DNA from: an uncultured archaeon
Lineage (GTDB): Archaea > Aenigmatarchaeota > Aenigmatarchaeia > GW2011-AR5
NCBI GenBank assembly: GCA_964373255.1
Contig: CAYJTG010000005.1
Span: 10,638-74,637 of the forward strand
Length of the DNA stretch: 64,000 nt
Direction: 5' to 3'
Under the pieces are notes generated by a model. That model made no database searches. It was given only the letters and a program-made list of their open reading frames with translations, and had not been told where the DNA came from. This document shows positions 1-64,000 of the stretch, piece by piece. How positions within the stretch are numbered: the stretch's first letter is position 1; each line of letters opens with the position of its first letter. The translations under genes and the position numbers were made by a program.

Positions 1-645
1 CTGGCCGTCAAACACTGCATGGACCACGGATGGGACACCACGCTTATAGCTGTGCAGCCGCGAAGCGCAGAGGCGTACATATGGCACTACCCTGCAGTGT
101 GGATGACAAAGCTCTCAGCCGAAGCGATGAATTTGCCCATAATCCAGGCGCAGACAGACGAGATAGGAAGCCAGGAAGAAGTCCTATGCCTTAATGATGT
201 TTTTTCTAAGAACAAGTTTGACGCCGTTGTCCTGGGCGGCGTTGGGCTTCAGGAGACGCAGATCAGAGAGGTCAAAAAAATAGCGGACAAATTCGGTATG
301 AAGACAATTGTGCCGTACACGAACCTGACGTCAGAGCAATTACTGAAAGAAGAAATTGATTCGGGCCTCGATATATTGCTTACAGAGGCGGCAGCGGGCG
401 GGCTCACAAAGGATTTAATCGGTATGCAGATCAACAATAATTTTCTTCTTATCAAGCAATTAAGCGAGAAACACGGCTTTGACGTACTCGGCGAAGGCGG
501 GTCGTACAATACATTCGTTACAGACGCTCCTTTCTTCAAAAAGCGAATAGATATTCTGGACTACGATACTCTTTGGGACGATGCTACAAGAAGCGGATAC
601 ATGGATGTACACTCTGCTAAGCTTGTAGAGAAGATTCAAAAATAA
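1..645 (+). CDS. Diphthine-ammonia ligase-like PP-loop ATPase (MJ0570/Dph6 family), 5'-truncated by window edge
   Basis: Frame 1 is open from base 1 (LAVKHCMDH...). C-terminal block GEGGSYNTFVTDAPFFKKRID resembles the GEGGEYE..D.P.F motif of the MJ0570/Dph6 family. dph5 lies 5.5 kb downstream. Confidence 0.5.
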   Translation: MAVKHCMDHGWDTTLIAVQPRSAEAYIWHYPAVWMTKLSAEAMNLPIIQAQTDEIGSQEEVLCLNDVFSKNKFDAVVLGGVGLQETQIREVKKIADKFGMKTIVPYTNLTSEQLLKEEIDSGLDILLTEAAAGGLTKDLIGMQINNNFLLIKQLSEKHGFDVLGEGGSYNTFVTDAPFFKKRIDILDYDTLWDDATRSGYMDVHSAKLVEKIQK

Positions 646-685
646 AATGAGAAAATAGCAATGGACCAGCAATCCACCTATTCGC

Positions 686-1243
686 CTATTTCGCCTTTAG
701 CGTCTTCAGTGTCGCCTCTAATTTTTTCACAGCCTTCTTCACGGCGTCCAGCGACTTGGCGCCTGCGCAGACCGCACGGCCGGAAGAGAAAAGCAAGAAG
801 GCGACCTTGGGCTCGTATATCCTGTAGACAAGGCCGGGAAACTGCTCTGGTTCATACTCACTGTTCTCCAGTTGAAATGCTAATTGGTCTAAATTGAGCT
901 CGTGGCCAAGATTTATGGCGACGACAATATTTTCTATCTTTACCTTGAGGTTGTTTTCGTTGAATCTTATTCCTATCTTCTTTATCTTTCCGACCGTTAT
1001 CTTCAACGCCAGTTTTGCAGCCGTCGTGCTGCGCGCGCCAACGCATATTATTTTTCCTGACCTGAAGATGAGTGTAGCAACCTTTGGCTCGTCCAATCGA
1101 AAAACAAGGCCTGGAAACTGCTCGGGCTCGTATTCGCTCGCTTCTAGAACTGTCAGCAGTTTGTCGAGCGATATTATTTTTTTGATGTCCGTAGAAGCAA
1201 CAACGTTCTCAACCTTTATTTTTTCGACCATCTTATCCACCAA
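686..1243 (-). CDS. tbp: TATA-box binding protein
   Basis: Two direct ~90-aa TBP repeats, each with ...SEYEPEQFPGLV(F/Y)R..PKVA.L.F.SG(K/R)..C.GA.S. 185 aa; TTG start in the ORF track. Confidence 0.9.
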   Translation of the reverse strand: MVDKMVEKIKVENVVASTDIKKIISLDKLLTVLEASEYEPEQFPGLVFRLDEPKVATLIFRSGKIICVGARSTTAAKLALKITVGKIKKIGIRFNENNLKVKIENIVVAINLGHELNLDQLAFQLENSEYEPEQFPGLVYRIYEPKVAFLLFSSGRAVCAGAKSLDAVKKAVKKLEATLKTLKAK

Positions 1244-1268
1244 AAATCTTTTTTATTTGCAGAAGATT

Positions 1269-1278
1269 ATTTATATAA
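1269..1278. promoter_or_regulatory. TATA-like box (atttatataa) in the divergent tbp / yjbQ intergenic region
   Basis: AT-rich TATA-like octamer about 20-25 bp upstream of the first ATG (1302) of the downstream gene. It is the only strong TATA-like motif in the 49-bp divergent spacer. Confidence 0.3.
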
Positions 1279-1301
1279 GGAAGGCTTAAATAGTGATTGA
1301 T

Positions 1302-1697
1302 ATGCTTTACAGAAATATTATCGAACTTGAGACAGAGCCTGAAAAATTATACGACATCACAAGCAGGGTGAAGTCTATTCTGACTGAGTCCAAGATAGCC
1401 AACGGCGTATGCTACGTCTTTCTCCAGGCGACCACCGCCGGTCTGATGGTCAACGAGAACAACAAGATGCTTTTCGAGGACTTCAGGCGCGTCTTCGATG
1501 ACGTTGCGCCGCACACAAGATTGTACCAGCACCCCGACAATGCGGCGTCGCACATAAAGGCTTCCATGCTCTCGCAACACCTGACACTGCCGGTCGCCAA
1601 CAGTCAACTGCTTCTGGGCAAATGGCAGAGCATTTTGTTATGGGAATTCGACGTGCGCGACCGCAAAAGAACTGTAATCGTCACGGTCGGCTACTGA
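1302..1697 (+). CDS. YjbQ/UPF0047 family protein (secondary thiamine-phosphate synthase-like)
   Basis: UPF0047 signature region: GVCYVFLQATTAGLMVNEN...HIKASMLSQHLTLPV...GKWQSILLWEFD. Track ORF 1293 uses GTG; first ATG is at 1302. Confidence 0.7.
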   Translation: MLYRNIIELETEPEKLYDITSRVKSILTESKIANGVCYVFLQATTAGLMVNENNKMLFEDFRRVFDDVAPHTRLYQHPDNAASHIKASMLSQHLTLPVANSQLLLGKWQSILLWEFDVRDRKRTVIVTVGY

Positions 1698-1740
1698 AGC
1701 AATGCGAAACGTTTTTAGAGTTTCATGACAACTAATTTCT

Positions 1741-2124
1741 ATGCTTTTCAACAATATAAATCACGTAGCAATAATTTGTTCTGATTTTGAAAAATCGAAG
1801 GATTTTTATGTAAATAAATTAGGGTTGAAAATTATCGATGAAATAATTCATCCTATCAGAAAAACAAAAGTGCTTTATCTGGACGCTAATAATGCCGTAA
1901 TAGAGCTGTTTCATTTTCACGATCCGCCAAAACGGTTGGAGTGGCCGGAAGCAGCCGGATTAAGGCATCTGGCATTCGAAGTCGATAATTTTGATGAAAC
2001 AATAAATAAACTCAGTAAACTCGGTATTACAACAGAAAACATACGGGTAGATTCAAGAACAGGCAAACGGCTGACGTTCTTTAAAGACCCGGACAACCTG
2101 CCTATAGAAATAGATGAAATATAA
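1741..2124 (+). CDS. VOC/glyoxalase-bleomycin resistance family protein
   Basis: Starts INHVAIICSDFEKSKDFYVNKLGL, typical of the VOC superfamily N-terminal beta-alpha-beta module. 127 aa. Confidence 0.6.
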   Translation: MLFNNINHVAIICSDFEKSKDFYVNKLGLKIIDEIIHPIRKTKVLYLDANNAVIELFHFHDPPKRLEWPEAAGLRHLAFEVDNFDETINKLSKLGITTENIRVDSRTGKRLTFFKDPDNLPIEIDEI

Positions 2125-2196
2125 ATAAAATGTTCCACACGAAGCGCAGGAAACGATGGAGTATATTATTAAAAGTCTTCTTCTTTATTAGGAATC

Positions 2197-4176
2197 ATGG
2201 ACGCGGTTGACAGGCTGGATGAATTCATACGCGAATATTATCATTCTGATTTAATCAAGGCACTAAAGGAAGACCGCGCCTTGACCGTAGACTTTTCTAT
2301 GATTGACAGGTTTGACCCAATTATAGCCGACCAGTTGCTGGAGGACCCGGATGCTATAATAAAAATATTTGACGAGGCAGCAGAGAGGATCTCTAATGAA
2401 AAGATCCATGTAAGAATAAGGAACCTGCCCCAGAGCAGGATGATAAGAATAAGGAACCTGCGGTCCAAGCATATCAGAAAATTTATGACGGTCGACGCGA
2501 TTATAAAAGCTGCTTCCGAGGTAAAGCCGCAGATATACGAGGTCGTGTTTGAGTGCCCGGAATGCAGTGCAAAGATTTCTGTTCCTCAGGAGACAAACAT
2601 CGTCCAGAAACCGCTCCAGTGCGACTGCGGCCGCCGCGGCGATTTCAAAACTCTCAAAAAAAGCATGTACGACATAAGGTGGCTTACCGCCGTTGAGCCG
2701 TTCGAAATAACAACAGGCGAGCAGCCGGGACAGATATCTATTTTGCTTAAGGAAGACCTCACGACACCAAGGATGCAGAAGAAAACCGATCCTGGCAGCA
2801 AGCTGAAGTTCACAGGCATTCTGAAGGAATTGCCGAAGCGTATAAAGGGAAAATTGTCCACAAAAATGGATATGTATATTGAGGCCAACCACGTGGAGTC
2901 GAGCGACATCGAATTCGAGGAACTGGATATAACGCCTGAGGATGAAAAACTCATAAAGGATCTTGCGAATGACCCAGCTGTCTACGATAGGCTGATCGCA
3001 TCGATAGCGCCCGGAATCTTCGGGTTTGAGGAAATAAAGGAGTCCATTATGCTCCAGCTCTTTGGCGGCGTTGCTCACGTCTTGCCAGACGGCTCTCGCA
3101 TCAGGGGCAACATACATATATTGCTGACAGGGGATCCTGGAATTGGAAAAAGCGTTCTGCTGAAATTGGTTTCTTCTCTCGTTCCTCGGGGCCGCTATGT
3201 TTCCGGGTCAGGTGTCTCGGGTGCAGGACTTACGGCCACAGTGGTAAAAAATGAGGCCATAGGCGGATGGGTCCTTGAAGCAGGAGCCCTGATACTGTGC
3301 AACAAAGGGCTTATTGCCATAGACGAGTTCGACAAGATGAGCAGGGACGACCAGATTGCAATGCACGAAGCGACAAGCATCGAGACGGTCAGCATTGCAA
3401 AAGCCTCTATCGTGGCCACGCTCCCGGCACAGACAGCCGTGCTCGCGGGCGCGAACCCGAAGTTCGGACGTTTTGATCCGTACGTCCCTATCGCACAGCA
3501 GATAGACATACCAGAAACTCTGTTGTCAAGGTTTGATCTGAAATTCGCCCTTCGTGACATTCCCGACAGGACAAAAGACGAAAAGCTGGCGTCGCATATA
3601 GTCGCGTCAAGGGCATCGCCTGAATTTGCCGAGCCGCCCATTGGCACGAATCTGCTGAGAAAATATATCGCCTACACAAAAAAGATAACGGACATCGAAC
3701 TCACGCCAGACGTCGCAAACATGATAAAAAATTTCTACGTTGACATGAGAAACCAGTATTCTGGCGAGGAGGTACAGACGGTGAGCATAACGCTGAGACA
3801 GTACGAAGCATTAATAAGATTAGCAGAGGCGTCGGCAAAGATAAGGCTTGACACAAAGGTACGCATCACAGACGCGGAGCGCGCTATAAAGCTTATGAAA
3901 GCAACGCTCTACCAGCTTGGCTACGACGTCGAATCAGGCCGCATAGACATAGACAGGGTCGAGGGCGGAGTGCCGGCAACAAAGAGGAGGAAGATATTCA
4001 TCGTGCTCGACATACTTGAAAGGCTGCAGAAGGAGGTCGGAAAAGAGGTCTCGATAGAAGACCTGAAGGCAGAGGCTGAGAGCGAGGGCATCGAAGACGC
4101 TCAGGATATTATTGACAACCTGACACGGGAAGGGACAATCTTCCAGCCGCGATCCGGCTTTGTGAGAAAGGTTTAA
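2197..4176 (+). CDS. mcm: MCM replicative helicase
   Basis: Zn finger CPECSAKI...CDCG, Walker A GDPGIGKS, Walker B IDEFDKM, arginine finger SRFDL, and C-terminal winged helix. 659 aa. Confidence 0.9.
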   Translation: MDAVDRLDEFIREYYHSDLIKALKEDRALTVDFSMIDRFDPIIADQLLEDPDAIIKIFDEAAERISNEKIHVRIRNLPQSRMIRIRNLRSKHIRKFMTVDAIIKAASEVKPQIYEVVFECPECSAKISVPQETNIVQKPLQCDCGRRGDFKTLKKSMYDIRWLTAVEPFEITTGEQPGQISILLKEDLTTPRMQKKTDPGSKLKFTGILKELPKRIKGKLSTKMDMYIEANHVESSDIEFEELDITPEDEKLIKDLANDPAVYDRLIASIAPGIFGFEEIKESIMLQLFGGVAHVLPDGSRIRGNIHILLTGDPGIGKSVLLKLVSSLVPRGRYVSGSGVSGAGLTATVVKNEAIGGWVLEAGALILCNKGLIAIDEFDKMSRDDQIAMHEATSIETVSIAKASIVATLPAQTAVLAGANPKFGRFDPYVPIAQQIDIPETLLSRFDLKFALRDIPDRTKDEKLASHIVASRASPEFAEPPIGTNLLRKYIAYTKKITDIELTPDVANMIKNFYVDMRNQYSGEEVQTVSITLRQYEALIRLAEASAKIRLDTKVRITDAERAIKLMKATLYQLGYDVESGRIDIDRVEGGVPATKRRKIFIVLDILERLQKEVGKEVSIEDLKAEAESEGIEDAQDIIDNLTREGTIFQPRSGFVRKV

Positions 4177-4201
4177 AATAATCTACAAACAAGAAATAAT
4201 A

Positions 4202-4963
4202 TTGAAAATAAAGGGATCGGTAATGGAGAAGAAAAGACTGACGGCAATAAAATCAGACGTAAAGTCGATAACGAAGGGAAAATACGTGCAGCAGGAAGGG
4301 TTCAACCCGAATTACACCCTTACAGACACAGGGATGAGGCTATCCAGGGTTCGGGTTCTTGCAACGGTTGTTGACAAGTTCTTGTCTGAAAGCGGAAAAT
4401 TTGCAGCCGTCACGCTGGACGACGGAACAGACACCATACGAGCAAAGGTCTTCAACGCCGTGTCCATGTTTGAAAATCTTAACGTCGGCGACACGACCGA
4501 CGTCATAGCAAGGGTGAAAGAATACAACAACGAAATTTATATCGTGCCTGAAATGATAACAAAAATCGAGGACCCTAATTTTGAGACGCTGAGAAAGCTG
4601 GAAATTATGCGCCAGGAAAAGATTATGCAGAAGAAGCGCGAAGTAGTGATTTCATATAAGAACCAGACAGCCGACGCATCGGAACTTTCTCGTTTATTAA
4701 AAGAGCGGGAAAATATCGATGAAGAGGACGTAGAGGCTATACTGCATTCGCATACCATCGAGAAAAAGCCCGCTGAAGAGTCCGATAACAAGGAAGCCGT
4801 GCTTGACATGATAGCAAAGCTCGACACGGGGCCTGGGTGTGATTACTCAGAGCTCCTCGAAGCGTCTAAGTTGCCCGAAGAGGTCATCGATTCTATAGTC
4901 AACGAGCTCCTGTCAGACGGCGTGTGCTTTGAACCCAAGCCCGGAAAGATAAAGAAGCTGTAA
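4202..4963 (+). CDS. OB-fold nucleic-acid-binding protein with C-terminal winged helix (RPA2/RPA32-like), immediately downstream of mcm
   Basis: Central region RVRVLATVVDKFLSESGKFAAVTLDDGTDTIRAKVF...YIVPEMI has an OB-fold pattern. Acidic linker, then C-terminal KLDTGPGCDYSELLEASKLPEEVIDSIVNELLSDGVCFEP, a winged-helix-like segment. Confidence 0.35.
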   Translation: MKIKGSVMEKKRLTAIKSDVKSITKGKYVQQEGFNPNYTLTDTGMRLSRVRVLATVVDKFLSESGKFAAVTLDDGTDTIRAKVFNAVSMFENLNVGDTTDVIARVKEYNNEIYIVPEMITKIEDPNFETLRKLEIMRQEKIMQKKREVVISYKNQTADASELSRLLKERENIDEEDVEAILHSHTIEKKPAEESDNKEAVLDMIAKLDTGPGCDYSELLEASKLPEEVIDSIVNELLSDGVCFEPKPGKIKKL

Positions 4964-4989
4964 GAAATGTCAAAGCGATAGTAATGATA

Positions 4990-5535
4990 TCAATCCTTTC
5001 TTTTCTTCCTGAATTTTATTTCTTTTATTGATTTCACGCCTGATTTCTGCGGCTCTTCTATCACTAAATATTCTTCTAGCAGCTTTTTTTCTTCCTTAGC
5101 GCGGTCTCTCGACAAAAGATCGTTCTTTATACGCGGTTTCTGTACAGACCCTTCTTTCTCTTTCTGTGCAGGCGTCTCCTTCTGCGCAGCATTCGGTTTT
5201 TCCGTTTTTGGCGCTGTTTTGAATTCTGGTATAACCTTTTTTGCGGCCTTTTTACCGTACTTCACTATCGTGTAGGCAGACTTTATGACGAGATAGCCAA
5301 AATACGCTATCAACCCCAGGACGATAAACGACGTTATGGCGTTTGCATCGGCTGGCACTGATAATCCAAGAACACGGCTGCCTATTATGGGAAACAACAC
5401 GGCGGCGACTATTATGTATATTGCATTCATCACAATTTTCATGACCTGCTTTATCGCCAGAACAAAGAGAATGAAAATTATAAGCAGAAGAATGCCCTGG
5501 TTGCTTAGCAGCGGGTACAAAGATTCGAGCGCCAT
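4990..5535 (-). CDS. Membrane protein (3 predicted TM helices) with Lys-rich C-terminal tail, unknown function
   Basis: Hydrophobic N-terminal half (LLLIIFILFVLAI..., IYIIVAAVLFPII..., FIVLGLIAYFGYLVI) followed by a KKxxK-rich hydrophilic tail. Confidence 0.3.
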   Translation of the reverse strand: MALESLYPLLSNQGILLLIIFILFVLAIKQVMKIVMNAIYIIVAAVLFPIIGSRVLGLSVPADANAITSFIVLGLIAYFGYLVIKSAYTIVKYGKKAAKKVIPEFKTAPKTEKPNAAQKETPAQKEKEGSVQKPRIKNDLLSRDRAKEEKKLLEEYLVIEEPQKSGVKSIKEIKFRKKRKD

Positions 5536-5685
5536 AGTAGATCAAGATAGATTTGTGTTCGCCCGCTTATATAGTGAAACCAGAATTAGGAGTCCAAGAA
5601 AATTATATGCTGATTGTTTTCTTGGGCGACTATAAATGCTTTTATATCCTTCTGTTACATTATTTTCTCTAAAGGTGTAAAATAA

Positions 5686-5865
5686 TGTCAAAAGTTCAAG
5701 TCCTCAGAGGTGTCCTGAAAACATTCTGGTGGATGACAATGGAAGACTGGCAGCAGTTAGACCGCAAATTCTACAGGATCGTTTTCGGCGCAGCCGGGTT
5801 TATTGTAGTGGCCTTATTCTGGTTCTATTTCCTCAGGAACGTTTTTCCGTATCCGTTCTAAGGAA
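5686..5865 (+). CDS. Small membrane protein (59 aa), below the ORF-track cutoff
   Basis: ATG at 5686 (MSKVQVLRGVLKTFWWMTMEDWQQLDRKFYRIVFGAAGFIVVALFWFYFLRNVFPYPF) with one TM segment. Coding status uncertain. Confidence 0.2.
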
Positions 5866-5883
5866 TAAATATTATTTTTGAAT

Positions 5884-6168
5884 TCATTCTTTCTCTGTCT
5901 CGATAATTCCCGCGTGCTCTAGCGTCTCGAGAATGCCCCATGCATAAACCACGGCTTCAAACGCCCTCACGAGGTCTTTTTTGTCGAGAAAGTGACTTGT
6001 GTCCGATATGTAGGCGTCAAGATTTTTTAGTATAGATTCTTTTTCCTTATCGGCTAAATTAATGCAGACTCTTTTTGCTTTGATATCTTTCAGCATCTTT
6101 TTCGTTTGTCTTAGCAATTCATCAGCAATTTGAAGCTGCTTCGCAGCTTCTGTTTTCTTTATTTCCAT
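5884..6168 (-). CDS. Small conserved alpha-helical archaeal protein (DUF357-like?), overlaps the dph5 start by 10 nt
   Basis: 94 aa; charged helical N-terminus; conserved-looking C-terminus ...AFEAVVYAWGILETLEHAGII. Same strand as dph5 and co-oriented with it. Confidence 0.3.
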   Translation of the reverse strand: MEIKKTEAAKQLQIADELLRQTKKMLKDIKAKRVCINLADKEKESILKNLDAYISDTSHFLDKKDLVRAFEAVVYAWGILETLEHAGIIETEKE

Positions 6169-6890
6169 AGTTCCAGCGCCTCCTCTTCCTTGAAATTAAG
6201 CTCGCCAGGTACAATTATGGCCGCCGGCACTTTGTCCAGTTCTTTTCTGTTTGCCAAATCTTTCATTTTCCCGTACCTTATTGCGCCCCTGTCGCTTCCG
6301 AGCCGGCAGCACGCAATTATTTTTTCGCTATCAGAGAAGCCGGACCTCACCATATTTTCTATGGCGTCTTTTATTTTCATGTATTTATTTTCAGATCTGT
6401 TGACGTCTAACAATACAAGGGTATGGAGCCCGCGGCTCTTGTTCTGCCTGATGACATCGTAGGGGCTCTTTGGGTCAAAATTCTTCTGTGGAAACACCAG
6501 CGTGGTTGAGCGGCCGAACTTGTACAGCTGAAGCCCTGTTTCTGCTATAGCCGTGTATACGCTGGCCGCGTGGATTATGCTTATCCTTATGCATTTTCGC
6601 CTCGCCTCCATGACAAGCTCGATATGCGTCGTCGCAGAGAGCGGGTCGCCCGGTATAAGCAAAGCCACCTTCTTGTTTTTTGCACTATTGAGCACGGAAT
6701 TGTTCTCAACAGATTCCCGTTCCATCAGTATTATTTTCTTTCCTATGATTTTCTCCAGTCTTTTCAGGTCGCCGTGCCACACGTTAGTGTACATCTCCGC
6801 GTAAACGCTGTGGCACTTTTTTAGCGTCTCTATAGAATTTAGCGACAAATCCTTTTCGTCGTTCAGGCCAAGGCCTATGAGGTAAAGCAT
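6159..6890 (-). CDS. dph5: Diphthine synthase (Dph5), tetrapyrrole-methylase fold
   Basis: N-terminal MLYLIGLGLNDEKDLSLNSIETLKKCHSVYAE and GDPLSATTH motifs are typical of archaeal Dph5. 243 aa. Confidence 0.85.
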   Translation of the reverse strand: MLYLIGLGLNDEKDLSLNSIETLKKCHSVYAEMYTNVWHGDLKRLEKIIGKKIILMERESVENNSVLNSAKNKKVALLIPGDPLSATTHIELVMEARRKCIRISIIHAASVYTAIAETGLQLYKFGRSTTLVFPQKNFDPKSPYDVIRQNKSRGLHTLVLLDVNRSENKYMKIKDAIENMVRSGFSDSEKIIACCRLGSDRGAIRYGKMKDLANRKELDKVPAAIIVPGELNFKEEEALELWK

Positions 6891-6942
6891 AGATCATGTA
6901 TGGAGAAAACGCATTTAAAAAGACTTTTGTTTTAGTTAGCTC

Positions 6943-7866
6943 ATGGAAATAGAAACATTACGTGAAACAAAAGAAAGATTGATCATTCCACCTGTTAGTT
7001 CTATTTATCCAGCACTAGGCGTGGCTTACGAGAATGGAGGCTATGAAATAAATCACGCAGGCCTACTTGTAAGGACAGGCAAACATTATTATTATTCTAA
7101 AGCCGAAATCCCTGCGGGATTTCGCATGACAACGGCTGGCGAAGAGCTTGCAATCCAGATTCCATACGAAATAGTTGCAAAGATTCTTGAAAGAACTGAC
7201 GTAAAGGACGTATTGGCAGCCAAGAGCTATACTGATATCAAACAGATTCTTGAATCTTACGCAAAAACCACATCAGAAAAGTCCGCCATTCAATATGTCT
7301 TTGATGCGGAGTCGGAATCAATCCAGCAAACAATTGACGAAAAAGATAAATTGATCATAGACCCGAGAAAAGCCAAGGTCTTTGACGACCTTTTCGCAAG
7401 AGGACCTGACGAAATATACATGTGGCAGTGGACAGAAACGGGACTTCGAGTGCCAAAAGGAAGGGAAGCAGGCAAATACGAAACAGATGCCCAAGGCAGA
7501 AAGTATTGGGCCAGAATAGTTCTTGACGGCGATAAGGAAATCGGAGAAATTTTTGTTCCAGAAGGCGACAGTAGATTAGTTGCTGAATGGGACGAAGTTT
7601 TCGGTGTCCCACGAGTTACAATAGAAAACATGGGCTTTCCACACAAGCCTTATACTACTCACTTTTGGTTTAATGCGACTCCCAACTTAGACAGCACATC
7701 AGGACATTATGACGTTGCCGTCGAGCGCTGGGGCTACTGGCATCGCGATGTCGACGGGGGGTGCCTCGGCGTCGGGGCGAGCTACTGGCGCCTGACTGCG
7801 GGTTCGGCCGACGGCTTCCGCCTCGTTCGGGGGTCGCTACCTGAAATCATTAAAAAAGCAGCTTAA
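6943..7866 (+). CDS. Hypothetical protein with a GC-rich, Gly/Arg/Trp-rich C-terminal segment
   Basis: 307-aa ORF with no recognised motifs. Last ~45 codons (7720-7850) are ~68% GC against ~42% for the window. Confidence 0.3.
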   Translation: MEIETLRETKERLIIPPVSSIYPALGVAYENGGYEINHAGLLVRTGKHYYYSKAEIPAGFRMTTAGEELAIQIPYEIVAKILERTDVKDVLAAKSYTDIKQILESYAKTTSEKSAIQYVFDAESESIQQTIDEKDKLIIDPRKAKVFDDLFARGPDEIYMWQWTETGLRVPKGREAGKYETDAQGRKYWARIVLDGDKEIGEIFVPEGDSRLVAEWDEVFGVPRVTIENMGFPHKPYTTHFWFNATPNLDSTSGHYDVAVERWGYWHRDVDGGCLGVGASYWRLTAGSADGFRLVRGSLPEIIKKAA

Positions 7867-7880
7867 CTTTATCTTCAATA

Positions 7881-8147
7881 TTACGGGCTCTTATATTTCT
7901 CCTGCGACCTCTTTGAAAGGTAGACCGGAATAAGGAGCAGAACAAGAAATGCGAGCCCTATGGATAGCACGCCGGAAAGTGTCGTCAGCGCAGGCGTGAT
8001 GTCCGTGCCTACAACAAGGCCCGCCTGCGGAACGTTGAGTATGTAGTTCTTCACTACGTATACCAGAAGGTTTATGCCAATAATTAAAATTATCAGGGTT
8101 ACGATAAGCCTCTTCACATCTTTTGCCGACATGATTAAACATTGCAT
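7881..8147 (-). CDS. Small membrane protein (2 TM), unknown
   Basis: 88 aa; two long hydrophobic stretches (LIVTLIILIIGINLLVYVV; LSIGLAFLVLLLIPVYL). Confidence 0.25.
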   Translation of the reverse strand: MQCLIMSAKDVKRLIVTLIILIIGINLLVYVVKNYILNVPQAGLVVGTDITPALTTLSGVLSIGLAFLVLLLIPVYLSKRSQEKYKSP

Positions 8148-8185
8148 TCTTGTGTTTTTATAATGTTTTATGATATAGTATTTTT

Positions 8186-9505
8186 ATGGAATACGAAAAA
8201 AGCGGCTATGAAAAGGAAGGCGACTTCTCGGTCGACGCGTCAAAAGTAGAAACGCCCTACAGGGCGTGGAGCATAAGCACGGGAGGAAGTATTTTATCGT
8301 CGCCTTCTATTGTTGACGGCATGATTGTCTTTGGCTCTAACGATACATACGTCTATGCGCTTGACCTCGAAGGAAATAAATTATGGAGCTATAAAACAAA
8401 CGATATTGTATTCTCCTCGCCGACAGCTTGTGGTGACACAATAGTCGTAGGGTCCTCCGACCAGCACCTCTACGCATTTTCCAGAAATGGCGATCTGAGG
8501 TGGAAATTCCTTACAGGCTCAAAGGTATGGTCGACGCCTCTTGTAGTTGATGGCGTTGTGTATATAGGATCCAACAACGGCATATTTCACGCGCTTTCAC
8601 TGGAAGACGGGAAAGAGCTGTGGAGATTTCATGCTTCTAATCAGGAATTTTTCATGTCGGCTTCCGCGGTCAACGATTCTATAATTTTTGGCAATATGAG
8701 CGGTCTTGTATACTGCGTTTCTTCTGATGGACGTCTCCTGTGGAAACTGCAGTGCGGTGAGCATACAACACAGACGCCTCTTGTGGTCAATAAAGATTGG
8801 GAAGAAATAGGCGGCTTCCATAAAAGGTCTTTTTATAGCATGCCACGCGATAACAAATCTCGGATCGTTATAGGTTCTGGGGACGGCTACATGAGATGCC
8901 TGGATGTAGAAGACGGAGCCTTGCTGTGGAAATTCTTTGCAAACAGCCTGAGCATTTCGTCGCCCGCTATTCAAGACAAAACAATATGCTTTGGCTCTCA
9001 CGATGGCAGATTATATTTGATTGATACAGACGGTCATATAAAATGGAAATTTCAGACAGGCAACAGAGTGGTCTCTTCGCCGCTTTTTCACGATGATACG
9101 GTCTATTTCGGCTCATCAGACAACAACGCTTATGCACTATCGCACGATGGCGAATTGTTGTGGCGCTTCCTTACCGACGGAGAAATCGTTTCATCACCCG
9201 TTGTTCACAAGGACGTTATTTATTTCGGCTCGTGGGACGGGCATCTCTATGCTTTATCCATCAAAGACTGCACGCTTCTCTGGAAATTCCGTACAGCGCT
9301 CGGCTTCCCGTCTTACATTAAAAAACCGACTATGACAGAAGAGAAGAAACAGGCAATGAATTTTATTGATACAGGAACAACGAAAGGCTACAATGTAAAA
9401 AGCTCAAATTATTCCCTGCTTACTGGAGAAATGACCAATGCGTTTTACACATCAAGCCCTATTTATAAGCGCAAGTCGCCTTACGATATTGGCGAGAAAT
9501 ATTAA
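8186..9505 (+). CDS. PQQ-like beta-propeller repeat protein
   Basis: At least 8 repeats of the pattern G.VY.GS.DG.L.A.....G...W.F.T (e.g. DTVYFGSSDNNAYALSHDGELLWRF). 439 aa; no obvious signal peptide. Confidence 0.7.
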   Translation: MEYEKSGYEKEGDFSVDASKVETPYRAWSISTGGSILSSPSIVDGMIVFGSNDTYVYALDLEGNKLWSYKTNDIVFSSPTACGDTIVVGSSDQHLYAFSRNGDLRWKFLTGSKVWSTPLVVDGVVYIGSNNGIFHALSLEDGKELWRFHASNQEFFMSASAVNDSIIFGNMSGLVYCVSSDGRLLWKLQCGEHTTQTPLVVNKDWEEIGGFHKRSFYSMPRDNKSRIVIGSGDGYMRCLDVEDGALLWKFFANSLSISSPAIQDKTICFGSHDGRLYLIDTDGHIKWKFQTGNRVVSSPLFHDDTVYFGSSDNNAYALSHDGELLWRFLTDGEIVSSPVVHKDVIYFGSWDGHLYALSIKDCTLLWKFRTALGFPSYIKKPTMTEEKKQAMNFIDTGTTKGYNVKSSNYSLLTGEMTNAFYTSSPIYKRKSPYDIGEKY

Positions 9506-10209
9506 TCTTCCAGTATAGATTTCTCATACTTCTTTGTAAGCATCTTCTTTATCTTCTTCGCAAGTATATCCCCTATTCCATCAACGCGCTGCAAATCTTC
9601 TTCTGTAGCTGTGAAAATCTTCTCCGGTGTTCCAAAATGCTTCAGCAGTTTCTTCGACTTCTCATTGCTTATTTTGGGCAGGCCAGCTATTAAATATTCC
9701 TGTAGTTCGTTCATCGACCTTGTTTTTTTCTTGCCCCTTATCGCTACAGATTTTTTGTTGTCCAGCTGCTCTCTCTTAGCAATAGAAAAAAGCATCTCTG
9801 CCGTTTCCAGCTGATTTCTTGTCCATAAAATAGGTATTGAAAAATCTACAGCTATTGCCGCCAGCGCACCCCTTATCGCGTTAGGATGTATTTTTCTGTC
9901 TTCGTAGAAAAGCGTGTCACCCTCAATTATTATTAATGGATTCTTGAAATTGCTCTTAAGTTCTTTTATTTGATTGAACAGCCTGCCGTCTATCAGGCTC
10001 TGAAGAAAATCATTCGTTGTCTTCCTCTCCGCGCATACACGCTTGCTGAGAAGGTAGTCGCCGACGGGCAGATTTATTTCCTCAAGCGCACATTTTTTGC
10101 GAAGTATATGAGGAATCCTGCTGCTTGCTTCTCTTATGTCGGTGTAGATTTTCACTTCACTTTCTTGCATGATAAAATTTATGGAAGAATGAATTAAAAG
10201 GCAGTGCAA
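9502..10209 (-). CDS. XPF/Hef-type ERCC4 nuclease with C-terminal (HhH)2 domain, as a stand-alone gene
   Basis: ERCC4 motif LSKRVCAERKTTNDFLQSL..GRLFNQ (ERK...D) and C-terminal LIAGLPKISNEKSKKLLKHFGTPEKIFTATEEDLQRVDGIGDILAKKI, a helix-hairpin-helix pair. Confidence 0.8.
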   Translation of the reverse strand: MHCLLIHSSINFIMQESEVKIYTDIREASSRIPHILRKKCALEEINLPVGDYLLSKRVCAERKTTNDFLQSLIDGRLFNQIKELKSNFKNPLIIIEGDTLFYEDRKIHPNAIRGALAAIAVDFSIPILWTRNQLETAEMLFSIAKREQLDNKKSVAIRGKKKTRSMNELQEYLIAGLPKISNEKSKKLLKHFGTPEKIFTATEEDLQRVDGIGDILAKKIKKMLTKKYEKSILED

Positions 10210-10287
10210 TTAGTGCGGGCTGAAAATAAGCAGTAAAGACCCGAATTTATACAAAGTTATAAATAGAAAGCAAAAGATAATATCTTT

Positions 10288-10563
10288 ATGAAATTGAAAG
10301 AATTTTTTAAACCATCTTTAAGAAAAATAATTTTAGCTGTTGTTTTGTTTTTAGTAATTGGTTTTTTTGCAGGTTTAGGAATAGCCGACGTTTCATTGTA
10401 CGGATTGCCCTTAGTATATTACGAAGGAGGTCATATGCCATGCCCCCCCGATGCAGTTAATTGCAGCAGAAATACAACTATCTTTTTTGAAAATTTAATT
10501 ATTGATATAATTTTTTGGTATTTGATAGCCTGCCTAATTGTTTATTTTCATAGAAAAAGGTGA
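10288..10563 (+). CDS. Small membrane protein between the Hef nuclease and helicase genes (doubtful)
   Basis: 91 aa; hydrophobic segments at both ends. It fills the 338-bp gap on the opposite strand and may be spurious. Confidence 0.2.
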   Translation: MKLKEFFKPSLRKIILAVVLFLVIGFFAGLGIADVSLYGLPLVYYEGGHMPCPPDAVNCSRNTTIFFENLIIDIIFWYLIACLIVYFHRKR

Positions 10564-12200
10564 ATAAATGAATTAGTTTCCGGGTACTTTTTCCCGAAAT
10601 CTTCAAGATTTTTCTGCGCATCAGTGTATGGTTCTGTTTTTCCTGTATTTTTGTTCTGCCCCCTCTTCATATCGTACAAAATCTTTTTCATCTTGTTTTC
10701 CTTGTGGTGCGCGACCCAGTGATAAGCCTCGTCGCGCGTGTTTTTCGCGATCAGGACGATGACGCGCCCGCTGCGGGTTCTTGCTGTGCGGCCGGCGCGC
10801 TGTATTTTTCTTATGGCCGAGGGCACGGGCTCGTAGAAAATTACCACGTCTGTTTCCACAACGTCTAATCCTTCCTCTGCGACCTGGCTTGCGCACAGGA
10901 TATTGTAGAACCCCAGCTTGAACTCATTCAGGATCTGCACCTGTTCCTTCTGGCTTAACCCAGAGCCCTTTTTCTTTGCCTGGCCGATGAATTCTATAGG
11001 CGCAGCGTGCCTGACGTTTTTCAGCATGTCATGGATCTTTCTTATCGTCGACCTGTACTGTGCAAATATTATTATGCGCGATTCTTTGTTCTTTTGCAGT
11101 TCCGCTTCTACTATCGACCGCAATTTTTCTATTTTGGGATGTTCTTTTCCTTCACCGACAAGCTCATCGGTAAGGCGGACGGCGTTCTGAAAATTTACGT
11201 CTTTTAGCAACCGCGCAACTGCCTTGCTTCCGTCGTTTTTCAAATCCTCAAGGTAACCGGCAAGAGAATAAAGGCACTGCGTTTCCAGCAGCAACAGTGC
11301 GTGGTCGACCTTTATGATTTCAGCTATTATCGACATGGCCATAAACCCGTAGCCGGTCTTCTTTCTTGCCAGTTCTTGCTGGAGTTTTATCAGCTGCGAT
11401 TTTGTTGTATAAGGAGAGTGTATAATTTTATAATCGAGCAGCCTTTTCACACCCTTGTTTTTACATTCCTCGAGATATTTTTTTATCGATTTTAGCTCTG
11501 TCGGCAGTTCTACTTCTACCCATTCTTGCGCAACGCTTTGCACGTATGGTCTGACGTCGCTGTCGTCACGCGTCTTTATCTCCACGTTGTCGATGAATAA
11601 TTTGTTCCTGATCTCATCGATCTTGTATCTGTGGCTCCCTGGCGATGCGGTCAGTGCGAGTATCAACGGATTTTTTGAGCTGCCGATATACCGCTTTGCA
11701 ATATAAATGTACGCATAATTTCCCACGCAGCGATGGGCTTCGTCAAATATGCACAGTGAAAAATCCGTCAAGTTAAGCACGCCGCGCTTCACGTCGTTGC
11801 CGATCGTCTGTGGCGTCGAAAAAATTATGTCAGCGCTTGTGTATAGCTTTATCCTGTCGTTTGGATCATCTTCACCCGTGACCACCTGTAGTTCAACGCC
11901 GAGCTTCAGGCATTTTTCGAACGTCGTCTTGTGCTGGTTTACCAACGGCCTGGTCGGCGCGAGGAAAAGTATTTTACCGTCCGGATATTTCTGCAGCCTG
12001 TCCACCGCAACGAGCGCGGCTATGCTCGTTTTTCCAAGTCCTGTAGGCAGAACGCACAATGTATTGCCGCGAACAGCTGTTTTCACTACACTGTCCTGAT
12101 AGTCTCTTTGCTCTATCGTATTCGGATTTATCCACGGATTATTGACGTAGGCAGGCATGTTATAGAAATTGCCCCCAAAGTTAAAAAGCGCATTGTTCAC
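10548..12200 (-). CDS. Hef-type DEAH-box helicase (SF2; FANCM/Hef family), helicase part only
   Basis: Walker A LPTGLGKT, DEAH box IFDEAHRCVGNYAY, motif III LTASPG, motif VI QRAGRTAR. 550 aa. Lies directly upstream of the separate ERCC4 nuclease gene. Confidence 0.8.
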   Translation of the reverse strand: MNNALFNFGGNFYNMPAYVNNPWINPNTIEQRDYQDSVVKTAVRGNTLCVLPTGLGKTSIAALVAVDRLQKYPDGKILFLAPTRPLVNQHKTTFEKCLKLGVELQVVTGEDDPNDRIKLYTSADIIFSTPQTIGNDVKRGVLNLTDFSLCIFDEAHRCVGNYAYIYIAKRYIGSSKNPLILALTASPGSHRYKIDEIRNKLFIDNVEIKTRDDSDVRPYVQSVAQEWVEVELPTELKSIKKYLEECKNKGVKRLLDYKIIHSPYTTKSQLIKLQQELARKKTGYGFMAMSIIAEIIKVDHALLLLETQCLYSLAGYLEDLKNDGSKAVARLLKDVNFQNAVRLTDELVGEGKEHPKIEKLRSIVEAELQKNKESRIIIFAQYRSTIRKIHDMLKNVRHAAPIEFIGQAKKKGSGLSQKEQVQILNEFKLGFYNILCASQVAEEGLDVVETDVVIFYEPVPSAIRKIQRAGRTARTRSGRVIVLIAKNTRDEAYHWVAHHKENKMKKILYDMKRGQNKNTGKTEPYTDAQKNLEDFGKKYPETNSFIHLFL

Positions 12201-12667
12201 TGATTTGCTGTGGTATCTATTGTATTTTTGCCGTCGCTATATTCTGGTTGATCAAGGTGCGTTTCCTCGACGGAAGTAGAAGATTTAAGATCTCTTTTTA
12301 GGATTAGGTCTTCTTCCGGAAATTGAAATATCGGTCTTATACCTGTTAGCGCCCCCTTGTATAAGGATTTATTTAGACTTTTCCAATCGCCACTACAGTA
12401 CCAAACACCTGAGTGATGTTGATGACCATTTTTTCTTGGCTGGTGAACAACATCCTTATGGTTGTTTGGTAGAAAGCCATAAACTACAGGTACCTTTGGT
12501 TCATATCTTATAATGAGAGGGTTGCTGCATCTAGGACACAAATATAGGTTTGTATAGATTTCCTTCCCTTCTTCTAAGACCCTTACAGATTTGCCCATTG
12601 GAGTTAACTCATTAGTAGATACTTTGTGACCTCCATATAGGCACTTTATAATTCCATGATTAGCCAT
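12197..12667 (-). CDS. Hypothetical Cys/His-rich protein (possible Zn-binding), AT-rich codon usage
   Basis: 156 aa with CPRCSNP, HQHHSGVWYCSGDW. Overlaps the helicase start by 4 nt. Composition is visibly more AT-rich than the neighbours. Confidence 0.3.
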   Translation of the reverse strand: MANHGIIKCLYGGHKVSTNELTPMGKSVRVLEEGKEIYTNLYLCPRCSNPLIIRYEPKVPVVYGFLPNNHKDVVHQPRKNGHQHHSGVWYCSGDWKSLNKSLYKGALTGIRPIFQFPEEDLILKRDLKSSTSVEETHLDQPEYSDGKNTIDTTANQ

Positions 12668-12734
12668 AACTTTAATTATAAAAGATGTTTTTATAAAGCA
12701 GCATTTTTTATACTATATCGTACAAATTTACATT

Positions 12735-14114
12735 ATGCAGGAAATACTCGACAGGGTCCTTAATAAAATCAAACCGCTGAAAAAGGAGGATGAGCGCGTC
12801 AGGAGGTTTGTGTCAGACACCATAAGGGTTTCAAAGACCGTTTCTGGGCTGGACTGCGTCGTTGTCGGATCTATAGGCAAATTCACATGGCTCAGCAACG
12901 ACCACGACGTGGACGTATTCATGATATTTCCAAAGGAGACAAAACGGGAAGAGCTCGAGGAAAAAGGGCTCGAATACGGGAAAAAGATTGTCGAGCACCT
13001 GAAGGGAAAATCAAAGATAAAATATGCAGAGCACCCGTACACGCATGCTGTGATCAAGGGCTTTGACGTCGACATCGTGCCCTGCTACCGCATACATAAA
13101 GGCGAGCACATACAGTCAGCCGTTGACCGGTCGCCACTCCACCTGAATTATATTCTTGAGCACCTTTCGCCACGAATGCAGGACGAGGTGCGATTGCTCA
13201 AGCAGTTCTGCAAGGCCCAGGGCATCTACGGCTCTGACGCCAAGCACCTTGGCTTCTCGGGCTACATCTGCGAGCTGCTTATAATATATTACCAGTCATT
13301 TGAAGCAGCAGTTAAGGCAGCCTCGTTATGGCAGGCGCCGCAGATCGTCGACGTGCTTGGATTTACGGACAAGTCAAAATTTCCTGACCAGCCGTTGATA
13401 GTCGTGGATCCAGTCGACAAGGACAGGAACGCGGCGGCTGTCGTCAATGCAGAAAATTTCGCGAAGTTCGTGTCTGCGTGCAAAGCGTTTGTCGAGAAGC
13501 CCAGCATAAATTTTTTCAATGCAATTCCGATAACACCGTTAACGGCAAAACAAATTAAGTACATGCCCAGCAGGGGAACAAGATTTATCGCCATAAAGAT
13601 GACCGCGCCCGACGTCATCGATGACGTCCTGTATCCGCAGCTCAGGAAAGCGCTGAAACGAATATCAAACCTGATGCACCACAACGAATTCTCTGCGTTG
13701 CGTGGCTATGAGTTTGTGAGCACCAAAAACAAGAATGTGTTCCTTATATTTGAGCTGGAGGTCTTCGAGCTCCCGCCCGTCGACAACATGGAAGGCCCAC
13801 CTATATTTTCAAAGACACACACGCAAGAATTTCTTTCCAAGTATCGCGGCAGGTCATTTCTCTACCTGTCCGGCAACAAGTGGGTCGCCGAGGTTAAGCG
13901 CGAGCATAAAACACCTTTGGAACTGTTGGAGAAGTTTTTGAGGCGCGAAAAGGAAAAATTGATCGCAGACGGCATTCCTACTTATATCGCAGAAGTCATT
14001 GCCAAGTGCACGATCCTCGAACAGGAGAAGTTTTTCGACTATGTAAAATCCGATAGGTATTTGTCTGATTTTCTCAGGGAGAAGTATTTTGTCGATCTGG
14101 GAAAAGGGATGTAA
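12735..14114 (+). CDS. cca: CCA-adding enzyme (archaeal class I tRNA nucleotidyltransferase)
   Basis: Pol-beta-like N-terminus GSIGKFTWLSNDHDVDVFMIF (the archaeal CCA GS...D.D motif); 459 aa, typical of archaeal CCA. Confidence 0.85.
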   Translation: MQEILDRVLNKIKPLKKEDERVRRFVSDTIRVSKTVSGLDCVVVGSIGKFTWLSNDHDVDVFMIFPKETKREELEEKGLEYGKKIVEHLKGKSKIKYAEHPYTHAVIKGFDVDIVPCYRIHKGEHIQSAVDRSPLHLNYILEHLSPRMQDEVRLLKQFCKAQGIYGSDAKHLGFSGYICELLIIYYQSFEAAVKAASLWQAPQIVDVLGFTDKSKFPDQPLIVVDPVDKDRNAAAVVNAENFAKFVSACKAFVEKPSINFFNAIPITPLTAKQIKYMPSRGTRFIAIKMTAPDVIDDVLYPQLRKALKRISNLMHHNEFSALRGYEFVSTKNKNVFLIFELEVFELPPVDNMEGPPIFSKTHTQEFLSKYRGRSFLYLSGNKWVAEVKREHKTPLELLEKFLRREKEKLIADGIPTYIAEVIAKCTILEQEKFFDYVKSDRYLSDFLREKYFVDLGKGM

Positions 14115-14183
14115 ATAGAATCAAGTTTGTGTTACAATATAAAATGCATAAGATTTCTGGAAAAGAAACTAAGAAAATAAATC

Positions 14184-14537
14184 TTACTCTGCCACGGCTT
14201 CCCTGTGGATTCGTGCTGCAGGCGGCGTTACAACAAGCCAGTCGTCGCTTATGCCTGCTATGTCGCCGTTTATCGCCATGCACGTTCTCTTTATTTTTTC
14301 AACGGCGCGCTTTAGTTCTTCTGCGTCCTTCTGCCTGAGCTGCTTCATGCTCACGAGCATTATTGACCCTTCTCTCAGCTTTCGCTGTATGCGCTCTGAG
14401 TCCGTGTACGTGTCCAGGCGTTCAACCTGTACAGAGAGCCGGCTTTCTTGTCGTGCTTCTTCCACAGGCTCGAGCTCCATGTACTCGTCAGAAGACCTGA
14501 ACTTGCTCATAATGTCTTTTATTGCCATAATATTCAC
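14184..14537 (-). CDS. SepF-like (DUF552) cell-division protein
   Basis: C-terminal SIMLVSMKQLRQKDAEELKRAVEKIKRTCMAINGDIAGISDDWLVVTPPAARI resembles the SepF core. 117 aa. Confidence 0.45.
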   Translation of the reverse strand: MNIMAIKDIMSKFRSSDEYMELEPVEEARQESRLSVQVERLDTYTDSERIQRKLREGSIMLVSMKQLRQKDAEELKRAVEKIKRTCMAINGDIAGISDDWLVVTPPAARIHREAVAE

Positions 14538-14675
14538 CTCATCTTACTTGGTTCACTATAAATGCCATCTTCTCTTGTTTACATAAGCGCCTGGAAGTAT
14601 ATAAAAACTTCTGTTTCACAGCCGATAGAATGAGGAATTTTTCGTAATTACGCAGATATTACAGGCGTAATTATA

Positions 14676-14960
14676 CTACTTCTTATTATGCATGACTTCT
14701 AGAAGAGAAACGATGTTCCAGATCTGCGTTCTCGTGTAGATAGGGATGTTAGTGTCGTTGGAAACCTCGTCGAGTATAGAAACAGCGCTGTTTATCCGCA
14801 CGGCCAGGTCTTCTTTCTGGTTGTTAAGGTGATTTTTTGCCTCCACGATCATGTTCCTTATGTTCCTCGGTACTGTCCTGTCGTCGTTGATCTCATCTAG
14901 GAGCTTGTTTATCTCTGACATATCCATATTAAACACCCCAGCATAAGTCCCGGTCTGCAT
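14676..14960 (-). CDS. UPF0147 family small archaeal protein
   Basis: 94 aa; ...LLDEINDDRTVPRNIRNMIVEAKNHL...AVRINSAVSILDEVSNDTNIPIYTRTQIWNIVSLLE matches the UPF0147 pattern (..VPRNIR......A.SILDE.S.DPN.P...RT.IW). Confidence 0.5.
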   Translation of the reverse strand: MQTGTYAGVFNMDMSEINKLLDEINDDRTVPRNIRNMIVEAKNHLNNQKEDLAVRINSAVSILDEVSNDTNIPIYTRTQIWNIVSLLEVMHNKK

Positions 14961-14992
14961 AAATATTACCGCCTGTTTATTGCTATGAATAT

Positions 14993-15361
14993 TTATCCAC
15001 CCTCGCCAATCTGCTGGTCTTCAGGCATGAGTTCCTTGAACTTGTCCTGTGCTTCCTTTATCCTTTCCTTGATCTTCTTTTCCTGCCTGTCCAGTGTCTG
15101 CAGCTTGAGGTCTATGTCCTCGGCGTTCTGTTTCAGTTCGGCTGTGAGCTGCGCCTTCTCAGTCTTGATCAGTATAGAACCGACAGCCTTGTAGACGTCA
15201 TCGTCTGCCTTCTCTAAATCCTCCAAAGCCTTCTCTATTTCTTTTTTTTGCACGAGCATCGTTTGCTTCTGGATGAGTATGGACTGCATCTGCTGGTTTT
15301 GCAGCTGCAACTGTCCGACAACCTGCTCAAGATCTTTTTTTTCTGCTGGCATAATTATCAC
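14993..15361 (-). CDS. pfdB: Prefoldin beta subunit
   Basis: 122 aa; coiled coil - short beta hairpin (DDDVYKAVGSILIK) - coiled coil. Q/E/K-rich heptads. Confidence 0.7.
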   Translation of the reverse strand: MIIMPAEKKDLEQVVGQLQLQNQQMQSILIQKQTMLVQKKEIEKALEDLEKADDDVYKAVGSILIKTEKAQLTAELKQNAEDIDLKLQTLDRQEKKIKERIKEAQDKFKELMPEDQQIGEGG

Positions 15362-15618
15362 ACAACTTCAGGCGAGGGCACCTCAGCCTGCGGTATGAAA
15401 CCGTCACCCCTCGCCACAAAAAAATACTGTCTGTTTTTTTGGTCAGTTGCATATTCTTTGACAAGTTCTATTTTGTCAGGACCAAAAGCGACAACACACC
15501 CATCCTGAACAATGACATAATTTGTACCGTATTTTTTTAAAGCACCACACTCAAGCAGGACATAATATTTATTTACCTCATCCACGAAACCCTGCGGAAG
15601 CATCAGATCGTGATGCAT
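15358..15618 (-). CDS. Hypothetical protein in the rpoP-pfdB gene string
   Basis: 86 aa, same strand, 4-nt overlap with pfdB. No recognised motif. Confidence 0.3.
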   Translation of the reverse strand: MHHDLMLPQGFVDEVNKYYVLLECGALKKYGTNYVIVQDGCVVAFGPDKIELVKEYATDQKNRQYFFVARGDGFIPQAEVPSPEVV

Positions 15619-15622
15619 AGGA

Positions 15623-15751
15623 TCATCTCGCCTTGACCGTCTTTTTGAATGGTATGCGCGCCTTTGCCAGTATCCTGAACCCGCAGAACGGGCACCTCAC
15701 GCGGTCTTCCATCTCGAACTCTTTCCGGCATTTGACGCAAACATAAGACAT
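15623..15751 (-). CDS. rpoP: DNA-directed RNA polymerase subunit P (Rpo12/RpoP), 42 aa, not in ORF track
   Basis: Hand translation: MSYVCVKCRKEFEMEDRVRCPFCGFRILAKARIPFKKTVKAR. CxxC...CxxC zinc ribbon of the right size and arrangement for Rpo12/Rpc10. Confidence 0.65.
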   Translation of the reverse strand: MSYVCVKCRKEFEMEDRVRCPFCGFRILAKARIPFKKTVKAR

Positions 15752-15761
15752 AACTATCCCT

Positions 15762-16046
15762 CTACATTAAGGAAACGAACAGATAGAAGTTGCAAAGCAA
15801 CTTCAGTTTGCTTTTCCTTATAATCTAGACTTATTATGAAGCAAGTAAATAACCTGAATATTATAACTTGCTTCATTTACATGGAGAATCGAAGATTCTC
15901 CTGTACAATTTCGAATTCCAGGAATTCGAATTGTAATTGAAAATCTGAAGGATTTTCAAATTACAGGTGAAGCGTAGCTTCACCATGTATAGCAAACAAG
16001 AAATATAATATCTGATTCTTTTCTTGTTTAGCTATAATCCCTTCCT
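15762..16046. mobile_element. Composite element in the L37ae-rpoP spacer: family-H element interrupted by a full-length (~203 bp) XY-type hairpin element
   Basis: H left part ctacattaaggaaa...tctagactta (15762-15833), XY insert ttatgaagcaag...gtttagctata (15834-16036), H right end atcccttcct (16037-16046). XY carries 5 hairpin modules. Confidence 0.6.
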
Positions 16047-16068
16047 AAAAGATTTCCAATATATAGAT

Positions 16069-16260
16069 TTATAACCCGAACTCGAATGCACCCGATGCAA
16101 ACTTCACGCTGCACTTTCTGCACCGCCAAACGCCGTTGGACAGTCTTTTCACGGATTTGCGGGAGCACGCAGGGCATTTGTAGAGCTTCGTGGACTTCTT
16201 TCTTGATTCCTCGACAGCCTTTCTTATCCTTTTGCCGTAGCCAACGACCATAATAATCAA
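16069..16260 (-). CDS. rpl37ae: Ribosomal protein L37ae
   Basis: C4 zinc ribbon YKCPACSRKSVKRLSNGVWRCRKCSVKFASGAF matches L37ae (..C..C......R...GIW.C..C......GA). Confidence 0.8.
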   Translation of the reverse strand: MIIMVVGYGKRIRKAVEESRKKSTKLYKCPACSRKSVKRLSNGVWRCRKCSVKFASGAFEFGL

Positions 16261-16307
16261 CCTATTATTTTTGATGATAAAGCTTAAAAGCGGAATGAAA
16301 AGAAAAT

Positions 16308-18173
16308 TTATCTCAGCCTTATCGTTTCCAGGTTCTTTGGAGCTATTGATTCGACCCTGAATTCAGAGTGGATTGCCCTTGCAAAGTCGACGCACCTCGA
16401 GTTCTCGCAGTGGTTGACGATGATCTTTTTTGGCTTGTTCGGGAGGCTGCGTATGTAGTTCATCAGCTGTCTCTGGTCGCTGTGGCCGCCCAGTCCCTTT
16501 GTAGTCTGGACGTCTAGTTTTAGATTTAGCATCTTGCCGTCGTCCATGTGGATCTCTTTCCACCCCTTTTGGATGCGGCGGCCGGGCGTCCCCTCGGCCT
16601 GGTAGCCGACGAACAGAAGCATATTCTTTGGGTCGTCTGAAAAATTCTTCAGGTACTCGATTGCAGGCCCGCCCATGAGCATGCCAGACGTCGAAAGAAC
16701 TATGCAGGGCCCTGTAGAGTTGAATACCTGTTCTCTTTCTTTCTGCGAGCCTATGCCCTTCAGCCGCGGGTCCGTGAAAGGGTTCCTGCTCTTGTGCAGG
16801 ATCTGGTTTTGTATCTGGGATGCTAGGAATTCGGGATAAGCCGTGTGGATAGCCGTTGCGTCCCAGAGCATGCCGTCCAGGTACATGGGCACATCGATAT
16901 CTGTGTCTGTAAGAATTGTTATAATATCCTGGCTTCTCCCGACAGCAAAGCACGGTATAAGGACGCGGCCGCCTCTTGCTATGGCTATCTTGACGAAGTC
17001 GACAAGCATTTTTGCCCCTTCTTTGTGGGGCGGAAGCACATTTTCTGCGCCCCCGTACGTGCCTTCAATTATTACGGCCTCGACGCGCGCGAAATCCGAT
17101 GAGGTCTTCTCGAAAAGCTTTGTGCTCTCGTACTTGATGTCGCCGGTATATAGAATATTGTATAAGCCGTCGCCGATGTGTATGTGCACAACAGAAGACC
17201 CGAGGATGTGGCCGGCGTTGTTGAGCGTAATCCTCATGTCAGGCGTTATGTCCGATACCTCGCCGTAGTCCAGGGCTATGCAGTGCTTTATGGCTTCTTC
17301 TATCCCTTTCGACGTGTAAGCCGCTTTTTTGTTCTCGCGCTGGCATATCTGCAGATAATCCAATTGAAGCAGCGCCGAAAGATCCCGCGTGGGGCGCGTG
17401 CAGTACAACGGTCCACGATAGCCATATTCGTACAGATAAGGAACTAAGCCTGAATGGTCCGTGTGTGCATGGGAAAGAATTATTGCGTCCAGGTCCTGTA
17501 TGCGGAACTCAGGCGCGTCCAGGTATGGAAACGGGTTGGACGCCGTTGCAGCAACAGACATTCCGCAGTCCAGCAGGATCTTGCTCTGCGGCGTCTGAAG
17601 AAAAATGCACGACCGGCCGACCTCGCGGAATGAGCCAAGGCTTGTAAGCCTGATCCAGTCGACGTCCTTGGAGGGCGAGTATATCTTTTCGCCGAGCTGG
17701 TTGAGGAATTTTTTTCTGTAGCCCGCCTCTTGGTGCCTCATTTTTCTGATGGCCCGTATGATTTCCGAGTCAATGACAGGCGCGCGCTTTATTTCCGGCG
17801 TCCATAATGTTTTTTCCTTTATAGTCAAAAGGGTTTCTCCGCTCTTCCCGATCACGAGGCCCGGCTTTTCAGCATGAATCACAACACGTGAAAACTCCGG
17901 TTCAAAATAGATGTCCTTGATGCCAGCCTCGGCAGGAACAACTTTTTTTATCAGCTCTTTTGCCTTCTCTTCGCTGATGATTATGGACGGGTCCGCACGC
18001 ACCTCTATCCTTTTCTTGATTTTATTGACGATGCTCTTTATGAGGTCCGTTGACGTGTCAAAAAATTCCTTGTTTTTTGTATAGAGGATGATCTCGCTGC
18101 CCTCGTAGCTTATGTCAGATACCTTTGCATCCTTCGGGATGTCTGCTTTTATTATCTCGCTTATAGAACTCAT
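16308..18173 (-). CDS. aCPSF1 (KH + metallo-beta-lactamase + beta-CASP ribonuclease)
   Basis: N-terminal KH domains; HxHxDH motif ILSHAHTDHSG; beta-CASP region. 621 aa, typical of archaeal CPSF1. Confidence 0.85.
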   Translation of the reverse strand: MSSISEIIKADIPKDAKVSDISYEGSEIILYTKNKEFFDTSTDLIKSIVNKIKKRIEVRADPSIIISEEKAKELIKKVVPAEAGIKDIYFEPEFSRVVIHAEKPGLVIGKSGETLLTIKEKTLWTPEIKRAPVIDSEIIRAIRKMRHQEAGYRKKFLNQLGEKIYSPSKDVDWIRLTSLGSFREVGRSCIFLQTPQSKILLDCGMSVAATASNPFPYLDAPEFRIQDLDAIILSHAHTDHSGLVPYLYEYGYRGPLYCTRPTRDLSALLQLDYLQICQRENKKAAYTSKGIEEAIKHCIALDYGEVSDITPDMRITLNNAGHILGSSVVHIHIGDGLYNILYTGDIKYESTKLFEKTSSDFARVEAVIIEGTYGGAENVLPPHKEGAKMLVDFVKIAIARGGRVLIPCFAVGRSQDIITILTDTDIDVPMYLDGMLWDATAIHTAYPEFLASQIQNQILHKSRNPFTDPRLKGIGSQKEREQVFNSTGPCIVLSTSGMLMGGPAIEYLKNFSDDPKNMLLFVGYQAEGTPGRRIQKGWKEIHMDDGKMLNLKLDVQTTKGLGGHSDQRQLMNYIRSLPNKPKKIIVNHCENSRCVDFARAIHSEFRVESIAPKNLETIRLR

Positions 18174-18248
18174 TTTAGCACCTTAAACCAAATTTTGAGA
18201 AGAAATCTCAGATAAGTATCAGAAAGTATAGGCATCAAAGAAATATTA

Positions 18249-18884
18249 TTATTTTGTCATTTCCTTTATTTTTTCCTGTGGGATAGATTCCATGCCCGCT
18301 TTGTCGATAGCAACAACAACTATATCGCGGCCACCGGAAAATACGTCCCTTTCCCTGGCAGATTTTATGGCGCGTGCAGCGAGCTTTATCGCGTCTTCCC
18401 TGGTAAGGTTGTCCCTGTAGCTGTCCTCAAGGACGCCGAACGCGATAGGCGATCCAGAGCCCGTAGCGGTAAATTTGTCCTCTTCCTCCATCCCTCCGAC
18501 CGCGTCTATGCTGTAGACGTGGCCTCCTGTCTTGTCAACGCCGCCGATAATGAGCATTGCCATATAAGGATAGTACCTGTTGCCTGACAGTATGTTCGCC
18601 AGCAGATGAGAAGCCGCCTTGACCGTAAACTCCGTGTTTCGCGTGAGCTTGTAAAGATTTATTTCTGCCTTCAGTATCCTTATCAGGGCCTGCGTGTCGC
18701 CTGCCCCGCCTGCTGTAGTAACAGCTATCTTGTCGTCAACTGAGTATATTTTCTGGCTTGTTTTTGACGCCACAAGCCACCCCATGGTCGACTTTGATTC
18801 GCTAGCCAGAATGACGCCGTCCTTGTACAACAAGCCTACTGTCGTTGTGCCGGTCAATAATTTTTCCTGCTGCTGCATGTACAA
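18249..18884 (-). CDS. psmB: Proteasome beta subunit (with propeptide)
   Basis: Short propeptide then GTTTVGL (catalytic Thr1 after processing); rest conserved Ntn-hydrolase. 211 aa. Confidence 0.9.
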   Translation of the reverse strand: MYMQQQEKLLTGTTTVGLLYKDGVILASESKSTMGWLVASKTSQKIYSVDDKIAVTTAGGAGDTQALIRILKAEINLYKLTRNTEFTVKAASHLLANILSGNRYYPYMAMLIIGGVDKTGGHVYSIDAVGGMEEEDKFTATGSGSPIAFGVLEDSYRDNLTREDAIKLAARAIKSARERDVFSGGRDIVVVAIDKAGMESIPQEKIKEMTK

Positions 18885-18998
18885 ACACCGTGTAATTTAT
18901 TGTCCTAGAATTTGCCTGATAAATATATTGCGATTAAGTATTTAAGCGTTCTTCGTGGCGAGTTTTACAATCTTGTTCGCATAAAATCTTTTGTTCCG

Positions 18999-19129
18999 GC
19001 TCTGTTGAAAACCTATGAAAAAGCATCGACGTAGACCCTTACGTCTTATCGACGTAAGGGTCAGCTAGAGCTATCATCGAGAGATGATAGCTCTCACGTC
19101 GATGCTTTTATTGAGCATTTCAACAGAGC
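18999..19129. mobile_element. Family-A MITE-like palindromic element, copy A1 (131 bp)
   Basis: Terminal inverted repeat gctctgttgaaa / tttcaacagagc, enclosing inverted repeat aaagcatcgacgt / acgtcgatgcttt, two perfect 12-bp hairpins (gacccttacgtc-ttatc-gacgtaagggtc; agagctatcatc-gaga-gatgatagctct). Confidence 0.75.
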
Positions 19130-19271
19130 CTTTGTTCCATAATTCTAGCACAAATTTCACATATACTGTTTCCACATTTGCCATTCATAGCTTTAGCCGC
19201 AATAAAAAGATTATTCGGATGTATATCTGCATTTCCAGCTATAGAAATAATTAAATTTTTTTTATTCATAA

Positions 19272-19760
19272 TTACCCGCAGTAACCGTAGCCGCCTTCGC
19301 TAAAGCACCCATAAGGGCATCTGCCTATAACGGTGTTTAACCTGCCGAGAGTATCGCAGTAATACTCAAGTACGTAGTCGGAATCGATGCACGAGTCCGG
19401 GGCTGTTATTTCCTTTCCGTTTTGCACGTACGACACATAGCCCTTTGAATAAGGATCGTTGCTTTCAAGATAGTTGTCACAGCCCACTGTATTTGTAATG
19501 TAGCTTCTGACGACCTCAAATTTCTTGGTCTCTGGCTCGTCAGCAACGGCGTACCCAGTCGCACTCAATTTAAAAGAAAACTGTGACGCTATGGCTATCA
19601 GCTCGAACACGATCACGGCTGAAACAGCCAGGATCGCAAGATGCGAGCGGTCTCTCGATGACGGCCAGCGATTGGAGTACGATCGTGTTCTGGATCTTCT
19701 TACTGTTCTGGCGGCTCTTCTCGCTCTTGTACTTGTCCTTTTCTTCACGAAAAACACCAT
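19272..19760 (-). CDS. Membrane-anchored Cys-rich protein (Arg-rich cytoplasmic N-terminus, 1 TM, extracytoplasmic Cys-rich domain)
   Basis: RTSTRARRAARTVRRSRTR... then LAILAVSAVIVFELIAIA, then 8 Cys ending CPYGCFSEGGYGYCG. Confidence 0.3.
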   Translation of the reverse strand: MVFFVKKRTSTRARRAARTVRRSRTRSYSNRWPSSRDRSHLAILAVSAVIVFELIAIASQFSFKLSATGYAVADEPETKKFEVVRSYITNTVGCDNYLESNDPYSKGYVSYVQNGKEITAPDSCIDSDYVLEYYCDTLGRLNTVIGRCPYGCFSEGGYGYCG

Positions 19761-19898
19761 AGGTAAACACCCTTCTATTGAAACTTGGTCAAGGCTATTT
19801 AAATAATTTTTCGGACGTTGGTTAATAGGTTATTTTCGAATCTTTTGAACGATTCGGAAAGAAATTCCCAAGGCGTGATTATAAAATGGGGATTTCAT

Positions 19899-21347
19899 TC
19901 AGTACGCCTTCGCGACATAAACGACGTGCTTTGCGGGCTTGTCGCAGTAGACACAATCAGAAAACGTTTTCTCGCCCTTTTTGTACAGCGTCCCCCTTAT
20001 CTCCCATCCTTGCGTGTCCGCTTTCAGATTCTTCTCACACTTGTCAGAGCCGCACCAGTTCGTTCGTATGATACCGCCTTTCCTTGTTGCATTCTTGAGT
20101 TCGTTGAGCGTTTTTGTATCTCTTATGTTTTCATTGAGGAATTTTCTTGATTTTTCATGCATCTCATTCTGAATTGTATTAAGTATGTCAATAACAGAAT
20201 TTAATTTTTCTATTTTTATCTTTATTTTTGTGCCGTCGTTTCGCTTCACGCATGTCAATTCTTTATTTTCAACGTCCTTCGGGCCGATCTCTATCCTCAG
20301 CGGCACGCCTTTCAGCTCCCACTCGTTGAACTTGAAGCCCGCTGAATAATTGCGGTCGTCTAAGTGAGTCCTGACGCCTGATTTTTCTAATTTATCAAGC
20401 GTATTCTTTGCGTTGTCGATCACCAATTTTTCCTTTCCCTTAAACAATATAGGAATGATCACGACCTGTACAGGCGCAAGCCTTGGTGGAAGGACCGCTC
20501 CTTTATCATCGCCGTGGTGCATTATCAGTATCCCTAACTGCCTTGTCGATATGCCCCACGACGTCTGCCACACGTGCTGCTTCTTGTCGTCTTTGTCAAG
20601 AAACTGAATGTTAAATGACTTTGCAAAATTCTGGCCTAACATGTGCGTTCCAGGACCCTGTGCGATTTTTCCGTCCTGCAAGAGCGTGTCGTAGACAACA
20701 GAAAAATCTGCGCCTGCAAACGTGTCGGACTGCGGCCTTACTAAGATCAGAGGCTCGATGGCAAGGTCCTTGTATATTTCTCCATACATCTGCACGGCGT
20801 GGTCGATCATCTTCTCGGCGTCCTCTTTTGTGGCGTGGGCCGTGTGACCCTCTTGCCATAGGAATTCACGGCTTCGCAGAAACGGCTTCGTGCCTTTTGT
20901 ATCAAAGCGGACGACGTTGCACCACTGGTTGATCTTGAATGGCAGGTCCTTGTAAGAGCGAATCCACAGCGAGAACATATAATACATTATCGTTTCTGAT
21001 GTAGGGCGAATCGCATATCTTTCTTCTAATTTCTCGCCGCCCGCCTCTGTCACAATCATCGTTTCCGCCTTAAAGCCTGCAAAGTGCTCCTCTTCTTTTT
21101 TCAGTAGCCTTTCTGGTATGAGCAGAGGAAAATAGCAGTTTTTAACGTCATGTTCTTTTATCAGAGCATCAAAATTTTTTTGTATTATTTCCCAGACGGC
21201 GTAGCCCCACGGAAGAATGACGTCAAAGCCCTTCACCGGACTTCTTTGATCTATGAAATTCCCTTTGCGCACTACTTCCAGATACCAGCGGCTGAAGTCA
21301 TCACCGCGCTTTGCGGTTAATCCAAGTTCTTCTGACATGATTATCAC
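19899..21347 (-). CDS. proS: Prolyl-tRNA synthetase (archaeal/eukaryotic-type class II)
   Basis: 482 aa; class II core with C-terminal Zn-binding extension (CVYCDKPAKHVVYVAKAY); N-terminal FSRWYLEVVRKGNFIDQRSPVKGFDVILPWGYAVWE typical of archaeal ProRS. Confidence 0.9.
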   Translation of the reverse strand: MIIMSEELGLTAKRGDDFSRWYLEVVRKGNFIDQRSPVKGFDVILPWGYAVWEIIQKNFDALIKEHDVKNCYFPLLIPERLLKKEEEHFAGFKAETMIVTEAGGEKLEERYAIRPTSETIMYYMFSLWIRSYKDLPFKINQWCNVVRFDTKGTKPFLRSREFLWQEGHTAHATKEDAEKMIDHAVQMYGEIYKDLAIEPLILVRPQSDTFAGADFSVVYDTLLQDGKIAQGPGTHMLGQNFAKSFNIQFLDKDDKKQHVWQTSWGISTRQLGILIMHHGDDKGAVLPPRLAPVQVVIIPILFKGKEKLVIDNAKNTLDKLEKSGVRTHLDDRNYSAGFKFNEWELKGVPLRIEIGPKDVENKELTCVKRNDGTKIKIKIEKLNSVIDILNTIQNEMHEKSRKFLNENIRDTKTLNELKNATRKGGIIRTNWCGSDKCEKNLKADTQGWEIRGTLYKKGEKTFSDCVYCDKPAKHVVYVAKAY

Positions 21348-21421
21348 TTAAAGTATAACATAACAGTTCTTACTTTATTTTTGATTGTATCGATAAATAA
21401 AGCTGATTTGTAGAAATAATC

Positions 21422-21712
21422 TTAATTTATCCCAAGCATTACCTTGATCTCTTGTGAGGGTTTCCATTGCGGTAAAAAAACAATTTGTATTGATACGTCT
21501 TTTACGCCTTCTATCCGTTTCAGTTTTTCCTTTATGGTCTCGATGAGCACAGGGCCATAAGGACAAGCAGGCGTGGTAAATGTCATTTTTATATTTACCT
21601 TGTCCGTATCGATGTCAATGCCGTAAATAAGCTCCAGCGTCCACACGTCTATATTAATCTCTGGGTCCATGCACTCTTTCAGGACATCTATTACCTGTTG
21701 CATCGTTGTCAT
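21422..21712 (-). CDS. DUF59/MIP18-family Fe-S assembly protein
   Basis: 96 aa; VIDVLKECMDPEINIDVWTLELIYGIDI...VNIKMTFTTPACPYGPVLIETIKEKL matches the DUF59 (PaaD-like) core. Confidence 0.6.
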   Translation of the reverse strand: MTTMQQVIDVLKECMDPEINIDVWTLELIYGIDIDTDKVNIKMTFTTPACPYGPVLIETIKEKLKRIEGVKDVSIQIVFLPQWKPSQEIKVMLGIN

Positions 21713-21752
21713 GATATAACACTAGATAGCAATTCTTATATGATTATTTGAA

Positions 21753-22061
21753 TGGGCTTGGCAGGATTTGAACCTGCGTCACAAGCTCCCAATGAGCATC
21801 AAATTATAGCTCTACAAGGAAAGAAACAAGATACAAGAAAGAACGAAGTTCTTTCTGTACAGCAAGAGCAAAGCTCTTGCTTGTATTACTTCCTTGTGAG
21901 CTATATGTGAAACCGGAAAAACATGTCCGGATTCTTTTCTGGTTTCACTATAAGCTCGGATCATAGTCGTATGAGATGCGAAGCATCTCTATGCTCTAAC
22001 CAAATTGTCCCACCTTCCGCTTTGATGCAGCTTTCTGGAAAGGTGCCTAGACTACAAGCCC
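21753..22061 (-). tRNA. tRNA-like gene with about 235 nt of structured intervening sequence (candidate multi-intron tRNA; anticodon not resolved, loop ATTGGGA suggests Pro/UGG)
   Basis: Minus strand: 5' GGGCTTG-TA-GTCTAGG... and 3' ...GTGAC-GCAGG-TTCAAAT-CCTGC-CAAGCCC-A. 7-bp acceptor helix, canonical T arm, discriminator A. Interior has several perfect hairpins. Confidence 0.5.
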
Positions 22062-22123
22062 TATAGGGATAATGGGTAAAAAGAATTATTAAAAGGCTCT
22101 CTCACAACTAGAACAGTGGTTTA

Positions 22124-22249
22124 ATGGTGAAAAAGAAAACAAAGAAATCCAACAAGAAGGCTGCTATGTGCGCCTGCGGCTGCAAAATGTCTATTAAGAA
22201 TTGCAAATGCTGCGGCATGGGTGGAAAGAAAACCTGTAAGTGCTGCTGA
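22124..22249 (+). CDS. Small Lys/Cys-rich peptide, 41 aa (9 Cys; metallothionein-like or RiPP-precursor-like), not in ORF track
   Basis: Hand translation: MVKKKTKKSNKKAAMCACGCKMSIKNCKCCGMGGKKTCKCC. Paralogue of the peptide at 24375-24527. Confidence 0.45.
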   Translation: MVKKKTKKSNKKAAMCACGCKMSIKNCKCCGMGGKKTCKCC

Positions 22250-22262
22250 GCCTATCATTCAA

Positions 22263-22514
22263 TTAGAGCCGCATCGATTTATTTATCAGGTTATATTTTT
22301 GACTCTTTGATAGTTTCTTGAACGCCACTTCTGCCCTAAGCGCTTCGCCCTTCGTTTCGTGCGCCCAGTATGCAATAATTTCGACCGGAAGCCTGCTTCT
22401 AGTATATTTTGAGGCTTTTCCTTCATTGTGTAGCTTCAGTCTTCTCTTCAAGTTATTGGTATAACCTGTGTAAAATGATCCGTCCTTGCACTTCAAGACG
22501 TATACGTAGAACAT
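22263..22514 (-). CDS. GIY-YIG nuclease family protein (UPF0213-like)
   Basis: MFYVYVLKCKDGSFYTGYTNNLKRRLKLHNEG matches the GIY..YIG..N...R...H motif. Track ORF (to 22553) extends into MITE copy A4, so the internal Met at 22514 is taken as start. Confidence 0.65.
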   Translation of the reverse strand: MFYVYVLKCKDGSFYTGYTNNLKRRLKLHNEGKASKYTRSRLPVEIIAYWAHETKGEALRAEVAFKKLSKSQKYNLINKSMRL

Positions 22515-22524
22515 AAAATTACCT

Positions 22525-22655
22525 GCTCTGTAGAAATGCTCGATAAAGAGCATCGACGTAGACCTATACGTCTCTTGACGTATAGGTCAGCTAGAGATAT
22601 CATCGATAGATGATATCTCTCACGTCGATGCTCTTGCATAGGTTTTCTACAGAGC
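22525..22655. mobile_element. Family-A MITE-like element, diverged copy A4
   Basis: Same architecture as A1. Both internal hairpins carry compensatory substitutions that keep perfect pairing. Confidence 0.65.
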
Positions 22656-22707
22656 AAAATTACCTAATTATATACTATATATTCGGAAAGGATTAAGTCT
22701 GATTTCT

Positions 22708-22815
22708 CAGGAAGGGATTAAGTCTAGACACACAGAAAGCAAAGCTTTCTGGTGCACCAAAGAACCTTTGGTTCTTTGCGTGTTATAAGGGAAACCCAGG
22801 TTTCCCTTAATGTAG
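22708..22815 (-). repeat. Family-H hairpin-string element, copy H3 (reverse orientation)
   Basis: Reverse complement of the 51654-51761 element: cattaagggaaacccaggtttccctta / aaagaaccaaaggttcttt / cagaaagctttgctttctg / tctagacttaatcccttcctg. Confidence 0.6.
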
Positions 22816-22817
22816 AG

Positions 22818-23029
22818 TGGGCTCGCCCGGAATTTCACCGAAGCAGCATAATACTGCGATAGCCACCTAAGGATGGTAATGCCTTAGGAAGGATATCCTT
22901 CCTCGGCTTTGAACCGGGGTCTCATGCTTTTCAGTTTCTTTACTTGATTTTTCTGACTTTCTTGATTAAACTTCTTTTCAAAAGAAGTTTACCCTAAGCA
23001 CGGATCCTAACCAAACTAGACTACGAGCC
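22818..23029 (-). tRNA. Second tRNA-like gene with ~140 nt structured interior; 3' T-arm non-canonical (uncertain)
   Basis: Minus strand 5' GGGCTCG-TA-GTCTAGTTTGGTTAGGATCC... and 3' ...CGAGCCC-A (7-bp acceptor complement 212 nt apart). 5' 15 nt nearly identical to the 21753-22061 gene. Internal CCCGG-TTCAAAG-CCGAG T-arm-like segment. Interior has perfect hairpins (aaacttctttt-gaaa-agaagttt; gaaggatatccttc). Confidence 0.3.
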
Positions 23030-23069
23030 CATAAATTCTACATAGTTTATTAGATTTTTAAGGGGGTGA

Positions 23070-23212
23070 GACACTGTCAACTTAAGGGGTACATAATGGA
23101 ATCGAAGATTCCACTTGTACAGGTGAAGCTTTGCTTCACCATGTATTAGCTATCGCTAATACCCCAGAAAAGGCTGTTGCCTATAGGCAACAGCCGTTAA
23201 GTTGACAGTGCC
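23070..23212. mobile_element. Family-Z TIR element, copy Z1 (internal module replaced)
   Basis: TIRs cactgtcaacttaag / cttaagttgacagtg; internal ggctgttgcc-tatag-gcaacagcc hairpin. Central segment carries the ggaatcgaagattcc and caggtgaagctttgcttcacc modules seen at 15880-16000. Confidence 0.6.
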
Positions 23213-23217
23213 ATGGA

Positions 23218-24123
23218 GTGAACGTTATTAAAGTTCCGGTACAATTTCTAGAGATGCCTATTCCAAAAGGTTTTGATGACCTCGTTAAATTAGCCGTGAA
23301 GGACAGGCCGGAGAAGCCAAAAACCATCGAGGAAGTATGGGATAAATTTCTTTTTGTTGTTTTCATGGGCGGAAAGCGGTCAGAGCCTGAAATACAGTTT
23401 ATTACAACCATGCTCAAGGCAAAGAAACTTGTCCAGTTTGACTATGTCCTGAAGACAGACGGCGACGACTGGCGCGAAGCCGTTGAAGCAGTGCTCAACG
23501 ACCGATTGAAGAGAATGCAGGACGAGGACCTTAAGGTAGCGCTAAAAGAATTCCAAAAAGAGATATTTAGGATAAGCGCTTCAATCAAGGGGGGTGCACG
23601 ATTTTTAAAAAACATGACACCTGACGGACTCGCCGAGGCGCTCAGCAACAAAGAAAAGACTTGGGAATTCATCGAAAACCTGGCCAACAACCAGGACGTT
23701 TCCAACATAAAGTATACAAAGATAATCATTTGGCTGCATTCCATAGGCTACGGCTATGATTTTTGCCCGCCGAGCTGGCAAACAAAAAAATTCATCAATA
23801 CCGAGGTCGGGCCGTATTACAACTTCTACGAGGACGATAAGTATTTCATGAAAAAAGCCGAGGAGTTTTCTGAAGACGTCAAGAAAAAGGTCAAAGGCGC
23901 AACAGCCCGAGACGTGTCTGCGGCAATTTATTATTATATGGTATTAAAAAATTCTCTCCCCACGCGTTCTCCAATAAAGAAAAGATGTACGGCGGCGGTC
24001 ATAGTCCGGTTCCTTAAGAAAAAGAAGCTTTCACTTAAAGACATTTCTGCCGCTCTTGTCGATTTTGACGGCAGAGAGAGGATTATGAAAACATTTTTTG
24101 AATTTTTGAATAAGACAAAATAA
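23218..24123 (+). CDS. Hypothetical protein, 301 aa
   Basis: Long ORF with reasonable codon usage; no motif recognised. Confidence 0.3.
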   Translation: MNVIKVPVQFLEMPIPKGFDDLVKLAVKDRPEKPKTIEEVWDKFLFVVFMGGKRSEPEIQFITTMLKAKKLVQFDYVLKTDGDDWREAVEAVLNDRLKRMQDEDLKVALKEFQKEIFRISASIKGGARFLKNMTPDGLAEALSNKEKTWEFIENLANNQDVSNIKYTKIIIWLHSIGYGYDFCPPSWQTKKFINTEVGPYYNFYEDDKYFMKKAEEFSEDVKKKVKGATARDVSAAIYYYMVLKNSLPTRSPIKKRCTAAVIVRFLKKKKLSLKDISAALVDFDGRERIMKTFFEFLNKTK

Positions 24124-24217
24124 GTATAATCAGTATTGGGCATTCGTCTTGCACAGAAGCAATTGCGTACAAATAGCTACGAGCCCAGCAATTTCTATAA
24201 TGATTTATTATGCATTT

Positions 24218-24372
24218 AAATCTAAGAATTCCACTGTTTTGAAATCTTGCATTCCACCTATCTATTGATGGGTGGTGGAATACGGGATGTAAGAACCACT
24301 GTAATACGTGGCATTGACCAATTTCAAGATGCCACTGGTCTTTGACCAGTGGTTCTTCACATTGGTGGTATT
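24218..24372. repeat. Left copy of the aaatctaagaattccactgtttt...ggatgtaaga.ccactgt direct repeat, with CCACTG boxes
   Basis: Shares about 60 bp in two blocks with 25371-25480, same orientation. Contains aaccactgt and the palindrome ccactggtc-tttg-accagtgg. Confidence 0.55.
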
Positions 24373-24374
24373 GA

Positions 24375-24527
24375 ATGGCAAAAAAGAAGATGGCGAAGAA
24401 AAAATCATCCAGAAAAATGAAAAAATCTAGCAAATCCGCTGCAATGTGTTCGTGCAATTGCGGCATGAGCACGAAAGACTGTGGTTGTTGTGGTAAGGGC
24501 GGCATGCGTACCTGCAGTTGTTGCTGA
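24375..24527 (+). CDS. Small Lys/Cys-rich peptide, 50 aa (paralogue of 22124-22249), not in ORF track
   Basis: Hand translation: MAKKKMAKKKSSRKMKKSSKSAAMCSCNCGMSTKDCGCCGKGGMRTCSCC. Core aligns residue-for-residue with the 41-aa peptide (AAMC.C.C.MS.K.C.CCG.GG..TC.CC). Confidence 0.45.
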   Translation: MAKKKMAKKKSSRKMKKSSKSAAMCSCNCGMSTKDCGCCGKGGMRTCSCC

Positions 24528-24636
24528 TTATTAAGGATGTGTAAATGGGGCGAATTTTTATTAGGCAGAAAAACGCATTTTTGGCCCGAACATATTTATT
24601 TATGTTTATAGTATCACAGTAGAAAGCAGTGGTCTC

Positions 24637-24870
24637 ATGATAGTAAAAATATACACGACAAATCACTGCCCGTACTGCAAGATGGCAAAAGAATTCTTCA
24701 AAATGCACAACGTGAAGTACGACGAAATAAACGTCGAGGAAGACGCAAAGGCGGCAGAGGAAATGATAGAAAAGTCCGGCCAGATGGGCGTTCCTGTAAT
24801 AGAAATAGACGGGAAACTGATCGTAGGTTTTGACAAGCGCGCGATAGAGAGTGCGCTAAAAATAAAGTGA
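24637..24870 (+). CDS. Glutaredoxin-like protein (NrdH/Grx family, CPYC active site)
   Basis: MIVKIYTTNHCPYCKMAKEFF...GQMGVPVIEIDGKLIVGFD is a thioredoxin-fold glutaredoxin. 77 aa. Lies 0.9 kb upstream of nrdR. Confidence 0.7.
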   Translation: MIVKIYTTNHCPYCKMAKEFFKMHNVKYDEINVEEDAKAAEEMIEKSGQMGVPVIEIDGKLIVGFDKRAIESALKIK

Positions 24871-24904
24871 AATCCTGATTTCTCATTTTTTTGTATATTA
24901 GTTA

Positions 24905-25345
24905 TTAATCGCCTACAGGATCTTTTTTATACAACCATGTGTTTCTTTTTTCTGGATGCTTGAAAAAGTGCTTATGCATATAATCCTTCATATAGTCATC
25001 TGTTTTGTATACAAGTTTTGCGTATTTGTTTATACCATCAACTTGTATTTTGCTTGTGCGCGTAAAACGCCCTGCCCTGAATTTCTTAATAGCATGCCGC
25101 ACATCTATATAATTAATACCGCTAGTGTTGTATTGTCTTATAACAGCATTGAGAATAGAAAATGGAGCATCATAAATATTGTTTTCCTGATATAATTCTC
25201 TAATTTCTTCTGCCAAATCTTTAACAAGCTGCGGTTGTTTAGTAGAATCGATAACATGATTCAGTGCGCCCTCGATTATTGTAATGTCTGTTTTGGAATC
25301 TTTTGAAGGGAATTGTGCTTCTATAAGAAATTCTTTGAATCTCAT
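24905..25345 (-). CDS. Hypothetical protein, 146 aa
   Basis: No recognised motifs. Lies between the two direct repeats. Confidence 0.3.
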   Translation of the reverse strand: MRFKEFLIEAQFPSKDSKTDITIIEGALNHVIDSTKQPQLVKDLAEEIRELYQENNIYDAPFSILNAVIRQYNTSGINYIDVRHAIKKFRAGRFTRTSKIQVDGINKYAKLVYKTDDYMKDYMHKHFFKHPEKRNTWLYKKDPVGD

Positions 25346-25370
25346 AGAAATAGCATAAATGAAATGTTTT

Positions 25371-25501
25371 TAAATCTAAGAATTCCACTGTTTTCAAACA
25401 ATGATAGGGTGGAATTCTGGATGTAAGAGCCACTGTCTTTATACAGTGCTTTACCACTGTTTTGTAATTTTTGCCACTGTTATCTCGCAAAAATCACACT
25501 G
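25371..25501. promoter_or_regulatory. Array of five CCACTGT / CACTGT boxes immediately upstream of nrdR (right copy of the direct repeat)
   Basis: CCACTGT at 25384, 25429, 25453, 25473 and cactgt at 25496, spaced ~45, 24, 20, 22 bp. The second forms the palindrome cactgt-ctttat-acagtg. nrdR ATG at 25639. Confidence 0.45.
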
Positions 25502-25638
25502 TCACGACAAAGTCATTTCACTTTTTCAGTTTAGATATTGCAAAGAAGAAAAGCATATTTAAGACAAAATCTCCTATATATTGTAGATTTTCAGGTTTAA
25601 CATACAATGGGTTGTGGGTGTGGATCGAGGTTTCTTCT

Positions 25639-26079
25639 ATGAATTGCGTATTCTGCGGACATGAGACTAAGGTCATGGACAAAAGAACTAATGATGAAAC
25701 TACTCGCCGCAGAAGAGAGTGCCTAAAATGCGAAAAAAGATTTACAACCTATGAGCGCGCGGATATAAGCCTGAGCGTAGTAAAAAAAGACACCCGCCGC
25801 GAGCCTTTTTCCCGCGAAAAAATCCTTGCAGGAATGTTGAGGGCGTGTGAAAAGCGACCTGTGAGCAAACAGCAGATCGAAGAGACCGTTGACAAAATAG
25901 AAAACGAGCTCCGAAAAATAAGTGACGAAGTGCCAAGCAAGAAGATAGGCGAGCTCGTGATGAAGCACCTCAGAAGATTGGACAAGGTTGCCTACATTCG
26001 TTTTGCTTCTGTCTACAGAAGCTTTGACGACATAAATTTGTTCGAGCAAGAGGTGAAGTTGCTGAAGAAGGTTGCGTAA
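25639..26079 (+). CDS. nrdR: NrdR transcriptional repressor (Zn ribbon + ATP cone)
   Basis: MNCVFCGHETKVMDKRTNDETTRRRRECLKCEKRFTTYER (C4 zinc ribbon at the extreme N-terminus) then an ATP-cone domain (VVKKDTRREPFSREKILAGM...). 147 aa; in-frame ATG inside the longer track ORF. Confidence 0.75.
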   Translation: MNCVFCGHETKVMDKRTNDETTRRRRECLKCEKRFTTYERADISLSVVKKDTRREPFSREKILAGMLRACEKRPVSKQQIEETVDKIENELRKISDEVPSKKIGELVMKHLRRLDKVAYIRFASVYRSFDDINLFEQEVKLLKKVA

Positions 26080-26121
26080 ATAATTAAATAAATTAAATAT
26101 TTGATTTTGGGAGGTAGTTGC

Positions 26122-29100
26122 ATGGCAAAAATAACAAAAGTTCGAAAAAGAGACGGAAGAATTGTAAATTTTGGCAAAGACAAGATAACAAACGCTATAT
26201 TCAAGGCCGTCCAGGCAGTAGGCGGGTCTGACAAAACTATAGCAGAAAGCCTTGCAAATCAGGTCATGGAAATTCTGGAAAAGAATATGCCACCGGGCGC
26301 TATTCCAAACATAGAGGATATACAGGATATTGTCGAGAGGGTTCTGATAGAATCCGGCCATGCAAAGACAGCAAAGGCCTACATACTTTACAGGAATGAG
26401 CACGCCAGAGTAAGGGAAGAGCAGAAAAGAATATTAGGCGGCAAAACAACAAAGCTCCCCTTCAGCATGAATGCCCTGCAGGTTCTTGCAAAGCGCTACC
26501 TTGTAAGAAACAGGGACGGTAATGTTATTGAATCGCCTGATGATATGTTCGAGAGGGTTGCTGATTCTTTGGCAAGCGTGGAGTACGAGTATGGAAAAAC
26601 AAACGAGGAAGTCGAAAAATTTTCCCAGCAGTTCAATGAAATCATGGCAAGTTTTGAGTTCATACCAGCTGGGCGCACAATGACAAACGCGGGCTCGCCG
26701 ACCCCTATAGTGCCTAATTGCATAGTCCTTCATATTGGCGACAACATGGATAACATATTTCAGACACTTAAAGAAGCCTCGCTTCTTCAGCAGGCAGGCT
26801 CTGGGTTGGGATTTCCGTTCCACCTGCTAAGGCCGGCCGGCACCGTTGCAAAGCGCTCCCGTGGGGTAGCCTCCGGTCCGGTCTCTTTCCTGCGCGTTTA
26901 CAATAATGCATTCGGCGTGATAAAACAGCAAAACAGGCACGGCGCGAACATGGGCGTTATGCGCGTCGACCATCCGGATATACTTGAATTCATACACGCA
27001 AAGGACGTCGAGGGCGAGATAAGGAACTTCAACATCTCCGTTGCAATTACAGATGAATTCATGCAGAAGGCACGCGACAACGATTCAACGCCTTGGATAT
27101 GCGAGTGGAACGGCGAAAAGATGAAGCCAAGGCGCGTTTACAGGGATTCAAACGGCATTGTTCTCGACATCAAGGAGGAGACAATGACGGCAAAAGAAAT
27201 CTTCATGGAAATTGTGTCGTCGGCATGGCAGACCGGCGAACCTGGAATAATCTTCATCGACAAAATAAATGATACAAATCCGTTGCCCGGTCTTGGTCGA
27301 ATAGAGGCGTGTAATCCTTGTGTGACCGGCGATACATTAGTAAGCACGGAACACGGAATGATGAAAATATCTGATTTGGCAGAGAAACATGGAAAAGGTG
27401 GCGTATCTGTAATTTGTGACAATAGGATGCCTATAACAATATATGAATCTGATGGAACCAAAGTCCTGATATACAAAGGCACAAAAGGCACACAAATCAA
27501 TAACGTGAGTGCTGCATGGAAATCTGGCTTCAAAGATGTATTGAAAATTGAAACAGAATCGGGGTACGAGCTTGAAGCCACAGCAGATCATAAGATAATG
27601 ACAACAAAAGGATGGATAGATGTCGAAAACCTTACAAAAGAACACGAAATTCTTATTCAATCAGGAGAAGGAAGATTCTCTGTAAACAACCAAATTCCAT
27701 TTGAAGTGCAGAATGAATTTATTGGAGAAAATGGCAGAACTTATAAATATAATTTTCCTCGTCAATGGAACAGGGAATTGGGGCAACTTCTTGGCTGGAT
27801 CGTAGGTGATGGCTGGATAAGAGACAAGGAAAAGGAGTGCGATAAAGAAATAATGACACATATAAAGTCGATAGGAAACATGATTTATGGCTCTGAAAAA
27901 CGAGAAATTGAAAGAATAAGAAATACACACCATCTCAATTATGGTTCACGACGCTTTGTAGAATACCTTATGAAGCTTGGGCTCAAGACAACAGGCGCAG
28001 AAAATAAAGAAGTACCAAAGAGCATTTTCACAGCACCAAAAGACGCTGTATCAGGCTTCCTTCAAGGTTTGTTTTCATCAGATGGCACAGTAATGCTAGA
28101 CGAAAAACATGGCAACTATTATATAAGATTGACAACGAAATCGATAAAACTTGCAAAACAGGTTCAGACACTTCTTCTGAACTTCGGAATTAAGTCAAGA
28201 ATATACGACAGGAGCAGGCCGCCAAAAAAGAACCTATTTACGTATGAAACAAAATCAGGAGAAAAAAGAACTTATGCATCTGACGGAATTCTGTTTGAAG
28301 TGCATGTACATGGCGATACAATAATAAAATTTAATGAACAAATAGGATTTCTATGCAGTAAAAATAAAGAGAAAATAGAAAAGATACTGAAAAAGAATCT
28401 AAGAGACGATAAATTTACAGACAAAGTAAAATATGTCGAGTACATTGGCAAGAAAGATGTCTACGATCTCACAGAACCAGCGACGCACTCTTTCATAGCA
28501 AATGGTATTGTGGTATCAAATTGTGGTGAGCAATTTCTCCACGACGGCGATGTCTGCAATCTTGGTTCGATAAATCTGGAAAAATTTGTAAAAGATGGCA
28601 AAATAGATTTTGATCGATTAAGGCATGTCACACGTTTAGCTGTGCGTATGCTTGACAACGTTGTCGATATCACAGCAGCGCCTGCCGACCGTGTCAATCA
28701 CATGTTCCGCGCAAACCGCAGGGTCGGTTTGGGCATAATGGGCTTTGCGGATATGCTCTATCAACTGAAGATAGGTTATAATGCAGAAGAGGGCGCAAAG
28801 ACAGCAGAAAAGGTCATGAACTGCATTCAAGAATCTGCCCACCAAATGTCGCAAGAGCTTGCTGAGGAGAAAGGCGTGTTTCCAAACTGGGAGAAGAGCG
28901 TATTTGCAAAGAAAGGTATAAAGATGCGAAACGCCGCGCTCACAAACATCGCCCCGACAGGAACTATATCCATGGTCTTCGACGTTTCCGGGGGCGTAGA
29001 ACCTTATTTTGCCTTGGCTTACCACTACCAGGGAATTCTGGGGGGCGCAACCCAGCTCTACTACGTCAACAAGCACCTGAGAAAGACACTGGAAGAGTAT

Positions 29101-29589
29101 GGTTTATACAACGATGTAATAATGAAGCGCATATTTGAGGAAGGAACGCTGCAGCGTATAGAAGAAATCCCTGATGATTTGAAGCGTGTGTTTGTCACGG
29201 CCATGGATATTTCATCCGACGACCACATACGGGTGCAGGCGGCTTTCCAGAAATACGTTGACAACAGCATATCAAAGACGTGCAACTTCCCTGAGGACGC
29301 TACAAAAGAGGACGTCTTTCAGGGATATCTGCTCGCCTGGCAGCTCGGCTGCAAGAGCTGCACCGTGTACAGAAACAACTCACGCAGGCTGCAAGTGCTG
29401 AATCTTAACAAGCAGAAACAGGAGGAAGTTCAGGAAGAGGAGTACGAGCCGCAGCAGCAGAAGATAGCGGTCGCAGCCACAAACGGTTCTACACATTACA
29501 CGACGTGTCCAGAGTGTGACACCGTGCTGGAGCAAAAAGAAGGGTGTTCTTCTTGCCCTCAGTGCGGCTGGGGATTGTGCAGCGTGTAA
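26122..29589 (+). CDS. nrdJ: Class II (B12-dependent) ribonucleotide reductase NrdJ, with N-terminal ATP cone, one intein, and C-terminal Zn ribbon
   Basis: ATP cone [21 protein letters not shown]. Catalytic motif NP|CGEQ split by the intein. C-terminal CPECD...CPQCG. GGAGGT 7 nt upstream of ATG 26122. Extein ~760 aa. Confidence 0.85.
27319..28521 (+). mobile_element. Intein (401 aa) with LAGLIDADG homing-endonuclease domain, inserted before the catalytic Cys of the RNR NPCGE motif
   Basis: N-extein ...EACNP | [11 protein letters not shown] (Cys1, block A) ... [11 protein letters not shown] and [12 protein letters not shown] (two LAGLIDADG-type motifs) ... IANGIVVSN | CGEQF (terminal Asn, +1 Cys). 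Confidence 0.8.
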
Positions 29590-29621
29590 GAATAAAGTGA
29601 AAATTTGCTCTTTGATTAATT

Positions 29622-30317
29622 ATGAACCTCCAAAACAAAACAGCTATCGTCACAGGCGGCTCGCGCGGAATAGGTCGTTCTACTGCCTTAGCTTTAGCAA
29701 ATCATGGCTGCAACGTGATTATCTGCAGCAAAAACGAAAATAATCTACTAAAGTCAGAAAAGGAATTAAAAACAATAAACGAAAAGAATTCAGCATATGT
29801 TTGTGATTTATCAAATATTAGCGACATCAAGAAATTTGCTGATACGATTAAAAAGAAATTTCATTCTATTGATATAATTGTCAACAACGCAGGCGTTGCC
29901 TACTATAAAGATTTGTCAAACAACAGCGAATCAGAGATAAATGAAACTATAGATGTAAATATACGCGGACTCATTCTAATGACAAAGTACATAATGCCAA
30001 TTATGAACAAGAATGGTATTATAATAAATATTTCTTCTGGCGCAGGCAAAAGCGGTTATGGTGGCCTTGCTGTCTATTGCGCATCTAAGTTTGCAGTCCT
30101 TGGATTTACAGAATCGTTAGCGCAAGAAGTAAAGCAAAAAGTTGTTGCTGTCTGCCCTGGCGGTGTGGATACTGATATGTATACGAGCATGTCAAGTCGG
30201 CGCCCGTCTTTGAAGCCTGAGCACATAGCTGCAAAGATTCTTGAGATTTGCACAGAGCCCCACAAATTCATATCAGGCTCTGCTGTTGAAGTCTACCATT
30301 TGACAGATGCGTTGTAG
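29622..30317 (+). CDS. Short-chain dehydrogenase/reductase (SDR)
   Basis: TGGSRGIGRSTALALA (TGxxxGxG), NNAG, catalytic S...Y...K (SSGAGKSGYGGLAVYCASK). Confidence 0.75.
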   Translation: MNLQNKTAIVTGGSRGIGRSTALALANHGCNVIICSKNENNLLKSEKELKTINEKNSAYVCDLSNISDIKKFADTIKKKFHSIDIIVNNAGVAYYKDLSNNSESEINETIDVNIRGLILMTKYIMPIMNKNGIIINISSGAGKSGYGGLAVYCASKFAVLGFTESLAQEVKQKVVAVCPGGVDTDMYTSMSSRRPSLKPEHIAAKILEICTEPHKFISGSAVEVYHLTDAL

Positions 30318-30356
30318 TGAATCAACAAAAGGAAGTTCAAATTTTTTAAGAACTAA

Positions 30357-30761
30357 TTATATTTTCCCTTTAAAATATTTATTAAAATTAGAAATAGTAT
30401 TGTGCAGCCATTTGACACTTTCCTCTGCCTTGTCTATTTCCATCCATTCATATTCTGTGTGTTCTTTGCTCAATTTTATTTGCTTTGATAACGGTCTGCA
30501 TAAAAATATTATCATCGTGATTCTTTGTCCGTCGTCCCTTGTAAAATGCTGGACTTCGATTGGTGCAACTACATCGATGTCTATGCCAACTTCCTCCTTT
30601 ATCTCTCTTTTAATGCCGTCAAAAGGATTTTCGCCTGCATCAAGTCGCCCGCCAGGTATGTCCCACTGGCTTGGTCGATGAACGTCGTCTGGCCTTCTTT
30701 TAATGATGAGAAGTTTTTCATCGTCGACAATGAATGATTTGACAGCTACAGCAAAATCCAT
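30357..30761 (-). CDS. Nudix hydrolase
   Basis: Nudix box GGRLDAGENPFDGIKREIKEEVGI (G.5E.7REUXEEXGU). Confidence 0.7.
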   Translation of the reverse strand: MDFAVAVKSFIVDDEKLLIIKRRPDDVHRPSQWDIPGGRLDAGENPFDGIKREIKEEVGIDIDVVAPIEVQHFTRDDGQRITMIIFLCRPLSKQIKLSKEHTEYEWMEIDKAEESVKWLHNTISNFNKYFKGKI

Positions 30762-30811
30762 TCTAATAAATTAAAAACAACGCATAAATACTTTCGATTC
30801 AATATTTAGTT

Positions 30812-31336
30812 ATGATCAAAAAAATCTGGACAGGCGACTCCGGAATAACAAAGCTGTGTTGCGAGGAGACCACAAAAGATTCGCTTCTTGTCGATGCATA
30901 CGGTGACGTAGACGAGCTTAATTCTTACTTGGGTCTTGTGCGCGCCCGTCTGGATGACAAAGAAATTGATGCTATTTTAAAAATGATTCAGAACGACCTT
31001 TTCATAATAGGCTCTGATCTTGCAAAGGCGCCCAAAAGCCAGAAGAGCCAGCTTACCGAAGAACACGTTAAAAAATTAGAAGAAACAGTGCACGAAATAC
31101 AAAAACAATTACCGCCATTAAATAAGTTTATCCTGCCGTCGGGTACGCCCGCTTCTGCCCTGCTCCATATCGCCCGTTCTGTCTGCCGCCGCGCAGAGAG
31201 GAAAGTATTTTTTGTGAAGCGGCATGAAATCGTCAATGAAGAGATCCCACGATACCTCAACCGCCTCTCAACGCTATTATTTGATCTTGCGCGTCTTACC
31301 AATAAAAGAGCAGGAATAAAGGAAGACGAATGGTAA
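30812..31336 (+). CDS. PduO-type ATP:cob(I)alamin adenosyltransferase
   Basis: DDKEIDAILKMIQNDLFIIGSDLA and C-terminal FILPSGTPASALLHIARSVCRRAER match PduO/MMAB family conserved blocks. 174 aa. Confidence 0.6.
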   Translation: MIKKIWTGDSGITKLCCEETTKDSLLVDAYGDVDELNSYLGLVRARLDDKEIDAILKMIQNDLFIIGSDLAKAPKSQKSQLTEEHVKKLEETVHEIQKQLPPLNKFILPSGTPASALLHIARSVCRRAERKVFFVKRHEIVNEEIPRYLNRLSTLLFDLARLTNKRAGIKEDEW

Positions 31337-31343
31337 GATAAAC

Positions 31344-31616
31344 ATGGAAATAAAGCACGCGGGCCACAGATTTTTTGTTGAAGTAGAAGGAAAGACAGCT
31401 TCTTTGGATTATGCGCTGGAGAACGGCAAAATGAATATAACACATACTTATACGCCGTCTGAGCTTCGCGGGCGAGGAATTGCTGAACAGATCACATTGG
31501 CAGCATTTGAATACGCAAAGAAAAATAATTTCAGGGTTGTGCCTTCTTGCTCTTACGTTCGCGACGCTTTTCTTTCACGACACCCAGAATTTCATGACAT
31601 TGTTGACGTATCGTAA
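31344..31616 (+). CDS. Small GNAT-fold acetyltransferase (YjdJ-type)
   Basis: 90 aa; ...GRGIAEQITLAAFEYAKKNNFRVVPSCSYV matches the short GNAT_acetyltran C-terminal motif. Confidence 0.45.
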   Translation: MEIKHAGHRFFVEVEGKTASLDYALENGKMNITHTYTPSELRGRGIAEQITLAAFEYAKKNNFRVVPSCSYVRDAFLSRHPEFHDIVDVS

Positions 31617-31679
31617 TTTGCCTGTGATTGATTTTTTGGTGCGTTCGGCTTTAAATTAATTATTTGCTTATCAAATACC

Positions 31680-33155
31680 ATGGTTTATCTTCATCCTTCT
31701 CTCAAGGGCAAGGAATTTGATTTTAATGGCATAATCATGGTGCCTCATAACCTGCCGGATTTTCCGCGCAGTGCTGTTGATCTCAGTTCTTACGTAACAA
31801 GAAACATAAAAGTGCATGTTCCGTTTCTTGGTGCGGCCATGGACTCTGTTACTGAATACAAACTGGCAATAATGCTGGAACTTAATGGCGGCATCGGTGT
31901 GATACACTATAATTTCCCTACAGTTGACGACCAGATAGAGCAGCTCAAAAGGGTAAAAAATTACAAGGCTGCCTATGTCAAGAATCCTGTATGTCTACGG
32001 CCTGATAATGCTGTAGCAGATGTTTACAAGATAAATGAAAAATATGGTTTTTACAGCGTGCCAATAACAGAAGACGGCACACCAAATAGTCGTCTTCTTG
32101 GATTTGTGAGTAGACGCGACGTGAGATACAAAGATGATAAATCATTAAAGCTCAACGATGTTATGACACCAAGAGAAAAATTGTATACAGCACATAGAAG
32201 AGATACAATGGACAAGAATGATATAAAGGCTGCAAACGCAGAAATTAAGAAACATAATTTAGATACGTTAATTGTCATAGATGACGAAGACAGGCCGTGC
32301 GCGCTTGTTACAGACCGTGATTTGAGATTGCACGAGCAGTATCCGCTTGCGAGTGTTGATGAGAACAAGCAGCTGTACGGAGTTATCGCCATACGTGGCA
32401 CATGGCACGATCCCAAAAAAAGAGAAATTGAAGCAGAGAGGATAGACAAAGCTGTCCAAGCAGGCGCAAATTGTCTGGTGGTAGATCAGGGCATTACTTT
32501 CAGATCACAGATCGATATGGCGAAGTACATAAAGGAACATTATTCCGATGTGGAGGTTGGTGTAGGCAATGTCGCATGCGGTGACATGATAAAGGAACTA
32601 CTTGAGAACGCAGGCAAATATATAGACATGACGAAAGGCGGTGTTGGCCCTGGAGGCGCATGCATAACGCAACAGGATTTGGGTGTGGGTAGGGATCAGC
32701 CTTCTACAACGTACGAGTGTGTGGAAACGCTAAAACAGCTTAGAAAGAAACATGGTAACATACCGTACATAGCAGACGGCGGAACAAAATCAGCAGCTGA
32801 CATAAACAAATTGTTTGCGCTTGGCGCTGACGGTGTCATGATGGGACAATTGTTTGCAGCGTACGATGAATCGGCTGCAGAGAAAAAGCTGATCAATGGT
32901 AGCTGGAAAAAGATATACAGAGGTATGGGTTCTATTGAGGCTATGGAAGCAGGGGGCGCAATACGGTATGATATTGGTGATGAGAAAATCAGGGTCCCGG
33001 AAGGCATTGTAAAACAGCTAGAGCCGCTCGGACCTGGCGAACCTTTTTTGCAAATGCTGATAGAATCTGTGAAGCAGAGTATGTGCAGGCAGGGCTTCAG
33101 AAATATAAAAGAACTGCAGAATGATGCCTGGATTTATCCTTATTCTGGTCGATAA
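31680..33155 (+). CDS. guaB: IMP dehydrogenase
   Basis: N-terminal TRNIKVHVPFLGAAMDSVTE, CBS-pair insert, catalytic loop region GVGPGGACITQQ, C-terminal barrel. 491 aa. Confidence 0.8.
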   Translation: MVYLHPSLKGKEFDFNGIIMVPHNLPDFPRSAVDLSSYVTRNIKVHVPFLGAAMDSVTEYKLAIMLELNGGIGVIHYNFPTVDDQIEQLKRVKNYKAAYVKNPVCLRPDNAVADVYKINEKYGFYSVPITEDGTPNSRLLGFVSRRDVRYKDDKSLKLNDVMTPREKLYTAHRRDTMDKNDIKAANAEIKKHNLDTLIVIDDEDRPCALVTDRDLRLHEQYPLASVDENKQLYGVIAIRGTWHDPKKREIEAERIDKAVQAGANCLVVDQGITFRSQIDMAKYIKEHYSDVEVGVGNVACGDMIKELLENAGKYIDMTKGGVGPGGACITQQDLGVGRDQPSTTYECVETLKQLRKKHGNIPYIADGGTKSAADINKLFALGADGVMMGQLFAAYDESAAEKKLINGSWKKIYRGMGSIEAMEAGGAIRYDIGDEKIRVPEGIVKQLEPLGPGEPFLQMLIESVKQSMCRQGFRNIKELQNDAWIYPYSGR

Positions 33156-33157
33156 AA

Positions 33158-34546
33158 ATGTCAGTGGACGTAGTTGTGGGAATGCAGTGGGGTGACGAGG
33201 GCAAGGGAAAGATAATTCACTACCTTGTGCCTAAGCATGGCATTGATATCATAGCACGGTACCAGGGCGGCCCAAATGCCGGACACACAATAGTTCCTGA
33301 CGGGAAAGCAATGGTGCTTCATTCCATACCCTCCGGAATCGTCTACGAAGATAAAATAAATATAATAGGGAACGGCTGTGTTGTGAATCTGCAAAAACTC
33401 AACGAAGAGATAGAGATGCTCCACAGCAGGCACTATAGTACGGATAATCTTTATGTCTCTCATGGCGCGCACATAATAATGCCGTATCATATTGCTATGG
33501 ACATCGCAAATGAAATAAAGTCCGGTGGTGAGATTGGCTCGACGCAAAACGGCATAACACCTGCGTACGTCGACAAATATGCAAGGCGCGGCATAGCTGT
33601 CCGCGACTTCAGAGACCCTGAGGTCGTAAGGAAAAAGATAACGAAGAACATGGAGCGCGATGAGGTTTTGGAAGCCCTCGAGCTCTCTGATATGCCAGCA
33701 AATCCAGAAGAATGCGTCGAACAGCAGGTCGCACTTTTTGAGAAGGCGCGCCAAAATTTAAAGACCGTGAACCTTCCTTACTTCTATCAAAAGCTGGCGC
33801 AGAAAAGCGGAAAAGAGATTAGAATGTTGGCCGAAGGCGCCCAGGGATTTCTGCTTAGCATCGACCATGGTACGTACCCATTCTTGACATCTTCAAACAC
33901 GGAAGCCTCAGGGGTATACGTAGGTTTGAGCCTTCCGCCAAACACCCCGGTCAAAGATATTATTGGTGTGATGAAGGCTTACAATACCCGTGTTGGAAAA
34001 GGCCCGTTCCCTACAGAATTGGGCACAGAGCAGGACGCCAATAATAAGTACGATATTGGCAGTGAAGCATTTAACAATCTTTGCTCAAGAATCAAGCGTG
34101 GCGTAGCTTCTGATGTTGATATAGGCCACTACCTCAGGACCGTAGGGCACGAAAGAGGCTCAACAACAGGCAGGCCAAGAAGGACAGGCTGGCACGATTT
34201 CTTCGCCGATGAATACGCAGTGCTTGTTAACGGGATAACAAAAATAGCAATGACGAAGCTTGATGTATTGGACGAACTGCCAGAAATAAAATTCTCTATA
34301 GGTTACAATCTGCATGGTCGCTTGGACGAATTTCCTTCTGCAGAAGAGCTTGCGCTCTGTGCGCCTGTTTATGACAGCAGGCCTGGTTGGATGTCCGCTA
34401 CGTCAGATAAAAGAAAGTACGATGATCTGCCCATAAATGCTAGAGACTATGTGCATACAGCTTCCGATATTCTGAAAAGGCCGGTGAGCATAATTTCCGT
34501 GGGCCCGCGCGAAGAGGAAACAATAATAAATAGCAGGAATATATAA
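33158..34546 (+). CDS. purA: Adenylosuccinate synthetase
   Basis: P-loop QWGDEGKGK, GGPNAGHT, and the remaining PurA blocks. 462 aa. Confidence 0.9.
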   Translation: MSVDVVVGMQWGDEGKGKIIHYLVPKHGIDIIARYQGGPNAGHTIVPDGKAMVLHSIPSGIVYEDKINIIGNGCVVNLQKLNEEIEMLHSRHYSTDNLYVSHGAHIIMPYHIAMDIANEIKSGGEIGSTQNGITPAYVDKYARRGIAVRDFRDPEVVRKKITKNMERDEVLEALELSDMPANPEECVEQQVALFEKARQNLKTVNLPYFYQKLAQKSGKEIRMLAEGAQGFLLSIDHGTYPFLTSSNTEASGVYVGLSLPPNTPVKDIIGVMKAYNTRVGKGPFPTELGTEQDANNKYDIGSEAFNNLCSRIKRGVASDVDIGHYLRTVGHERGSTTGRPRRTGWHDFFADEYAVLVNGITKIAMTKLDVLDELPEIKFSIGYNLHGRLDEFPSAEELALCAPVYDSRPGWMSATSDKRKYDDLPINARDYVHTASDILKRPVSIISVGPREEETIINSRNI

Positions 34547-34551
34547 TTATC

Positions 34552-34971
34552 ATGCAAACCATCGGAAATAAGCATATCCTGGCGTTCGAAATTATCGTAA
34601 TACTTTCTATAGCGGTCTTCGCTTTCAGTGAAATAAGGCAAGACAGCATAACAGGCCTTTACGCCGGCTCTTACACCGGGGACCTGAGCGTCAGTACAGA
34701 TAAGTTGCTGTATTCTCATGAAGGCTTTGTCGTGATCAAGGCGTCGCTAGCTATAGGCACGCTTCCTGTTTCTGACGCAGACATATCAGTAAATATAGTC
34801 AAGCCCGACGGGACGGTTTTTTCACAAAACCTGAAAACAGATTCCGGCGGGAATGCAAAATACGTTTATCTACTGGCTGCAGGGGAGAAACCCGGCGTAT
34901 ACGCGGTGATCGCTACTTCTTCTAGAACCGGAAAGACAGCAACTGCAAAAACTACATTCAGGTTAGCATAG
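34552..34971 (+). CDS. Secreted or membrane-anchored hypothetical protein (Ig-like beta-rich?)
   Basis: N-terminal hydrophobic segment ILAFEIIVILSIAVFAF; rest beta-rich with no motif. Confidence 0.3.
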   Translation: MQTIGNKHILAFEIIVILSIAVFAFSEIRQDSITGLYAGSYTGDLSVSTDKLLYSHEGFVVIKASLAIGTLPVSDADISVNIVKPDGTVFSQNLKTDSGGNAKYVYLLAAGEKPGVYAVIATSSRTGKTATAKTTFRLA

Positions 34972-34980
34972 TTACATAGT

Positions 34981-35167
34981 GCTCTGTAGAAAACCTATGC
35001 AAGAGCATCGACGTGAGAGCTATTATCTTCTAAGATAACAAAGTTATCTTGAAGATTCAGGTTGACTTTGTCAACCATGAATCTGTCGATAATAGCTCTA
35101 GCTGACCTATACGTCAAGAGACGTATAGGTCTACGTCGATGCTCTTTATCGTGCATTTCTACAGAGC
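34981..35167. mobile_element. Family-A MITE-like element, copy A5 with inverted core plus a 70-bp insert
   Basis: Same TIRs and cgtcgatgc inverted repeats as A1. Internal hairpin pair is in reverse-complement order relative to A1/A2/A3. Also carries an extra insert ttctaagataacaaagttatcttgaa... Confidence 0.65.
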
Positions 35168-35220
35168 TTTACATAGGAAATCTCATCAACTTTTTATAAA
35201 AGGCACTACAATAGATTTCT

Positions 35221-35847
35221 ATGATGATCACAAAGTTTATGATAATACCACTGGTACTGCTGGTCGCACTTGCCGCGCTTCTTGCTGGTAACCCTTCTGT
35301 TGCAGGGTTTTTTGAAACTTTGAAGGATAAGTTTTTCTCTATTTCAGAGGTTGGTTTACACAACAAAAACATTGAGTTTTCTGCTGTGTTTGATAGCTAT
35401 GAAAAAACAGATTTCGATGCTGTGGACCCGCTGAATATCACTGTTGTCGGTGTGACGAATGTCACGCTTACAAATGGCAATATTAACACCAAACAGACGC
35501 TCGTGATAAAAAATTACATGGGCACAGGTACCGTATCTGATAAATTTTTTCTCAACGGATCATTTGATCAGCTGATCGTTCAGGACGTATTCATCGGCAG
35601 GGATAAAATATTCATCGAGTCTGATTTCTCCGTTTTGGAAATAGAAAATTTGCACCTCAGACTAATAAATATGTCAAGTGCAGCAGGAACCCTGAATCTC
35701 ACTAACAGTTCCACGCAATTCGCGGGCTCCATAGAGATAAAGGAGCTGTCTGGAACGTTCGTTTTCAAGAAAGAGCCCAGGTCACTATCAATCACAGGCA
35801 CCGCCCAAAAGATATCTGTACCGGATGTGGGAATAGATATCGGATAA
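35221..35847 (+). CDS. Secreted hypothetical protein (N-terminal signal/TM)
   Basis: MMITKFMIIPLVLLVALAALLAGNPSVAG is signal-peptide-like; remainder Thr/Asn-rich beta-type sequence. Confidence 0.3.
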   Translation: MMITKFMIIPLVLLVALAALLAGNPSVAGFFETLKDKFFSISEVGLHNKNIEFSAVFDSYEKTDFDAVDPLNITVVGVTNVTLTNGNINTKQTLVIKNYMGTGTVSDKFFLNGSFDQLIVQDVFIGRDKIFIESDFSVLEIENLHLRLINMSSAAGTLNLTNSSTQFAGSIEIKELSGTFVFKKEPRSLSITGTAQKISVPDVGIDIG

Positions 35848-35857
35848 ATACGCAAAA

Positions 35858-36697
35858 TCACTCGAACGTATTTTTTACGGCACTGTAGATGACAGACGAT
35901 CCTATACCAAAATATGCGAGCGATTTCAGAAAGTAGTCGATATTTCCAGGGCTTTTCTTGACAAGGCCAAGCATGTTCCTGCTCAATACCCTTTTCGGCA
36001 GCGAATAGTGCTTGTTTATGTATTCCATCACGAAAGGATAGGACATCTGCAGCCTTGTTACCGACCATCTCATGAGAACATTCGCTGGTATATATTTTGT
36101 GCGGATTTCCACGTTTCCTTTTTTTATGGCCGAAAGTATTTCGTCCTCGGTGTCTGCGTCTATTTCATTTATGCCGTGCCCAAGCATCTCTATGCAGTGG
36201 GCGTCGCTGCCCGCAACCTGGGGCTTTTTGTGCAGCAGTGCGAATTTCTTCGCCCTTCTGTTTGTTAGCCTTTCCATGTTTATGGCGTTGAAAACTTCTA
36301 CGGCGTCTGTTAACCTGGCAAGTTCTCTTATGCCGTCATTTTTTATGTCAAAGGGGTGGTCACCTATGGCTATGCCTCCAAGGCCGTGGACTTTGTCTAT
36401 CGATTCTTCAACAGACATGCCTGGCTGGACGTGTTCATCGATACCTATTGCAAGCATGTGGCCACTGTAGGTTGTTACCTCTTCGCCCGGTATAACTACT
36501 ATACCATATTTTTTAGCGTATTTTTTCGCTTCCAGTGCACCCTTTATATTATCGTGGTCGGTTATTGCTATAGCACCCAGTCCTATCTTCTTCGCATGCC
36601 TGACCATCTCTTCCGGTGTGTGAAGCCCTTCTACAGGCACTTTCGTACCCTTAGAATAGTTTGTATGCGTATGAAGTTCAACAAGCATAGAAATCAA
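35858..36697 (-). CDS. PHP-domain phosphoesterase
   Basis: LHTHTNYS...GAIAITDHD...HPFD metal-binding motifs of the PHP family. 279 aa. Confidence 0.7.
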   Translation of the reverse strand: MISMLVELHTHTNYSKGTKVPVEGLHTPEEMVRHAKKIGLGAIAITDHDNIKGALEAKKYAKKYGIVVIPGEEVTTYSGHMLAIGIDEHVQPGMSVEESIDKVHGLGGIAIGDHPFDIKNDGIRELARLTDAVEVFNAINMERLTNRRAKKFALLHKKPQVAGSDAHCIEMLGHGINEIDADTEDEILSAIKKGNVEIRTKYIPANVLMRWSVTRLQMSYPFVMEYINKHYSLPKRVLSRNMLGLVKKSPGNIDYFLKSLAYFGIGSSVIYSAVKNTFE

Positions 36698-36747
36698 TGT
36701 TTCTTAGGTTTGATAAATATATATACAGCCTAATAGACAAAGAGCCG

Positions 36748-37548
36748 CTATTTTGTGTGTATCTCTACTATATCTCTGTCCATCAGCTTATAATCCAGCC
36801 CAGCCTGTATAATCCTGCCGCCTCTGAATATGCGCGCGAAGCGAAAATTTTTCACAAAATCCTTGTGTATGCGTTGCGCGAAGTCTTTTACCAGCGAATT
36901 AATCGGCAGCGCCATCGGGGTATTTATTCTCCCCTTTTTTGTGTAGACAATTATCAATCCAAGGTTGTGCCATATCTTCTCTCTTATCAGTTCTGCCGGT
37001 TCTTCAAACGGATTGGCGAACGTATATTTCGTGCGTATGAAACTATCCGAGAGGAATTTCTTTAAGTCGTCTTCCTCCTTTTCGTGCCTCGCAATTAAGA
37101 CAATCAGGTCCGACGTTCTTGCGACGCTCACGAACTGCGACTCAAACGTTGACGGAATTTCTATCAGTTGTATCTTGACGCCATTATAATCCATCATGCC
37201 AACTTCTGGTTTTGTTGTTGTATACGGGTGATAGGCGATATCAGGGTTCGCGTCTGTGAGCTTGCTGAGAATGTAGCTTTTTCCAGAATTTGTAAACCCT
37301 ATAAAGCAGACCTGCGCTTCCCCTTCCTTTTGCAGCGCAAAGGTTCGGCCGCCCTTTTTTCTACCCGCAGATTCTTTCTTCAGCTTAGACAATCGTGATT
37401 TCAGTTGCGCGAGCATGTTCTCGCTGCCGTGGTGCCTCGGCATCAGGCGAATCATCTCTTCCAATGCCACTATTTTATCTTCTTTTGTCTTTGCCGATCT
37501 GAACTTTTCCTCGGCCCTGAAGTACTCGGGCGGCGCGTTGACAGGCAT
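36748..37548 (-). CDS. DRG/Obg-family GTPase (short form) with C-terminal TGS-like segment
   Basis: N-terminal KNKATEHHLG-like helix (HHGSENMLAQLKSRLSKLKKE), G1 GFTNSGKS, C-terminal RDIVEI. 266 aa, shorter than typical DRG. Confidence 0.5.
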   Translation of the reverse strand: MPVNAPPEYFRAEEKFRSAKTKEDKIVALEEMIRLMPRHHGSENMLAQLKSRLSKLKKESAGRKKGGRTFALQKEGEAQVCFIGFTNSGKSYILSKLTDANPDIAYHPYTTTKPEVGMMDYNGVKIQLIEIPSTFESQFVSVARTSDLIVLIARHEKEEDDLKKFLSDSFIRTKYTFANPFEEPAELIREKIWHNLGLIIVYTKKGRINTPMALPINSLVKDFAQRIHKDFVKNFRFARIFRGGRIIQAGLDYKLMDRDIVEIHTK

Positions 37549-37767
37549 AATTAAAGATACACGAAAAAGAATTAAAGATGCTAGTTTTTCCAGTATCTTA
37601 TTACATTAAACTTATTGTATCTGTTTAGCTCCTAAGGTAACTCACTAGTGTATCAAAGACATTTAATCCTTGCAGACTCCACGTGGCAAAACAGCTCATT
37701 ACGACTTCGTGGACCTTGGCTCCTTCCAAGCTTCTCAGACCTCCCATGGTTTTCCTTTCTGCCTTAA

Positions 37768-38088
37768 TTATTGTTTCTGCCTTAATTGCAATTCTTTGAT
37801 AATTTTGCCTTGAATTTCTGGATCACGCAATTCGTCAAGTTCAATTTCGTAGACTGGTTGATACCTCCTGCCATCTGTACCAATAATCTTGAATTTTGGA
37901 CCCCAAATTCTCGTATGCCAATATTCTAAAATTGATTTTGGTGTATCTGAACTATCTAAATAAACCTCGTAAGGTTCAAATCCTAGTTTTCTAACTACCG
38001 TATCGATTCTATATAATGGTGTGTTAGCTTGTGTTTTGTATTTTGTCATATTGGGTTGTATTTCGTATTCCATAATTTTTCCCCCCAT
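37768..38088 (-). CDS. Hypothetical protein (AT-rich islet)
   Basis: 106 aa; ~33% GC coding sequence; no motif. Confidence 0.3.
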   Translation of the reverse strand: MGGKIMEYEIQPNMTKYKTQANTPLYRIDTVVRKLGFEPYEVYLDSSDTPKSILEYWHTRIWGPKFKIIGTDGRRYQPVYEIELDELRDPEIQGKIIKELQLRQKQ

Positions 38089-38117
38089 ACAGTTCCAATC
38101 TGGAAATTTTGCACTCT

Positions 38118-38555
38118 CTAACTGTATGATGCAATACCCCTCGAGCGTATATTATATAAAAGAGGAAATGTTCTCCTCTGGTAAATAAATGTGTAACCGT
38201 TAGCTTGTATTAAATCGAGATACCCATCTATCGCTGCACTTATTGCCCTCCTTATTGTATTGCCATTGTTTAATTTTGGTGTAAATGTCTTTATTTGTTC
38301 TTCAATCGAAATTGACTCAAACTCGCTTTTTCGGATGTATTCTTCACTTCTAGGATCTTCTAATCCAGGCCATAGATGTAACTTAGGAAGACCTTTAAAT
38401 TGAGGTGTTACATGTTTTTTCCATTCAAGGTATATTTTTCCAATACCCGGAACTCTTTTTTCCATTCCGTCAATGAACTTCTCATATTCCTTGCTGTTAA
38501 ATCCGGGGCTAAAAATATACCCGCACAGAGCGCCATAATTCCATCTTTCTATCAT
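38118..38555 (-). CDS. Hypothetical protein (AT-rich islet)
   Basis: 145 aa; 4-nt overlap with the upstream gene (operon-like); no motif. Confidence 0.3.
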   Translation of the reverse strand: MIERWNYGALCGYIFSPGFNSKEYEKFIDGMEKRVPGIGKIYLEWKKHVTPQFKGLPKLHLWPGLEDPRSEEYIRKSEFESISIEEQIKTFTPKLNNGNTIRRAISAAIDGYLDLIQANGYTFIYQRRTFPLLYNIRSRGIASYS

Positions 38556-39067
38556 TTTTGGTCGACTCCGTTTGATTTTTTTGTTTTTATGGTGGAGAAT
38601 TCAGCATCATATGTTTTGTCATCACAAACTATTCGAGCAACCGTATCATATGTTATTGTATTGCCTGTTATCCATCTATCTATAAAAATATAATTAATTC
38701 GGCCATCAATGAATTTTTTCCCTCGACTATTATCCACGTTAACCCAGATTGCGGATCTATTGTCTATTCCTCTGGCTTTTATCTCTGGACTAAGAACCTC
38801 GTATATTTGAGAATTCCACCCTTTAACTTGTAGTCTAGTCGTGGGGTCCAACCTATAATCTGATACAAGTTTACCCTCTAAAGTATCGCCATTTGAAGAT
38901 ATGAATCTTGTAATTGGAATATTCTGCTCTATTGTTTGCTGTTTGCTTTTTTCTTTATTTTCACTATCACCCGTATATTGTTTAATTAAGTATCCTCCCA
39001 CTAGTAATGCAAGTGAAAGTGCAGTCATATAAGGTAATTTTTTAATTCCTTTCATTTTAACACCCAT
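38552..39067 (-). CDS. Secreted hypothetical protein (signal peptide) (AT-rich islet)
   Basis: N-terminal KKLPYMTALSLALLVGGYLIKQ signal-like segment. 171 aa. Confidence 0.3.
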   Translation of the reverse strand: MGVKMKGIKKLPYMTALSLALLVGGYLIKQYTGDSENKEKSKQQTIEQNIPITRFISSNGDTLEGKLVSDYRLDPTTRLQVKGWNSQIYEVLSPEIKARGIDNRSAIWVNVDNSRGKKFIDGRINYIFIDRWITGNTITYDTVARIVCDDKTYDAEFSTIKTKKSNGVDQK

Positions 39068-39120
39068 ATTAAAGTTAACTACTAAACAGATACAAGTAAC
39101 CTAGTCTTTAAATATATTAT

Positions 39121-39912
39121 GTGGTTGCTATAGATACCACATATTTAAGGCTTACGAACCAGATAATTTTCATGAAGACAGAAAACGAGGAAATTTTGCA
39201 GATGCTGGATTTAACAGAGATCGAGAGTAAGACTTATCTGACATTGCTAGATATAGGAACGTCTAAAGCAGGTACTATAAGCAATCGCGCGCATATTCAT
39301 AGAAGAAATACTTATGACGCTCTGGAAAATTTATTACAGAAGGGGCTTGTCACGTCATTTGTTTCTAACAATCAAAAATTTTGGGCTGCTGTAAACCCAA
39401 AGAAATTATACCTCTTATTAAAAGAAAAAGAATACGCCATATCGAAAATAATGCCAGAGTTAATTTCTAACTTCAATTCCAATAAAGGCAAACAAATTGT
39501 AGAAGTATTTGAAGGTCTTGGGGGTATGAAAACATTTTTTGATGACATGGCTAACTCAAAGAAGGATGTGTACATGCTTTTTGCTACGGGGAGAGCTTAT
39601 TTGAGAATGAAATTGTACATGGAAAGCTGGGATAAAAGAATAAACAATTCAGGAATTAAAGTTAGAGTTCTTTTAAATTCGGATGCAATCAAAGAACCTT
39701 ATCAAAATTATAAATATGGTGAAATTAAAATTTTGCAGAATACATTTTCACCTACGCAGATATTCATTTATGGCAATAAAACAGCTATTGCCATATGGTC
39801 GGATGAACCGATAGCTGCCTTAATTACAAGCAATGAAATTACTAAAGGATTTAAAAAATATTTCGGTTTTCTTTGGAAATTTGGCAAAAGAGTTCATTAT
39901 AATAAAATCTAA
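39121..39912 (+). CDS. TrmB-family transcriptional regulator (wHTH + C-terminal TrmB domain)
   Basis: N-terminal LTEIESKTYLTLLDIGTSKAGTISNRAHIHRRNTYDALENLLQKGLV is TrmB-type wHTH. Paralogue of 57093-57911. Confidence 0.6.
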   Translation: MVAIDTTYLRLTNQIIFMKTENEEILQMLDLTEIESKTYLTLLDIGTSKAGTISNRAHIHRRNTYDALENLLQKGLVTSFVSNNQKFWAAVNPKKLYLLLKEKEYAISKIMPELISNFNSNKGKQIVEVFEGLGGMKTFFDDMANSKKDVYMLFATGRAYLRMKLYMESWDKRINNSGIKVRVLLNSDAIKEPYQNYKYGEIKILQNTFSPTQIFIYGNKTAIAIWSDEPIAALITSNEITKGFKKYFGFLWKFGKRVHYNKI

Positions 39913-40097
39913 GGAGATACAGGCATAGTCATGCAAGGAAATAATCAGTATATAATTATACCCTTGCTGACTATATGTGAAACCAGTCATAGCATGTCCA
40001 GATTATTTACTGGTTTCACTATAAACCGCATTACAAACATCTTTATACAACATAGTTCTAACTTCTAACAGAAAACGATAAAAAATTATGAAAATGA

Positions 40098-40721
40098 CTA
40101 TCCGGCTTTAATTACTATCAGTTCTTCCCAGGGTATCTTTTTTCTTTTTATCGCGTCTGCTTTCATACCAACTTCTGAAAATAAGTCGATAACTTCTTTC
40201 TCTCCTGTCAGTGAAGAAATAATTATCAGCACGTTTCCGTTTTTTTTGAGGTAATCCTTGGCCTGTGAAACAAACAGTTCAATTATTTCCCTACCGGATG
40301 ACCCACCGCTGTAAATTATGTCGTTTGGATCGTCCCCTATCGGCAGGTACGGCGGATTGAAAACGATGAGGTCAAACGTGCCCCTCACGTTTTCAAACAT
40401 ATCAGAAACAAATGCCTTTACCACAACATTGTTCTTTGCTGCATTTTGATTTGTCGCTTCCACAGCAGCTGGATTTATGTCCACGGCAGAAACCAGAGCG
40501 CCTGATTTTGCCATAATTATGGACAGCAAGCCGGAGCCGCATCCGACTTCAAGAGCGTTTCTGTTTTTTAGGGCTATATTTTCCAGTGCTTCTGCCAATA
40601 ATTCTGAATCTTCCCTTGGATAGTAGACGTTGTCTGGCACGTCTAATTCCATGTCTTTGTAGAAGAATTTCATGGAATAACTAACAAAGAGAAAGATTAA
40701 AAATGAAGAAACAATCATCAT
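40098..40721 (-). CDS. HemK/PrmC-family protein-(glutamine-N5) methyltransferase (Mtq2-like)
   Basis: SAM motif LEVGCGSGLLS; catalytic NPPY (VFNPPYLP). Probable true start at the internal Met (40673). Confidence 0.75.
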   Translation of the reverse strand: MMIVSSFLIFLFVSYSMKFFYKDMELDVPDNVYYPREDSELLAEALENIALKNRNALEVGCGSGLLSIIMAKSGALVSAVDINPAAVEATNQNAAKNNVVVKAFVSDMFENVRGTFDLIVFNPPYLPIGDDPNDIIYSGGSSGREIIELFVSQAKDYLKKNGNVLIIISSLTGEKEVIDLFSEVGMKADAIKRKKIPWEELIVIKAG

Positions 40722-40788
40722 AAAGAAATATTACAGAGAACAGCTTCAATAATAAAGGTATTTGAAGTTGTTTAACTATAATTAATCA

Positions 40789-42447
40789 ATGGTTGATTCT
40801 GTTGACAATATTGTGCGAAAATACACCCTCGTAAATGCCACCGAGCACGAGGGCAACGCGCAGCCGAAAAGCGTTCTTGGGAAGATCCTCGGAGAATACC
40901 CAGAGCTCAGGACGCAGATATTTGAGCTCAGGACAAAGATAGAGAATGCGGTCCATGAAATTAACAAGCTCGGTCTTGTGCGGCAAAAGAAGGAGCTGGA
41001 GGAATTAGGCGGCTACGCGCCTCAGGCAAGGATAGAAAAGAAGGGGCTTCCTGAATTGGAGCGCGGTCGTGAGAAGTTTGTTGTCAGGTTCGCACCAAAC
41101 CCAGACGGCGCATTGCATATAGGCAACGCACGGCCCGCTATTCTGTCCGATGAGTATGCAAAAAAATACCACGGAAAATTCATCCTGCGCTTTGACGATA
41201 CAGACCCAAAGGTAAAGACAGCTGAAAAAAAATTCTACAAATGGATACGGGAAGACCTCAAGTGGCTGAAGATTCGCGTTAACCAGGAGATAATTGCATC
41301 AAAGCGCCTGAAGTTATATTATAGCATAGCCCAAAAGCTTATTCAGGTCAAAGGCGCGTACGTCTGCACGTGCAATCCTGATAGCTGGAAAAAAATGAGA
41401 GACCACGAAAGGGCGTGCCAGTGCAGAAACCTCGACTTCAAAATTCAAATGAAGCGCTGGAAAGCAATGTTAAAGCATAAATACAAGGAAGGCCAGGCCG
41501 TGCTTCGCGTCAAGACGGACATGGATGCAAAGAACCCCGCCGTAAGAGACTGGCCCGCTTTCCGCATTGTCGACAAACCAGACCATCCGCTGCAGAAAAA
41601 AGCAAAGCTCTGGCCGCTCTATAATTTTGCATCAGCCGTTGACGACCACCTGACAGGCGTTACGCATATATTTCGCGGGCAAGAACATTCAACAAATGAA
41701 GTGAAACAGCGGTACTTCTACCAGCATATGAAGTGGAATTATCCCGTTGTCGTGACACTGGGAAGATTCTCGCTGTCGGGCATGGTATTGAGCAAGAGCC
41801 AAATAAAAGAGGGCATCGAAAAACACAGATTCAGGGACTGGGATGACGTAAGGGTTGGAACTCTGCGAGCTTTGCGCCGCCGTGGGTTTCAGTCAGAATC
41901 TATCAGGCAGATTATTGTTGATATAGGGCCGAAGCCGTCGGACATCACGATTTCTTTTGAAAATCTTTCAGCCTATAATCGCAAAATCATTGATAGAAGT
42001 GCCAATCGCTATTTCTTTGTGGCAAACCCGAAGAAGATAGAGATAAAGGGCATGAAGATCAAGAAAGCACGAATACCGCTGCACCCCGATGATAAAAGGC
42101 GCGGATACAGGAGTTTCTACCTTACATCAACATTTTTTATAGATGAAAAGGATTTTGTCGCATACAAGGGCGTTGAAATAAGGTTGAAGGAGCTCTGCAA
42201 CGTTAAGCTTGATGACCGGAGCGAATTCACCGGTGCACAACTCAAGGCAACGCCAAAAATACAGTGGGTGCCCGCAAAGCACTGCATTGTACGTGTAGTA
42301 ATGCCAAACAAGGAGATCAAGGGCTACGGGGAAATAAACCTGCTCAAAACAAGGACCGGTGATATTGTCCAGTTCGAGCGCTTTGGATTCGTGCGCATCG
42401 AGAAGATCCAGGGCAAGAATGTCGTCGCAGTTTTCGGGCACGAGTGA
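40789..42447 (+). CDS. gltX: Glutamyl-tRNA synthetase (archaeal non-discriminating type)
   Basis: HIGH motif ALHIGNARP and KMSKS-like VLSKSQ; archaeal-type C-terminal anticodon-binding domain. 552 aa. Confidence 0.9.
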   Translation: MVDSVDNIVRKYTLVNATEHEGNAQPKSVLGKILGEYPELRTQIFELRTKIENAVHEINKLGLVRQKKELEELGGYAPQARIEKKGLPELERGREKFVVRFAPNPDGALHIGNARPAILSDEYAKKYHGKFILRFDDTDPKVKTAEKKFYKWIREDLKWLKIRVNQEIIASKRLKLYYSIAQKLIQVKGAYVCTCNPDSWKKMRDHERACQCRNLDFKIQMKRWKAMLKHKYKEGQAVLRVKTDMDAKNPAVRDWPAFRIVDKPDHPLQKKAKLWPLYNFASAVDDHLTGVTHIFRGQEHSTNEVKQRYFYQHMKWNYPVVVTLGRFSLSGMVLSKSQIKEGIEKHRFRDWDDVRVGTLRALRRRGFQSESIRQIIVDIGPKPSDITISFENLSAYNRKIIDRSANRYFFVANPKKIEIKGMKIKKARIPLHPDDKRRGYRSFYLTSTFFIDEKDFVAYKGVEIRLKELCNVKLDDRSEFTGAQLKATPKIQWVPAKHCIVRVVMPNKEIKGYGEINLLKTRTGDIVQFERFGFVRIEKIQGKNVVAVFGHE

Positions 42448-42448
42448 A

Positions 42449-42616
42449 ACTACATTAAGGGAAAAGAACAGATAGAAGTTGCTTCGCAACTTCAGTTTGT
42501 CTTTCCCTTAAAATGCTCAAAGAACCGAAGGTTCTTTGACATCTGCAAAGAAGCATAGCTTCTTTGAGATTCCGAAAAGCTTTGCTTTCTGAGCATCTAG
42601 ACTTAATCCTTTCCTG
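42449..42616 (+). repeat. Family-H hairpin-string element, copy H1, abutting the gltX stop codon
   Basis: ctacattaagggaaa[...gaagttgc-ttcg-gcaacttc...]tttccctta / aaagaaccgaaggttcttt / ...tctagacttaatcctttcctg. Confidence 0.6.
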
Positions 42617-42794
42617 AATATTTTCTCATAAACTTCCCTATAATCAGCAGATCTTCACCTTTTGCAAAATGGCTTTTCAGTTTTCCTTCTTTGAAATCTC
42701 CATATTCCTTGAAAAACGGAAAATATTGTAGAAATAGAATAGTAATTACAAATAGTACAAAATATTCTTATACTACCTAAAACCAGTATTAATC

Positions 42795-43667
42795 ATGTCG
42801 GTCGAACTAGGCATTCTCTTCGCATTAGCAGCCCTGATTTTCTGGGGTTTCGGCGATTTTCTTATTCAGAGATCAACAAGAAAATTCGGAGACTGGGAAA
42901 CATTATTTATTATTACAACATTTGGTGCAGTCATCCTAACGCCGTTTGTTTACAACGACCCGCAATTTGCACTTTTGTTCGACGACAAAACATTTCTTAT
43001 GTTCATAGGTATATCTGTAGTTCTCCTGATCGCAGCCATTCTGGATTTCGAAGCACTCAAAAAAGGCAAGATCGCGGTTGTCGAACCTATTTATGCCCTT
43101 GAGGTCCCGATATCCGCTATTTTAGCACTTATGATAATTAACGAGTCGATAGAATTTCTGCAGATAATTGTCCTATCGATACTTGTAATAGGCTTGATCA
43201 TGATTTCGCTGAAGTCCCATCATTTTTCAAGGAGGGCATGGGTCGAGAAAGGTGTTGTTCTTGCGGTCATCGCCACAATTTTTATGGGTTCTGTTAATTT
43301 CCTTATAGGGTTTGCGTCAAGGATCACAAATCCGCTTTTGGCCAACTGGTTTGTTGACGTGTTTCTGGCGGTAATCAGCCTGTTTTACATCATGTCGAAT
43401 AAAAGATTCTCTAAACTGTTGAGCGATTTCAAAGGCAACAAACAACTCATCCTGGCTGTAAGTACTTTTGACAATCTCGCCTGGATTGCCTTCGCAATTG
43501 CGACGACCTTTATACCGATTGTAATTGCACTCGGATTTTCAGAAAGTTATATAGCGCTTGCTGCCCTTCTCGGCTTCTTAATAAACAAGGAGAGGCTTAT
43601 GAAGCATCAAAAAATCGGCCTTGTTATCGTACTATTAAGTGCTTCTGCCCTCGCACTTATAATATGA
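42795..43667 (+). CDS. EamA/DMT-superfamily transporter (10 TM)
   Basis: Two EamA-like halves of 5 hydrophobic helices each. 290 aa. Confidence 0.6.
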   Translation: MSVELGILFALAALIFWGFGDFLIQRSTRKFGDWETLFIITTFGAVILTPFVYNDPQFALLFDDKTFLMFIGISVVLLIAAILDFEALKKGKIAVVEPIYALEVPISAILALMIINESIEFLQIIVLSILVIGLIMISLKSHHFSRRAWVEKGVVLAVIATIFMGSVNFLIGFASRITNPLLANWFVDVFLAVISLFYIMSNKRFSKLLSDFKGNKQLILAVSTFDNLAWIAFAIATTFIPIVIALGFSESYIALAALLGFLINKERLMKHQKIGLVIVLLSASALALII

Positions 43668-43727
43668 TCCAAATAAATAATCAGGATACTAAATTTGGAT
43701 CACAGTAGTTCATTAATAATGACAATC

Positions 43728-44108
43728 ATGAAAAAAATCGTCCTCACAGGCGGAAAGTTCAACAGGATCCATCCCGGCCATACCTGGCTGCTGAAAAAAG
43801 CGAAGAAACTTGGATACCTTGTAGTCGTTATTGCAAATGATACCCATAATAAAAGGCGTTATGCCGTTTCTGCTGCAGTAAGGAAGAGAAATTTGCAGAA
43901 GTTAAAAATCGCGGACAAGGTTGTTATAGGTGATCCTAAAAGATTCTCAAAAGTTGTCAATCAATTTCATCCTGATGTTATTGTCCTCGGATACGACCAG
44001 AAGCTGCCTGACAAGGAAACGAAAGAGACCGTGAGGAAGATGAAGATAAAAATTATTAAGTTCAGGAAATACGGGAATTATAAAACGAGAAAACTAGCAT
44101 TAAGCTAA
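43728..44108 (+). CDS. FAD synthase RibL-like cytidylyltransferase-fold nucleotidyltransferase
   Basis: VLTGGKFNRIHPGH ((T/H)xGH motif) and IVLGYDQ block resemble archaeal RibL. Start moved to the internal ATG at 43728. Confidence 0.55.
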   Translation: MKKIVLTGGKFNRIHPGHTWLLKKAKKLGYLVVVIANDTHNKRRYAVSAAVRKRNLQKLKIADKVVIGDPKRFSKVVNQFHPDVIVLGYDQKLPDKETKETVRKMKIKIIKFRKYGNYKTRKLALS

Positions 44109-44121
44109 TTTTAATTCATTT

Positions 44122-44718
44122 TCATAATTCATTTATCTTCTTCTCAGAAATAGGGCCTTTCCTCAGGATTTTTTTATCTAAGACGTCGTAAACAGTCGAT
44201 GGCTTTCGTTTTGCTAAATTGCCCCCGTCTATTATCAGATCGATTTTGTGGCTGAATATCCTTATAACATCCTTTATTTTATACAAATCGCCTTCGCCTG
44301 ATATGTTTGCAGACGTCGTTGTTATCGGCTTGCCGAATTTTCTTATTAATGACAGAACAAATTTATGATCCGGGATCCTGAAGCCTATTTTCTTAGTAGG
44401 TTTGGCCTTGCTTTCTACTATCAGCGTAAGCGGTCCTGGCAAGAACGCTTTTGCAAGTTTTTCAGCGTCTTTTGTTATTACAAGATATTTCTTTGCCATT
44501 TTCAAGTCAGAAAAGGCGACCGATATCTTTTTTGACTTGCTTCTCTTCTTTATTGCTATGATTTTTTTTACCGCCCTGTCATTTGTGGCATCTGCGCCTA
44601 GGCCGTAGCTGGTTTCTGTCGGATAAACAATAATACTGCCACTAGTAAGAGCAGATATTGCGCGTTCGATGGCTTTTTTGTTTGTCACTTTTATTATTTC
44701 TGTCATCTTTAACACCAT
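44122..44718 (-). CDS. Sua5/YrdC/TsaC L-threonylcarbamoyladenylate synthase (YrdC domain only)
   Basis: IIVYPTETSYGLGADATN...RIFSHKIDLIIDGG; full YrdC-domain conservation. 198 aa. Confidence 0.8.
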   Translation of the reverse strand: MVLKMTEIIKVTNKKAIERAISALTSGSIIVYPTETSYGLGADATNDRAVKKIIAIKKRSKSKKISVAFSDLKMAKKYLVITKDAEKLAKAFLPGPLTLIVESKAKPTKKIGFRIPDHKFVLSLIRKFGKPITTTSANISGEGDLYKIKDVIRIFSHKIDLIIDGGNLAKRKPSTVYDVLDKKILRKGPISEKKINEL

Positions 44719-44782
44719 AGTATGATCATTTATGATAATTAGTTATGTGTTGAAGAGAAATGCATGCGATTACAAGCGCATT

Positions 44783-45823
44783 TCATTTTTTCACCTTTTC
44801 CAGATTAGTCAAGCGCAAACCGACAAGACGTATTTTCTTCTTTGAGTTCTGAAAGTGTGATAACAAATCATCAGCAGCATTTTTAACGTCGTCTATCGTT
44901 ATGTCACTGTTTTTTAACGATTTCTGTTTTGTGTGCGTTTCAAAATCCCCGAACCTTATCTTCAGCACAACTGTTTTGAATGTGTAGCCAGCGTTTGTTG
45001 CTGTTTCATATATTTCTTTTGCTGTATCATCTAAGACGACCTTTATTAAATTAAAATCGCCTGTATCCTTTTCAAAAGTAACCTCTCTGCCGATTGACTT
45101 GCTCTCCACGTGCTCAACAATATCGCTGTTGTCAATGCCATGAGCGTAGTGGTACATTACCAGTCCGGATTTGCCAAATATTTCCTTCAGCCTGTTCTGG
45201 TCGTAATTAGCAATATCGCCTATTGTTTTTATTCCTATGCTATTCAAAACAGCTTCTGTTTTTGGGCCGACCCCGTATAGCTTTCTTGCAGATAGCGGAT
45301 GAAGAAAATCTTCTACGTCTTCTGGTCTTACGACAGTAAGACCGTCTGGCTTTTTGAAGTCGCTTGCAATTTTCGCAATCAATTTATTGGGGCCTACGCC
45401 TATGGAACACGTAAGCCGCTCTTTTTGTAGGATTTCTTTTTTTATTTTCTTCGCCAGCAGCTCTGCGTCTTCATAGGTTCTTACTTTTTTTGGTATCAGA
45501 AACGCCTCGTCTATTCCTGCCAATTGAAATTTTTCTGCATATTTTTTGGCAATATTCATGACACCTTCAGAGACCCTCCAGTAGAGCTCGAAATTTACGG
45601 GAAGAAATACCGCTTGAGGGCACAGTCTGTATGCCTTTGAAATCGGCATACCTGAACGCACACCAAATTCTCTGGCCCTGTAATTGCACGTCGAAACAAC
45701 CCCGCGGCCTTTTCCTTGCTTCGGGTCTGCTCCCACGACAACAGGCTTGCTCTTTATTTCCGGTCTTTCTCGCTCTTCAACAGCCGAGAAGAAGGCGTCC
45801 ATGTCAATGTGAAAGACTATCAT
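44783..45823 (-). CDS. dinB: Y-family DNA polymerase IV (DinB/Dpo4)
   Basis: MIVFHIDMDAFFSAVEER...SIDEAFLD-like motifs (GIDEAFL), little-finger domain. 346 aa. Confidence 0.85.
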   Translation of the reverse strand: MIVFHIDMDAFFSAVEERERPEIKSKPVVVGADPKQGKGRGVVSTCNYRAREFGVRSGMPISKAYRLCPQAVFLPVNFELYWRVSEGVMNIAKKYAEKFQLAGIDEAFLIPKKVRTYEDAELLAKKIKKEILQKERLTCSIGVGPNKLIAKIASDFKKPDGLTVVRPEDVEDFLHPLSARKLYGVGPKTEAVLNSIGIKTIGDIANYDQNRLKEIFGKSGLVMYHYAHGIDNSDIVEHVESKSIGREVTFEKDTGDFNLIKVVLDDTAKEIYETATNAGYTFKTVVLKIRFGDFETHTKQKSLKNSDITIDDVKNAADDLLSHFQNSKKKIRLVGLRLTNLEKVKK

Positions 45824-45861
45824 AAAGTTAAGATAAGAAGGAAATTATTAAAAATCAGCTA

Positions 45862-46161
45862 TTAGGACACTTTTGTAATCACTATGTCATTAGAGTGCTT
45901 TAGTCTTATTTTTTCCTCATCAACATCTGACATAGATCTGTTTAAAGTTATGCGTATTTTTTTACTAGAATTGTTATGGCTTGTAATAGGATAAACCAAA
46001 TGAACGTGATACCCTTGTTCTTTAATCGTACTTAATAAAAAATCAGGGTCGTACCCATTATTTAATTGGAATATATATACTGGTTTACCTTTGTATACGC
46101 GCTCGTCAAGTGTTGTACGCATTGCAAAAAGGGTCCATAGCAGTTCAGAAGTATAGCCCAT
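45862..46161 (-). CDS. Hypothetical protein, 99 aa
   Basis: No motif recognised. Confidence 0.25.
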   Translation of the reverse strand: MGYTSELLWTLFAMRTTLDERVYKGKPVYIFQLNNGYDPDFLLSTIKEQGYHVHLVYPITSHNNSSKKIRITLNRSMSDVDEEKIRLKHSNDIVITKVS

Positions 46162-46192
46162 TAAATTCTGATGATTTCTATCTTTTTAAGCC

Positions 46193-46606
46193 TTACCTAT
46201 ATTTGCAGGGATCAGCAAAGTAGTTTATCTCTGCGCACTTGTTGCCGCTGCACGCGTATCTTTTGTACGATGACCCGTCTGGGCATTTGCCTGTTTGACA
46301 ATGAGAATCGTCATAACATTCGACCGTCGAGCCGGAAAGCCCGTCTTGCTGTTCTGCGCCACAGACCCAGCCGCACCTTTTCTGCTCGCACACCCAGTTG
46401 CCTGTACAGAGTATGTGGACAAGGTCTTGATTTTCACAGTCTTGGGGAACGTTGCAAAAGCCTATATTTGTATCATTTTTTGTATTATTTGACGTATAGT
46501 TCTTTTTTGCTGAAAGGTCTTTGTAGATATTGACAGAAGCAAAAGCAACGATCAAAAGCACTATTATAACTATATACAAAATCATCTTGCCATCAAATAG
46601 GCTCAT
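46193..46606 (-). CDS. Membrane-anchored Cys-rich protein (1 TM + 14-Cys ectodomain)
   Basis: ILYIVIIVLLIVAFASV TM helix then CNVPQDCENQD...CTGNWVCEQKRCGWVCG...CQTGKCPDG. Same architecture as 19272-19760. Confidence 0.3.
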   Translation of the reverse strand: MSLFDGKMILYIVIIVLLIVAFASVNIYKDLSAKKNYTSNNTKNDTNIGFCNVPQDCENQDLVHILCTGNWVCEQKRCGWVCGAEQQDGLSGSTVECYDDSHCQTGKCPDGSSYKRYACSGNKCAEINYFADPCKYR

Positions 46607-46650
46607 GATTGTGATGTGTAAACCAAATCTTAAATACGTAAAAAACTAGA

Positions 46651-46846
46651 GCACTGTCAACTTATTATGAAGCAAGTAAATAATCTGGATATTATAGCAA
46701 ACAAGAAATATAATACCTGATTCTTTTCTTGTTTAGCTATAAGGGTGGTTAGCCATTGCTAACCACCCAGAAAAGGCTGTTGCCAAAGCAGATAGACGCA
46801 CTTTAGTGCGTCAGTTTGTTTCAACAGCCGCTAAGTTGACAGTGCC
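46651..46846. mobile_element. Family-Z TIR element, copy Z2, with two nested insertions
   Basis: TIRs gcactgtcaactta / taagttgacagtgcc. A 79-bp XY-type element (ttatgaagcaagtaaataatctg...gtttagctata) inserted after caactta. A second hairpin module (agatagacgcactttagtgcgtcagtttgtttc) lies inside the ggctgttgcc...aacagcc loop. Confidence 0.6.
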
Positions 46847-46850
46847 AAAA

Positions 46851-47852
46851 TTAGAGCCACACTACTTCCACGTCATCAACACGCCATTTCGGGTTGAAGT
46901 CTATCTTCTTTGTTATTTTTTGCCCTGCGTTATGGGCAAGCCATCCGGCTATTGCTATCATACTTCCGTTGTCACCCGAATATTCCAAGGGGCATGCAAA
47001 AAGCTTCGCACTTCTTTCTTCGCACATTATGTTGAGCATTTCTGTCAGACGTTTGGATGCAGCAACGCCGCCTGTTGTCAGCACCTCTGTTTTTCCTGTA
47101 TGTGCAAGCGCTCGTTCTGTTACTTCTGTCAGCATCGCGTAGCAAGTCTCCTGAAATGAGAAGCATAGGTCAGCAAGCAACCCTGAGCGCTGTTTTTCTG
47201 TTTTTACATTACTATTTTCCCACTTCTGCACAGCAGCCGTGAGTATGCCTGAAAATGAGAGGTCCATGCCCTTTACAACGTAAGGCAGCTCGATATAATT
47301 CCCGCCTTGTGACAGTTGTTCCATCAGCGGTCCGCCGAAGCCCGGATTTCCTGTAACCTCGCGCATAAATGTGTCAATGGCATTGCCGATCGCTATGTCT
47401 TCTGTTTCCCCAAAAACGCGGTAGCGTTTTTGGGCGTAGCCAATTATTTGCGTGTTGCCTCCTGATACATAAATGACGATAGGGTCTTTGCATTTCGTAA
47501 GAAAGCGGCCTATTTCTATGTGCGCCACAGGATGATTTACGGCAACGACGGGCTTGTTTGTTTCCTTTGAAATTTGTGAAGCAAATTCTGCGCCGATTTT
47601 CAGACACGGCGGCATACCAGGCCCTGCTGAGTAAGAAATCAAGTCGATGTCACTAAGCGCAAGGCTTGTTTGCCCTAGCGCTTTGCTCAATACATCATCC
47701 TTTACTTTTTCATGGTGGTTCTTTGCCTCTATCGGGTGTATGCCGCCTTTCTCAGGCTTGTATACGTCGCGCACGTCTGCCAGAATTTTTTCCCCGTCGA
47801 ATATGCCTATGCCAAACGTATGGGCGGTGCATTCTATTCCGAGCGATATCAT
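46851..47852 (-). CDS. kae1: Kae1 (tRNA t6A37 threonylcarbamoyltransferase), stand-alone without Bud32 fusion
   Basis: MISLGIECTAHTFGIGI... with conserved HxxxH-type metal site (HPIEAKNHH) and the Kae1/TsaD ASKH fold. 333 aa. Confidence 0.9.
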   Translation of the reverse strand: MISLGIECTAHTFGIGIFDGEKILADVRDVYKPEKGGIHPIEAKNHHEKVKDDVLSKALGQTSLALSDIDLISYSAGPGMPPCLKIGAEFASQISKETNKPVVAVNHPVAHIEIGRFLTKCKDPIVIYVSGGNTQIIGYAQKRYRVFGETEDIAIGNAIDTFMREVTGNPGFGGPLMEQLSQGGNYIELPYVVKGMDLSFSGILTAAVQKWENSNVKTEKQRSGLLADLCFSFQETCYAMLTEVTERALAHTGKTEVLTTGGVAASKRLTEMLNIMCEERSAKLFACPLEYSGDNGSMIAIAGWLAHNAGQKITKKIDFNPKWRVDDVEVVWL

Positions 47853-47876
47853 ACGTAAGTAGTTGTAGAAAAAGTA

Positions 47877-48614
47877 TTAATTGATGAACTCTAAAATCTT
47901 ATTCATATCCTTTTCATTTACAAGGAATAGACGTCCTCTATTTTTCATATTTTTGAGAGTTTTGTCAGTAAAGACTTCTGCATTTGTTATTTCATTGGGG
48001 CAAAATAGAATGCCCGTTCCAACGCGTTTCAATATAGGCAGGTCTGTCAGTCCGTCGCCAATATATGTTATATCTTTTGCTGTCACGTTGTACAATTTCT
48101 CTATTTTCTTCAGCACGCCGACTTTCTCTGTTCTTACAGAATCGCCGTTTATCTCTCCCGTCAGAAAGCCGTCTTTTACGCCGAACCGAGACGCATAGAT
48201 ATGATCGATATAGCCTTCAATTTTGTTTTTTCTGAGAAATTTCTTTATTAAGCTTTTATCATTTATGCTGACGATGACAATCTTGTACCCCATCTTCTTC
48301 AGCTTTATTATCGCATTTTTTGTGTTTTTGTTCAATCCCATAAACATGCCCATTTTCTCAACGTATTCGTAGGGCACGCCTTTCGACAACTTCATTAGTT
48401 TTTTTACGTCCCTGAAAAATTTTTTCGGGTGCCTGTTGTCCTCAAGAATTTGAATCCCGTACTTGAGCTCTTTGAATTTGTTTCCAAAGACATTAGAAAA
48501 TTTTCTGAGCGTGCTCCTGTTTGTCAGGACGTCGTCAAAATCAAAGCATACAACTTTCATAGGATAAGTATTGGTAGTACGATTATAAATTGGTTGGGTC
48601 GATCTAATGTGCAC
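47877..48614 (-). CDS. HAD-superfamily phosphatase (phosphoserine-phosphatase-like)
   Basis: Motif I VVCFDFDDVLT, motif II S, motif III K...GDGLTD. 245 aa. Confidence 0.6.
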   Translation of the reverse strand: MHIRSTQPIYNRTTNTYPMKVVCFDFDDVLTNRSTLRKFSNVFGNKFKELKYGIQILEDNRHPKKFFRDVKKLMKLSKGVPYEYVEKMGMFMGLNKNTKNAIIKLKKMGYKIVIVSINDKSLIKKFLRKNKIEGYIDHIYASRFGVKDGFLTGEINGDSVRTEKVGVLKKIEKLYNVTAKDITYIGDGLTDLPILKRVGTGILFCPNEITNAEVFTDKTLKNMKNRGRLFLVNEKDMNKILEFIN

Positions 48615-48634
48615 AAGGAATGTATCTTCTATTA

Positions 48635-48889
48635 TTATTTTTGTATCTGCGCGTAGCCGCAGCGGCCACAGTATTTTCTGTTCTTGTACTGCGCGATGAA
48701 CGTGCCTGCACCACAGCGCGGGCAGTTTTCATTCTTTCTTACGGCTTTGCCGCCTTCTATCTTGTACAATTTCCAGACCTGTACCTTGGCGTGTTTTTTC
48801 TTTGACTTTGGCCTCTCTTTCTGTGATTTTTTCTCCTTCTTTTTCTCCTCTTTCACGGGCTCTGGTGGTTGCTCTTGCGGTCTTGGCAT
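48635..48889 (-). CDS. rps27ae: Ribosomal protein S27ae (S31e)
   Basis: C4 zinc ribbon CPRCGAGTFIAQYKNRKYCGRCGY after a Lys-rich N-terminus. 84 aa. Confidence 0.8.
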   Translation of the reverse strand: MPRPQEQPPEPVKEEKKKEKKSQKERPKSKKKHAKVQVWKLYKIEGGKAVRKNENCPRCGAGTFIAQYKNRKYCGRCGYAQIQK

Positions 48890-48910
48890 GATTATAAACC
48901 TCTTACTTTG

Positions 48911-49041
48911 GCTCTGTTGAAAACCTATGAAAAAGCATCGACGTAGACCCTTACGTCTTATCGACGTAAGGGTCAGCTAGAGCTATTGTCAAAAGACAAT
49001 AGCTCTCACGTCGATGCTTTTATTGAGCATTTCAACAGAGC
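48911..49041. mobile_element. Family-A MITE-like element, copy A2, filling the S24e-S27ae spacer
   Basis: Identical TIRs and outer stems to A1. Second hairpin carries compensatory change (ctattgtc-aaaa-gacaatag versus ctatcatc-gaga-gatgatag). Confidence 0.75.
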
Positions 49042-49043
49042 TC

Positions 49044-49358
49044 CTACTTTCCTTCTTTTCCTTTGCTATCTTTGGTCTGCTCTTCTGCCGGAACTTCTGG
49101 TTTTTCTTCTTTCTTAGACAGGTCTTTTGCCTTCTTTTCATCCCATATAAAAACGTGTGCGGTTGCTTTGGGCATGCCATTTTCTGGCATTATGTCGTAG
49201 ACTTCTATGTGCTCGACTTCTTTGCCTATCTCTTTGGCTAATAATTGCTGCAGCGCAGCTTTTTGTGGCGTAGGTTCTTCTGGATTTTCTATGCCTACGA
49301 CTAGCTCTTTTCTTTTCATGAACGGGTTATATTTTTCCTTTGCGATTTCTGTTTTCAT
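49044..49358 (-). CDS. rps24e: Ribosomal protein S24e
   Basis: NPFMKRKELVVGIENPEEPTP...EHIEVYDIMPENGMPKATAHVFIWDEKKA matches the S24e family; acidic/Lys-rich tail. Confidence 0.8.
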   Translation of the reverse strand: MKTEIAKEKYNPFMKRKELVVGIENPEEPTPQKAALQQLLAKEIGKEVEHIEVYDIMPENGMPKATAHVFIWDEKKAKDLSKKEEKPEVPAEEQTKDSKGKEGK

Positions 49359-49452
49359 AATTGATTCATTAATAATAATGACAAAGCTTTAAAAACGAAT
49401 TGAAGAAATCGGTAATAATCATATATATATCCCGGTAAACAAATTTTACAAC

Positions 49453-50781
49453 ATGGCAAAGGTCCGCATTACGCATGTAATTCTTTCGTTTCTTGTCGCT
49501 GCTATCGCATACCTGATCCCTTTTGGCTTGGAAGAGGGCGCGCACAGTATGCTATTCGTTATGGTATTCGTTGCAGCGCTATGGATCAGCGAGTCTGCAC
49601 CGCTTTACGCAACAGCCATTTTTGCCGCGTTTCTGATTATAACGATTGTCGGGCTTAAGCCTAATGACGTTTTTCCGCAGTATTTTGACCCGCTTATAGT
49701 TCTGCTCCTCGGCGGGTTTGTCATTGCTGTTGCCATCAACAAATACGGATTGGATGAGTACATTGCATACAAGATTATTGCCAAGACCGGGACAGGTTCA
49801 CGGATGATTGTTCTCGGCCTTATGATAACAGCCACGTTCTTATCAATGTGGATCAGCAACTCTGCGACAGCAGCGATAATCATGCCTATCGCACTTGTAG
49901 TACTTGCAAAGAACAGGGTAAAAGCCGGAAAGTCAAATTTTGGCAAGGCGTGCGTCCTCGCTGTCGGCTATGGTGCGACTATCGGCGGGATCGGAACAAT
50001 AATCGGCAGCACGCCAAACATAATAGCAGCAAAATTCCTTCATGACCGAGGCGTAGAATTCGGATTTTATGAGTGGCTCTACAGGGGATTTCCATTCATG
50101 ATTATTCTTATGCTTGTTGGCTGGTTAGTTCTTATCACATTGTACAAGCCTGAAAAAAAAGAAATAATAACAATAAGAAAAACCCAGAATATGACCCGCG
50201 ATCAAAAGAAGGTCCTTGCAATATTTGTTTTGACAGTATTTTTATGGATTACAGAAAATTTCCATGGTCTAAGCAACAGCACCGTTTCGCTTGTGCCGAT
50301 AATTCTTTACTACTTTTCCGGATTGTTGGTCACGGAAGATTTTCTGAAGATCGACTGGCCAACGCTCATTCTTGTTGGCGGCGGCCTTGCTCTTGGATTT
50401 GGGATACATGCAACCGCCCTGGACAGCAACATGGCCGCAGTTTTGTCAAATGCTGTTTTTGGTCAGGGCGTACTTGCACTGTTTATCATTCTTGGTATTT
50501 CAGGCGTGTTGATGACGATATTTATCAGCAATACGACAGCTGCAGCCGTATACCTGCCGATAGTTGTCGCGCTTGCTTCGTCGTTCGGAACAGGGATTAC
50601 AAACGTTGTTGTAGTGGCTGCAATTGGTGTGTCGCTTGATTTCATATTTCCGTTCGGGACGCCGCCTACCGCCATAGCATACGACACAAAATTTGTCAAT
50701 ACAAAAGATATAGCAAAAGCAGGAATAATTATATCAGCGATAGGTGTGGTTCTGCTCGCATTGATAGGAATGGTATGGTAG
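49453..50781 (+). CDS. Anion permease of the ArsB/NhaD/CitMHS (IT) superfamily
   Basis: 442 aa; ~12 TM; internal two-fold repeat. Motifs such as SNSATAAIMPI / SNTTAAAVYLPI are typical of DASS/ArsB-like transporters. Confidence 0.65.
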   Translation: MAKVRITHVILSFLVAAIAYLIPFGLEEGAHSMLFVMVFVAALWISESAPLYATAIFAAFLIITIVGLKPNDVFPQYFDPLIVLLLGGFVIAVAINKYGLDEYIAYKIIAKTGTGSRMIVLGLMITATFLSMWISNSATAAIIMPIALVVLAKNRVKAGKSNFGKACVLAVGYGATIGGIGTIIGSTPNIIAAKFLHDRGVEFGFYEWLYRGFPFMIILMLVGWLVLITLYKPEKKEIITIRKTQNMTRDQKKVLAIFVLTVFLWITENFHGLSNSTVSLVPIILYYFSGLLVTEDFLKIDWPTLILVGGGLALGFGIHATALDSNMAAVLSNAVFGQGVLALFIILGISGVLMTIFISNTTAAAVYLPIVVALASSFGTGITNVVVVAAIGVSLDFIFPFGTPPTAIAYDTKFVNTKDIAKAGIIISAIGVVLLALIGMVW

Positions 50782-50796
50782 TTTCGTTGTAATATG

Positions 50797-50976
50797 TCAC
50801 ACCTTTATCGCGTACTTTCCAGGCGCAGTTATTCCAAGCTTTTTCGCGACTTCTGATTCTGTATCAAATATTACAACTACGCCCTGAAAGCTGCTCGTTG
50901 TGTTTGTGGATTTGCACACGGGGCATACGTTTCCCTTTGTTATTATCGCCTTGCAGTCCTTGCACGCTTTTTTCAT
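50797..50976 (-). CDS. spt4: Spt4 / RNA polymerase subunit E'' (59 aa), not in ORF track
   Basis: Hand translation: MKKACKDCKAIITKGNVCPVCKSTNTTSSFQGVVVIFDTESEVAKKLGITAPGKYAIKV. C4 Zn ribbon plus GKYAI(K/R)V C-terminus are Spt4 hallmarks. Confidence 0.75.
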   Translation of the reverse strand: MKKACKDCKAIITKGNVCPVCKSTNTTSSFQGVVVIFDTESEVAKKLGITAPGKYAIKV

Positions 50977-51087
50977 AATACATCCCTTTTCTTAAGACTG
51001 ATAGACGCATCGAAGATGCGTCAGTTTGTTTAAGGTCTGTATCAATCCCAAAAGAACATGGGATCTTTCAGACCTTCAATTTCAATA

Positions 51088-51642
51088 TTACCTTTCCCTC
51101 TTCTTCTTTTTTTTATCCTTCTCTATCCAGTCCAGCGACCCAAGCAGCGGCTGCCTCATTGTAAGCGATATCTTGCTCCGGCCCTTTCCCAGAGAGACGC
51201 CAACAATGCGCGCCCTCACGAGGTCGCCCTCTTTCAGTCTGTATCCTGATTTCTTTCCTGTGAATATGGAATTTTTTGCATCGTAAGCAATCTTGTCGTC
51301 CATTATCTGGCTTACATGGATCAGCGCGTCCAGCGGCCCGACTCTTGTGAATGCGCCAAATTCCGTGATATCGACTACCTCGCCAAGTACAATCTCGTTG
51401 AGTTCAGGTCTGTAGGCGAGTATCTTGAATTCGACAGGATAATAAATTGCGCCATCCTCGGGAATTATTTTTCCCTCACCGACCTTAAGAACTTCGGTCA
51501 CCGCCAGAAAAACTCCTACGTCAGGATTCAGTTTTCCCTCGATCTGCTCCTGAAGAGATTCTTTGACAGACTGCCCCAATTCAAGGTCAAACTTCGTCGG
51601 CGGCACGCGCACTTCGTCCTTAACCGTCAGTATTTTGAACAT
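51088..51642 (-). CDS. rpoE: RNA polymerase subunit E' (Rpo7/RpoE), S1 domain
   Basis: MFKILTVKDEVRVPP...N-terminal domain then S1 fold (GEVVDITEFGAFTRVGPLDALIHVSQI). 184 aa with Lys-rich tail. Confidence 0.8.
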   Translation of the reverse strand: MFKILTVKDEVRVPPTKFDLELGQSVKESLQEQIEGKLNPDVGVFLAVTEVLKVGEGKIIPEDGAIYYPVEFKILAYRPELNEIVLGEVVDITEFGAFTRVGPLDALIHVSQIMDDKIAYDAKNSIFTGKKSGYRLKEGDLVRARIVGVSLGKGRSKISLTMRQPLLGSLDWIEKDKKKKKRER

Positions 51643-51653
51643 TCTAAATCACT

Positions 51654-51761
51654 CTACATTAAGGGAAACCCAGGTTTCCCTTATAACACGCAAAGAACCA
51701 AAGGTTCTTTGGTGCACCAGAAAGCTTTGCTTTCTGTGTGTCTAGACTTAATCCCTTCCTG
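51654..51761 (+). repeat. Family-H hairpin-string element, copy H2, immediately upstream of rpoE
   Basis: cattaagggaaacccaggtttccctta / aaagaaccaaaggttcttt / cagaaagctttgctttctg / tctagacttaatcccttcctg. Confidence 0.6.
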
Positions 51762-52016
51762 AAATTTTTGCTTAAGCTTTTTTAAAAAAGCTTACTAGAC
51801 TTGCCTTCCCTCACTTGCCTGTTTGTTCTCATGAGTAGTTAGAAATTTTAAAATCATGAAGAACATATCTTTCTTGAGAGTAAGAGGTTTTAAAGCTTTC
51901 TTTCATCGGTATTGAAAAATTAACATTCCACCATTTTTCTACAGTATCTCCGAAAGTTGGATTACTGCCTCTTTGCAGTAATCCTCTACCGAGGTATATG
52001 CCACAAGGCGTATACC

Positions 52017-52307
52017 TCACTTTCGGAGATACTCTTCTATGTAGAACAGTACTTTGTTGGGATCGACAGGCCCATAGGACATTTTGTGCTTGTGATTTTC
52101 AAAGACCGATAACATGTAATCCCCCGGTTTGATACTTTGCACTATATCTGTTCTTTCTTTAGGGACAAATATGCCATTGAATTCATCGTGGCAAACAATT
52201 TCATAACAACCAGGAAAATCAGAAGGTTCTTCTATGTGTGATACTTTCCTGACTCTAGTATGAAGACCATTTTCAATAAGCTTGTCTGTAGTTTGAACCT
52301 GTAGCAT
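52017..52307 (-). CDS. Hypothetical protein, 96 aa
   Basis: No motif. Confidence 0.25.
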   Translation of the reverse strand: MLQVQTTDKLIENGLHTRVRKVSHIEEPSDFPGCYEIVCHDEFNGIFVPKERTDIVQSIKPGDYMLSVFENHKHKMSYGPVDPNKVLFYIEEYLRK

Positions 52308-52546
52308 CGAATAAACCCGATTCCAACTATCATAGAAAACTTTTTAAAGACGTTTCTGTTTTTTGTTCTGTATGTTAAGTTAATGTGATCCAAATAAATA
52401 ATCGTGATACTAAATTTGGATCACAGTACATAGCGAAACAAAGTTTCGCTTGTACAGGTAAAGCTTTGCTTTACCATGTACTGTGCACAAGGAATGTAAT
52501 ATACCGATTCATTCCTTGTAGCACATTAAAAGAAAACAGAGCCCGT

Positions 52547-54595
52547 CTAGATAAACAGCGGTGCCAGAACTAATGTGATAGTCGCCAAAAGTTTTATCAA
52601 TACGTGGAGAGATGGGCCGGCCGTGTCCTTTAAAGGGTCGCCGACCGTGTCGCCGACAACAGCCGCCTTGTGCGCTTCGCTTCCCTTGCCGCCAAGGGCG
52701 CCTGCCTCTATGAATTTCTTGGCATTGTCCCAGGCTCCGCCGCCATTGTTCATCACGATTGCAAGCAGTACGCCCGCTATCGTGCCCACCATCAGCAACG
52801 CCGCGACAGCTTCCGCTTTCAGCACGACACCAACGACTATAGGGAATACAATCACAAGAACGCCGGGAAGAATCATGTTTTTTAGCGCGCCCTTTGCCGT
52901 TATGTCAACGCATATAGCATAGTTGGGCTTTTTCTTGCCCGACATTATGGCCTTGTCCTTGAACTGCCTTCTCACCTCTTCTATAATATAAGATGCAGTT
53001 TTTCCTACAGCCCTTATTGCTAATGAACTAAACAAAAACACCAGCATAGCGCCGAGCATTGCGCCTATGAAGACAGGCACCTTTGCTATGTCGACAACCG
53101 CAAACGTCTTGCCCGTCAGTACTGCTATCTCGTCCATGTAAGCCGCGAAAAGCAGGAACGCCGCCAGTGCCGCCGAGCCTATCGCATAGCCTTTTGTAAG
53201 CGCCTTTGTTGTGTTGCCTACGGCATCCAGTCTGTCTGTATTTTTTCTTATCGACGCAGGCGCGTTTGACATCTCAACAATGCCGCCGGCGTTGTCTGTT
53301 ATAGGGCCAAACGTGTCCATGGAAAGTATGTAGGCAGCGGTTGCGAGCATACCCATGGTTGCTATCGCCGTTCCATAAAGTCCGCCGTTAGGCACGCCGG
53401 ACATTATTCCAAAATTGTAAGACAAAAATAATGCGCCTGAAATAACTAAGACGGGCAACGCCGTATTTTCCAGCGCCACAGAGAACCCTGTTATTATATT
53501 TGTAGCAGGACCCGTCTTCGACGCGTCTACGATGCTCTTTACAGGCCTGTACCTGTATTCTGTATAGTACTGTGTGATGAAAACAAATAGCACGCTCATT
53601 ACCAGACCTACAAGGCCTGCGTAGAAGAACCATATATTGTTAAGCATGCTCATCGTTGCGTAGTAGAACATTATCGCCGCCAGTATAGTTGTTATGTAAT
53701 ACCCGCGGTTAAGCGCCTTCATAGGGTCCTCGTCGCCACGCGCCTTTGCAAAAATTATTCCGACTATTGATGCAATCAGACCAAAAGATCTAGCAACTAA
53801 TGGAAATAGTATACCATTAACGCCGAAGACAGGATAGAGCGCAACGCCGAGTATCATCGCACCTATATTTTCGGCGGCTGTGCTCTCAAACAGGTCCGCA
53901 CCACGGCCCGCACAGTCGCCAACGTTGTCGCCCACAAGGTCGGCAATAACAGCAGGATTTCTTGGGTCGTCTTCTGGTATCCCCTTTTCCACCTTCCCGA
54001 CGAGATCTGCACCAACGTCAGCGGCCTTTGTGTAAATACCGCCGCCCAGCTGTGCAAACAGCGCTACAAACGACGCCCCGAACGCGTAGCCGACAATCAT
54101 GAATGGCGTTTTTTGCGGATCAGCTCCAAATGCATAGTAAACGCCCGCGACGCCAATAAGAGAAAGCGCAACGACAAATATGCCCGAAACAGCCCCGCCA
54201 AGCATGGCAATTCTCATCGCCCTCGCCGTCGAATGCTGGGCAGCCGCCGCGGTCCTGATGTTTGAGCGCACAGAGATAGACATCCCTATTATCCCTGCGA
54301 TGGCTGAGCAAAGTGCGCCAAGAAGAAAGGCTACGGATGTATGTGTAGCGTAGTCCCATTTGCCTACATAAGAATAGACACCAAAAATTATTGCAGCTGT
54401 TATGACAGACAGTATTCCTATTGTTTTGTATTGTCGCTTGATGAAGGCCTCCGCGCCCTCGCGTATGTGATCTGATATTTCCTGCATCTTTGCGCTGCCC
54501 TTGTCCTGCTTCAGAACGTACCACGCAAAGCAGACAGCAACAATTATAGAAATTAAGCTTATCCCAAAGACGATTTCAAGCAACACGACCACCAT
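52547..54595 (-). CDS. hppA: Membrane-bound proton/sodium-translocating pyrophosphatase
   Basis: GGGIYTKAADVGADLVGKVE, DNVGDNVGD, ~16 TM. 682 aa, canonical H+-PPase. Confidence 0.9.
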   Translation of the reverse strand: MVVVLLEIVFGISLISIIVAVCFAWYVLKQDKGSAKMQEISDHIREGAEAFIKRQYKTIGILSVITAAIIFGVYSYVGKWDYATHTSVAFLLGALCSAIAGIIGMSISVRSNIRTAAAAQHSTARAMRIAMLGGAVSGIFVVALSLIGVAGVYYAFGADPQKTPFMIVGYAFGASFVALFAQLGGGIYTKAADVGADLVGKVEKGIPEDDPRNPAVIADLVGDNVGDCAGRGADLFESTAAENIGAMILGVALYPVFGVNGILFPLVARSFGLIASIVGIIFAKARGDEDPMKALNRGYYITTILAAIMFYYATMSMLNNIWFFYAGLVGLVMSVLFVFITQYYTEYRYRPVKSIVDASKTGPATNIITGFSVALENTALPVLVISGALFLSYNFGIMSGVPNGGLYGTAIATMGMLATAAYILSMDTFGPITDNAGGIVEMSNAPASIRKNTDRLDAVGNTTKALTKGYAIGSAALAAFLLFAAYMDEIAVLTGKTFAVVDIAKVPVFIGAMLGAMLVFLFSSLAIRAVGKTASYIIEEVRRQFKDKAIMSGKKKPNYAICVDITAKGALKNMILPGVLVIVFPIVVGVVLKAEAVAALLMVGTIAGVLLAIVMNNGGGAWDNAKKFIEAGALGGKGSEAHKAAVVGDTVGDPLKDTAGPSLHVLIKLLATITLVLAPLFI

Positions 54596-54601
54596 TCAAT
54601 T

Positions 54602-54961
54602 CTATTCTTCCGTAAGATACCTTTTTTGTTTTAATCTTATAATTCTGATGCCGTTCTTTTTTAAAGCTTTAATAAGCGCCTTGTCGTTAGTTCCGACGAT
54701 GCACTTTTCTTTCATGGCATAATTTAAAATTGCCTTGTCGGCTCTTTCTTCGGAGTTTATTATTTCAATCTTATTTTGTTCTATCAGTCTTAGCGCTATT
54801 TTTGCAGATACCGAATCCTTGCCTTTCTGCCTGCCTATTTTCTTCAGCTCATCAACGCACGAAGACAAGGTGCAGACCTCATGGTATTTCAGGTACTCAA
54901 AAATATCGATGCCAAACTGGTTCGGCAGCATGAGAAAATTCGTGTCAAGAAGGGCTTTCAT
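54602..54961 (-). CDS. PIN-domain protein (small VapC/Fcf1-like nuclease)
   Basis: MKALLDTNFLM (D near the N-terminus)...CIVGTNDKAL (T.D) pattern of PIN domains. 119 aa. Confidence 0.5.
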   Translation of the reverse strand: MKALLDTNFLMLPNQFGIDIFEYLKYHEVCTLSSCVDELKKIGRQKGKDSVSAKIALRLIEQNKIEIINSEERADKAILNYAMKEKCIVGTNDKALIKALKKNGIRIIRLKQKRYLTEE

Positions 54962-55078
54962 AGTAAGAAATTGTAAGCAGCGAATTTAAATTCGACAATC
55001 TTTTTGGTAAATCTGCCATTTCTTCTAGGAGTGTTTGCATGTTTCAGGTTTTAAATATCTAATTTTCATAGGATTGCC

Positions 55079-55510
55079 ATGAATTACTGGACAAATGCAT
55101 TGTTCTCGGGATTAATTCTGCTGAACGGCTGCAGCCTTTTCAGGTATTTCACGGATGAGAGCATAGACCTGAAACCTAAAGAAATATTATACGTCGACGT
55201 CGACGGCGATTACAAGTCCGACCTACGCGTGGTAGGCTTTGATAGCAACCACGATGAAAAAACAGAATCAGTCTGCTACTTCCCTATAATGAAAGAAGAC
55301 GGGGTCGAAGGGGAAATATCCCTTAATTTGCCTATATTCATCAAAGACCTTGACAAAGACGGCTACGTGACGCGAGTACGCATGCTTGACACCGATTCCA
55401 AATCAATCAGATACGTAGAAATAGGGGAAATTACGCTGGACATAATGAGAAACTGGTACCCGGAAGTACTCAGTACAAATCAATGCGAAATAAAAGATGA
55501 AATAAAGTAA
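55079..55510 (+). CDS. Putative lipoprotein, unknown function
   Basis: N-terminal ALFSGLILLNGCSLF has a lipobox-like LNGC. 143 aa. Confidence 0.3.
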   Translation: MNYWTNALFSGLILLNGCSLFRYFTDESIDLKPKEILYVDVDGDYKSDLRVVGFDSNHDEKTESVCYFPIMKEDGVEGEISLNLPIFIKDLDKDGYVTRVRMLDTDSKSIRYVEIGEITLDIMRNWYPEVLSTNQCEIKDEIK

Positions 55511-55554
55511 AAAAATAAGAAATCACAAATTCTGTTGAATAATTTTTCTGCGTT

Positions 55555-55977
55555 TTAATCTTCGTCGCTTTCTTTTTCTGATCCTTCTGAAGAATCTTCT
55601 TCCTGAGTCTCTTCTGATTCAGAGCTCGATTCTTTCTGCTCTGCCTCTTCTGTCTGTTCTGATGCGCCAACCTTGTCGGCTATAGCGAACTTGTTTGCAA
55701 CTTCTCTTATCCTTATTCTGCACTGTTCGCCCTTCTTTCCGCCGTTGACGAAGACGACAAAATTTTCAACCTTCGTTATTCCGTCGCCTTTCGAACCGAT
55801 GTCTGTTATGGTTACGTCGTACTCTTCTCCTATTTTTATGGGCTTTGGCCTGTCAAATCTGTCATGCCCGAATCCGCCGCCTCCACCGCCGTAGCCACCG
55901 CCTCCACCGCCGTAGCCACCGCCGCCTCCACCGCCGCGACGATCTCTTCCGAATCCGCCTCTTCCTCTTCTTTCCAT
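55555..55977 (-). CDS. TRAM-domain protein with N-terminal RGG/GGY low-complexity region and acidic C-terminal tail
   Basis: MERRGRGGFGRDRRGGGGGGGYGGGGGGYGGGGGGFG. TRAM-like beta barrel (KIGEEYDVTITDIGSKGDGITKVENFVVFVNGGKKGEQCRIRIREVANKFAIA). E/S/D-rich tail. Confidence 0.6.
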   Translation of the reverse strand: MERRGRGGFGRDRRGGGGGGGYGGGGGGYGGGGGGFGHDRFDRPKPIKIGEEYDVTITDIGSKGDGITKVENFVVFVNGGKKGEQCRIRIREVANKFAIADKVGASEQTEEAEQKESSSESEETQEEDSSEGSEKESDED

Positions 55978-56263
55978 TCTTCAACACCTTCTATTTTTTA
56001 TTAGGGCGATACATAAGTCGGTCTAGTTGTTTGTTGATTGAGCAAAGACCGTCTTTCGTATTCAATACCCCTTTATATTTTCGTTAGAAACAGGACCTCA
56101 ATGAAGCTCTAGTAAAAGCGAAAAATCGCCCCGACTTCTTAACTAAAGCCAAAAACCCTGAATTCCGGGTTCCTTCTGCCTTACTTCCCTTCACTTACTT
56201 CCTTTCCCTAACAGTACTAATTATTGATAAAAGATAAGTATTTAAAAAGGATAAATCGGAGGG

Positions 56264-56351
56264 GCACTGTCAACTTAAGGGTGGTTAGCTGTTGCTAACC
56301 ACCCAGAAAAGGCTGTTGCCGATAGGCAACAGCCGTTAAGTTGACAGTGCC
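56264..56351. mobile_element. Family-Z TIR element, compact canonical copy Z3 (88 bp)
   Basis: ggcactgtcaacttaag / gggtggttagc-tgtt-gctaaccaccc / agaaaa / ggctgttgcc-gatag-gcaacagcc / gttaagttgacagtgcc. Two perfect hairpins inside perfect 16-bp TIRs. Confidence 0.7.
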
Positions 56352-56422
56352 ATCGGAGGCAAACTTGTTTTTACTTGTCTTTTCTTGAGAATTTCTTACT
56401 TGATTTTCTTTCTTAAAGAAAA

Positions 56423-57058
56423 TCACTTGAAAATCTCGCCCGTTTCCTCGCTCCACCAGACAAGATCTAAGTGAGCAAATGGTATCCCAATGGAATTTGC
56501 AAATTCCTTCATCTTCTGCTCGATTTCTAAATATTTCTTTTCTGTCAACGATTTTGGGATTTCTAAAATAACGCCATATTTTACCAGGTTTTTCAATATG
56601 TGGCGGTCTAAAATGGCAATGTCATCGCCAAATCCCACATTCCTCAGAAAATGGCTCGCCTCTTTCATGCCAATACCTTTGACATTCTTAATCAGCCATT
56701 CTCGTAGGGCAAATACGTTAGGCAGGGCGTTCATTTTGTCTTTTACTTTCAATTCGTCATTATTCGTGAACAATTGCCTTGCCCGTTCCAGATATTTAGA
56801 CTTGTTTTCATTGAACCTCACAGACGCCATCCATTTCTTCATTTCATTTGATGAGCCGTTATACAATAATCCAGTTTCCTTCAATTTCTCGATCGTGCGC
56901 CAGCACGACTTTGCCTTGCTCTGCGGCGTCAGCAGGCAAAAACAGAGCTCGCCAAATACGTGCCTGTCGTCCTGCTGAAAATTATCGCGGAAATCTTCGA
57001 GGCGGGCTTCTATCGCCTGTTTTTTTTGTTCATATTTCTGTTTTAATTCGGATATCAT
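56423..57058 (-). CDS. 8-oxoguanine DNA glycosylase/AP lyase, archaeal Ogg2-like (HhH-GPD)
   Basis: HhH-GPD motif VKGIGMKEASHFLRNVGFGDDIAILDRHI (helix-hairpin-helix, Gly-rich loop, catalytic Asp). 211 aa. Confidence 0.6.
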   Translation of the reverse strand: MISELKQKYEQKKQAIEARLEDFRDNFQQDDRHVFGELCFCLLTPQSKAKSCWRTIEKLKETGLLYNGSSNEMKKWMASVRFNENKSKYLERARQLFTNNDELKVKDKMNALPNVFALREWLIKNVKGIGMKEASHFLRNVGFGDDIAILDRHILKNLVKYGVILEIPKSLTEKKYLEIEQKMKEFANSIGIPFAHLDLVWWSEETGEIFK

Positions 57059-57092
57059 GTTATTGAATTAGAATGAAAATATTAAAGATAAT

Positions 57093-57911
57093 TCAATCGT
57101 TCTTTGTAGAAGCAATCTTCCATAGATGTTCAAAATGATTTCTGTACGTATCGGCAATTTTCTTGTTCTGTATCATTATCGCAGTTGGAGGAGTATCCCA
57201 TGAAACAACGACAATTTTATCGCCATATACGAATGTATTTGTTGGATTGAATTCATCACCATCAAGAAATCTGTATGTAGTTGTTGATGCAGTTTTTTTA
57301 TCAAACAAGAATATACGTTTCTTTTTGATTGTTATTACACGTTCTCGGATATTATTATGCTTCAAATTTCTGAAGTGCTGTTTCATAAATAATTGAAGAT
57401 TTTCATTGTATTTTTCGTCGTCTATCCCTGTTATAAGGACTTCTTTTTTTGTTTTTACTATATCTTTCAGAAAATACTTTATACCCTCGATGCTTTTGAA
57501 AACTTCGACCCTTGTATCTTCTCTGGGTAGCTTTGTCATAGCTTCCAATTCAGGCAATATTTTTTCAATTTCATTCTCTTGAAATTCCAATTCTTTCTTT
57601 TTCTCTTCTAGATAATGTTTTATTTTAACTGGCGGAGTCGCTTGAAAATATTTTTTGGCATCTTTGTATATGTGTGTAACAAGGCCTTTTTTCATTAACT
57701 GTTCCAATTTATCATAAACATGTACACGGTATATACCTGTTTTCTGGCCTATTTCGTACGCTGTAATAGGACCGGATTTCAACAAAATTATGTATACGTT
57801 GACCTCATTTTCTGTGAGTCCTATTTTTTTCAATATTGATGTTTCCATAGTTATTACTCTATCACTATTGCTTAAATATCTATATATTTTCGTACTATAA
57901 TAGTACGACAT
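57093..57911 (-). CDS. TrmB-family transcriptional regulator (paralogue of 39121-39912)
   Basis: LTENEVNVYIILLKSGPITAYEIGQKTGIYRVHVYDKLEQLMKKGLV wHTH; C-terminal block aligns with the 39121 protein. Confidence 0.6.
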   Translation of the reverse strand: MSYYYSTKIYRYLSNSDRVITMETSILKKIGLTENEVNVYIILLKSGPITAYEIGQKTGIYRVHVYDKLEQLMKKGLVTHIYKDAKKYFQATPPVKIKHYLEEKKKELEFQENEIEKILPELEAMTKLPREDTRVEVFKSIEGIKYFLKDIVKTKKEVLITGIDDEKYNENLQLFMKQHFRNLKHNNIRERVITIKKKRIFLFDKKTASTTTYRFLDGDEFNPTNTFVYGDKIVVVSWDTPPTAIMIQNKKIADTYRNHFEHLWKIASTKND

Positions 57912-57950
57912 AATTCTAAATATTAATTATTACTATATAGTTATAATTAA

Positions 57951-58757
57951 ATGGAGTGTGTTAAAATGAGCTCATACGGAGAAATGATAGAGTCTCTTAA
58001 GAAAAGTATGGTGGATGATCATATAGCTGTCAATAGGTCGAGAAATCCTGTATATGGTAAACTTGGGAATATAGGCAAAGGCAGACTTTCGTATGTGATT
58101 ACACAGTACACAATATTTCCAAGGAATATTGTTTCTTATCTAGAAAATGTGCGGGAAGAGATGAAAGAATTTGATGATGTGTACGATGAGTTAGAAAGGA
58201 ATATAAAAGAGGAGAAAGGAAGCGCGACAAAAGACATCAAGCACTACGATATACTGACACAAGGAATTAAAGACGAGTTTGGGTTAGATATAACCATTAT
58301 TTGTCCAACGCCTACTACTGCTACATTCGATATGGGAATGTACGAGGCAACTTTCATGTCTGATGATAAATATGCTATAATGGGAGCAACATATGCCATG
58401 GAAGCGACAGCTGTACCAGAGTTGGAAATAGTAAAAGAATTGACAAATGAGCTTTCACGACTTTTCTATAAAAGAGGGATTTTCAGCGAAACACTGAAAG
58501 GGTTTTTTGATATACATATAAACGATCTCGAAATTGGTCATGAGAACGGCTTGAGGGATGCTTGTGAAAAATATGTAAATGATGAGAAAACGCAGGAAAG
58601 CTTCGTGAATGGATTCAATCTTGTTATGAACACAATGGATAAGTGGTGGGCTGGGTTGAATAGAGAATCTGAGATGTTTGGAAAAAATTTCAAGAACATC
58701 TATAAAAAAATGCGACAAAAAAGATCAAAAAACGCGATTTTCTGTGAATTTTCATGA
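57951..58757 (+). CDS. TenA/PqqC-like (haem-oxygenase-fold) protein
   Basis: All-helical 268-aa protein with E...H / Y...E spacing reminiscent of TenA/PqqC. Weak call. Confidence 0.3.
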   Translation: MECVKMSSYGEMIESLKKSMVDDHIAVNRSRNPVYGKLGNIGKGRLSYVITQYTIFPRNIVSYLENVREEMKEFDDVYDELERNIKEEKGSATKDIKHYDILTQGIKDEFGLDITIICPTPTTATFDMGMYEATFMSDDKYAIMGATYAMEATAVPELEIVKELTNELSRLFYKRGIFSETLKGFFDIHINDLEIGHENGLRDACEKYVNDEKTQESFVNGFNLVMNTMDKWWAGLNRESEMFGKNFKNIYKKMRQKRSKNAIFCEFS

Positions 58758-59056
58758 AATTGCTGCGAAAGCTCGTCACAATAGTTCAAAAAGAAGAGAG
58801 TTATATAGATGATATTAAGAATTTTGTGCCACAAGATGAAGTTTATAGATTAGAAGACGAACAAAAAATAAGAATACATCAACATTTCTATAAAATAGAC
58901 CCAGAAATTTATTGTACAGGGCCAGTTTTAGGAAGAACAATAGGACAAATAATTGATGATAATGAACTCTGGCCAGAAAATTCTCCTGACGAAGACGTGT
59001 GCGGAATTTACAAACTGATAATAATTAATAATGAAAACGACAATAGTTCATCATGA
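58754..59056 (+). CDS. Hypothetical protein, 100 aa (overlaps both neighbours by 4 nt)
   Basis: Translationally coupled between the TenA-like and Nnr2 genes; no motif. Confidence 0.25.
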   Translation: MKLLRKLVTIVQKEESYIDDIKNFVPQDEVYRLEDEQKIRIHQHFYKIDPEIYCTGPVLGRTIGQIIDDNELWPENSPDEDVCGIYKLIIINNENDNSSS

Positions 59057-59880
59057 TATCAAAATCCATCCTGAAGAAGATATACAGACCCCGGCCAGCC
59101 TGGTCACGCAAGGGCGATTTCGGCAGATTATTGGTCGTCGGCGGCTCTGCGCTCTACAGTGGCTCGCCAATATTTAACGCATTGGCTGCTTACCGAAGCG
59201 GATGCGATCTTGTAAAGATAATCGCTCCGGAGAAGACAGCTTACAGCATTAGATCTTATTCTCCTGACCTCATTGCTTATCCTTTGAAAGGAGAATACCT
59301 AAATAAGAAACATATTAATCAAATCCTCTCTGAACAAAAGAATTCGGATGCAATGGTCATAGGCGGCGGACTATCGAGAGAAAAGGCGACGCTTGGTGCG
59401 GTTCGTGCGATAATCAAGAAAACAAGGATTCCAGCTGTTGTCGATGCAGATGCATTGCACGCAGTAAATTTCCGCTTGCGGAGCAATTTTGTTCTAACGC
59501 CGCATTCTTATGAATTCTACAGGTTAAGCGGGAAAAGAGTATACGCAGATCTGAGAGAGCGGTCTCGTGCAGCAGGAGAATTGGCAAAAAAACTTGGCTG
59601 CACAATACTTCTAAAAGGCCATATAGATATTATAACTGACGGCAGTAAAACAGCAATAAATAAGACGGGCAGCCCATTCATGACAAAGGGCGGTTTCGGT
59701 GACACGCTGGCAGGCGTATGCGGCGCATTGCTAGCGCGCGGCGTGAATACATTCGACGCAGCGTGCGCAGCCGCATATATTAATGGCCGCGCCGGCGATT
59801 TGGCTGCACAGAAATATGGCGAGGGCGTGCTTGCTTCTGACTTGATAAATGAAATACATAATGTGATAAAGGAAAAATAG
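59053..59880 (+). CDS. ADP-dependent NAD(P)H-hydrate dehydratase (YjeF C-terminal domain, Nnr2)
   Basis: KGDFGRLLVVGGSALYSGSPIFNALAAYRSGCDLV...MVIGGGLS...LLKGH.DIITDG...FMTKGGFGDTLAG matches YjeF_C. Confidence 0.7.
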   Translation: MISKSILKKIYRPRPAWSRKGDFGRLLVVGGSALYSGSPIFNALAAYRSGCDLVKIIAPEKTAYSIRSYSPDLIAYPLKGEYLNKKHINQILSEQKNSDAMVIGGGLSREKATLGAVRAIIKKTRIPAVVDADALHAVNFRLRSNFVLTPHSYEFYRLSGKRVYADLRERSRAAGELAKKLGCTILLKGHIDIITDGSKTAINKTGSPFMTKGGFGDTLAGVCGALLARGVNTFDAACAAAYINGRAGDLAAQKYGEGVLASDLINEIHNVIKEK

Positions 59881-60014
59881 GCAAAAACTTCATATTTAAA
59901 CTTTTCCATGGCAATTGTAAAGTGTATTAAGGATGGCAGGTTTGAAAGTAAGGCAAGAAAAATCTAACTTGATTCCTTTGTGATTTTATATTAGTAATTT
60001 TTGAGGATATTTTC

Positions 60015-61193
60015 ATGACGTTTTTGAATCAGATCGGGGACGGCGGCGGAATTCTAGGCACGCTTATATGGTTCGTTCTATTCTTTGTGCTCATATTTCT
60101 CTATCCGCGCCTTATGCTATCGCAGCTTATCTACAAGATAGAGCAGTCGGCCGTAAAGATGGAAAACATGTCGAAGGCATCGATAAAAATGGTCGCAAAG
60201 AAGGTCGACAAGAGCGCAGGAAAGGATCTGAAGACAAAGATCGAGGATTTCACTGATTTCTTTGTCGTTGAGCCATCTGCCATCGACCCGTACGGCCTGG
60301 TCAAGAAAGTCGACCAGACGATAAGAGGCATGGAGACAAGGTTCTCGGAATTCACAGACGAGATTTCAGGCAGCAAGAGCTATCAGGAGAAACAGCAAAT
60401 AAACTACAGTCTCCGCGCAGCTATCGGGCTCAGGATGATATCCAAGATCGTCCGCCATTATGTGGAGATCGCAAAGAAATTCAAGAACCTCCAGATCGCG
60501 ATGATACTTCAGATGCAGCTGCCTATTATAGAGAAGCTAGCCGAAGGCGAGCTGAAAGGCGCAGAAGCCTTCCTAAGTAATCTTCCAATCGGCGACTCAA
60601 TAGGACCATTAGTCGCCGCCTCGCTCGTCGATGACAGCAAAGAAATAGCTGAGGATATCATGATGGGCACTACGGAAATCGAAGGTCGGAAGTGCTTTGT
60701 TCTGAAAGCGAAGGGTCAGGGCCCGCACCTCGGGCGCGTTGACGAAGCCATAGTAAAAATAATGAAAAAGAACAGGATCGCCCGTGTTATCACCATAGAC
60801 GCAGCGCAGAAGCTCGAGGGTGAAAAGTCTGGGTCTGTAGCCGAGGGCGTCGGCTTTGCAATGGGCGGCATAGGACAGAGGGAGCTAATAGAAAACATGC
60901 TTATTCCAAGGCAAATACCGCTGGACAGCATTGTCGTGAAGGTCGGTATGACCGAAGCAATCGCCCCAATGAGAAAGGATATCTTTAACGGATTGCCAAA
61001 GGCGCAGGATTGCATCAAAAAAGCAGTGAAGCGCGCGAAGAAGGGGCAGAAAGTTATGATTATAGGCATCGGAAATTCCTCGGGCACAGGCGACAACAAG
61101 AAGTGCGTCGAGCCATTGGAAAAAATCGTCGAAAACATCGAGAAGAAGGCCAAGGAAGAAGAACTAAAGCAGAAAAAGAAGGGCTGGTTCTAG
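60015..61193 (+). CDS. Conserved archaeal membrane-anchored protein (DUF1512-like)
   Basis: N-terminal TM (ILGTLIWFVLFFVLIFLY), long soluble domain, Lys-rich tail. Assignment from memory of family architecture only. Confidence 0.3.
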   Translation: MTFLNQIGDGGGILGTLIWFVLFFVLIFLYPRLMLSQLIYKIEQSAVKMENMSKASIKMVAKKVDKSAGKDLKTKIEDFTDFFVVEPSAIDPYGLVKKVDQTIRGMETRFSEFTDEISGSKSYQEKQQINYSLRAAIGLRMISKIVRHYVEIAKKFKNLQIAMILQMQLPIIEKLAEGELKGAEAFLSNLPIGDSIGPLVAASLVDDSKEIAEDIMMGTTEIEGRKCFVLKAKGQGPHLGRVDEAIVKIMKKNRIARVITIDAAQKLEGEKSGSVAEGVGFAMGGIGQRELIENMLIPRQIPLDSIVVKVGMTEAIAPMRKDIFNGLPKAQDCIKKAVKRAKKGQKVMIIGIGNSSGTGDNKKCVEPLEKIVENIEKKAKEEELKQKKKGWF

Positions 61194-61379
61194 ACTTCTA
61201 TGTTAAATCGTTCTTTTAGAACATTTAGCAGCAAGTCAGGATTGGTCCAGAAACCTTTTGTATCATCTTCAATATCGTACTTCAAAAAGAAATAATCACA
61301 AGTCCCTTTCCAATAATCTCTAACATCAGCGTCTGATGACAAACCAATAACGACACTCTAAAGCAGCAGTTTCATTTAT

Positions 61380-61544
61380 CGCCTTATCATATCTTTCCAA
61401 GCCTACTTTTTTGCAAACTTTCTCTAGAAATTCCATGTGATCGTAATCATCTTCAACAAGAAGGACACTTAATTCAGAAGCTTTCATGGTCAAAAATATT
61501 AAGACAATCTATAAAAAGTAAATACAACAGACATTTATGCACCC
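61380..61544 (-). pseudogene. Possible remnant of a CheY-like receiver domain (54 codons), below ORF-track cutoff
   Basis: Hand translation: MKASELSVLLVEDDYDHMEFLEKVCKKVGLERYDKAINETAALECRYWFVIRR*. LLVEDD is the signature N-terminal acidic pocket of receiver domains; no C-terminal partner follows. Confidence 0.2.
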
Positions 61545-61722
61545 CAATCGTAATTTTCCCGTGGTTTTAGCAAACGCTTTAATAGTTTTGTAGGTTATTT
61601 TTTTGTTACTGGTCAAAAGATACAAAGAGATACATTTATAAAGTTTATGTACAATGAAAATGTAGACAAATTTCAAAAAAATCACGAAAAATAGGAAGGG
61701 ATTAAGTCTAGATTATAAGGGT

Positions 61723-62553
61723 GTGGATATGGTTGCAAGCAATAAGACACTGGATATGCTGAAAACAATCGGCTTGAATAAGTACGAACGCAATTTGTGG
61801 ACAGCGCTTCTTTCTAGAGGTGCGTCTACAGCCGGAGAATTAAGTGATATTTCCAACGTTCCTCGTTCTAGATGCTACGACGTGTTAGAGTCATTGGCAA
61901 CAAAAGGCTTCATTGTAATACAGCCTGGAAAGCCGATAAAATACGTTGCCATGAACCCTAAGGAGGCTTTGGAGCGCGTCAAAAAGAAGATTCGTGAAGA
62001 CGCGGTTGAGACAACGGAAAAGATCGAGCGATTCCTTAAGAGCGACTCGATAAGGGAGCTTGAAAGGCTGCACAAGGAAAATATGAAGGTCATGAACCCT
62101 GAGGACCTTACGGGCGCACTGAAGGGCAGGTACGCCATGCACCAGCAGGTTGAGACGATGCTGAAAAATGCAAAGAAATCCGTGAAGCTTCTTACCACAG
62201 ACCGCGGCCTGAAAGAATTGCTCGATACCCACGGTCCTTTGCTAAAGAGGGTTTCCAATTCTGGCGTGAAAATCCAGATCGCTGCGCCCGTCAGAAAGGA
62301 TGCATTAGATACTGTAAAAGAGCTGGCACAGTACGCGCAGGTAAGAAATATCAGTGATGTTGAGATGGTTGAAAAATTTGCAGGGCGACTTTTCGTTGTT
62401 GACGGCCAGGAATTCGTGCTTGGCCTGACAGACGACACAAAAATACACCCGACACAGGATGTGGCTTTGTGGACGCAGAGCTCGCACGCATCTTCTTCGG
62501 TTTTCGAGCCCATGTTTGAGCTCGTCTGGCATCATGCTAAGCCCGTTAAGTGA
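61723..62553 (+). CDS. TrmB-family transcriptional regulator (third copy)
   Basis: LNKYERNLWTALLSRGASTAGELSDISNVPRSRCYDVLESLATKGFI wHTH plus TrmB C-terminal domain. 276 aa. Confidence 0.6.
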   Translation: MDMVASNKTLDMLKTIGLNKYERNLWTALLSRGASTAGELSDISNVPRSRCYDVLESLATKGFIVIQPGKPIKYVAMNPKEALERVKKKIREDAVETTEKIERFLKSDSIRELERLHKENMKVMNPEDLTGALKGRYAMHQQVETMLKNAKKSVKLLTTDRGLKELLDTHGPLLKRVSNSGVKIQIAAPVRKDALDTVKELAQYAQVRNISDVEMVEKFAGRLFVVDGQEFVLGLTDDTKIHPTQDVALWTQSSHASSSVFEPMFELVWHHAKPVK

Positions 62554-62876
62554 TAAGTATGGATGGCGACGAAGTATATCTTTCTTCTCCTGAATCTAGT
62601 GTAGACCCAAGACTAATAAAATTAGATTTTCATAGAAGAATGAAAGCGTATCATGAAAGCAAACAATTTCCATTCGGTGAACTTAATAATGGTAATATAT
62701 TTTATGACGCTTTTCTTAATGATATGTTCCATTCCGTAGCTGCAGACTATCATGGCACCTTGCTTGGTTTTTATGCGTATCGTATGTTAAGGCGAAAATA
62801 TTCTATTGGAAAAATAATTAGAGAAGTACGAAATATGCAGCAGCAAGCCAAAAAAGAAAAAGCTGCAGCGTACTAA
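62550..62876 (+). CDS. Hypothetical protein, 108 aa
   Basis: 4-nt overlap with the preceding TrmB gene; no motif. Confidence 0.25.
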   Translation: MISMDGDEVYLSSPESSVDPRLIKLDFHRRMKAYHESKQFPFGELNNGNIFYDAFLNDMFHSVAADYHGTLLGFYAYRMLRRKYSIGKIIREVRNMQQQAKKEKAAAY

Positions 62877-62890
62877 AGTCCGCAGAGAAT

Positions 62891-63337
62891 TCATTTCTTC
62901 TTCATGGATTTTTCCCTTCGTAGTTTTTCTTCTGTCTCTGTTTCTACAATTTTCAGGGGGCCTAGAATTATAAGAATAATAAGCGTGGCGACTATGGCTG
63001 CATAATACAGGCCAACGCCTACAGCAACACCTACAGCCGCTATGACCCAGATCTCGGCCGCGGTTGTCAGGCCATGGATAGTGGTTTCTGATTTGAAGAT
63101 TATTCCTGCCGCAAGAAATCCTATTCCTGTAACAACGCCCCCCGCCAGCCGCAGCGGGTCAAAATCGCCAAACGCTATTGGTATCATGGTAAACAACGCC
63201 GCGCCCATGCACACAAGCGACTGTGTTCTTGTGCCGGCTGGATGGCCATGAAATTCCCTCTGAAATCCGACTACGCCGCCAAGGAATGCGGCTACTATGA
63301 GCTTTGTGATTATTTCTGTCTCTATCGGCGTGACCAT
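62891..63337 (-). CDS. MgtC/SapB-family membrane protein
   Basis: LIVAAFLGGVVGFQRE...TQSLVCMGAALF...GLTTAAEIW matches the MgtC N-terminal domain. 148 aa. Confidence 0.7.
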   Translation of the reverse strand: MVTPIETEIITKLIVAAFLGGVVGFQREFHGHPAGTRTQSLVCMGAALFTMIPIAFGDFDPLRLAGGVVTGIGFLAAGIIFKSETTIHGLTTAAEIWVIAAVGVAVGVGLYYAAIVATLIILIILGPLKIVETETEEKLRREKSMKKK

Positions 63338-63377
63338 AATTTTATATGGCGGATTGTGTTTATATTGGTTTTTATTA

Positions 63378-63509
63378 GCTCTGTTGAAAACCTATGAAAA
63401 AGCATCGACGTAGACCCTTACGTCTTATCTACGTAAGGGTCAGCTAGAGCTATCATCAACAGACGATAGCTCTCACGTCGATGCTTTTTGTTGAGCATTT
63501 CTACAGAGC
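63378..63509. mobile_element. Family-A MITE-like element, copy A3
   Basis: Near-identical to A1 over the first 75 bp; right hairpin variant (ctatcatc-aaca-gacgatag); right TIR tttctacagagc. Confidence 0.75.
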
Positions 63510-63540
63510 CTTTTTATTCTTTCTTCTGAATACGGATTCT

Positions 63541-64000
63541 ATGTCCTACGCAATTCTTGAGAAAAACTCGGCGGCGAAGCTTGCATCCGATGAAATAATC
63601 GCCGGCGTATTGAATGGAAGCATAAATAAAAATAATTTTGAATACGAAAAAATCCGCGTATCGAAGAAGTACGGCACCGGAAAAATAATAAAAAACGCCG
63701 AGGTCTTCCAGTTCGTCGAAGGATCTGATCCCAATCATGAATTTCTGAAGATTTTTCTCAAGACAAAGCCGGTAAGAACATCTTCCGGTGTGGCAAATAT
63801 TGCTGTCATGTGGCTTGACCATGCGCACAGGAGCCCTCACGATCCTGATAAATTTTACTCGTGCCCTGCTGCCTGCGTCTACTGCCCACAGGGAGGAGCG
63901 AAAGACGTCAACGGCGTTATTGTGCAGGTTCCAAAGAGCTACACCGGCTGCGAGCCCACAACCATGCGCGCTATCAGAAACAACTACGACCCGTTCCTTC
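63541..64000 (+). CDS. Elp3-like radical-SAM tRNA (c)m5U34-modification enzyme, 3'-truncated by window edge
   Basis: KPVRTSSGVANIAVMW...HRSPHDPDKFYSCPAACVYCPQG matches the Elp3 N-terminal block including CxxxCxxC radical-SAM motif. ORF open to the window end. Confidence 0.55.
   Translation, partial: MSYAILEKNSAAKLASDEIIAGVLNGSINKNNFEYEKIRVSKKYGTGKIIKNAEVFQFVEGSDPNHEFLKIFLKTKPVRTSSGVANIAVMWLDHAHRSPHDPDKFYSCPAACVYCPQGGAKDVNGVIVQVPKSYTGCEPTTMRAIRNNYDPFL

What the first reader, a model, noticed from the sequence alone, without database searches (positions are those of the whole stretch)
55555..55977. TRAM-domain protein with a eukaryote-like RGG/GGY low-complexity N-terminus and acidic tail
Archaeal stand-alone TRAM proteins are small RNA chaperones. 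This one adds a 37-residue N-terminus of almost pure Gly with interspersed Arg and Tyr/Phe. It is encoded by near-perfect 24-bp tandem repeats (ggtggctacggcggtggaggcggt at 55880-55960, minus strand). It also has a 40-residue Glu/Ser/Asp-rich tail. RGG/GGY tracts flanking an RNA-binding fold are typical of eukaryotic phase-separating RNA-binding proteins and unusual in archaea. The tandem DNA repeat also makes the tract prone to length variation.
Basis: seen in the sequence. Interest (0 to 1): 0.55.

Follow-up and report, generated by a model that had tools for sequence, protein, structure and literature searches.

The report
TRAM RNA chaperone with charged tails
This is a real gene for a small archaeal RNA-binding (TRAM) protein with a floppy glycine/arginine-rich head and an acidic tail, but hundreds of archaeal relatives share that three-part layout, so it is a conserved and so far unstudied variant of a known RNA chaperone rather than a one-off oddity.

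Summary
ORF 55555-55977(-) encodes 140 aa in three parts. Residues 1-45 are a Gly/Arg/aromatic tract (24 G, 8 R). Residues 46-103 are a TRAM beta-barrel (Pfam E 2e-12; model matches PDB 1YEZ/1YVC at about 1 A). Residues 104-140 are a Glu/Ser tail (net -15).

Corrections: the DNA repeat has a 21-bp unit, not 24 bp. There are two exact units at 55879-55920. The tail is 37 residues.

The layout is not special to this gene. 115 of the 120 best homologues carry both tails. Arg/Gly-rich heads on TRAM also occur in Thaumarchaeota, Bathyarchaeia, Micrarchaeota and Nanoarchaeota. Tail composition is conserved, but sequence and length turn over fast. This protein does not meet the strict RGG-motif definition (di-RG only).

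Best reading: a stand-alone TRAM RNA chaperone. Its basic head probably adds non-specific RNA affinity. Its acidic tail probably competes with RNA and speeds release, as in bacterial Hfq. Phase separation is possible but untested.

No paper describing this architecture was found. I rate it a new variant of a known kind, of moderate interest.

Side finding: a conserved ~240-nt leader with a 5' hairpin lies upstream of the gene.

The parts
55555..55977 (-). Complete CDS, 140 aa plus TAA stop (55555-55557)
   Evidence: An identical protein is on record (P0001). Identical DNA occurs in two other assemblies.
55843..55977 (-). N-terminal disordered Gly/Arg/aromatic tract, residues 1-45 (MERRGRGGFGRDRRG7YG6YG6FGHDRFDRPK). 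pI 11.2, net +5.
   Evidence: Composition. AF2 pLDDT 42-52. Family-wide composition is G 43%, R 18%, F 10%. pI.
55879..55920 (-). Two exact 21-bp tandem units (GGTGGCTACGGCGGTGGAGGC, encoding GGYGGGG). This is a recent in-frame duplication inside the Gly tract.
   Evidence: Relatives carry different repeat units and periods.
55669..55842 (-). TRAM domain, residues 46-103: a five-stranded beta-barrel
   Evidence: Pfam PF01938, E 2.3e-12. PDB 1yez E 2.6e-14 and 1yvc E 1.1e-12. AF2 pLDDT above 90. Foldseek TM 0.84 and 0.80, rmsd 1.2 and 0.9 A.
55558..55668 (-). C-terminal disordered acidic Glu/Ser tail, residues 104-140. pI 4.05, net -15.
   Evidence: Family-wide composition is E 39%, S 20%, with median net charge -15.
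55985..55990 (-). Shine-Dalgarno-like AAGGTG, 7 nt before the ATG
   Evidence: Read directly from the sequence. Conserved as AGAAGGTGTT in relatives.
56080..56215 (-). Conserved 5' leader hairpin domain. GUUAGGGAAAGGA..AGUGAAG pairs with CUUCAUU..UCCUGUUUCUAAC around a variable insert.
   Evidence: Alignment. MFE fold. Covariance model R1 finds it upstream of TRAM in 3 non-seed loci. 96.8% of cells are paired against 31-65% in slid registers, but only one pair shows a double change.
56239..56246 (-). Archaeal TATA-like box TTTAAATA, about 23 nt before the start of the leader hairpin. This implies a 5'UTR of about 240 nt (inferred; no transcript data).
   Evidence: The sequence [CT]TTAAATA is conserved at the same place in relatives.
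55509..55515 (-). T7 tract about 40 nt after the stop codon. Possible archaeal oligo-U terminator (inferred).
   Evidence: Read directly from the sequence. Not tested.

Best explanation
The gene encodes a stand-alone TRAM-fold RNA chaperone of a DPANN (Aenigmarchaeota-like) archaeon. It belongs to a large, previously uncharacterised subfamily in which the roughly 58-aa RNA-binding barrel is flanked by two conserved disordered tails of opposite charge.

Shown: the domain, the fold, the predicted disorder, and the conservation of tail composition.

Inferred mechanism:
1. The barrel binds and melts RNA through its conserved aromatic and basic face, as in TRAM0076.
2. The Arg/Gly/aromatic head adds non-specific, multivalent RNA contacts. 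These raise affinity and favour annealing and strand exchange.
3. The polyanionic Glu/Ser tail acts as an intramolecular nucleic-acid mimic. It competes with RNA for the basic head and barrel face. This keeps the protein soluble, limits indiscriminate binding and speeds RNA release, so the chaperone can recycle.

The tails evolve by replication slippage under selection for composition and charge, not for sequence.
For: TRAM identity and fold:
- Sequence matches. Structure model and fold search.
- Residues shown to be essential for RNA unfolding in TRAM0076 are R35, F39, F42, F63 and K62 (PMC6705878). Via the alignment they map to K69, F73, F76, F97 and K96. F73, F76 and F97 are invariant in alignment A1.

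Conservation of the tails:
- 115 of 120 homologues have both tails. The N tail is G 43%, R 18%, F 10%, median net +5. The C tail is E 39%, S 20%, median net -15.
- The architecture spans several archaeal phyla.
- Tails change length in 83% of pairs with identical cores. Each lineage has its own repeat unit. So composition is what selection keeps.
- In about 0.8 Mb of archaeal flanking DNA, 33 of the 35 ORFs with a Gly/Arg-rich stretch are the TRAM genes themselves. The tract is therefore gene-specific and not a proteome bias.

Charge relationship:
- The count of N-tail basic residues correlates with the count of C-tail acidic residues (rho 0.28, p 8e-7, n=311). Tail lengths do not correlate (rho 0.07).

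Precedents for the mechanism:
- The acidic C-terminal tail of Hfq mimics nucleic acid and autoregulates RNA binding and release (PMC5606850).
- Acinetobacter Hfq combines GGFGGQ repeats with an acidic tip, and both are needed for function (PMC11617691).

Context:
- The gene sits in a conserved neighbourhood with Rpo7, Spt4 and a PIN_9 nuclease.
Against: - There are no experimental data for any tailed TRAM protein.
- The whole protein is net acidic (-9, pI 4.8), which is unusual for an RNA binder.
- TRAM0076's essential F65 is Ile (I99) throughout this subfamily.
- The NCBIfam PyTRAM equivalog score is 79.4, below its cutoff of 85.
- Charge segregation measured as kappa does not differ from shuffles (0.19 against 0.16, z 0.8).
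- The N/C charge correlation is weak and not corrected for phylogeny.
- Thaumarchaeal relatives keep the basic head but have short, weakly acidic tails. The two tails are therefore not obligatorily coupled.
- This protein's residues 15-37 lack Arg altogether.
Confidence: 0.5

Rival explanations
1. Condensate scaffold. The Gly/Arg/aromatic head (stickers) and the acidic tail drive RNA-dependent or self-complementary phase separation, giving archaeal RNP granules. Chaperoning would be secondary. This does not exclude the best explanation.
For: - The head has the sticker-and-spacer composition of Gly/Arg/aromatic tracts. 44 of 115 homologues meet di- or tri-RGG definitions.
- The opposite-charge blocks give a negative sequence charge decoration (-2.6 against +0.7 for shuffles).
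- Both tails are predicted disordered.
- GR-rich low-complexity domains are tied to RNA binding across eukaryotes (PMC11132505).
Against: - The tails are short (45 and 37 aa) and the protein has a single folded domain, so valence is low.
- The net charge of -9 disfavours self-coacervation.
- The kappa value is ordinary.
- This protein has only 8 Arg and 5 aromatic residues in its head.
- No LLPS predictor or experiment was available.
Confidence: 0.15
2. Passive low-complexity appendages. The tails are slippage-generated filler that is tolerated, or serves only as a solubility or entropic bristle, on an ordinary TRAM chaperone. They have no specific role in RNA handling.
For: - Indel turnover is rapid and repeat units are lineage-specific.
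- The primary sequence of the tails is not conserved.
- Methanogen TRAMs work without tails (68-70 aa).
Against: - Composition, polarity (basic N tail, acidic C tail) and approximate length are kept in 115 of 120 homologues and across phyla.
- The tract is specific to this gene and not a genome-wide bias.
- Drift would not keep Arg and Phe at 18% and 10%.
Confidence: 0.15
3. A different cellular role for the same fold. It could be a translation or ribosome-associated factor, given the similarity to the TRAM module fused to some aIF2-beta proteins. It could instead be an SSB-like single-stranded DNA binder (an OB-like barrel with an acidic partner-recruiting tail).
For: - NCBIfam aIF2-beta model PRK12336 matches residues 46-102 at E 3.9e-15. 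That TRAM module is thought to have been captured by aIF2-beta (PMC8576121).
- The gene neighbourhood is informational: Rpo7, Spt4 and S24e.
- From my own knowledge, the acidic tail resembles the acidic tip of bacterial SSB.
Against: - The aIF2-beta match covers only the TRAM module. The score is 55.7 bits against a cutoff of 243.
- No aIF2-beta core is present.
- There is no evidence of DNA binding.
- The closest characterised relatives bind RNA (PMC6705878, PMC5572242).
Confidence: 0.1
4. Assembly or annotation artefact. The repeat number is wrong, or the Gly tract is not translated.
For: Tandem repeats can be mis-assembled. No read-level data were available here.
Against: - Three assemblies agree base for base.
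- The repeated stretch is only 42-47 bp.
- An SD site and a conserved MERRG start are present.
- Hundreds of homologues have equivalent in-frame tracts.
Confidence: 0.02

Closest known systems
Stand-alone archaeal TRAM RNA chaperones (M. maripaludis TRAM0076 / PDB 1YVC; M. mazei MM1357 / PDB 1YEZ; Methanolobus psychrophilus cold-shock TRAMs; M. burtonii Ctr3; NCBIfam PyTRAM)
   Same: - Same domain and fold: 44-50% identity over about 60 aa, TM 0.80-0.84.
- Four of the five residues essential for RNA unfolding are kept or conservatively replaced.
- A single TRAM domain with no enzyme attached.
   Different: - These proteins are 68-70 aa with no tails. The window protein is 140 aa, with a 45-aa basic Gly/Arg head and a 37-aa acidic tail.
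- F65 is replaced by Ile.
- The score falls below the PyTRAM equivalog cutoff (79.4 against 85).
Bacterial Hfq with a disordered C-terminal domain, especially Acinetobacter baumannii Hfq (GGFGGQ repeats plus acidic tip) and E. coli or Caulobacter Hfq acidic tips
   Same: An RNA chaperone core, a Gly/aromatic repeat IDR and an acidic terminal segment. In Hfq that segment autoinhibits and recycles the chaperone (PMC11617691, PMC5606850). This is the best functional analogue, and it is prokaryotic.
   Different: - Sm fold and hexamer, as opposed to a TRAM barrel.
- In Hfq both elements lie in one C-terminal tail. Here they are split between the N and C termini.
- The Hfq repeats lack Arg.
- There is no homology.
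Eukaryotic RGG/RG-motif RNA-binding proteins (FUS, hnRNPs, nucleolin and fibrillarin GAR domains)
   Same: A Gly/Arg/aromatic disordered tract next to an RNA-binding fold. 44 of 115 family members meet di- or tri-RGG definitions.
   Different: - This protein is only di-RG. Its residues 15-37 are Gly with 2 Tyr and 1 Phe and contain no Arg.
- The tract is much shorter.
- The adjacent fold is TRAM, not RRM or KH.
- Arg methylation and phase separation are unknown.
- This is analogy, not shown ancestry.
Glycine-rich RNA-binding or cold-shock proteins of plants and cyanobacteria (RRM or CSD plus a Gly-rich tail; from my own knowledge)
   Same: A small nucleic-acid-binding fold plus a GGY/GGR-type Gly-rich tail in stress and cold RNA chaperones.
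   Different: A different fold. The Gly tract is C-terminal. There is no long acidic tail.
TRAM module at the C-terminus of one aIF2-beta paralogue in haloarchaea and methanogens (NCBIfam PRK12336)
   Same: The TRAM sequence is similar: E 3.9e-15 over residues 46-102.
   Different: No aIF2-beta core is present. The score is 55.7 bits against a cutoff of 243.

Membership tests
TRAM domain (Pfam PF01938) | HMM match above the gathering score | tested here: met
   47 bits against a cutoff of 21, E 2.3e-12, residues 48-103
Stand-alone archaeal TRAM RNA chaperone | Five-stranded OB-like beta-barrel that superimposes on 1YVC and 1YEZ | tested here: met
   AF2 core pLDDT above 90 with 5 strands. Foldseek TM 0.84 and 0.80, rmsd 1.2 and 0.9 A. 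This is a predicted model, not a solved structure.
Stand-alone archaeal TRAM RNA chaperone | Residues essential for RNA unfolding in TRAM0076 (R35, F39, F42, F63, F65; K62 partly) | tested here: inconclusive
   They map to K69, F73, F76, F97, I99 and K96. Four of five are kept or conservatively replaced. F65 is Ile in the whole subfamily.
Stand-alone archaeal TRAM RNA chaperone | Single small domain of about 60-70 aa with no appended regions | tested here: not met
   140 aa, of which 82 lie in the two tails
Stand-alone archaeal TRAM RNA chaperone | RNA binding and duplex-unfolding activity | not testable with these tools
   Needs recombinant protein assays
NCBIfam NF053605 PyTRAM (equivalog) | Score at or above the curated cutoff | tested here: not met
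   79.4 bits against a cutoff of 85
RGG/RG-motif proteins (motif definitions of Thandapani et al. 2013, cited in PMC11132505) | Tri-RGG, di-RGG or tri-RG motif with spacers of 0-4 residues | tested here: not met
   The query has only a di-RG motif. Among 115 homologues: 12 tri-RGG, 32 di-RGG, 13 tri-RG, 24 di-RG, 34 none.
RGG/RG-motif proteins | The tract is intrinsically disordered | tested here: met
   pLDDT 42-52 for residues 1-40. This is a prediction only.
RGG/RG-motif proteins | Arg methylation; RNA-dependent phase separation | not testable with these tools
   No PRMT search was done. No LLPS predictor or assay was available.
Acidic-tail autoinhibited RNA chaperones (Hfq-type mechanism) | Disordered C-terminal segment enriched in acidic residues | tested here: met
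   Residues 104-140: 17 of 37 are D or E, net -15, pI 4.05, pLDDT 43-48
Acidic-tail autoinhibited RNA chaperones (Hfq-type mechanism) | The tail contacts the basic RNA-binding surface and competes with nucleic acid | not testable with these tools
   Only indirect support: the N-basic against C-acidic correlation, rho 0.28
Acidic-tail autoinhibited RNA chaperones (Hfq-type mechanism) | Sm/Hfq fold | tested here: not met
   The fold is TRAM. The resemblance is functional analogy only.
aIF2-beta (NCBIfam PRK12336) | Full-length match above the cutoff | tested here: not met
   55.7 bits against a cutoff of 243. Only model positions 145-201 of 203 are matched.

The most novel reading that the evidence does not exclude
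Tailed TRAM proteins would be an ancient, pan-archaeal class (DPANN, Thaumarchaeota, Bathyarchaeia) of Gly/Arg/aromatic-rich RNA-binding proteins. Their oppositely charged tails would make them self-regulating. They could undergo RNA-dependent condensation, which would make them a prokaryotic counterpart of eukaryotic RGG proteins. Expression would be fed back through the conserved structured 5' leader of their own mRNA.
Probability: 0.15. Interest if true: 0.7.

Novelty: new variant of a known kind. Interest (0 to 1): 0.4.

Why it matters
Stand-alone TRAM proteins are the main known archaeal substitute for bacterial cold-shock RNA chaperones. Only tail-less methanogen versions have been studied.

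This analysis shows that a large part of the family carries a conserved basic Gly/Arg/aromatic head. In DPANN it usually also carries a long acidic tail. The tailed forms include the single copy seen in these DPANN loci and paralogues in ammonia-oxidising Thaumarchaeota.

Three consequences follow:
1. Gly/Arg-rich disordered RNA-binding tracts, usually treated as a eukaryotic speciality, would have a conserved and abundant archaeal example.
2. It offers a simple, small system (140 aa) for testing how opposite-charge tails tune an RNA chaperone.
3. Cultivable hosts exist (Nitrosotalea, Nitrososphaera) where a head-only version could be studied.

It does not by itself change any established view.

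Tried and rejected
- Assembly artefact: rejected. Three identical assemblies and a short repeat.
- Lineage-specific oddity: rejected. The layout is family-wide.
- Genome-wide Gly/Arg bias: rejected.
- A tRNA or known RNA family in the long upstream spacer: none found.
- SD-mimic / anti-SD / SD switch or RNA thermometer in the leader: not supported for this window. The 5' hairpin stays closed from 4 to 50 C. The SD site is mostly open at 25 C and above. The pyrimidine strand pairs with the SD region at only -3.9 kcal/mol, against -13.4 with its hairpin partner.
- Metagenome scan with the leader 15-mer CTTCATTGAGGTCCT: only chance hits. None of the loci fetched by that scan (L089 onward) had a TRAM gene downstream. 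That scan was wasted.
- Strong charge patterning: kappa is not different from shuffles.
- Literature: ten full-text searches found no description of Gly/Arg-rich or acid-tailed TRAM proteins. The survey of single-TRAM proteins by Taha et al. 2016 is not held and could not be read, so prior mention there cannot be excluded.
- Window taxonomy was inferred only from best hits and synteny with MAGs labelled Aenigmatarchaeota. No marker-gene search was run.

Full report
**1. What is in the sequence**

The minus-strand ORF 55555..55977 starts with ATG and encodes 140 aa. An AAGGTG site lies 7 nt upstream of the start. The protein has three parts:
- Residues 1-45, MERRGRGGFGRDRRGGGGGGGYGGGGGGYGGGGGGFGHDRFDRPK: 24 Gly, 8 Arg, 3 Phe, 2 Tyr, net +5, pI 11.2.
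- Residues 46-103: of mixed composition, pI 8.5.
- Residues 104-140: 14 Glu, 9 Ser, 3 Asp, net -15, pI 4.05.

The whole protein has pI 4.8 and net charge -9.

The Gly tract has GC 0.65 in a window of GC 0.43. It is the only Gly-rich or strongly acidic stretch among 315 mechanical ORFs in the window.

The DNA repeat is real, but its unit is 21 bp and not 24 bp. Two exact copies of GGTGGCTACGGCGGTGGAGGC (GGYGGGG) sit at 55879-55899 and 55900-55920. TRF reports 55877-55923 with 2.2 copies at 100% match. A looser 12-bp periodicity extends to 55937.

Two independent Logan assemblies from different runs reproduce the window exactly, over 3.8 kb and 3.6 kb that include the gene. The repeat number is therefore not an artefact of one assembly.

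**2. The folded part**

- Pfam TRAM matches residues 48-103 (E 2.3e-12, 47 bits against 21).
- The best solved relatives are the stand-alone TRAM proteins MM1357 (1YEZ, E 2.6e-14) and MMP0076/TRAM0076 (1YVC, E 1.1e-12).
- An AlphaFold2 model built from a 25-sequence alignment gives pLDDT above 90 for residues ~45-105, with five strands. Both tails score below 50.
- The model superimposes on 1YEZ and 1YVC with TM 0.84 and 0.80 and rmsd about 1 A. The next hits are the TRAM domains of RlmCD, RumA, MiaB and RimO.

TRAM0076 is an abundant RNA chaperone. Its duplex-unfolding activity and physiological function depend on R35, F39, F42, F63 and F65, and partly on K62 (PMC6705878). Via the alignment these map to K69, F73, F76, F97, I99 and K96. 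The three Phe residues are invariant in the family alignment. F65 is Ile throughout this subfamily.

The NCBIfam PyTRAM equivalog scores 79.4, just under its cutoff of 85.

**3. The tails are a family trait**

- A search of 5.8 billion proteins returned 219 hits at E up to 1e-5.
- Of the 120 listed, 115 have both an N tail and a C tail of at least 15 aa. The pooled N-tail composition is G 43%, R 18%, F 10%, Y 2%, with median net charge +5. The pooled C-tail composition is E 39%, S 20%, with median net charge -15.
- Named hits are Aenigmarchaeota and Micrarchaeota.
- A scan of GTDB species representatives found at least 561 relatives. The ORFs extracted from the best 80 loci show Arg/Gly/aromatic heads on TRAM in several other groups: Thaumarchaeota (for example Ca. 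Nitrosotalea devanaterra, MSYNDRGSGGYGGRSGGGYGGGGRRFGGGGGGRSF..., and Nitrososphaera), Bathyarchaeia (short heads), Micrarchaeota, and Nanoarchaeota/Woesearchaeota.
- Long acidic tails are mainly a DPANN feature. Thaumarchaeal tails are short and weakly acidic.
- An exhaustive HMMER search of 1.84 billion cluster representatives gave 925 clusters at E up to 1e-3 and 200 at E up to 1e-10. Among the best 150, most single-domain members have basic, Arg/Gly/Phe-containing heads, and about half have acidic tails.
- In roughly 0.8 Mb of flanking archaeal DNA, 33 of the 35 ORFs with a Gly/Arg-rich 20-mer are the TRAM genes themselves.

**4. How the tails evolve**

Among 35 homologue pairs whose 58-aa cores are identical, 83% differ in N-tail length (median 2 aa). 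Tail identity falls much faster than core identity.

Each lineage carries its own tandem DNA unit in the head: 21 bp here, and 33, 27, 24, 21 and 12 bp elsewhere. This fits repeated slippage or duplication under selection for composition.

The window's closest relative (L010) shares the first 20 residues and then uses Phe where this protein has Tyr. Only 5 of 115 heads have more Tyr than Phe. The GGYGGGG duplication is therefore recent and lineage-specific.

No within-population variation was seen in the three assemblies.

**5. Is it an RGG protein?**

By the usual motif definitions this protein is only di-RG. Its two RGG motifs are 5 residues apart, and residues 15-37 have no Arg. Among 115 homologues, 12 are tri-RGG, 32 di-RGG, 13 tri-RG, 24 di-RG and 34 none.

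Gly-rich low-complexity domains are reported to be low in archaea overall, and GR-type domains are tied to RNA binding in eukaryotes (PMC11132505). Against that background this family is a consistent archaeal exception.

'Eukaryote-like' is an analogy, not evidence of shared ancestry.

**6. Mechanism**

Shown: a TRAM barrel with most of the RNA-unfolding residues, two tails predicted to be disordered, conserved opposite charge, and gene-specific conservation of composition.

Inferred:
- The basic, aromatic head adds non-specific multivalent RNA contacts.
- The acidic tail acts as an intramolecular nucleic-acid mimic that limits indiscriminate binding and speeds release.

Prokaryotic precedents support the inference. 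The acidic C-terminal tip of Hfq binds the basic core, competes with RNA and DNA and recycles the chaperone (PMC5606850). Acinetobacter baumannii Hfq combines GGFGGQ repeats with an acidic tip, and both are needed for RNA binding, autoregulation and fitness (PMC11617691).

Weak internal support comes from charge counts. N-tail basic residues correlate with C-tail acidic residues (rho 0.28, p 8e-7, n=311), while tail lengths do not correlate (rho 0.07). This test is not corrected for phylogeny.

Points against or unresolved:
- The protein is net acidic.
- F65 is replaced by Ile.
- The kappa value is ordinary (0.19 against 0.16 for shuffles).
- Thaumarchaeal relatives keep the head without a strong tail.

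Phase separation remains a non-exclusive possibility that I could not test.

**7. Context**

The order Ogg-like glycosylase, TRAM, PIN_9 nuclease, H+-pyrophosphatase, Rpo7 (RpoE'), Spt4 is conserved in relatives, with variable small ORFs in between. The best matches are MAGs labelled Aenigmatarchaeota: Rpo7 78%, Ogg 75%, TRAM core 76-85%. The window most likely comes from that DPANN group.

The gene has its own promoter region. A hairpin followed by a T-run at 56311-56334 follows the upstream Ogg gene.

**8. Conserved leader (side finding)**

The 445-nt spacer upstream of the gene is conserved at the DNA level among close relatives. Its elements, in order, are:
- a TATA-like TTTAAATA at 56239-56246;
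- about 23 nt later, GUUAGGGAAAGGAAGUAAGUGAAGG;
- a variable insert;
- CUUCAUUGAGGUCCUGUUUCUAAC;
- about 90 nt further on, the SD site.

The two conserved blocks pair in the minimum-free-energy fold of every close relative.

A covariance model built from four leaders recovered three further leaders, all directly upstream of TRAM genes (E 1.5e-14 to 2.9e-5). On the seven sequences, 96.8% of cells are paired against 31-65% in slid registers. Most pairs never vary, and only one pair shows a change on both sides. The structure is therefore compatible with the data but not proven by covariation.

More distant Aenigmarchaeota leaders keep a purine-rich strand paired to a (C)UAUUUCU(A)AC-like strand. 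The motifs are unique to this gene within the window, and no Rfam family matches.

A thermometer or anti-SD switch is not supported here. A 5'-terminal stabilising hairpin or an autoregulatory binding site is the more likely role. That is inference only.

**9. Comparison with what is known, and verdict**

The protein is a member of the TRAM domain family. It most plausibly works as a stand-alone TRAM RNA chaperone. It departs from the characterised members by carrying two conserved tails, and it falls just short of the PyTRAM equivalog cutoff.

Functionally the nearest analogue is tailed Hfq, which has a different fold. Eukaryotic RGG proteins and plant or cyanobacterial Gly-rich RNA-binding proteins are looser analogues.

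I found no paper describing Gly/Arg-headed, acid-tailed TRAM proteins in ten full-text searches. The one broad survey of single-TRAM proteins (Taha et al. 2016) could not be read.

Verdict:
- The finding is real.
- It is a new variant of a known kind.
- Interest is moderate (0.4). The main value is that a whole conserved archaeal subfamily of tailed RNA chaperones awaits a simple biochemical test.

Noticed in passing
window 55978-56260 (-): hairpin 56080-56215, TATA 56239-56246: There is a conserved leader of about 240 nt upstream of the TRAM gene. A TATA box is followed by a 5' hairpin domain whose two strands (GUUAGGGAAAGGA..AGUGAAG and CUUCAUU..UCCUGUUUCUAAC) are conserved across Aenigmarchaeota relatives around a variable insert. 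A covariance model finds it only upstream of TRAM genes. Pairing is 96.8% but covariation is weak. No Rfam match. No support for a thermometer or anti-SD switch.
   Followed up: partly
window 51088-57058; loci L003, L083, L086, L088, L035: The gene order is conserved: Ogg-like glycosylase, TRAM, PIN_9 nuclease, H+-pyrophosphatase, Rpo7 (RpoE'), Spt4 (and S24e), with variable small ORFs inserted next to the TRAM gene. In Nitrososphaera loci an Rpo7 homologue lies about 3.5 kb from the TRAM gene.
   Followed up: partly
window 22525-22655 (-), 63378-63509 (+), partial copy ~35085-35167 (+): A palindromic repeat family of about 131 bp. Long outer inverted repeats (GCTCTGTAGAAA...AGCATCGACGT / ACGTCGATGCT...TTTCTACAGAGC) enclose two perfect 12-bp hairpins. 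The hairpin sequences differ between copies but stay palindromic. Fold z-scores are -6.5 to -9.2. The 35-nt right arm occurs 3 times against 0 expected. No Rfam family matches. Each copy sits just upstream of a gene and in the same orientation. It looks like a MITE-like element.
   Followed up: partly
proteins P0122, P0127, P0136, P0139, P0150 and similar: Distant hits include 240-650-aa proteins with a hydrophobic segment near the N terminus (looks like a transmembrane anchor; not run through a predictor) followed by 2-6 tandem TRAM domains. This architecture is quite different from the small cytoplasmic chaperones. Origin and function were not examined.
   Followed up: no
window 56311-56334 (-): A GC-rich 10-bp hairpin (GGCTGTTGCC-TATC-GGCAACAGCC) followed by TTTTCT lies about 90 nt downstream of the Ogg-like gene. 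It is a terminator-like site separating that gene from the TRAM promoter.
   Followed up: no
L083/L084 1-1290; window 26101-29589 (+): The ribonucleotide reductase gene in close relatives carries Pfam hits for an intein (Intein_splicing, LAGLIDADG_3). The window's 1162-aa RNR ORF is of similar length and may carry one too. This was not checked.
   Followed up: no
residue I99 of the protein (window 55681-55683, -): The position equivalent to TRAM0076 F65, which is essential for RNA unfolding there, is Ile in the DPANN subfamily alignment (FAIA motif); the Thaumarchaeal ORFs mostly read Thr at what looks like the same position (FATA), judged by eye. The other aromatic residues are invariant. This may mark a shifted RNA-binding mode.
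   Followed up: partly

What the first reader, a model, noticed from the sequence alone, without database searches (positions are those of the whole stretch)
56264..56351. Family-Z: 88-bp element with perfect 16-bp TIRs and two internal hairpins, in 3 copies, two of them carrying nested inserts
Z3 is compact (TIR ggcactgtcaacttaa; hairpins gggtggttagc/gctaaccaccc and ggctgttgcc/ggcaacagcc). Z1 (23070-23212) has its first hairpin replaced by the V+W hairpin modules. Z2 (46651-46846) carries an XY insert and, inside the loop of the second hairpin, a further small hairpin module (agatagacgc-actttagt-gcgtcagtttgttt) that also occurs alone at 51001-51035. This gives three layers of nesting in 200 bp.
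Basis: seen in the sequence. Interest (0 to 1): 0.6.

Follow-up and report, generated by a model that had tools for sequence, protein, structure and literature searches.

The report
Miniature IS6-type transposon in DPANN archaeon
The 89-bp repeat is a miniature, transposase-less relative of IS6-family insertion sequences, scattered between housekeeping genes of a small-genome Aenigmarchaeota archaeon and later invaded by even smaller hairpin repeats; it is a new example of a known kind of selfish DNA, not a new kind of system.

Summary
Its 16-nt terminus occurs as three convergent pairs, against 0.03 hits expected by chance.

The terminus GGCACTGTCAACTTAA is the inverted repeat of IS6-family insertion sequences. 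In a genome scan, 18 of 68 GG-initiated matches had a DDE_Tnp_IS240 transposase just inside them; 0 of 56 non-GG matches did. One of the 18 is archaeal. Z3 and Z2 are flanked by the 8-bp duplications typical of IS6 (8/8 and 7/8). Z is therefore an IS6-type MITE.

The window holds a second such family, D1: five copies, tips GGCTCTGTTGAAA, duplications 8/8, 8/8, 8/8, 8/8 and 7/8, with the same TIR-hairpin-hairpin-TIR layout.

Deleting a 54-nt insert from Z1 and a 77-nt insert from Z2, each with one flanking TA, restores the 89-nt core exactly. The nesting is real. Z1's first hairpin is interrupted, not replaced, and keeps pairing through three compensatory changes.

No transposase partner and no empty site could be found. 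Verdict: new member of a known kind, moderate interest.

The parts
56263..56351 (+). Z3: compact 89-nt IS6-type MITE. TIR-L 56263-56278; hairpin 1 56279-56304; linker AGAAAA 56305-56310; hairpin 2 56311-56334; TIR-R 56336-56351.
   Evidence: covariance model R1: 112.8 bits.
56255..56262 (+). Left copy of the Z3 8-bp target-site duplication, ATCGGAGG. The right copy is at 56352-56359.
   Evidence: 8/8 in register; empirical P about 4.5e-5.
56352..56359 (+). Right copy of the Z3 target-site duplication, ATCGGAGG.
23070..23212 (+). Z1: 143-nt copy. TIR-L GACACTGTCAACTTAA 23070-23085; hairpin 1 arms 23086-23091 + 23146-23150 and 23155-23165; hairpin 2 23172-23195; TIR-R 23197-23212.
   Evidence: The flanking duplication is only 6/8, with a 1-nt slip.
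23092..23145 (+). Nested 54-nt insert in Z1: two TA-bounded palindromic 'beads', V and W. Removal restores the 89-nt core.
   Evidence: W also occurs at 15962-15990 and 52453-52481, and a W-like bead is in relative L125.
46650..46846 (+). Z2: 197-nt copy. TIR-L 46650-46664 (+A at 46742); hairpin 1 46743-46768; hairpin 2 arms 46775-46784 and 46822-46829; TIR-R 46831-46846. TSD AAAACTAG 46642-46649 / AAAATTAG 46847-46854.
   Evidence: (7/8, P about 6e-4).
46665..46741 (+). Nested 77-nt insert in Z2: X left arm and loop fused to module Y, bounded by TA.
   Evidence: matches 15829-15865 (94.6%) and 15988-16037 (98%).
46785..46821 (+). 37-nt stretch holding hairpin module T (CAGATAGA-stem-loop-stem-TCAGTTTGTTT). 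It replaces the 6 nt GATAGG of hairpin 2.
   Evidence: Other T copies: 51001-51035, 15771-15817, 42460-42506.
18998..19130 (+). D1 copy, from the second IS6-type MITE family. Tips GGCTCTGTTGAAA; TSD TTTGTTCC 8/8.
22524..22656 (+). D1 copy. TSD AAATTACC 8/8.
34980..35168 (-). D1 variant copy, 189 nt. TSD TTACATAG 8/8.
48910..49042 (+). D1 copy. TSD CTTACTTT / CCTACTTT, 7/8.
63377..63510 (+). D1 copy. TSD TTTTTATT 8/8.

Best explanation
Z is a non-autonomous miniature inverted-repeat transposable element (MITE) of the IS6 family, living in the chromosome of a Candidatus Aenigmarchaeota (DPANN) archaeon.

Shown here: it is 89 nt long. It consists of two 16-nt IS6-type terminal inverted repeats enclosing two perfect hairpins. 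It has no ORF. It is multi-copy and strictly intergenic. It is flanked by 8-bp target duplications.

Inferred: an IS6-family DDE transposase (Pfam DDE_Tnp_IS240) encoded elsewhere binds the two ends and inserts the element at an 8-bp staggered cut. If the enzyme behaves like IS26, this goes through a replicative cointegrate that is then resolved by recombination between the two copies.

Also shown: after insertion, Z copies served as landing sites for unrelated, smaller TA-flanked palindromic repeats. These add side branches without destroying the Z fold.

Inferred: the hairpin interior is kept by a pairing constraint of unknown nature. It may act as a terminator or RNA-stabilising structure on the minus strand.
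For: (1) Terminus identity. Complete elements in L077 (cyanobacterium) and L015 (Acidobacteriota) have convergent GGCACTGTCAACTTAA ends about 0.8 kb apart, enclosing PF13610 DDE_Tnp_IS240 ORFs (E = 2e-29 and 1e-21). Of 68 GG-initiated termini in the scan, 18 have an IS6 transposase within 1 kb inside; of 56 non-GG chance hits, none does. Transposase-linked ends match Z's right end for 17-19 nt.

(2) An archaeal example. L007 (Caldarchaeum) is about 710 bp with PF13610 at E = 4.6e-12 and a 17-nt identical end. Its transposase has the archaeal motif E--F---K-R, and NCBI names its homologues IS6 family transposase.

(3) Family hallmarks from the literature: 8-bp direct repeats, 15-20 bp IRs with a GG tip and cTGTt (PMC7986276); G at positions 1, 2 and 7, and archaeal TIRs lacking G10 (PMC6807381). 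Z reads G1 G2 G7 A10.

(4) TSDs. Z3 is 8/8 (P about 4.5e-5) and Z2 is 7/8 (P about 6e-4).

(5) A second family. D1, in the same window, has IS6-type tips GGCTCTGTTGAAA and 8-bp TSDs of 8/8, 8/8, 8/8, 8/8 and 7/8, with the same TIR-hairpin-hairpin-TIR layout. IS6-type transposition has therefore clearly operated in this genome.

(6) Location. All 8 copies are intergenic in a window that is about 85% ORF.

(7) Multi-copy behaviour. Short-read Logan contigs from three runs break about 30 nt into Z copies.

(8) The ends behave like binding sites, not an RNA stem. Changes in the TIR 'stem' are uncompensated (3 unpaired cells), as expected for two independent protein-binding ends.
Against: No IS6 transposase was found in the 64-kb window, and the 30 ORFs scanned against Pfam are all housekeeping or without hits. 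None was found in the related Aenigmarchaeota loci L122-L127 either, whether queried with bacterial-type or archaeal-type sequences. None of the top 120 homologues of the archaeal IS6 transposase is from Aenigmarchaeota.

No empty site or insertion polymorphism was found. Z3 is present in all three sequencing runs sampled.

Only three copies are visible, and Z1's TSD is degenerate.

IS26-type copy-in transposition yields cointegrates, not simple insertions (PMC6807381). An 89-bp element would therefore need inefficient resolution by recombination.

Z's interior resembles no IS6 sequence. The three compensatory changes in hairpin 1 point to a structural constraint that plain selfish-DNA logic does not explain.
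Confidence: 0.85

Rival explanations
1. Z copies are fossils. They are IS6-type MITEs that spread in an ancestor, can no longer move because the lineage lost the transposase, and persist as neutral DNA or exapted structures, for example hairpin-plus-T-tract terminators or RNA 3' stabilisers for the upstream minus-strand genes.
For: No partner transposase was found anywhere accessible. Z3 is fixed in three runs. Z1 and Z2 have decayed tips and secondary insertions. On the minus strand, Z3 hairpin 2 followed by TTTTCT is flagged as terminator-like 72 nt after the Ogg stop codon, and Z2 lies 4 nt after the Kae1 stop codon.
Against: Z3 has perfect 16/16 TIRs and a perfect 8/8 TSD, and four of five D1 copies have perfect TSDs. 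That suggests recent movement. Only 64 kb of the genome could be inspected. As far as I know, archaeal termination depends on oligo-T rather than on hairpins. In Z2 the hairpin-2 signal is disrupted by the T module.
Confidence: 0.3
2. Z is a structured non-coding RNA or cis-regulatory RNA family (a three-way-junction RNA). Its 'TIRs' are simply the closing stem.
For: The fold is very stable (z about -12 to -13). Hairpin 1 keeps 100% pairing through three compensatory double changes while the loops vary. All three copies have the same orientation.
Against: The closing stem is identical to the ends of transposase-bearing IS6 elements in bacteria and archaea. The flanks are 8-bp duplications. Changes in the closing stem are not compensated. 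No Rfam family matches. No copies were found in related Aenigmarchaeota loci or in JGI metagenomes. The genomic contexts are unrelated.
Confidence: 0.04
3. Z is moved by a structure-recognising enzyme acting on hairpin DNA, in the manner of REP/RAYT or IS200/IS605, and not by a DDE IS6 transposase. The similarity of its ends to IS6 would then be incidental.
For: The window is extraordinarily rich in hairpin repeats with covarying stems: 30 perfect stems of at least 9 bp against 0.8 expected. Z's interior is two perfect hairpins.
Against: As far as I know, Y1-transposase elements make no target duplication, whereas Z and D1 have 8-bp TSDs. A 16-19 nt identity to ends of PF13610-bearing elements is not incidental. 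No Y1 transposase was seen among the scanned ORFs.
Confidence: 0.03

Closest known systems
IS6 (IS6/IS26) family insertion sequences, archaeal and bacterial clades
   Same: The terminal inverted repeat has the GG tip, G7 and CTGT motif. It is identical over 16-19 nt to the ends of PF13610-bearing elements. The target duplication is 8 bp (PMC7986276).
   Different: Z is 89 nt and has no transposase, against 700-890 bp with a 213-254 aa transposase. Z's interior is two hairpins unrelated to any IS6 sequence.
IS6-family MITEs listed in ISfinder: MITEBth2 and MITEHarch3, 227 and 336 bp (PMC7986276, PMC6807381)
   Same: Both IS6-type ends with no intervening ORF; non-autonomous.
   Different: Z is 2.5-4 times shorter, has a fully hairpin-structured interior, and comes from a DPANN phylum. 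I could not obtain the sequences of the two listed MITEs, so no direct comparison was made.
Structured bacterial MITEs such as Correia, ERIC or RUP elements (own knowledge, not checked here)
   Same: Small size (about 100-150 bp), TIRs, intergenic location, strong RNA folding potential, and possible effects on transcript ends.
   Different: Different transposase families and TSDs (TA for IS630-type elements), and bacterial hosts.
Small dispersed repeats (SDR) of heterocystous cyanobacteria, and REP/REPIN elements (SDR mentioned in PMC3116915; details from own knowledge)
   Same: This comparison applies to the nested inserts, not to Z itself. They are 24-50 nt palindromic modules, found in tandem clusters and inserted into other repeats.
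   Different: The host is archaeal. The flanks are TA|CA...TG|TA. No RAYT was seen. Z itself has TIRs and TSDs, which REPINs lack.
DPANN MITE load reported in the 2024 census (PMC11602168)
   Same: High MITE density in DPANN genomes: 146 and 105 per Mb in an Altiarchaeum and a Woesearchaeon. Here it is 8 IS6-type copies in 64 kb, about 125 per Mb.
   Different: The passages I read (a term search for 'IS6' found no occurrence) do not assign those MITEs to IS6.

Membership tests
IS6-family MITE | Terminal inverted repeats of IS6 type (15-20 bp, GG tip, G7, cTGT) matching the ends of transposase-bearing IS6 elements | tested here: met
   GGCACTGTCAACTTAA is perfect 16/16 in Z3. The same ends enclose PF13610 ORFs in L077, L015 and L007. 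18 of 68 GG termini are transposase-linked against 0 of 56 non-GG termini. Consensus features are from PMC7986276 and PMC6807381.
IS6-family MITE | 8-bp direct target-site duplication | tested here: met
   Z3 8/8, Z2 7/8, Z1 6/8 only with a 1-nt slip. The sister family D1 gives 8/8 four times and 7/8 once.
IS6-family MITE | No transposase ORF between the ends; small size | tested here: met
   The core is 89 nt and has no ORF.
IS6-family MITE | Multiple dispersed copies in one genome | tested here: met
   Three copies in 64 kb. Short-read contigs break inside Z. The genome-wide count could not be obtained.
IS6-family MITE | Cognate autonomous IS6 element (PF13610 transposase with matching ends) in the same genome or lineage | tested here: inconclusive
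   None in the window, in Aenigmarchaeota loci L119-L127, or in the other archaeal or compact-element loci L042 and L128. None among the top 120 homologues of the archaeal IS6 transposase.
IS6-family MITE | Evidence of mobility: empty sites or insertion polymorphism | tested here: inconclusive
   Relatives at 71-80% protein identity carry a different gene at the Z3 site, so there is no usable empty site. Z3 is present in all three runs. Read-level data were not available.
Structured RNA family (Rfam) | Match to a curated covariance model | tested here: not met
   No gathering-score hit in the window. In the one stretch scanned at a permissive E-value threshold (21600-23300, which includes Z1) nothing overlapped Z1. 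The Z2 and Z3 regions were not scanned at that threshold.
Structured RNA family (Rfam) | Covariation supporting all helices | tested here: inconclusive
   Hairpin 1 has 3 compensatory pairs. The TIR helix has 3 uncompensated changes. There are only 3 sequences, and 13 of 500 shuffles reach the observed score.
REP / REPIN (RAYT-mobilised) | No target duplication; association with a RAYT (Y1 transposase) gene | tested here: not met
   8-bp TSDs are present. No Y1 transposase among the scanned ORFs.

The most novel reading that the evidence does not exclude
A reduced DPANN genome carries about 125 IS6-type MITEs per Mb from at least two TIR types, yet encodes no IS6 transposase of its own. The elements would then be mobilised by an enzyme from another replicon or from the host archaeon.

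The shared double-hairpin interior would be a selectable 'cargo' that moves between different terminal repeats. The same core occurs in relative L125 with other TIRs and a 9-bp TSD.

Separately, the 24-30-nt TA|CA...TG|TA bulged palindromes that invaded Z1, and that also sit inside a tRNA gene's intervening sequence, would be a distinct class of minimal mobile DNA in archaea.
Probability: 0.15. Interest if true: 0.7.

Novelty: new member of a known kind. Interest (0 to 1): 0.4.

Why it matters
IS6-family MITEs are rare in the curated record: two entries, of 227 and 336 bp. IS26-type transposases are thought to make only cointegrates. Against that background, two compact families of 89 and 133 nt, with clean 8-bp duplications and at high density in a small DPANN chromosome, are a useful natural test case. 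They bear on how, or whether, archaeal IS6-type enzymes produce simple insertions.

Practically, these elements break short-read assemblies of Aenigmarchaeota MAGs and explain much of the window's repeat structure.

The nested TA-flanked hairpin beads and the intron-bearing tRNA genes nearby are leads for separate study.

Tried and rejected
It used the only scan of that collection and never reached the source genome. It turned out useful only because many hits were real IS6 ends.

(2) Exact scans for Z's right end found nothing in JGI metagenomes or viral contigs. The paired-terminus scan gave a single unrelated compact element, L128. A D1-end scan of viral contigs found nothing.

(3) The empty-site test through relatives failed, because the Ogg-TRAM spacer holds a different gene in relatives.

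(4) Exact-protein look-ups of Kae1 and of the 301-aa ORF next to Z1 found nothing.

(5) The search for an Aenigmarchaeota IS6 transposase through homologues of the Caldarchaeum enzyme returned only Caldarchaeales, Nitrososphaerota and Bathyarchaeia.

(6) Z3 has no match in the plasmid collection.

(7) Literature searches for MITEHarch3, ISAMJ1 and ERR4904391, and for the Filee 2007 review by PMC id, gave nothing usable. The census supplements are not held.

(8) The solo 16-nt terminus in a Methanosarcinales MAG (L042) has no partner end or transposase. I left it as unexplained.

(9) I considered and rejected the idea that Z is an IS remnant, because both ends plus a TSD are present in each copy. 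I also rejected the idea that Z1's hairpin was replaced.

Full report
OBSERVATION. Reading the three loci confirms the element. Z3 spans 56263-56351. That is 89 nt, one more than reported, because the TIR GGCACTGTCAACTTAA begins at 56263. With up to 2 mismatches the 16-mer occurs six times in the window, as three convergent pairs at Z1 (23070-23212), Z2 (46650-46846) and Z3. By chance 0.03 hits are expected, and 0 of 100 shuffles reach six. Z3 contains two perfect hairpins, of 11 bp and 10 bp with 4-nt loops. It folds into a three-way junction at -66.9 kcal/mol as RNA (z = -12.7) and -42.2 kcal/mol as DNA (z = -13.8). No Rfam family reaches its gathering score in the window, and default ARAGORN finds no tRNA.

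SOURCE AND CONTEXT. The Ogg-type glycosylase next to Z3 has its nearest named homologues in Candidatus Aenigmarchaeota. The exact protein is recorded on a 96-kb NCBI contig and in Logan assemblies. The window is core chromosome: TBP, MCM, FttA, a proteasome subunit, ProRS, GluRS, CCA-adding enzyme, intein-bearing RNR, IMPDH, PurA, Kae1, DinB and H+-PPase. No transposase appears among the ORFs I scanned against Pfam. About 85% of the window is ORF, yet all Z copies are intergenic. Short-read Logan contigs from three runs stop about 30 nt inside Z2 or Z3. That is the behaviour of a multi-copy repeat, and it also shows Z3 present in every sample seen.

WHAT THE TERMINI ARE. Even so, the outer G of the full TIR was present in 54% of hits against 25% expected, and several contigs carried convergent pairs 0.8-2 kb apart. 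In L077 (a cyanobacterium) and L015 (Acidobacteriota) the pairs enclose ORFs matching Pfam DDE_Tnp_IS240, the IS6-family transposase (E = 2e-29 and 1e-21). Across all loci, 18 of 68 GG-initiated termini have an IS6 transposase within 1 kb inside, against 0 of 56 non-GG termini. The transposase-linked ends read GGCACTGTCAACTTAAC..., identical to Z's right end for 17-19 nt. One of them is archaeal. L007 (Caldarchaeum) is an element of about 710 bp with PF13610 at E = 4.6e-12. Its left end is GGCACTGTCAACTTAAG and its right end is GGTACTGTCAACCA. Its transposase carries the archaeal signature E--F---K-R, and NCBI names its homologues IS6 family transposase. RefSeq plasmid annotation labels relatives of the L077 element the same way.

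THE FAMILY IN THE LITERATURE. IS6 elements are 700-890 bp, make 8-bp direct repeats, and have 15-20 bp IRs with a GG tip and cTGTt. Only two MITEs, of 227 and 336 bp, are listed for the family (PMC7986276). G1, G2 and G7 are near-universal, and archaeal TIRs lack G10 and are longer. IS26 moves by copy-in cointegrate formation (PMC6807381). Z reads G1 G2 G7 A10.

TARGET DUPLICATIONS. Z3 is flanked by ATCGGAGG on both sides (8/8; empirical P about 4.5e-5). Z2 is flanked by AAAACTAG and AAAATTAG (7/8; P about 6e-4). Z1, the most diverged copy, shows only 6/8 with a 1-nt slip.

A SECOND FAMILY IN THE SAME WINDOW. A covariance model of the Z cores found no further Z copies in the window or in 11 further loci, about 160 kb searched in all. 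It weakly matched the double hairpins of repeat D1. D1 proves to be another MITE, with five copies at 18998-19130, 22524-22656, 34980-35168, 48910-49042 and 63377-63510. Its tips are GGCTCTGT(T/A)GAAA, that is G1 G2 G7 G10, close to the bacterial IS6 consensus GGTTCTGTTGCAAA. Its inverted repeat extends to about 34 nt. Its interior is hairpin-AGCT-hairpin with stems that covary between copies. Its 8-bp duplications are 8/8, 8/8, 8/8, 7/8 and 8/8. This gives eight IS6-type miniature elements in 64 kb, all intergenic, and IS6-type transposition has clearly acted on this chromosome. That density, about 125 per Mb, is in the range reported for other DPANN genomes (PMC11602168).

THE NESTED INSERTS. 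Deleting 23092-23145 (54 nt, V+W) from Z1 and 46665-46741 (77 nt) from Z2, each with one copy of a flanking TA, restores 89-nt cores in exact register with Z3 (79/89 and 79/83 identical). The Z1 core folds to the same junction at -57.4 kcal/mol. The intact Z1 and Z2 keep the outer stem and hairpin 2, with the inserts as extra branches. Z1's hairpin 1 is therefore interrupted rather than replaced. It differs from Z3 by three changes on each arm, all compensatory, giving 100% pairing. The three changes in the TIR 'stem' are uncompensated. This is what one expects if the ends are independent protein-binding sites while the interior is under a pairing constraint or palindrome-homogenising process. 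The Z2 insert equals 15829-15865 plus 15988-16037, that is the 15.8-kb module cluster minus its middle. The T module replaces GATAGG in hairpin 2 rather than inserting cleanly. Two layers of nesting are demonstrated, not three.

WHAT COULD NOT BE SHOWN. No IS6 transposase occurs in the window or in the related Aenigmarchaeota loci, with either bacterial-type or archaeal-type queries. None of the top 120 homologues of the Caldarchaeum enzyme is from Aenigmarchaeota. Relatives carry no Z termini. Z's right end is absent from JGI metagenomes and viral contigs. Only one other compact element with these ends was found, L128, which has an unrelated interior. Orthologous sites in relatives are too diverged to serve as empty sites.

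MECHANISM. Shown: IS6-type ends, 8-bp duplications, no coding capacity, multiple intergenic copies, and secondary invasion by other repeats. Inferred: mobilisation in trans by an IS6-family DDE transposase. If that enzyme works like IS26, each simple insertion needs a cointegrate, for example between sister chromosomes, followed by recombination between two 89-bp copies. Alternatively, archaeal enzymes of this group may make simple insertions, which is untested. A possible host-level effect is that, on the minus strand, Z3's hairpin 2 is followed by TTTTCT and is flagged as terminator-like 72 nt after the Ogg stop codon. Z2 lies 4 nt after the Kae1 stop codon. With two cases this is only a suggestion.

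VERDICT. Z is an IS6-type MITE, with confidence about 0.85. It is a new and unusually small member of a known kind, in a phylum for which I found no such description. The main open points are the missing transposase partner and whether the elements are still mobile. Interest is moderate.

Noticed in passing
window 18998-19130, 22524-22656, 34980-35168, 48910-49042, 63377-63510: D1 is a second IS6-type MITE family of 133-189 nt. Tips are GGCTCTGT(T/A)GAAA, the inverted repeat runs about 34 nt, and the interior is hairpin-AGCT-hairpin with covarying stems. The 8-bp TSDs are 8/8 in four copies and 7/8 in one.
   Followed up: yes
L125 7743-7874: The relative's D1-like element has the same double-hairpin core. 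It has different inverted repeats (GATTGAATTCCAT...) and a 9-bp duplication (CTCTTCATA), and it is inserted exactly at the RNR stop codon, so that the stop is rebuilt from the duplication plus the element's first G. The hairpin core seems to travel with different termini.
   Followed up: partly
window 21752-23031, minus strand: There are tRNA genes missed by default ARAGORN and by Rfam. With introns allowed, ARAGORN calls tRNA-Pro(TGG) with a 1,204-nt intron. That 'intron' contains a second 5' half (GGGCTTGTAGTCTAGG) and a second 3' end (...CGAGCCCA) with perfectly matching acceptor strands. Two intron-bearing tRNA genes are the likelier reading: c[21752..about 22100] and c[22817..23031]. A GIY-YIG ORF and a D1 copy lie between them. 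Hairpin beads and a Y-like module lie inside the first gene's intervening sequence, and Z1 starts 39 nt upstream of the second.
   Followed up: partly
window 15878-15990, 21832-21885, 23090-23147, 52427-52481; L125 15253-15305: There are tandem 'beads': 24-30-nt palindromes of the form TA|CA-stem-3 nt loop-stem-TG|TA. They usually have a one-base bulge near the base, share their TA with the next bead, and have different stems in each bead. The W bead recurs in three window sites and in a relative. They may be a very small mobile or structure-selected module class.
   Followed up: partly
window 51660-51683 and 22786-22809; L125 15366-15387: The hairpin TAAGGGAAA-loop-TTTCCCTTA sits directly upstream of the Rpb7-like gene in both the window and relative L125. 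Its position is conserved, so not all of the small hairpins are recent insertions.
   Followed up: partly
window-wide: There are 30 perfect hairpins with stems of at least 9 bp, against 0.8 in shuffles, nearly all in intergenic spacers. In several families (X, Y/D4, T/D13) the loops or flanks are conserved while the stems differ entirely between copies.
   Followed up: partly
L128 552-626: A GC-rich metagenome contig carries a 75-nt perfect palindrome bounded by the same IS6-type ends (GGCACTGTCAACTTAG / AGCACTGTCAACTTAG). It has an unrelated interior and no obvious TSD. It is the only other compact element with these ends in the JGI collection.
   Followed up: partly
L042 2458-2473: A Methanosarcinales MAG has a solitary, perfect 16-nt Z/IS6-type terminus with no partner end and no transposase nearby.
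   Followed up: partly
window 26101-29589: The ribonucleotide reductase large subunit carries an intein with a LAGLIDADG domain, as in relatives L125 and L126.
   Followed up: no
window 55555-55977 (minus strand; repeat at 55874-55936): The TRAM-domain protein has an N-terminal Gly/Arg-rich low-complexity tract (RGG/GGGYGGGG). It is encoded by a short tandem repeat (family D8).
   Followed up: no
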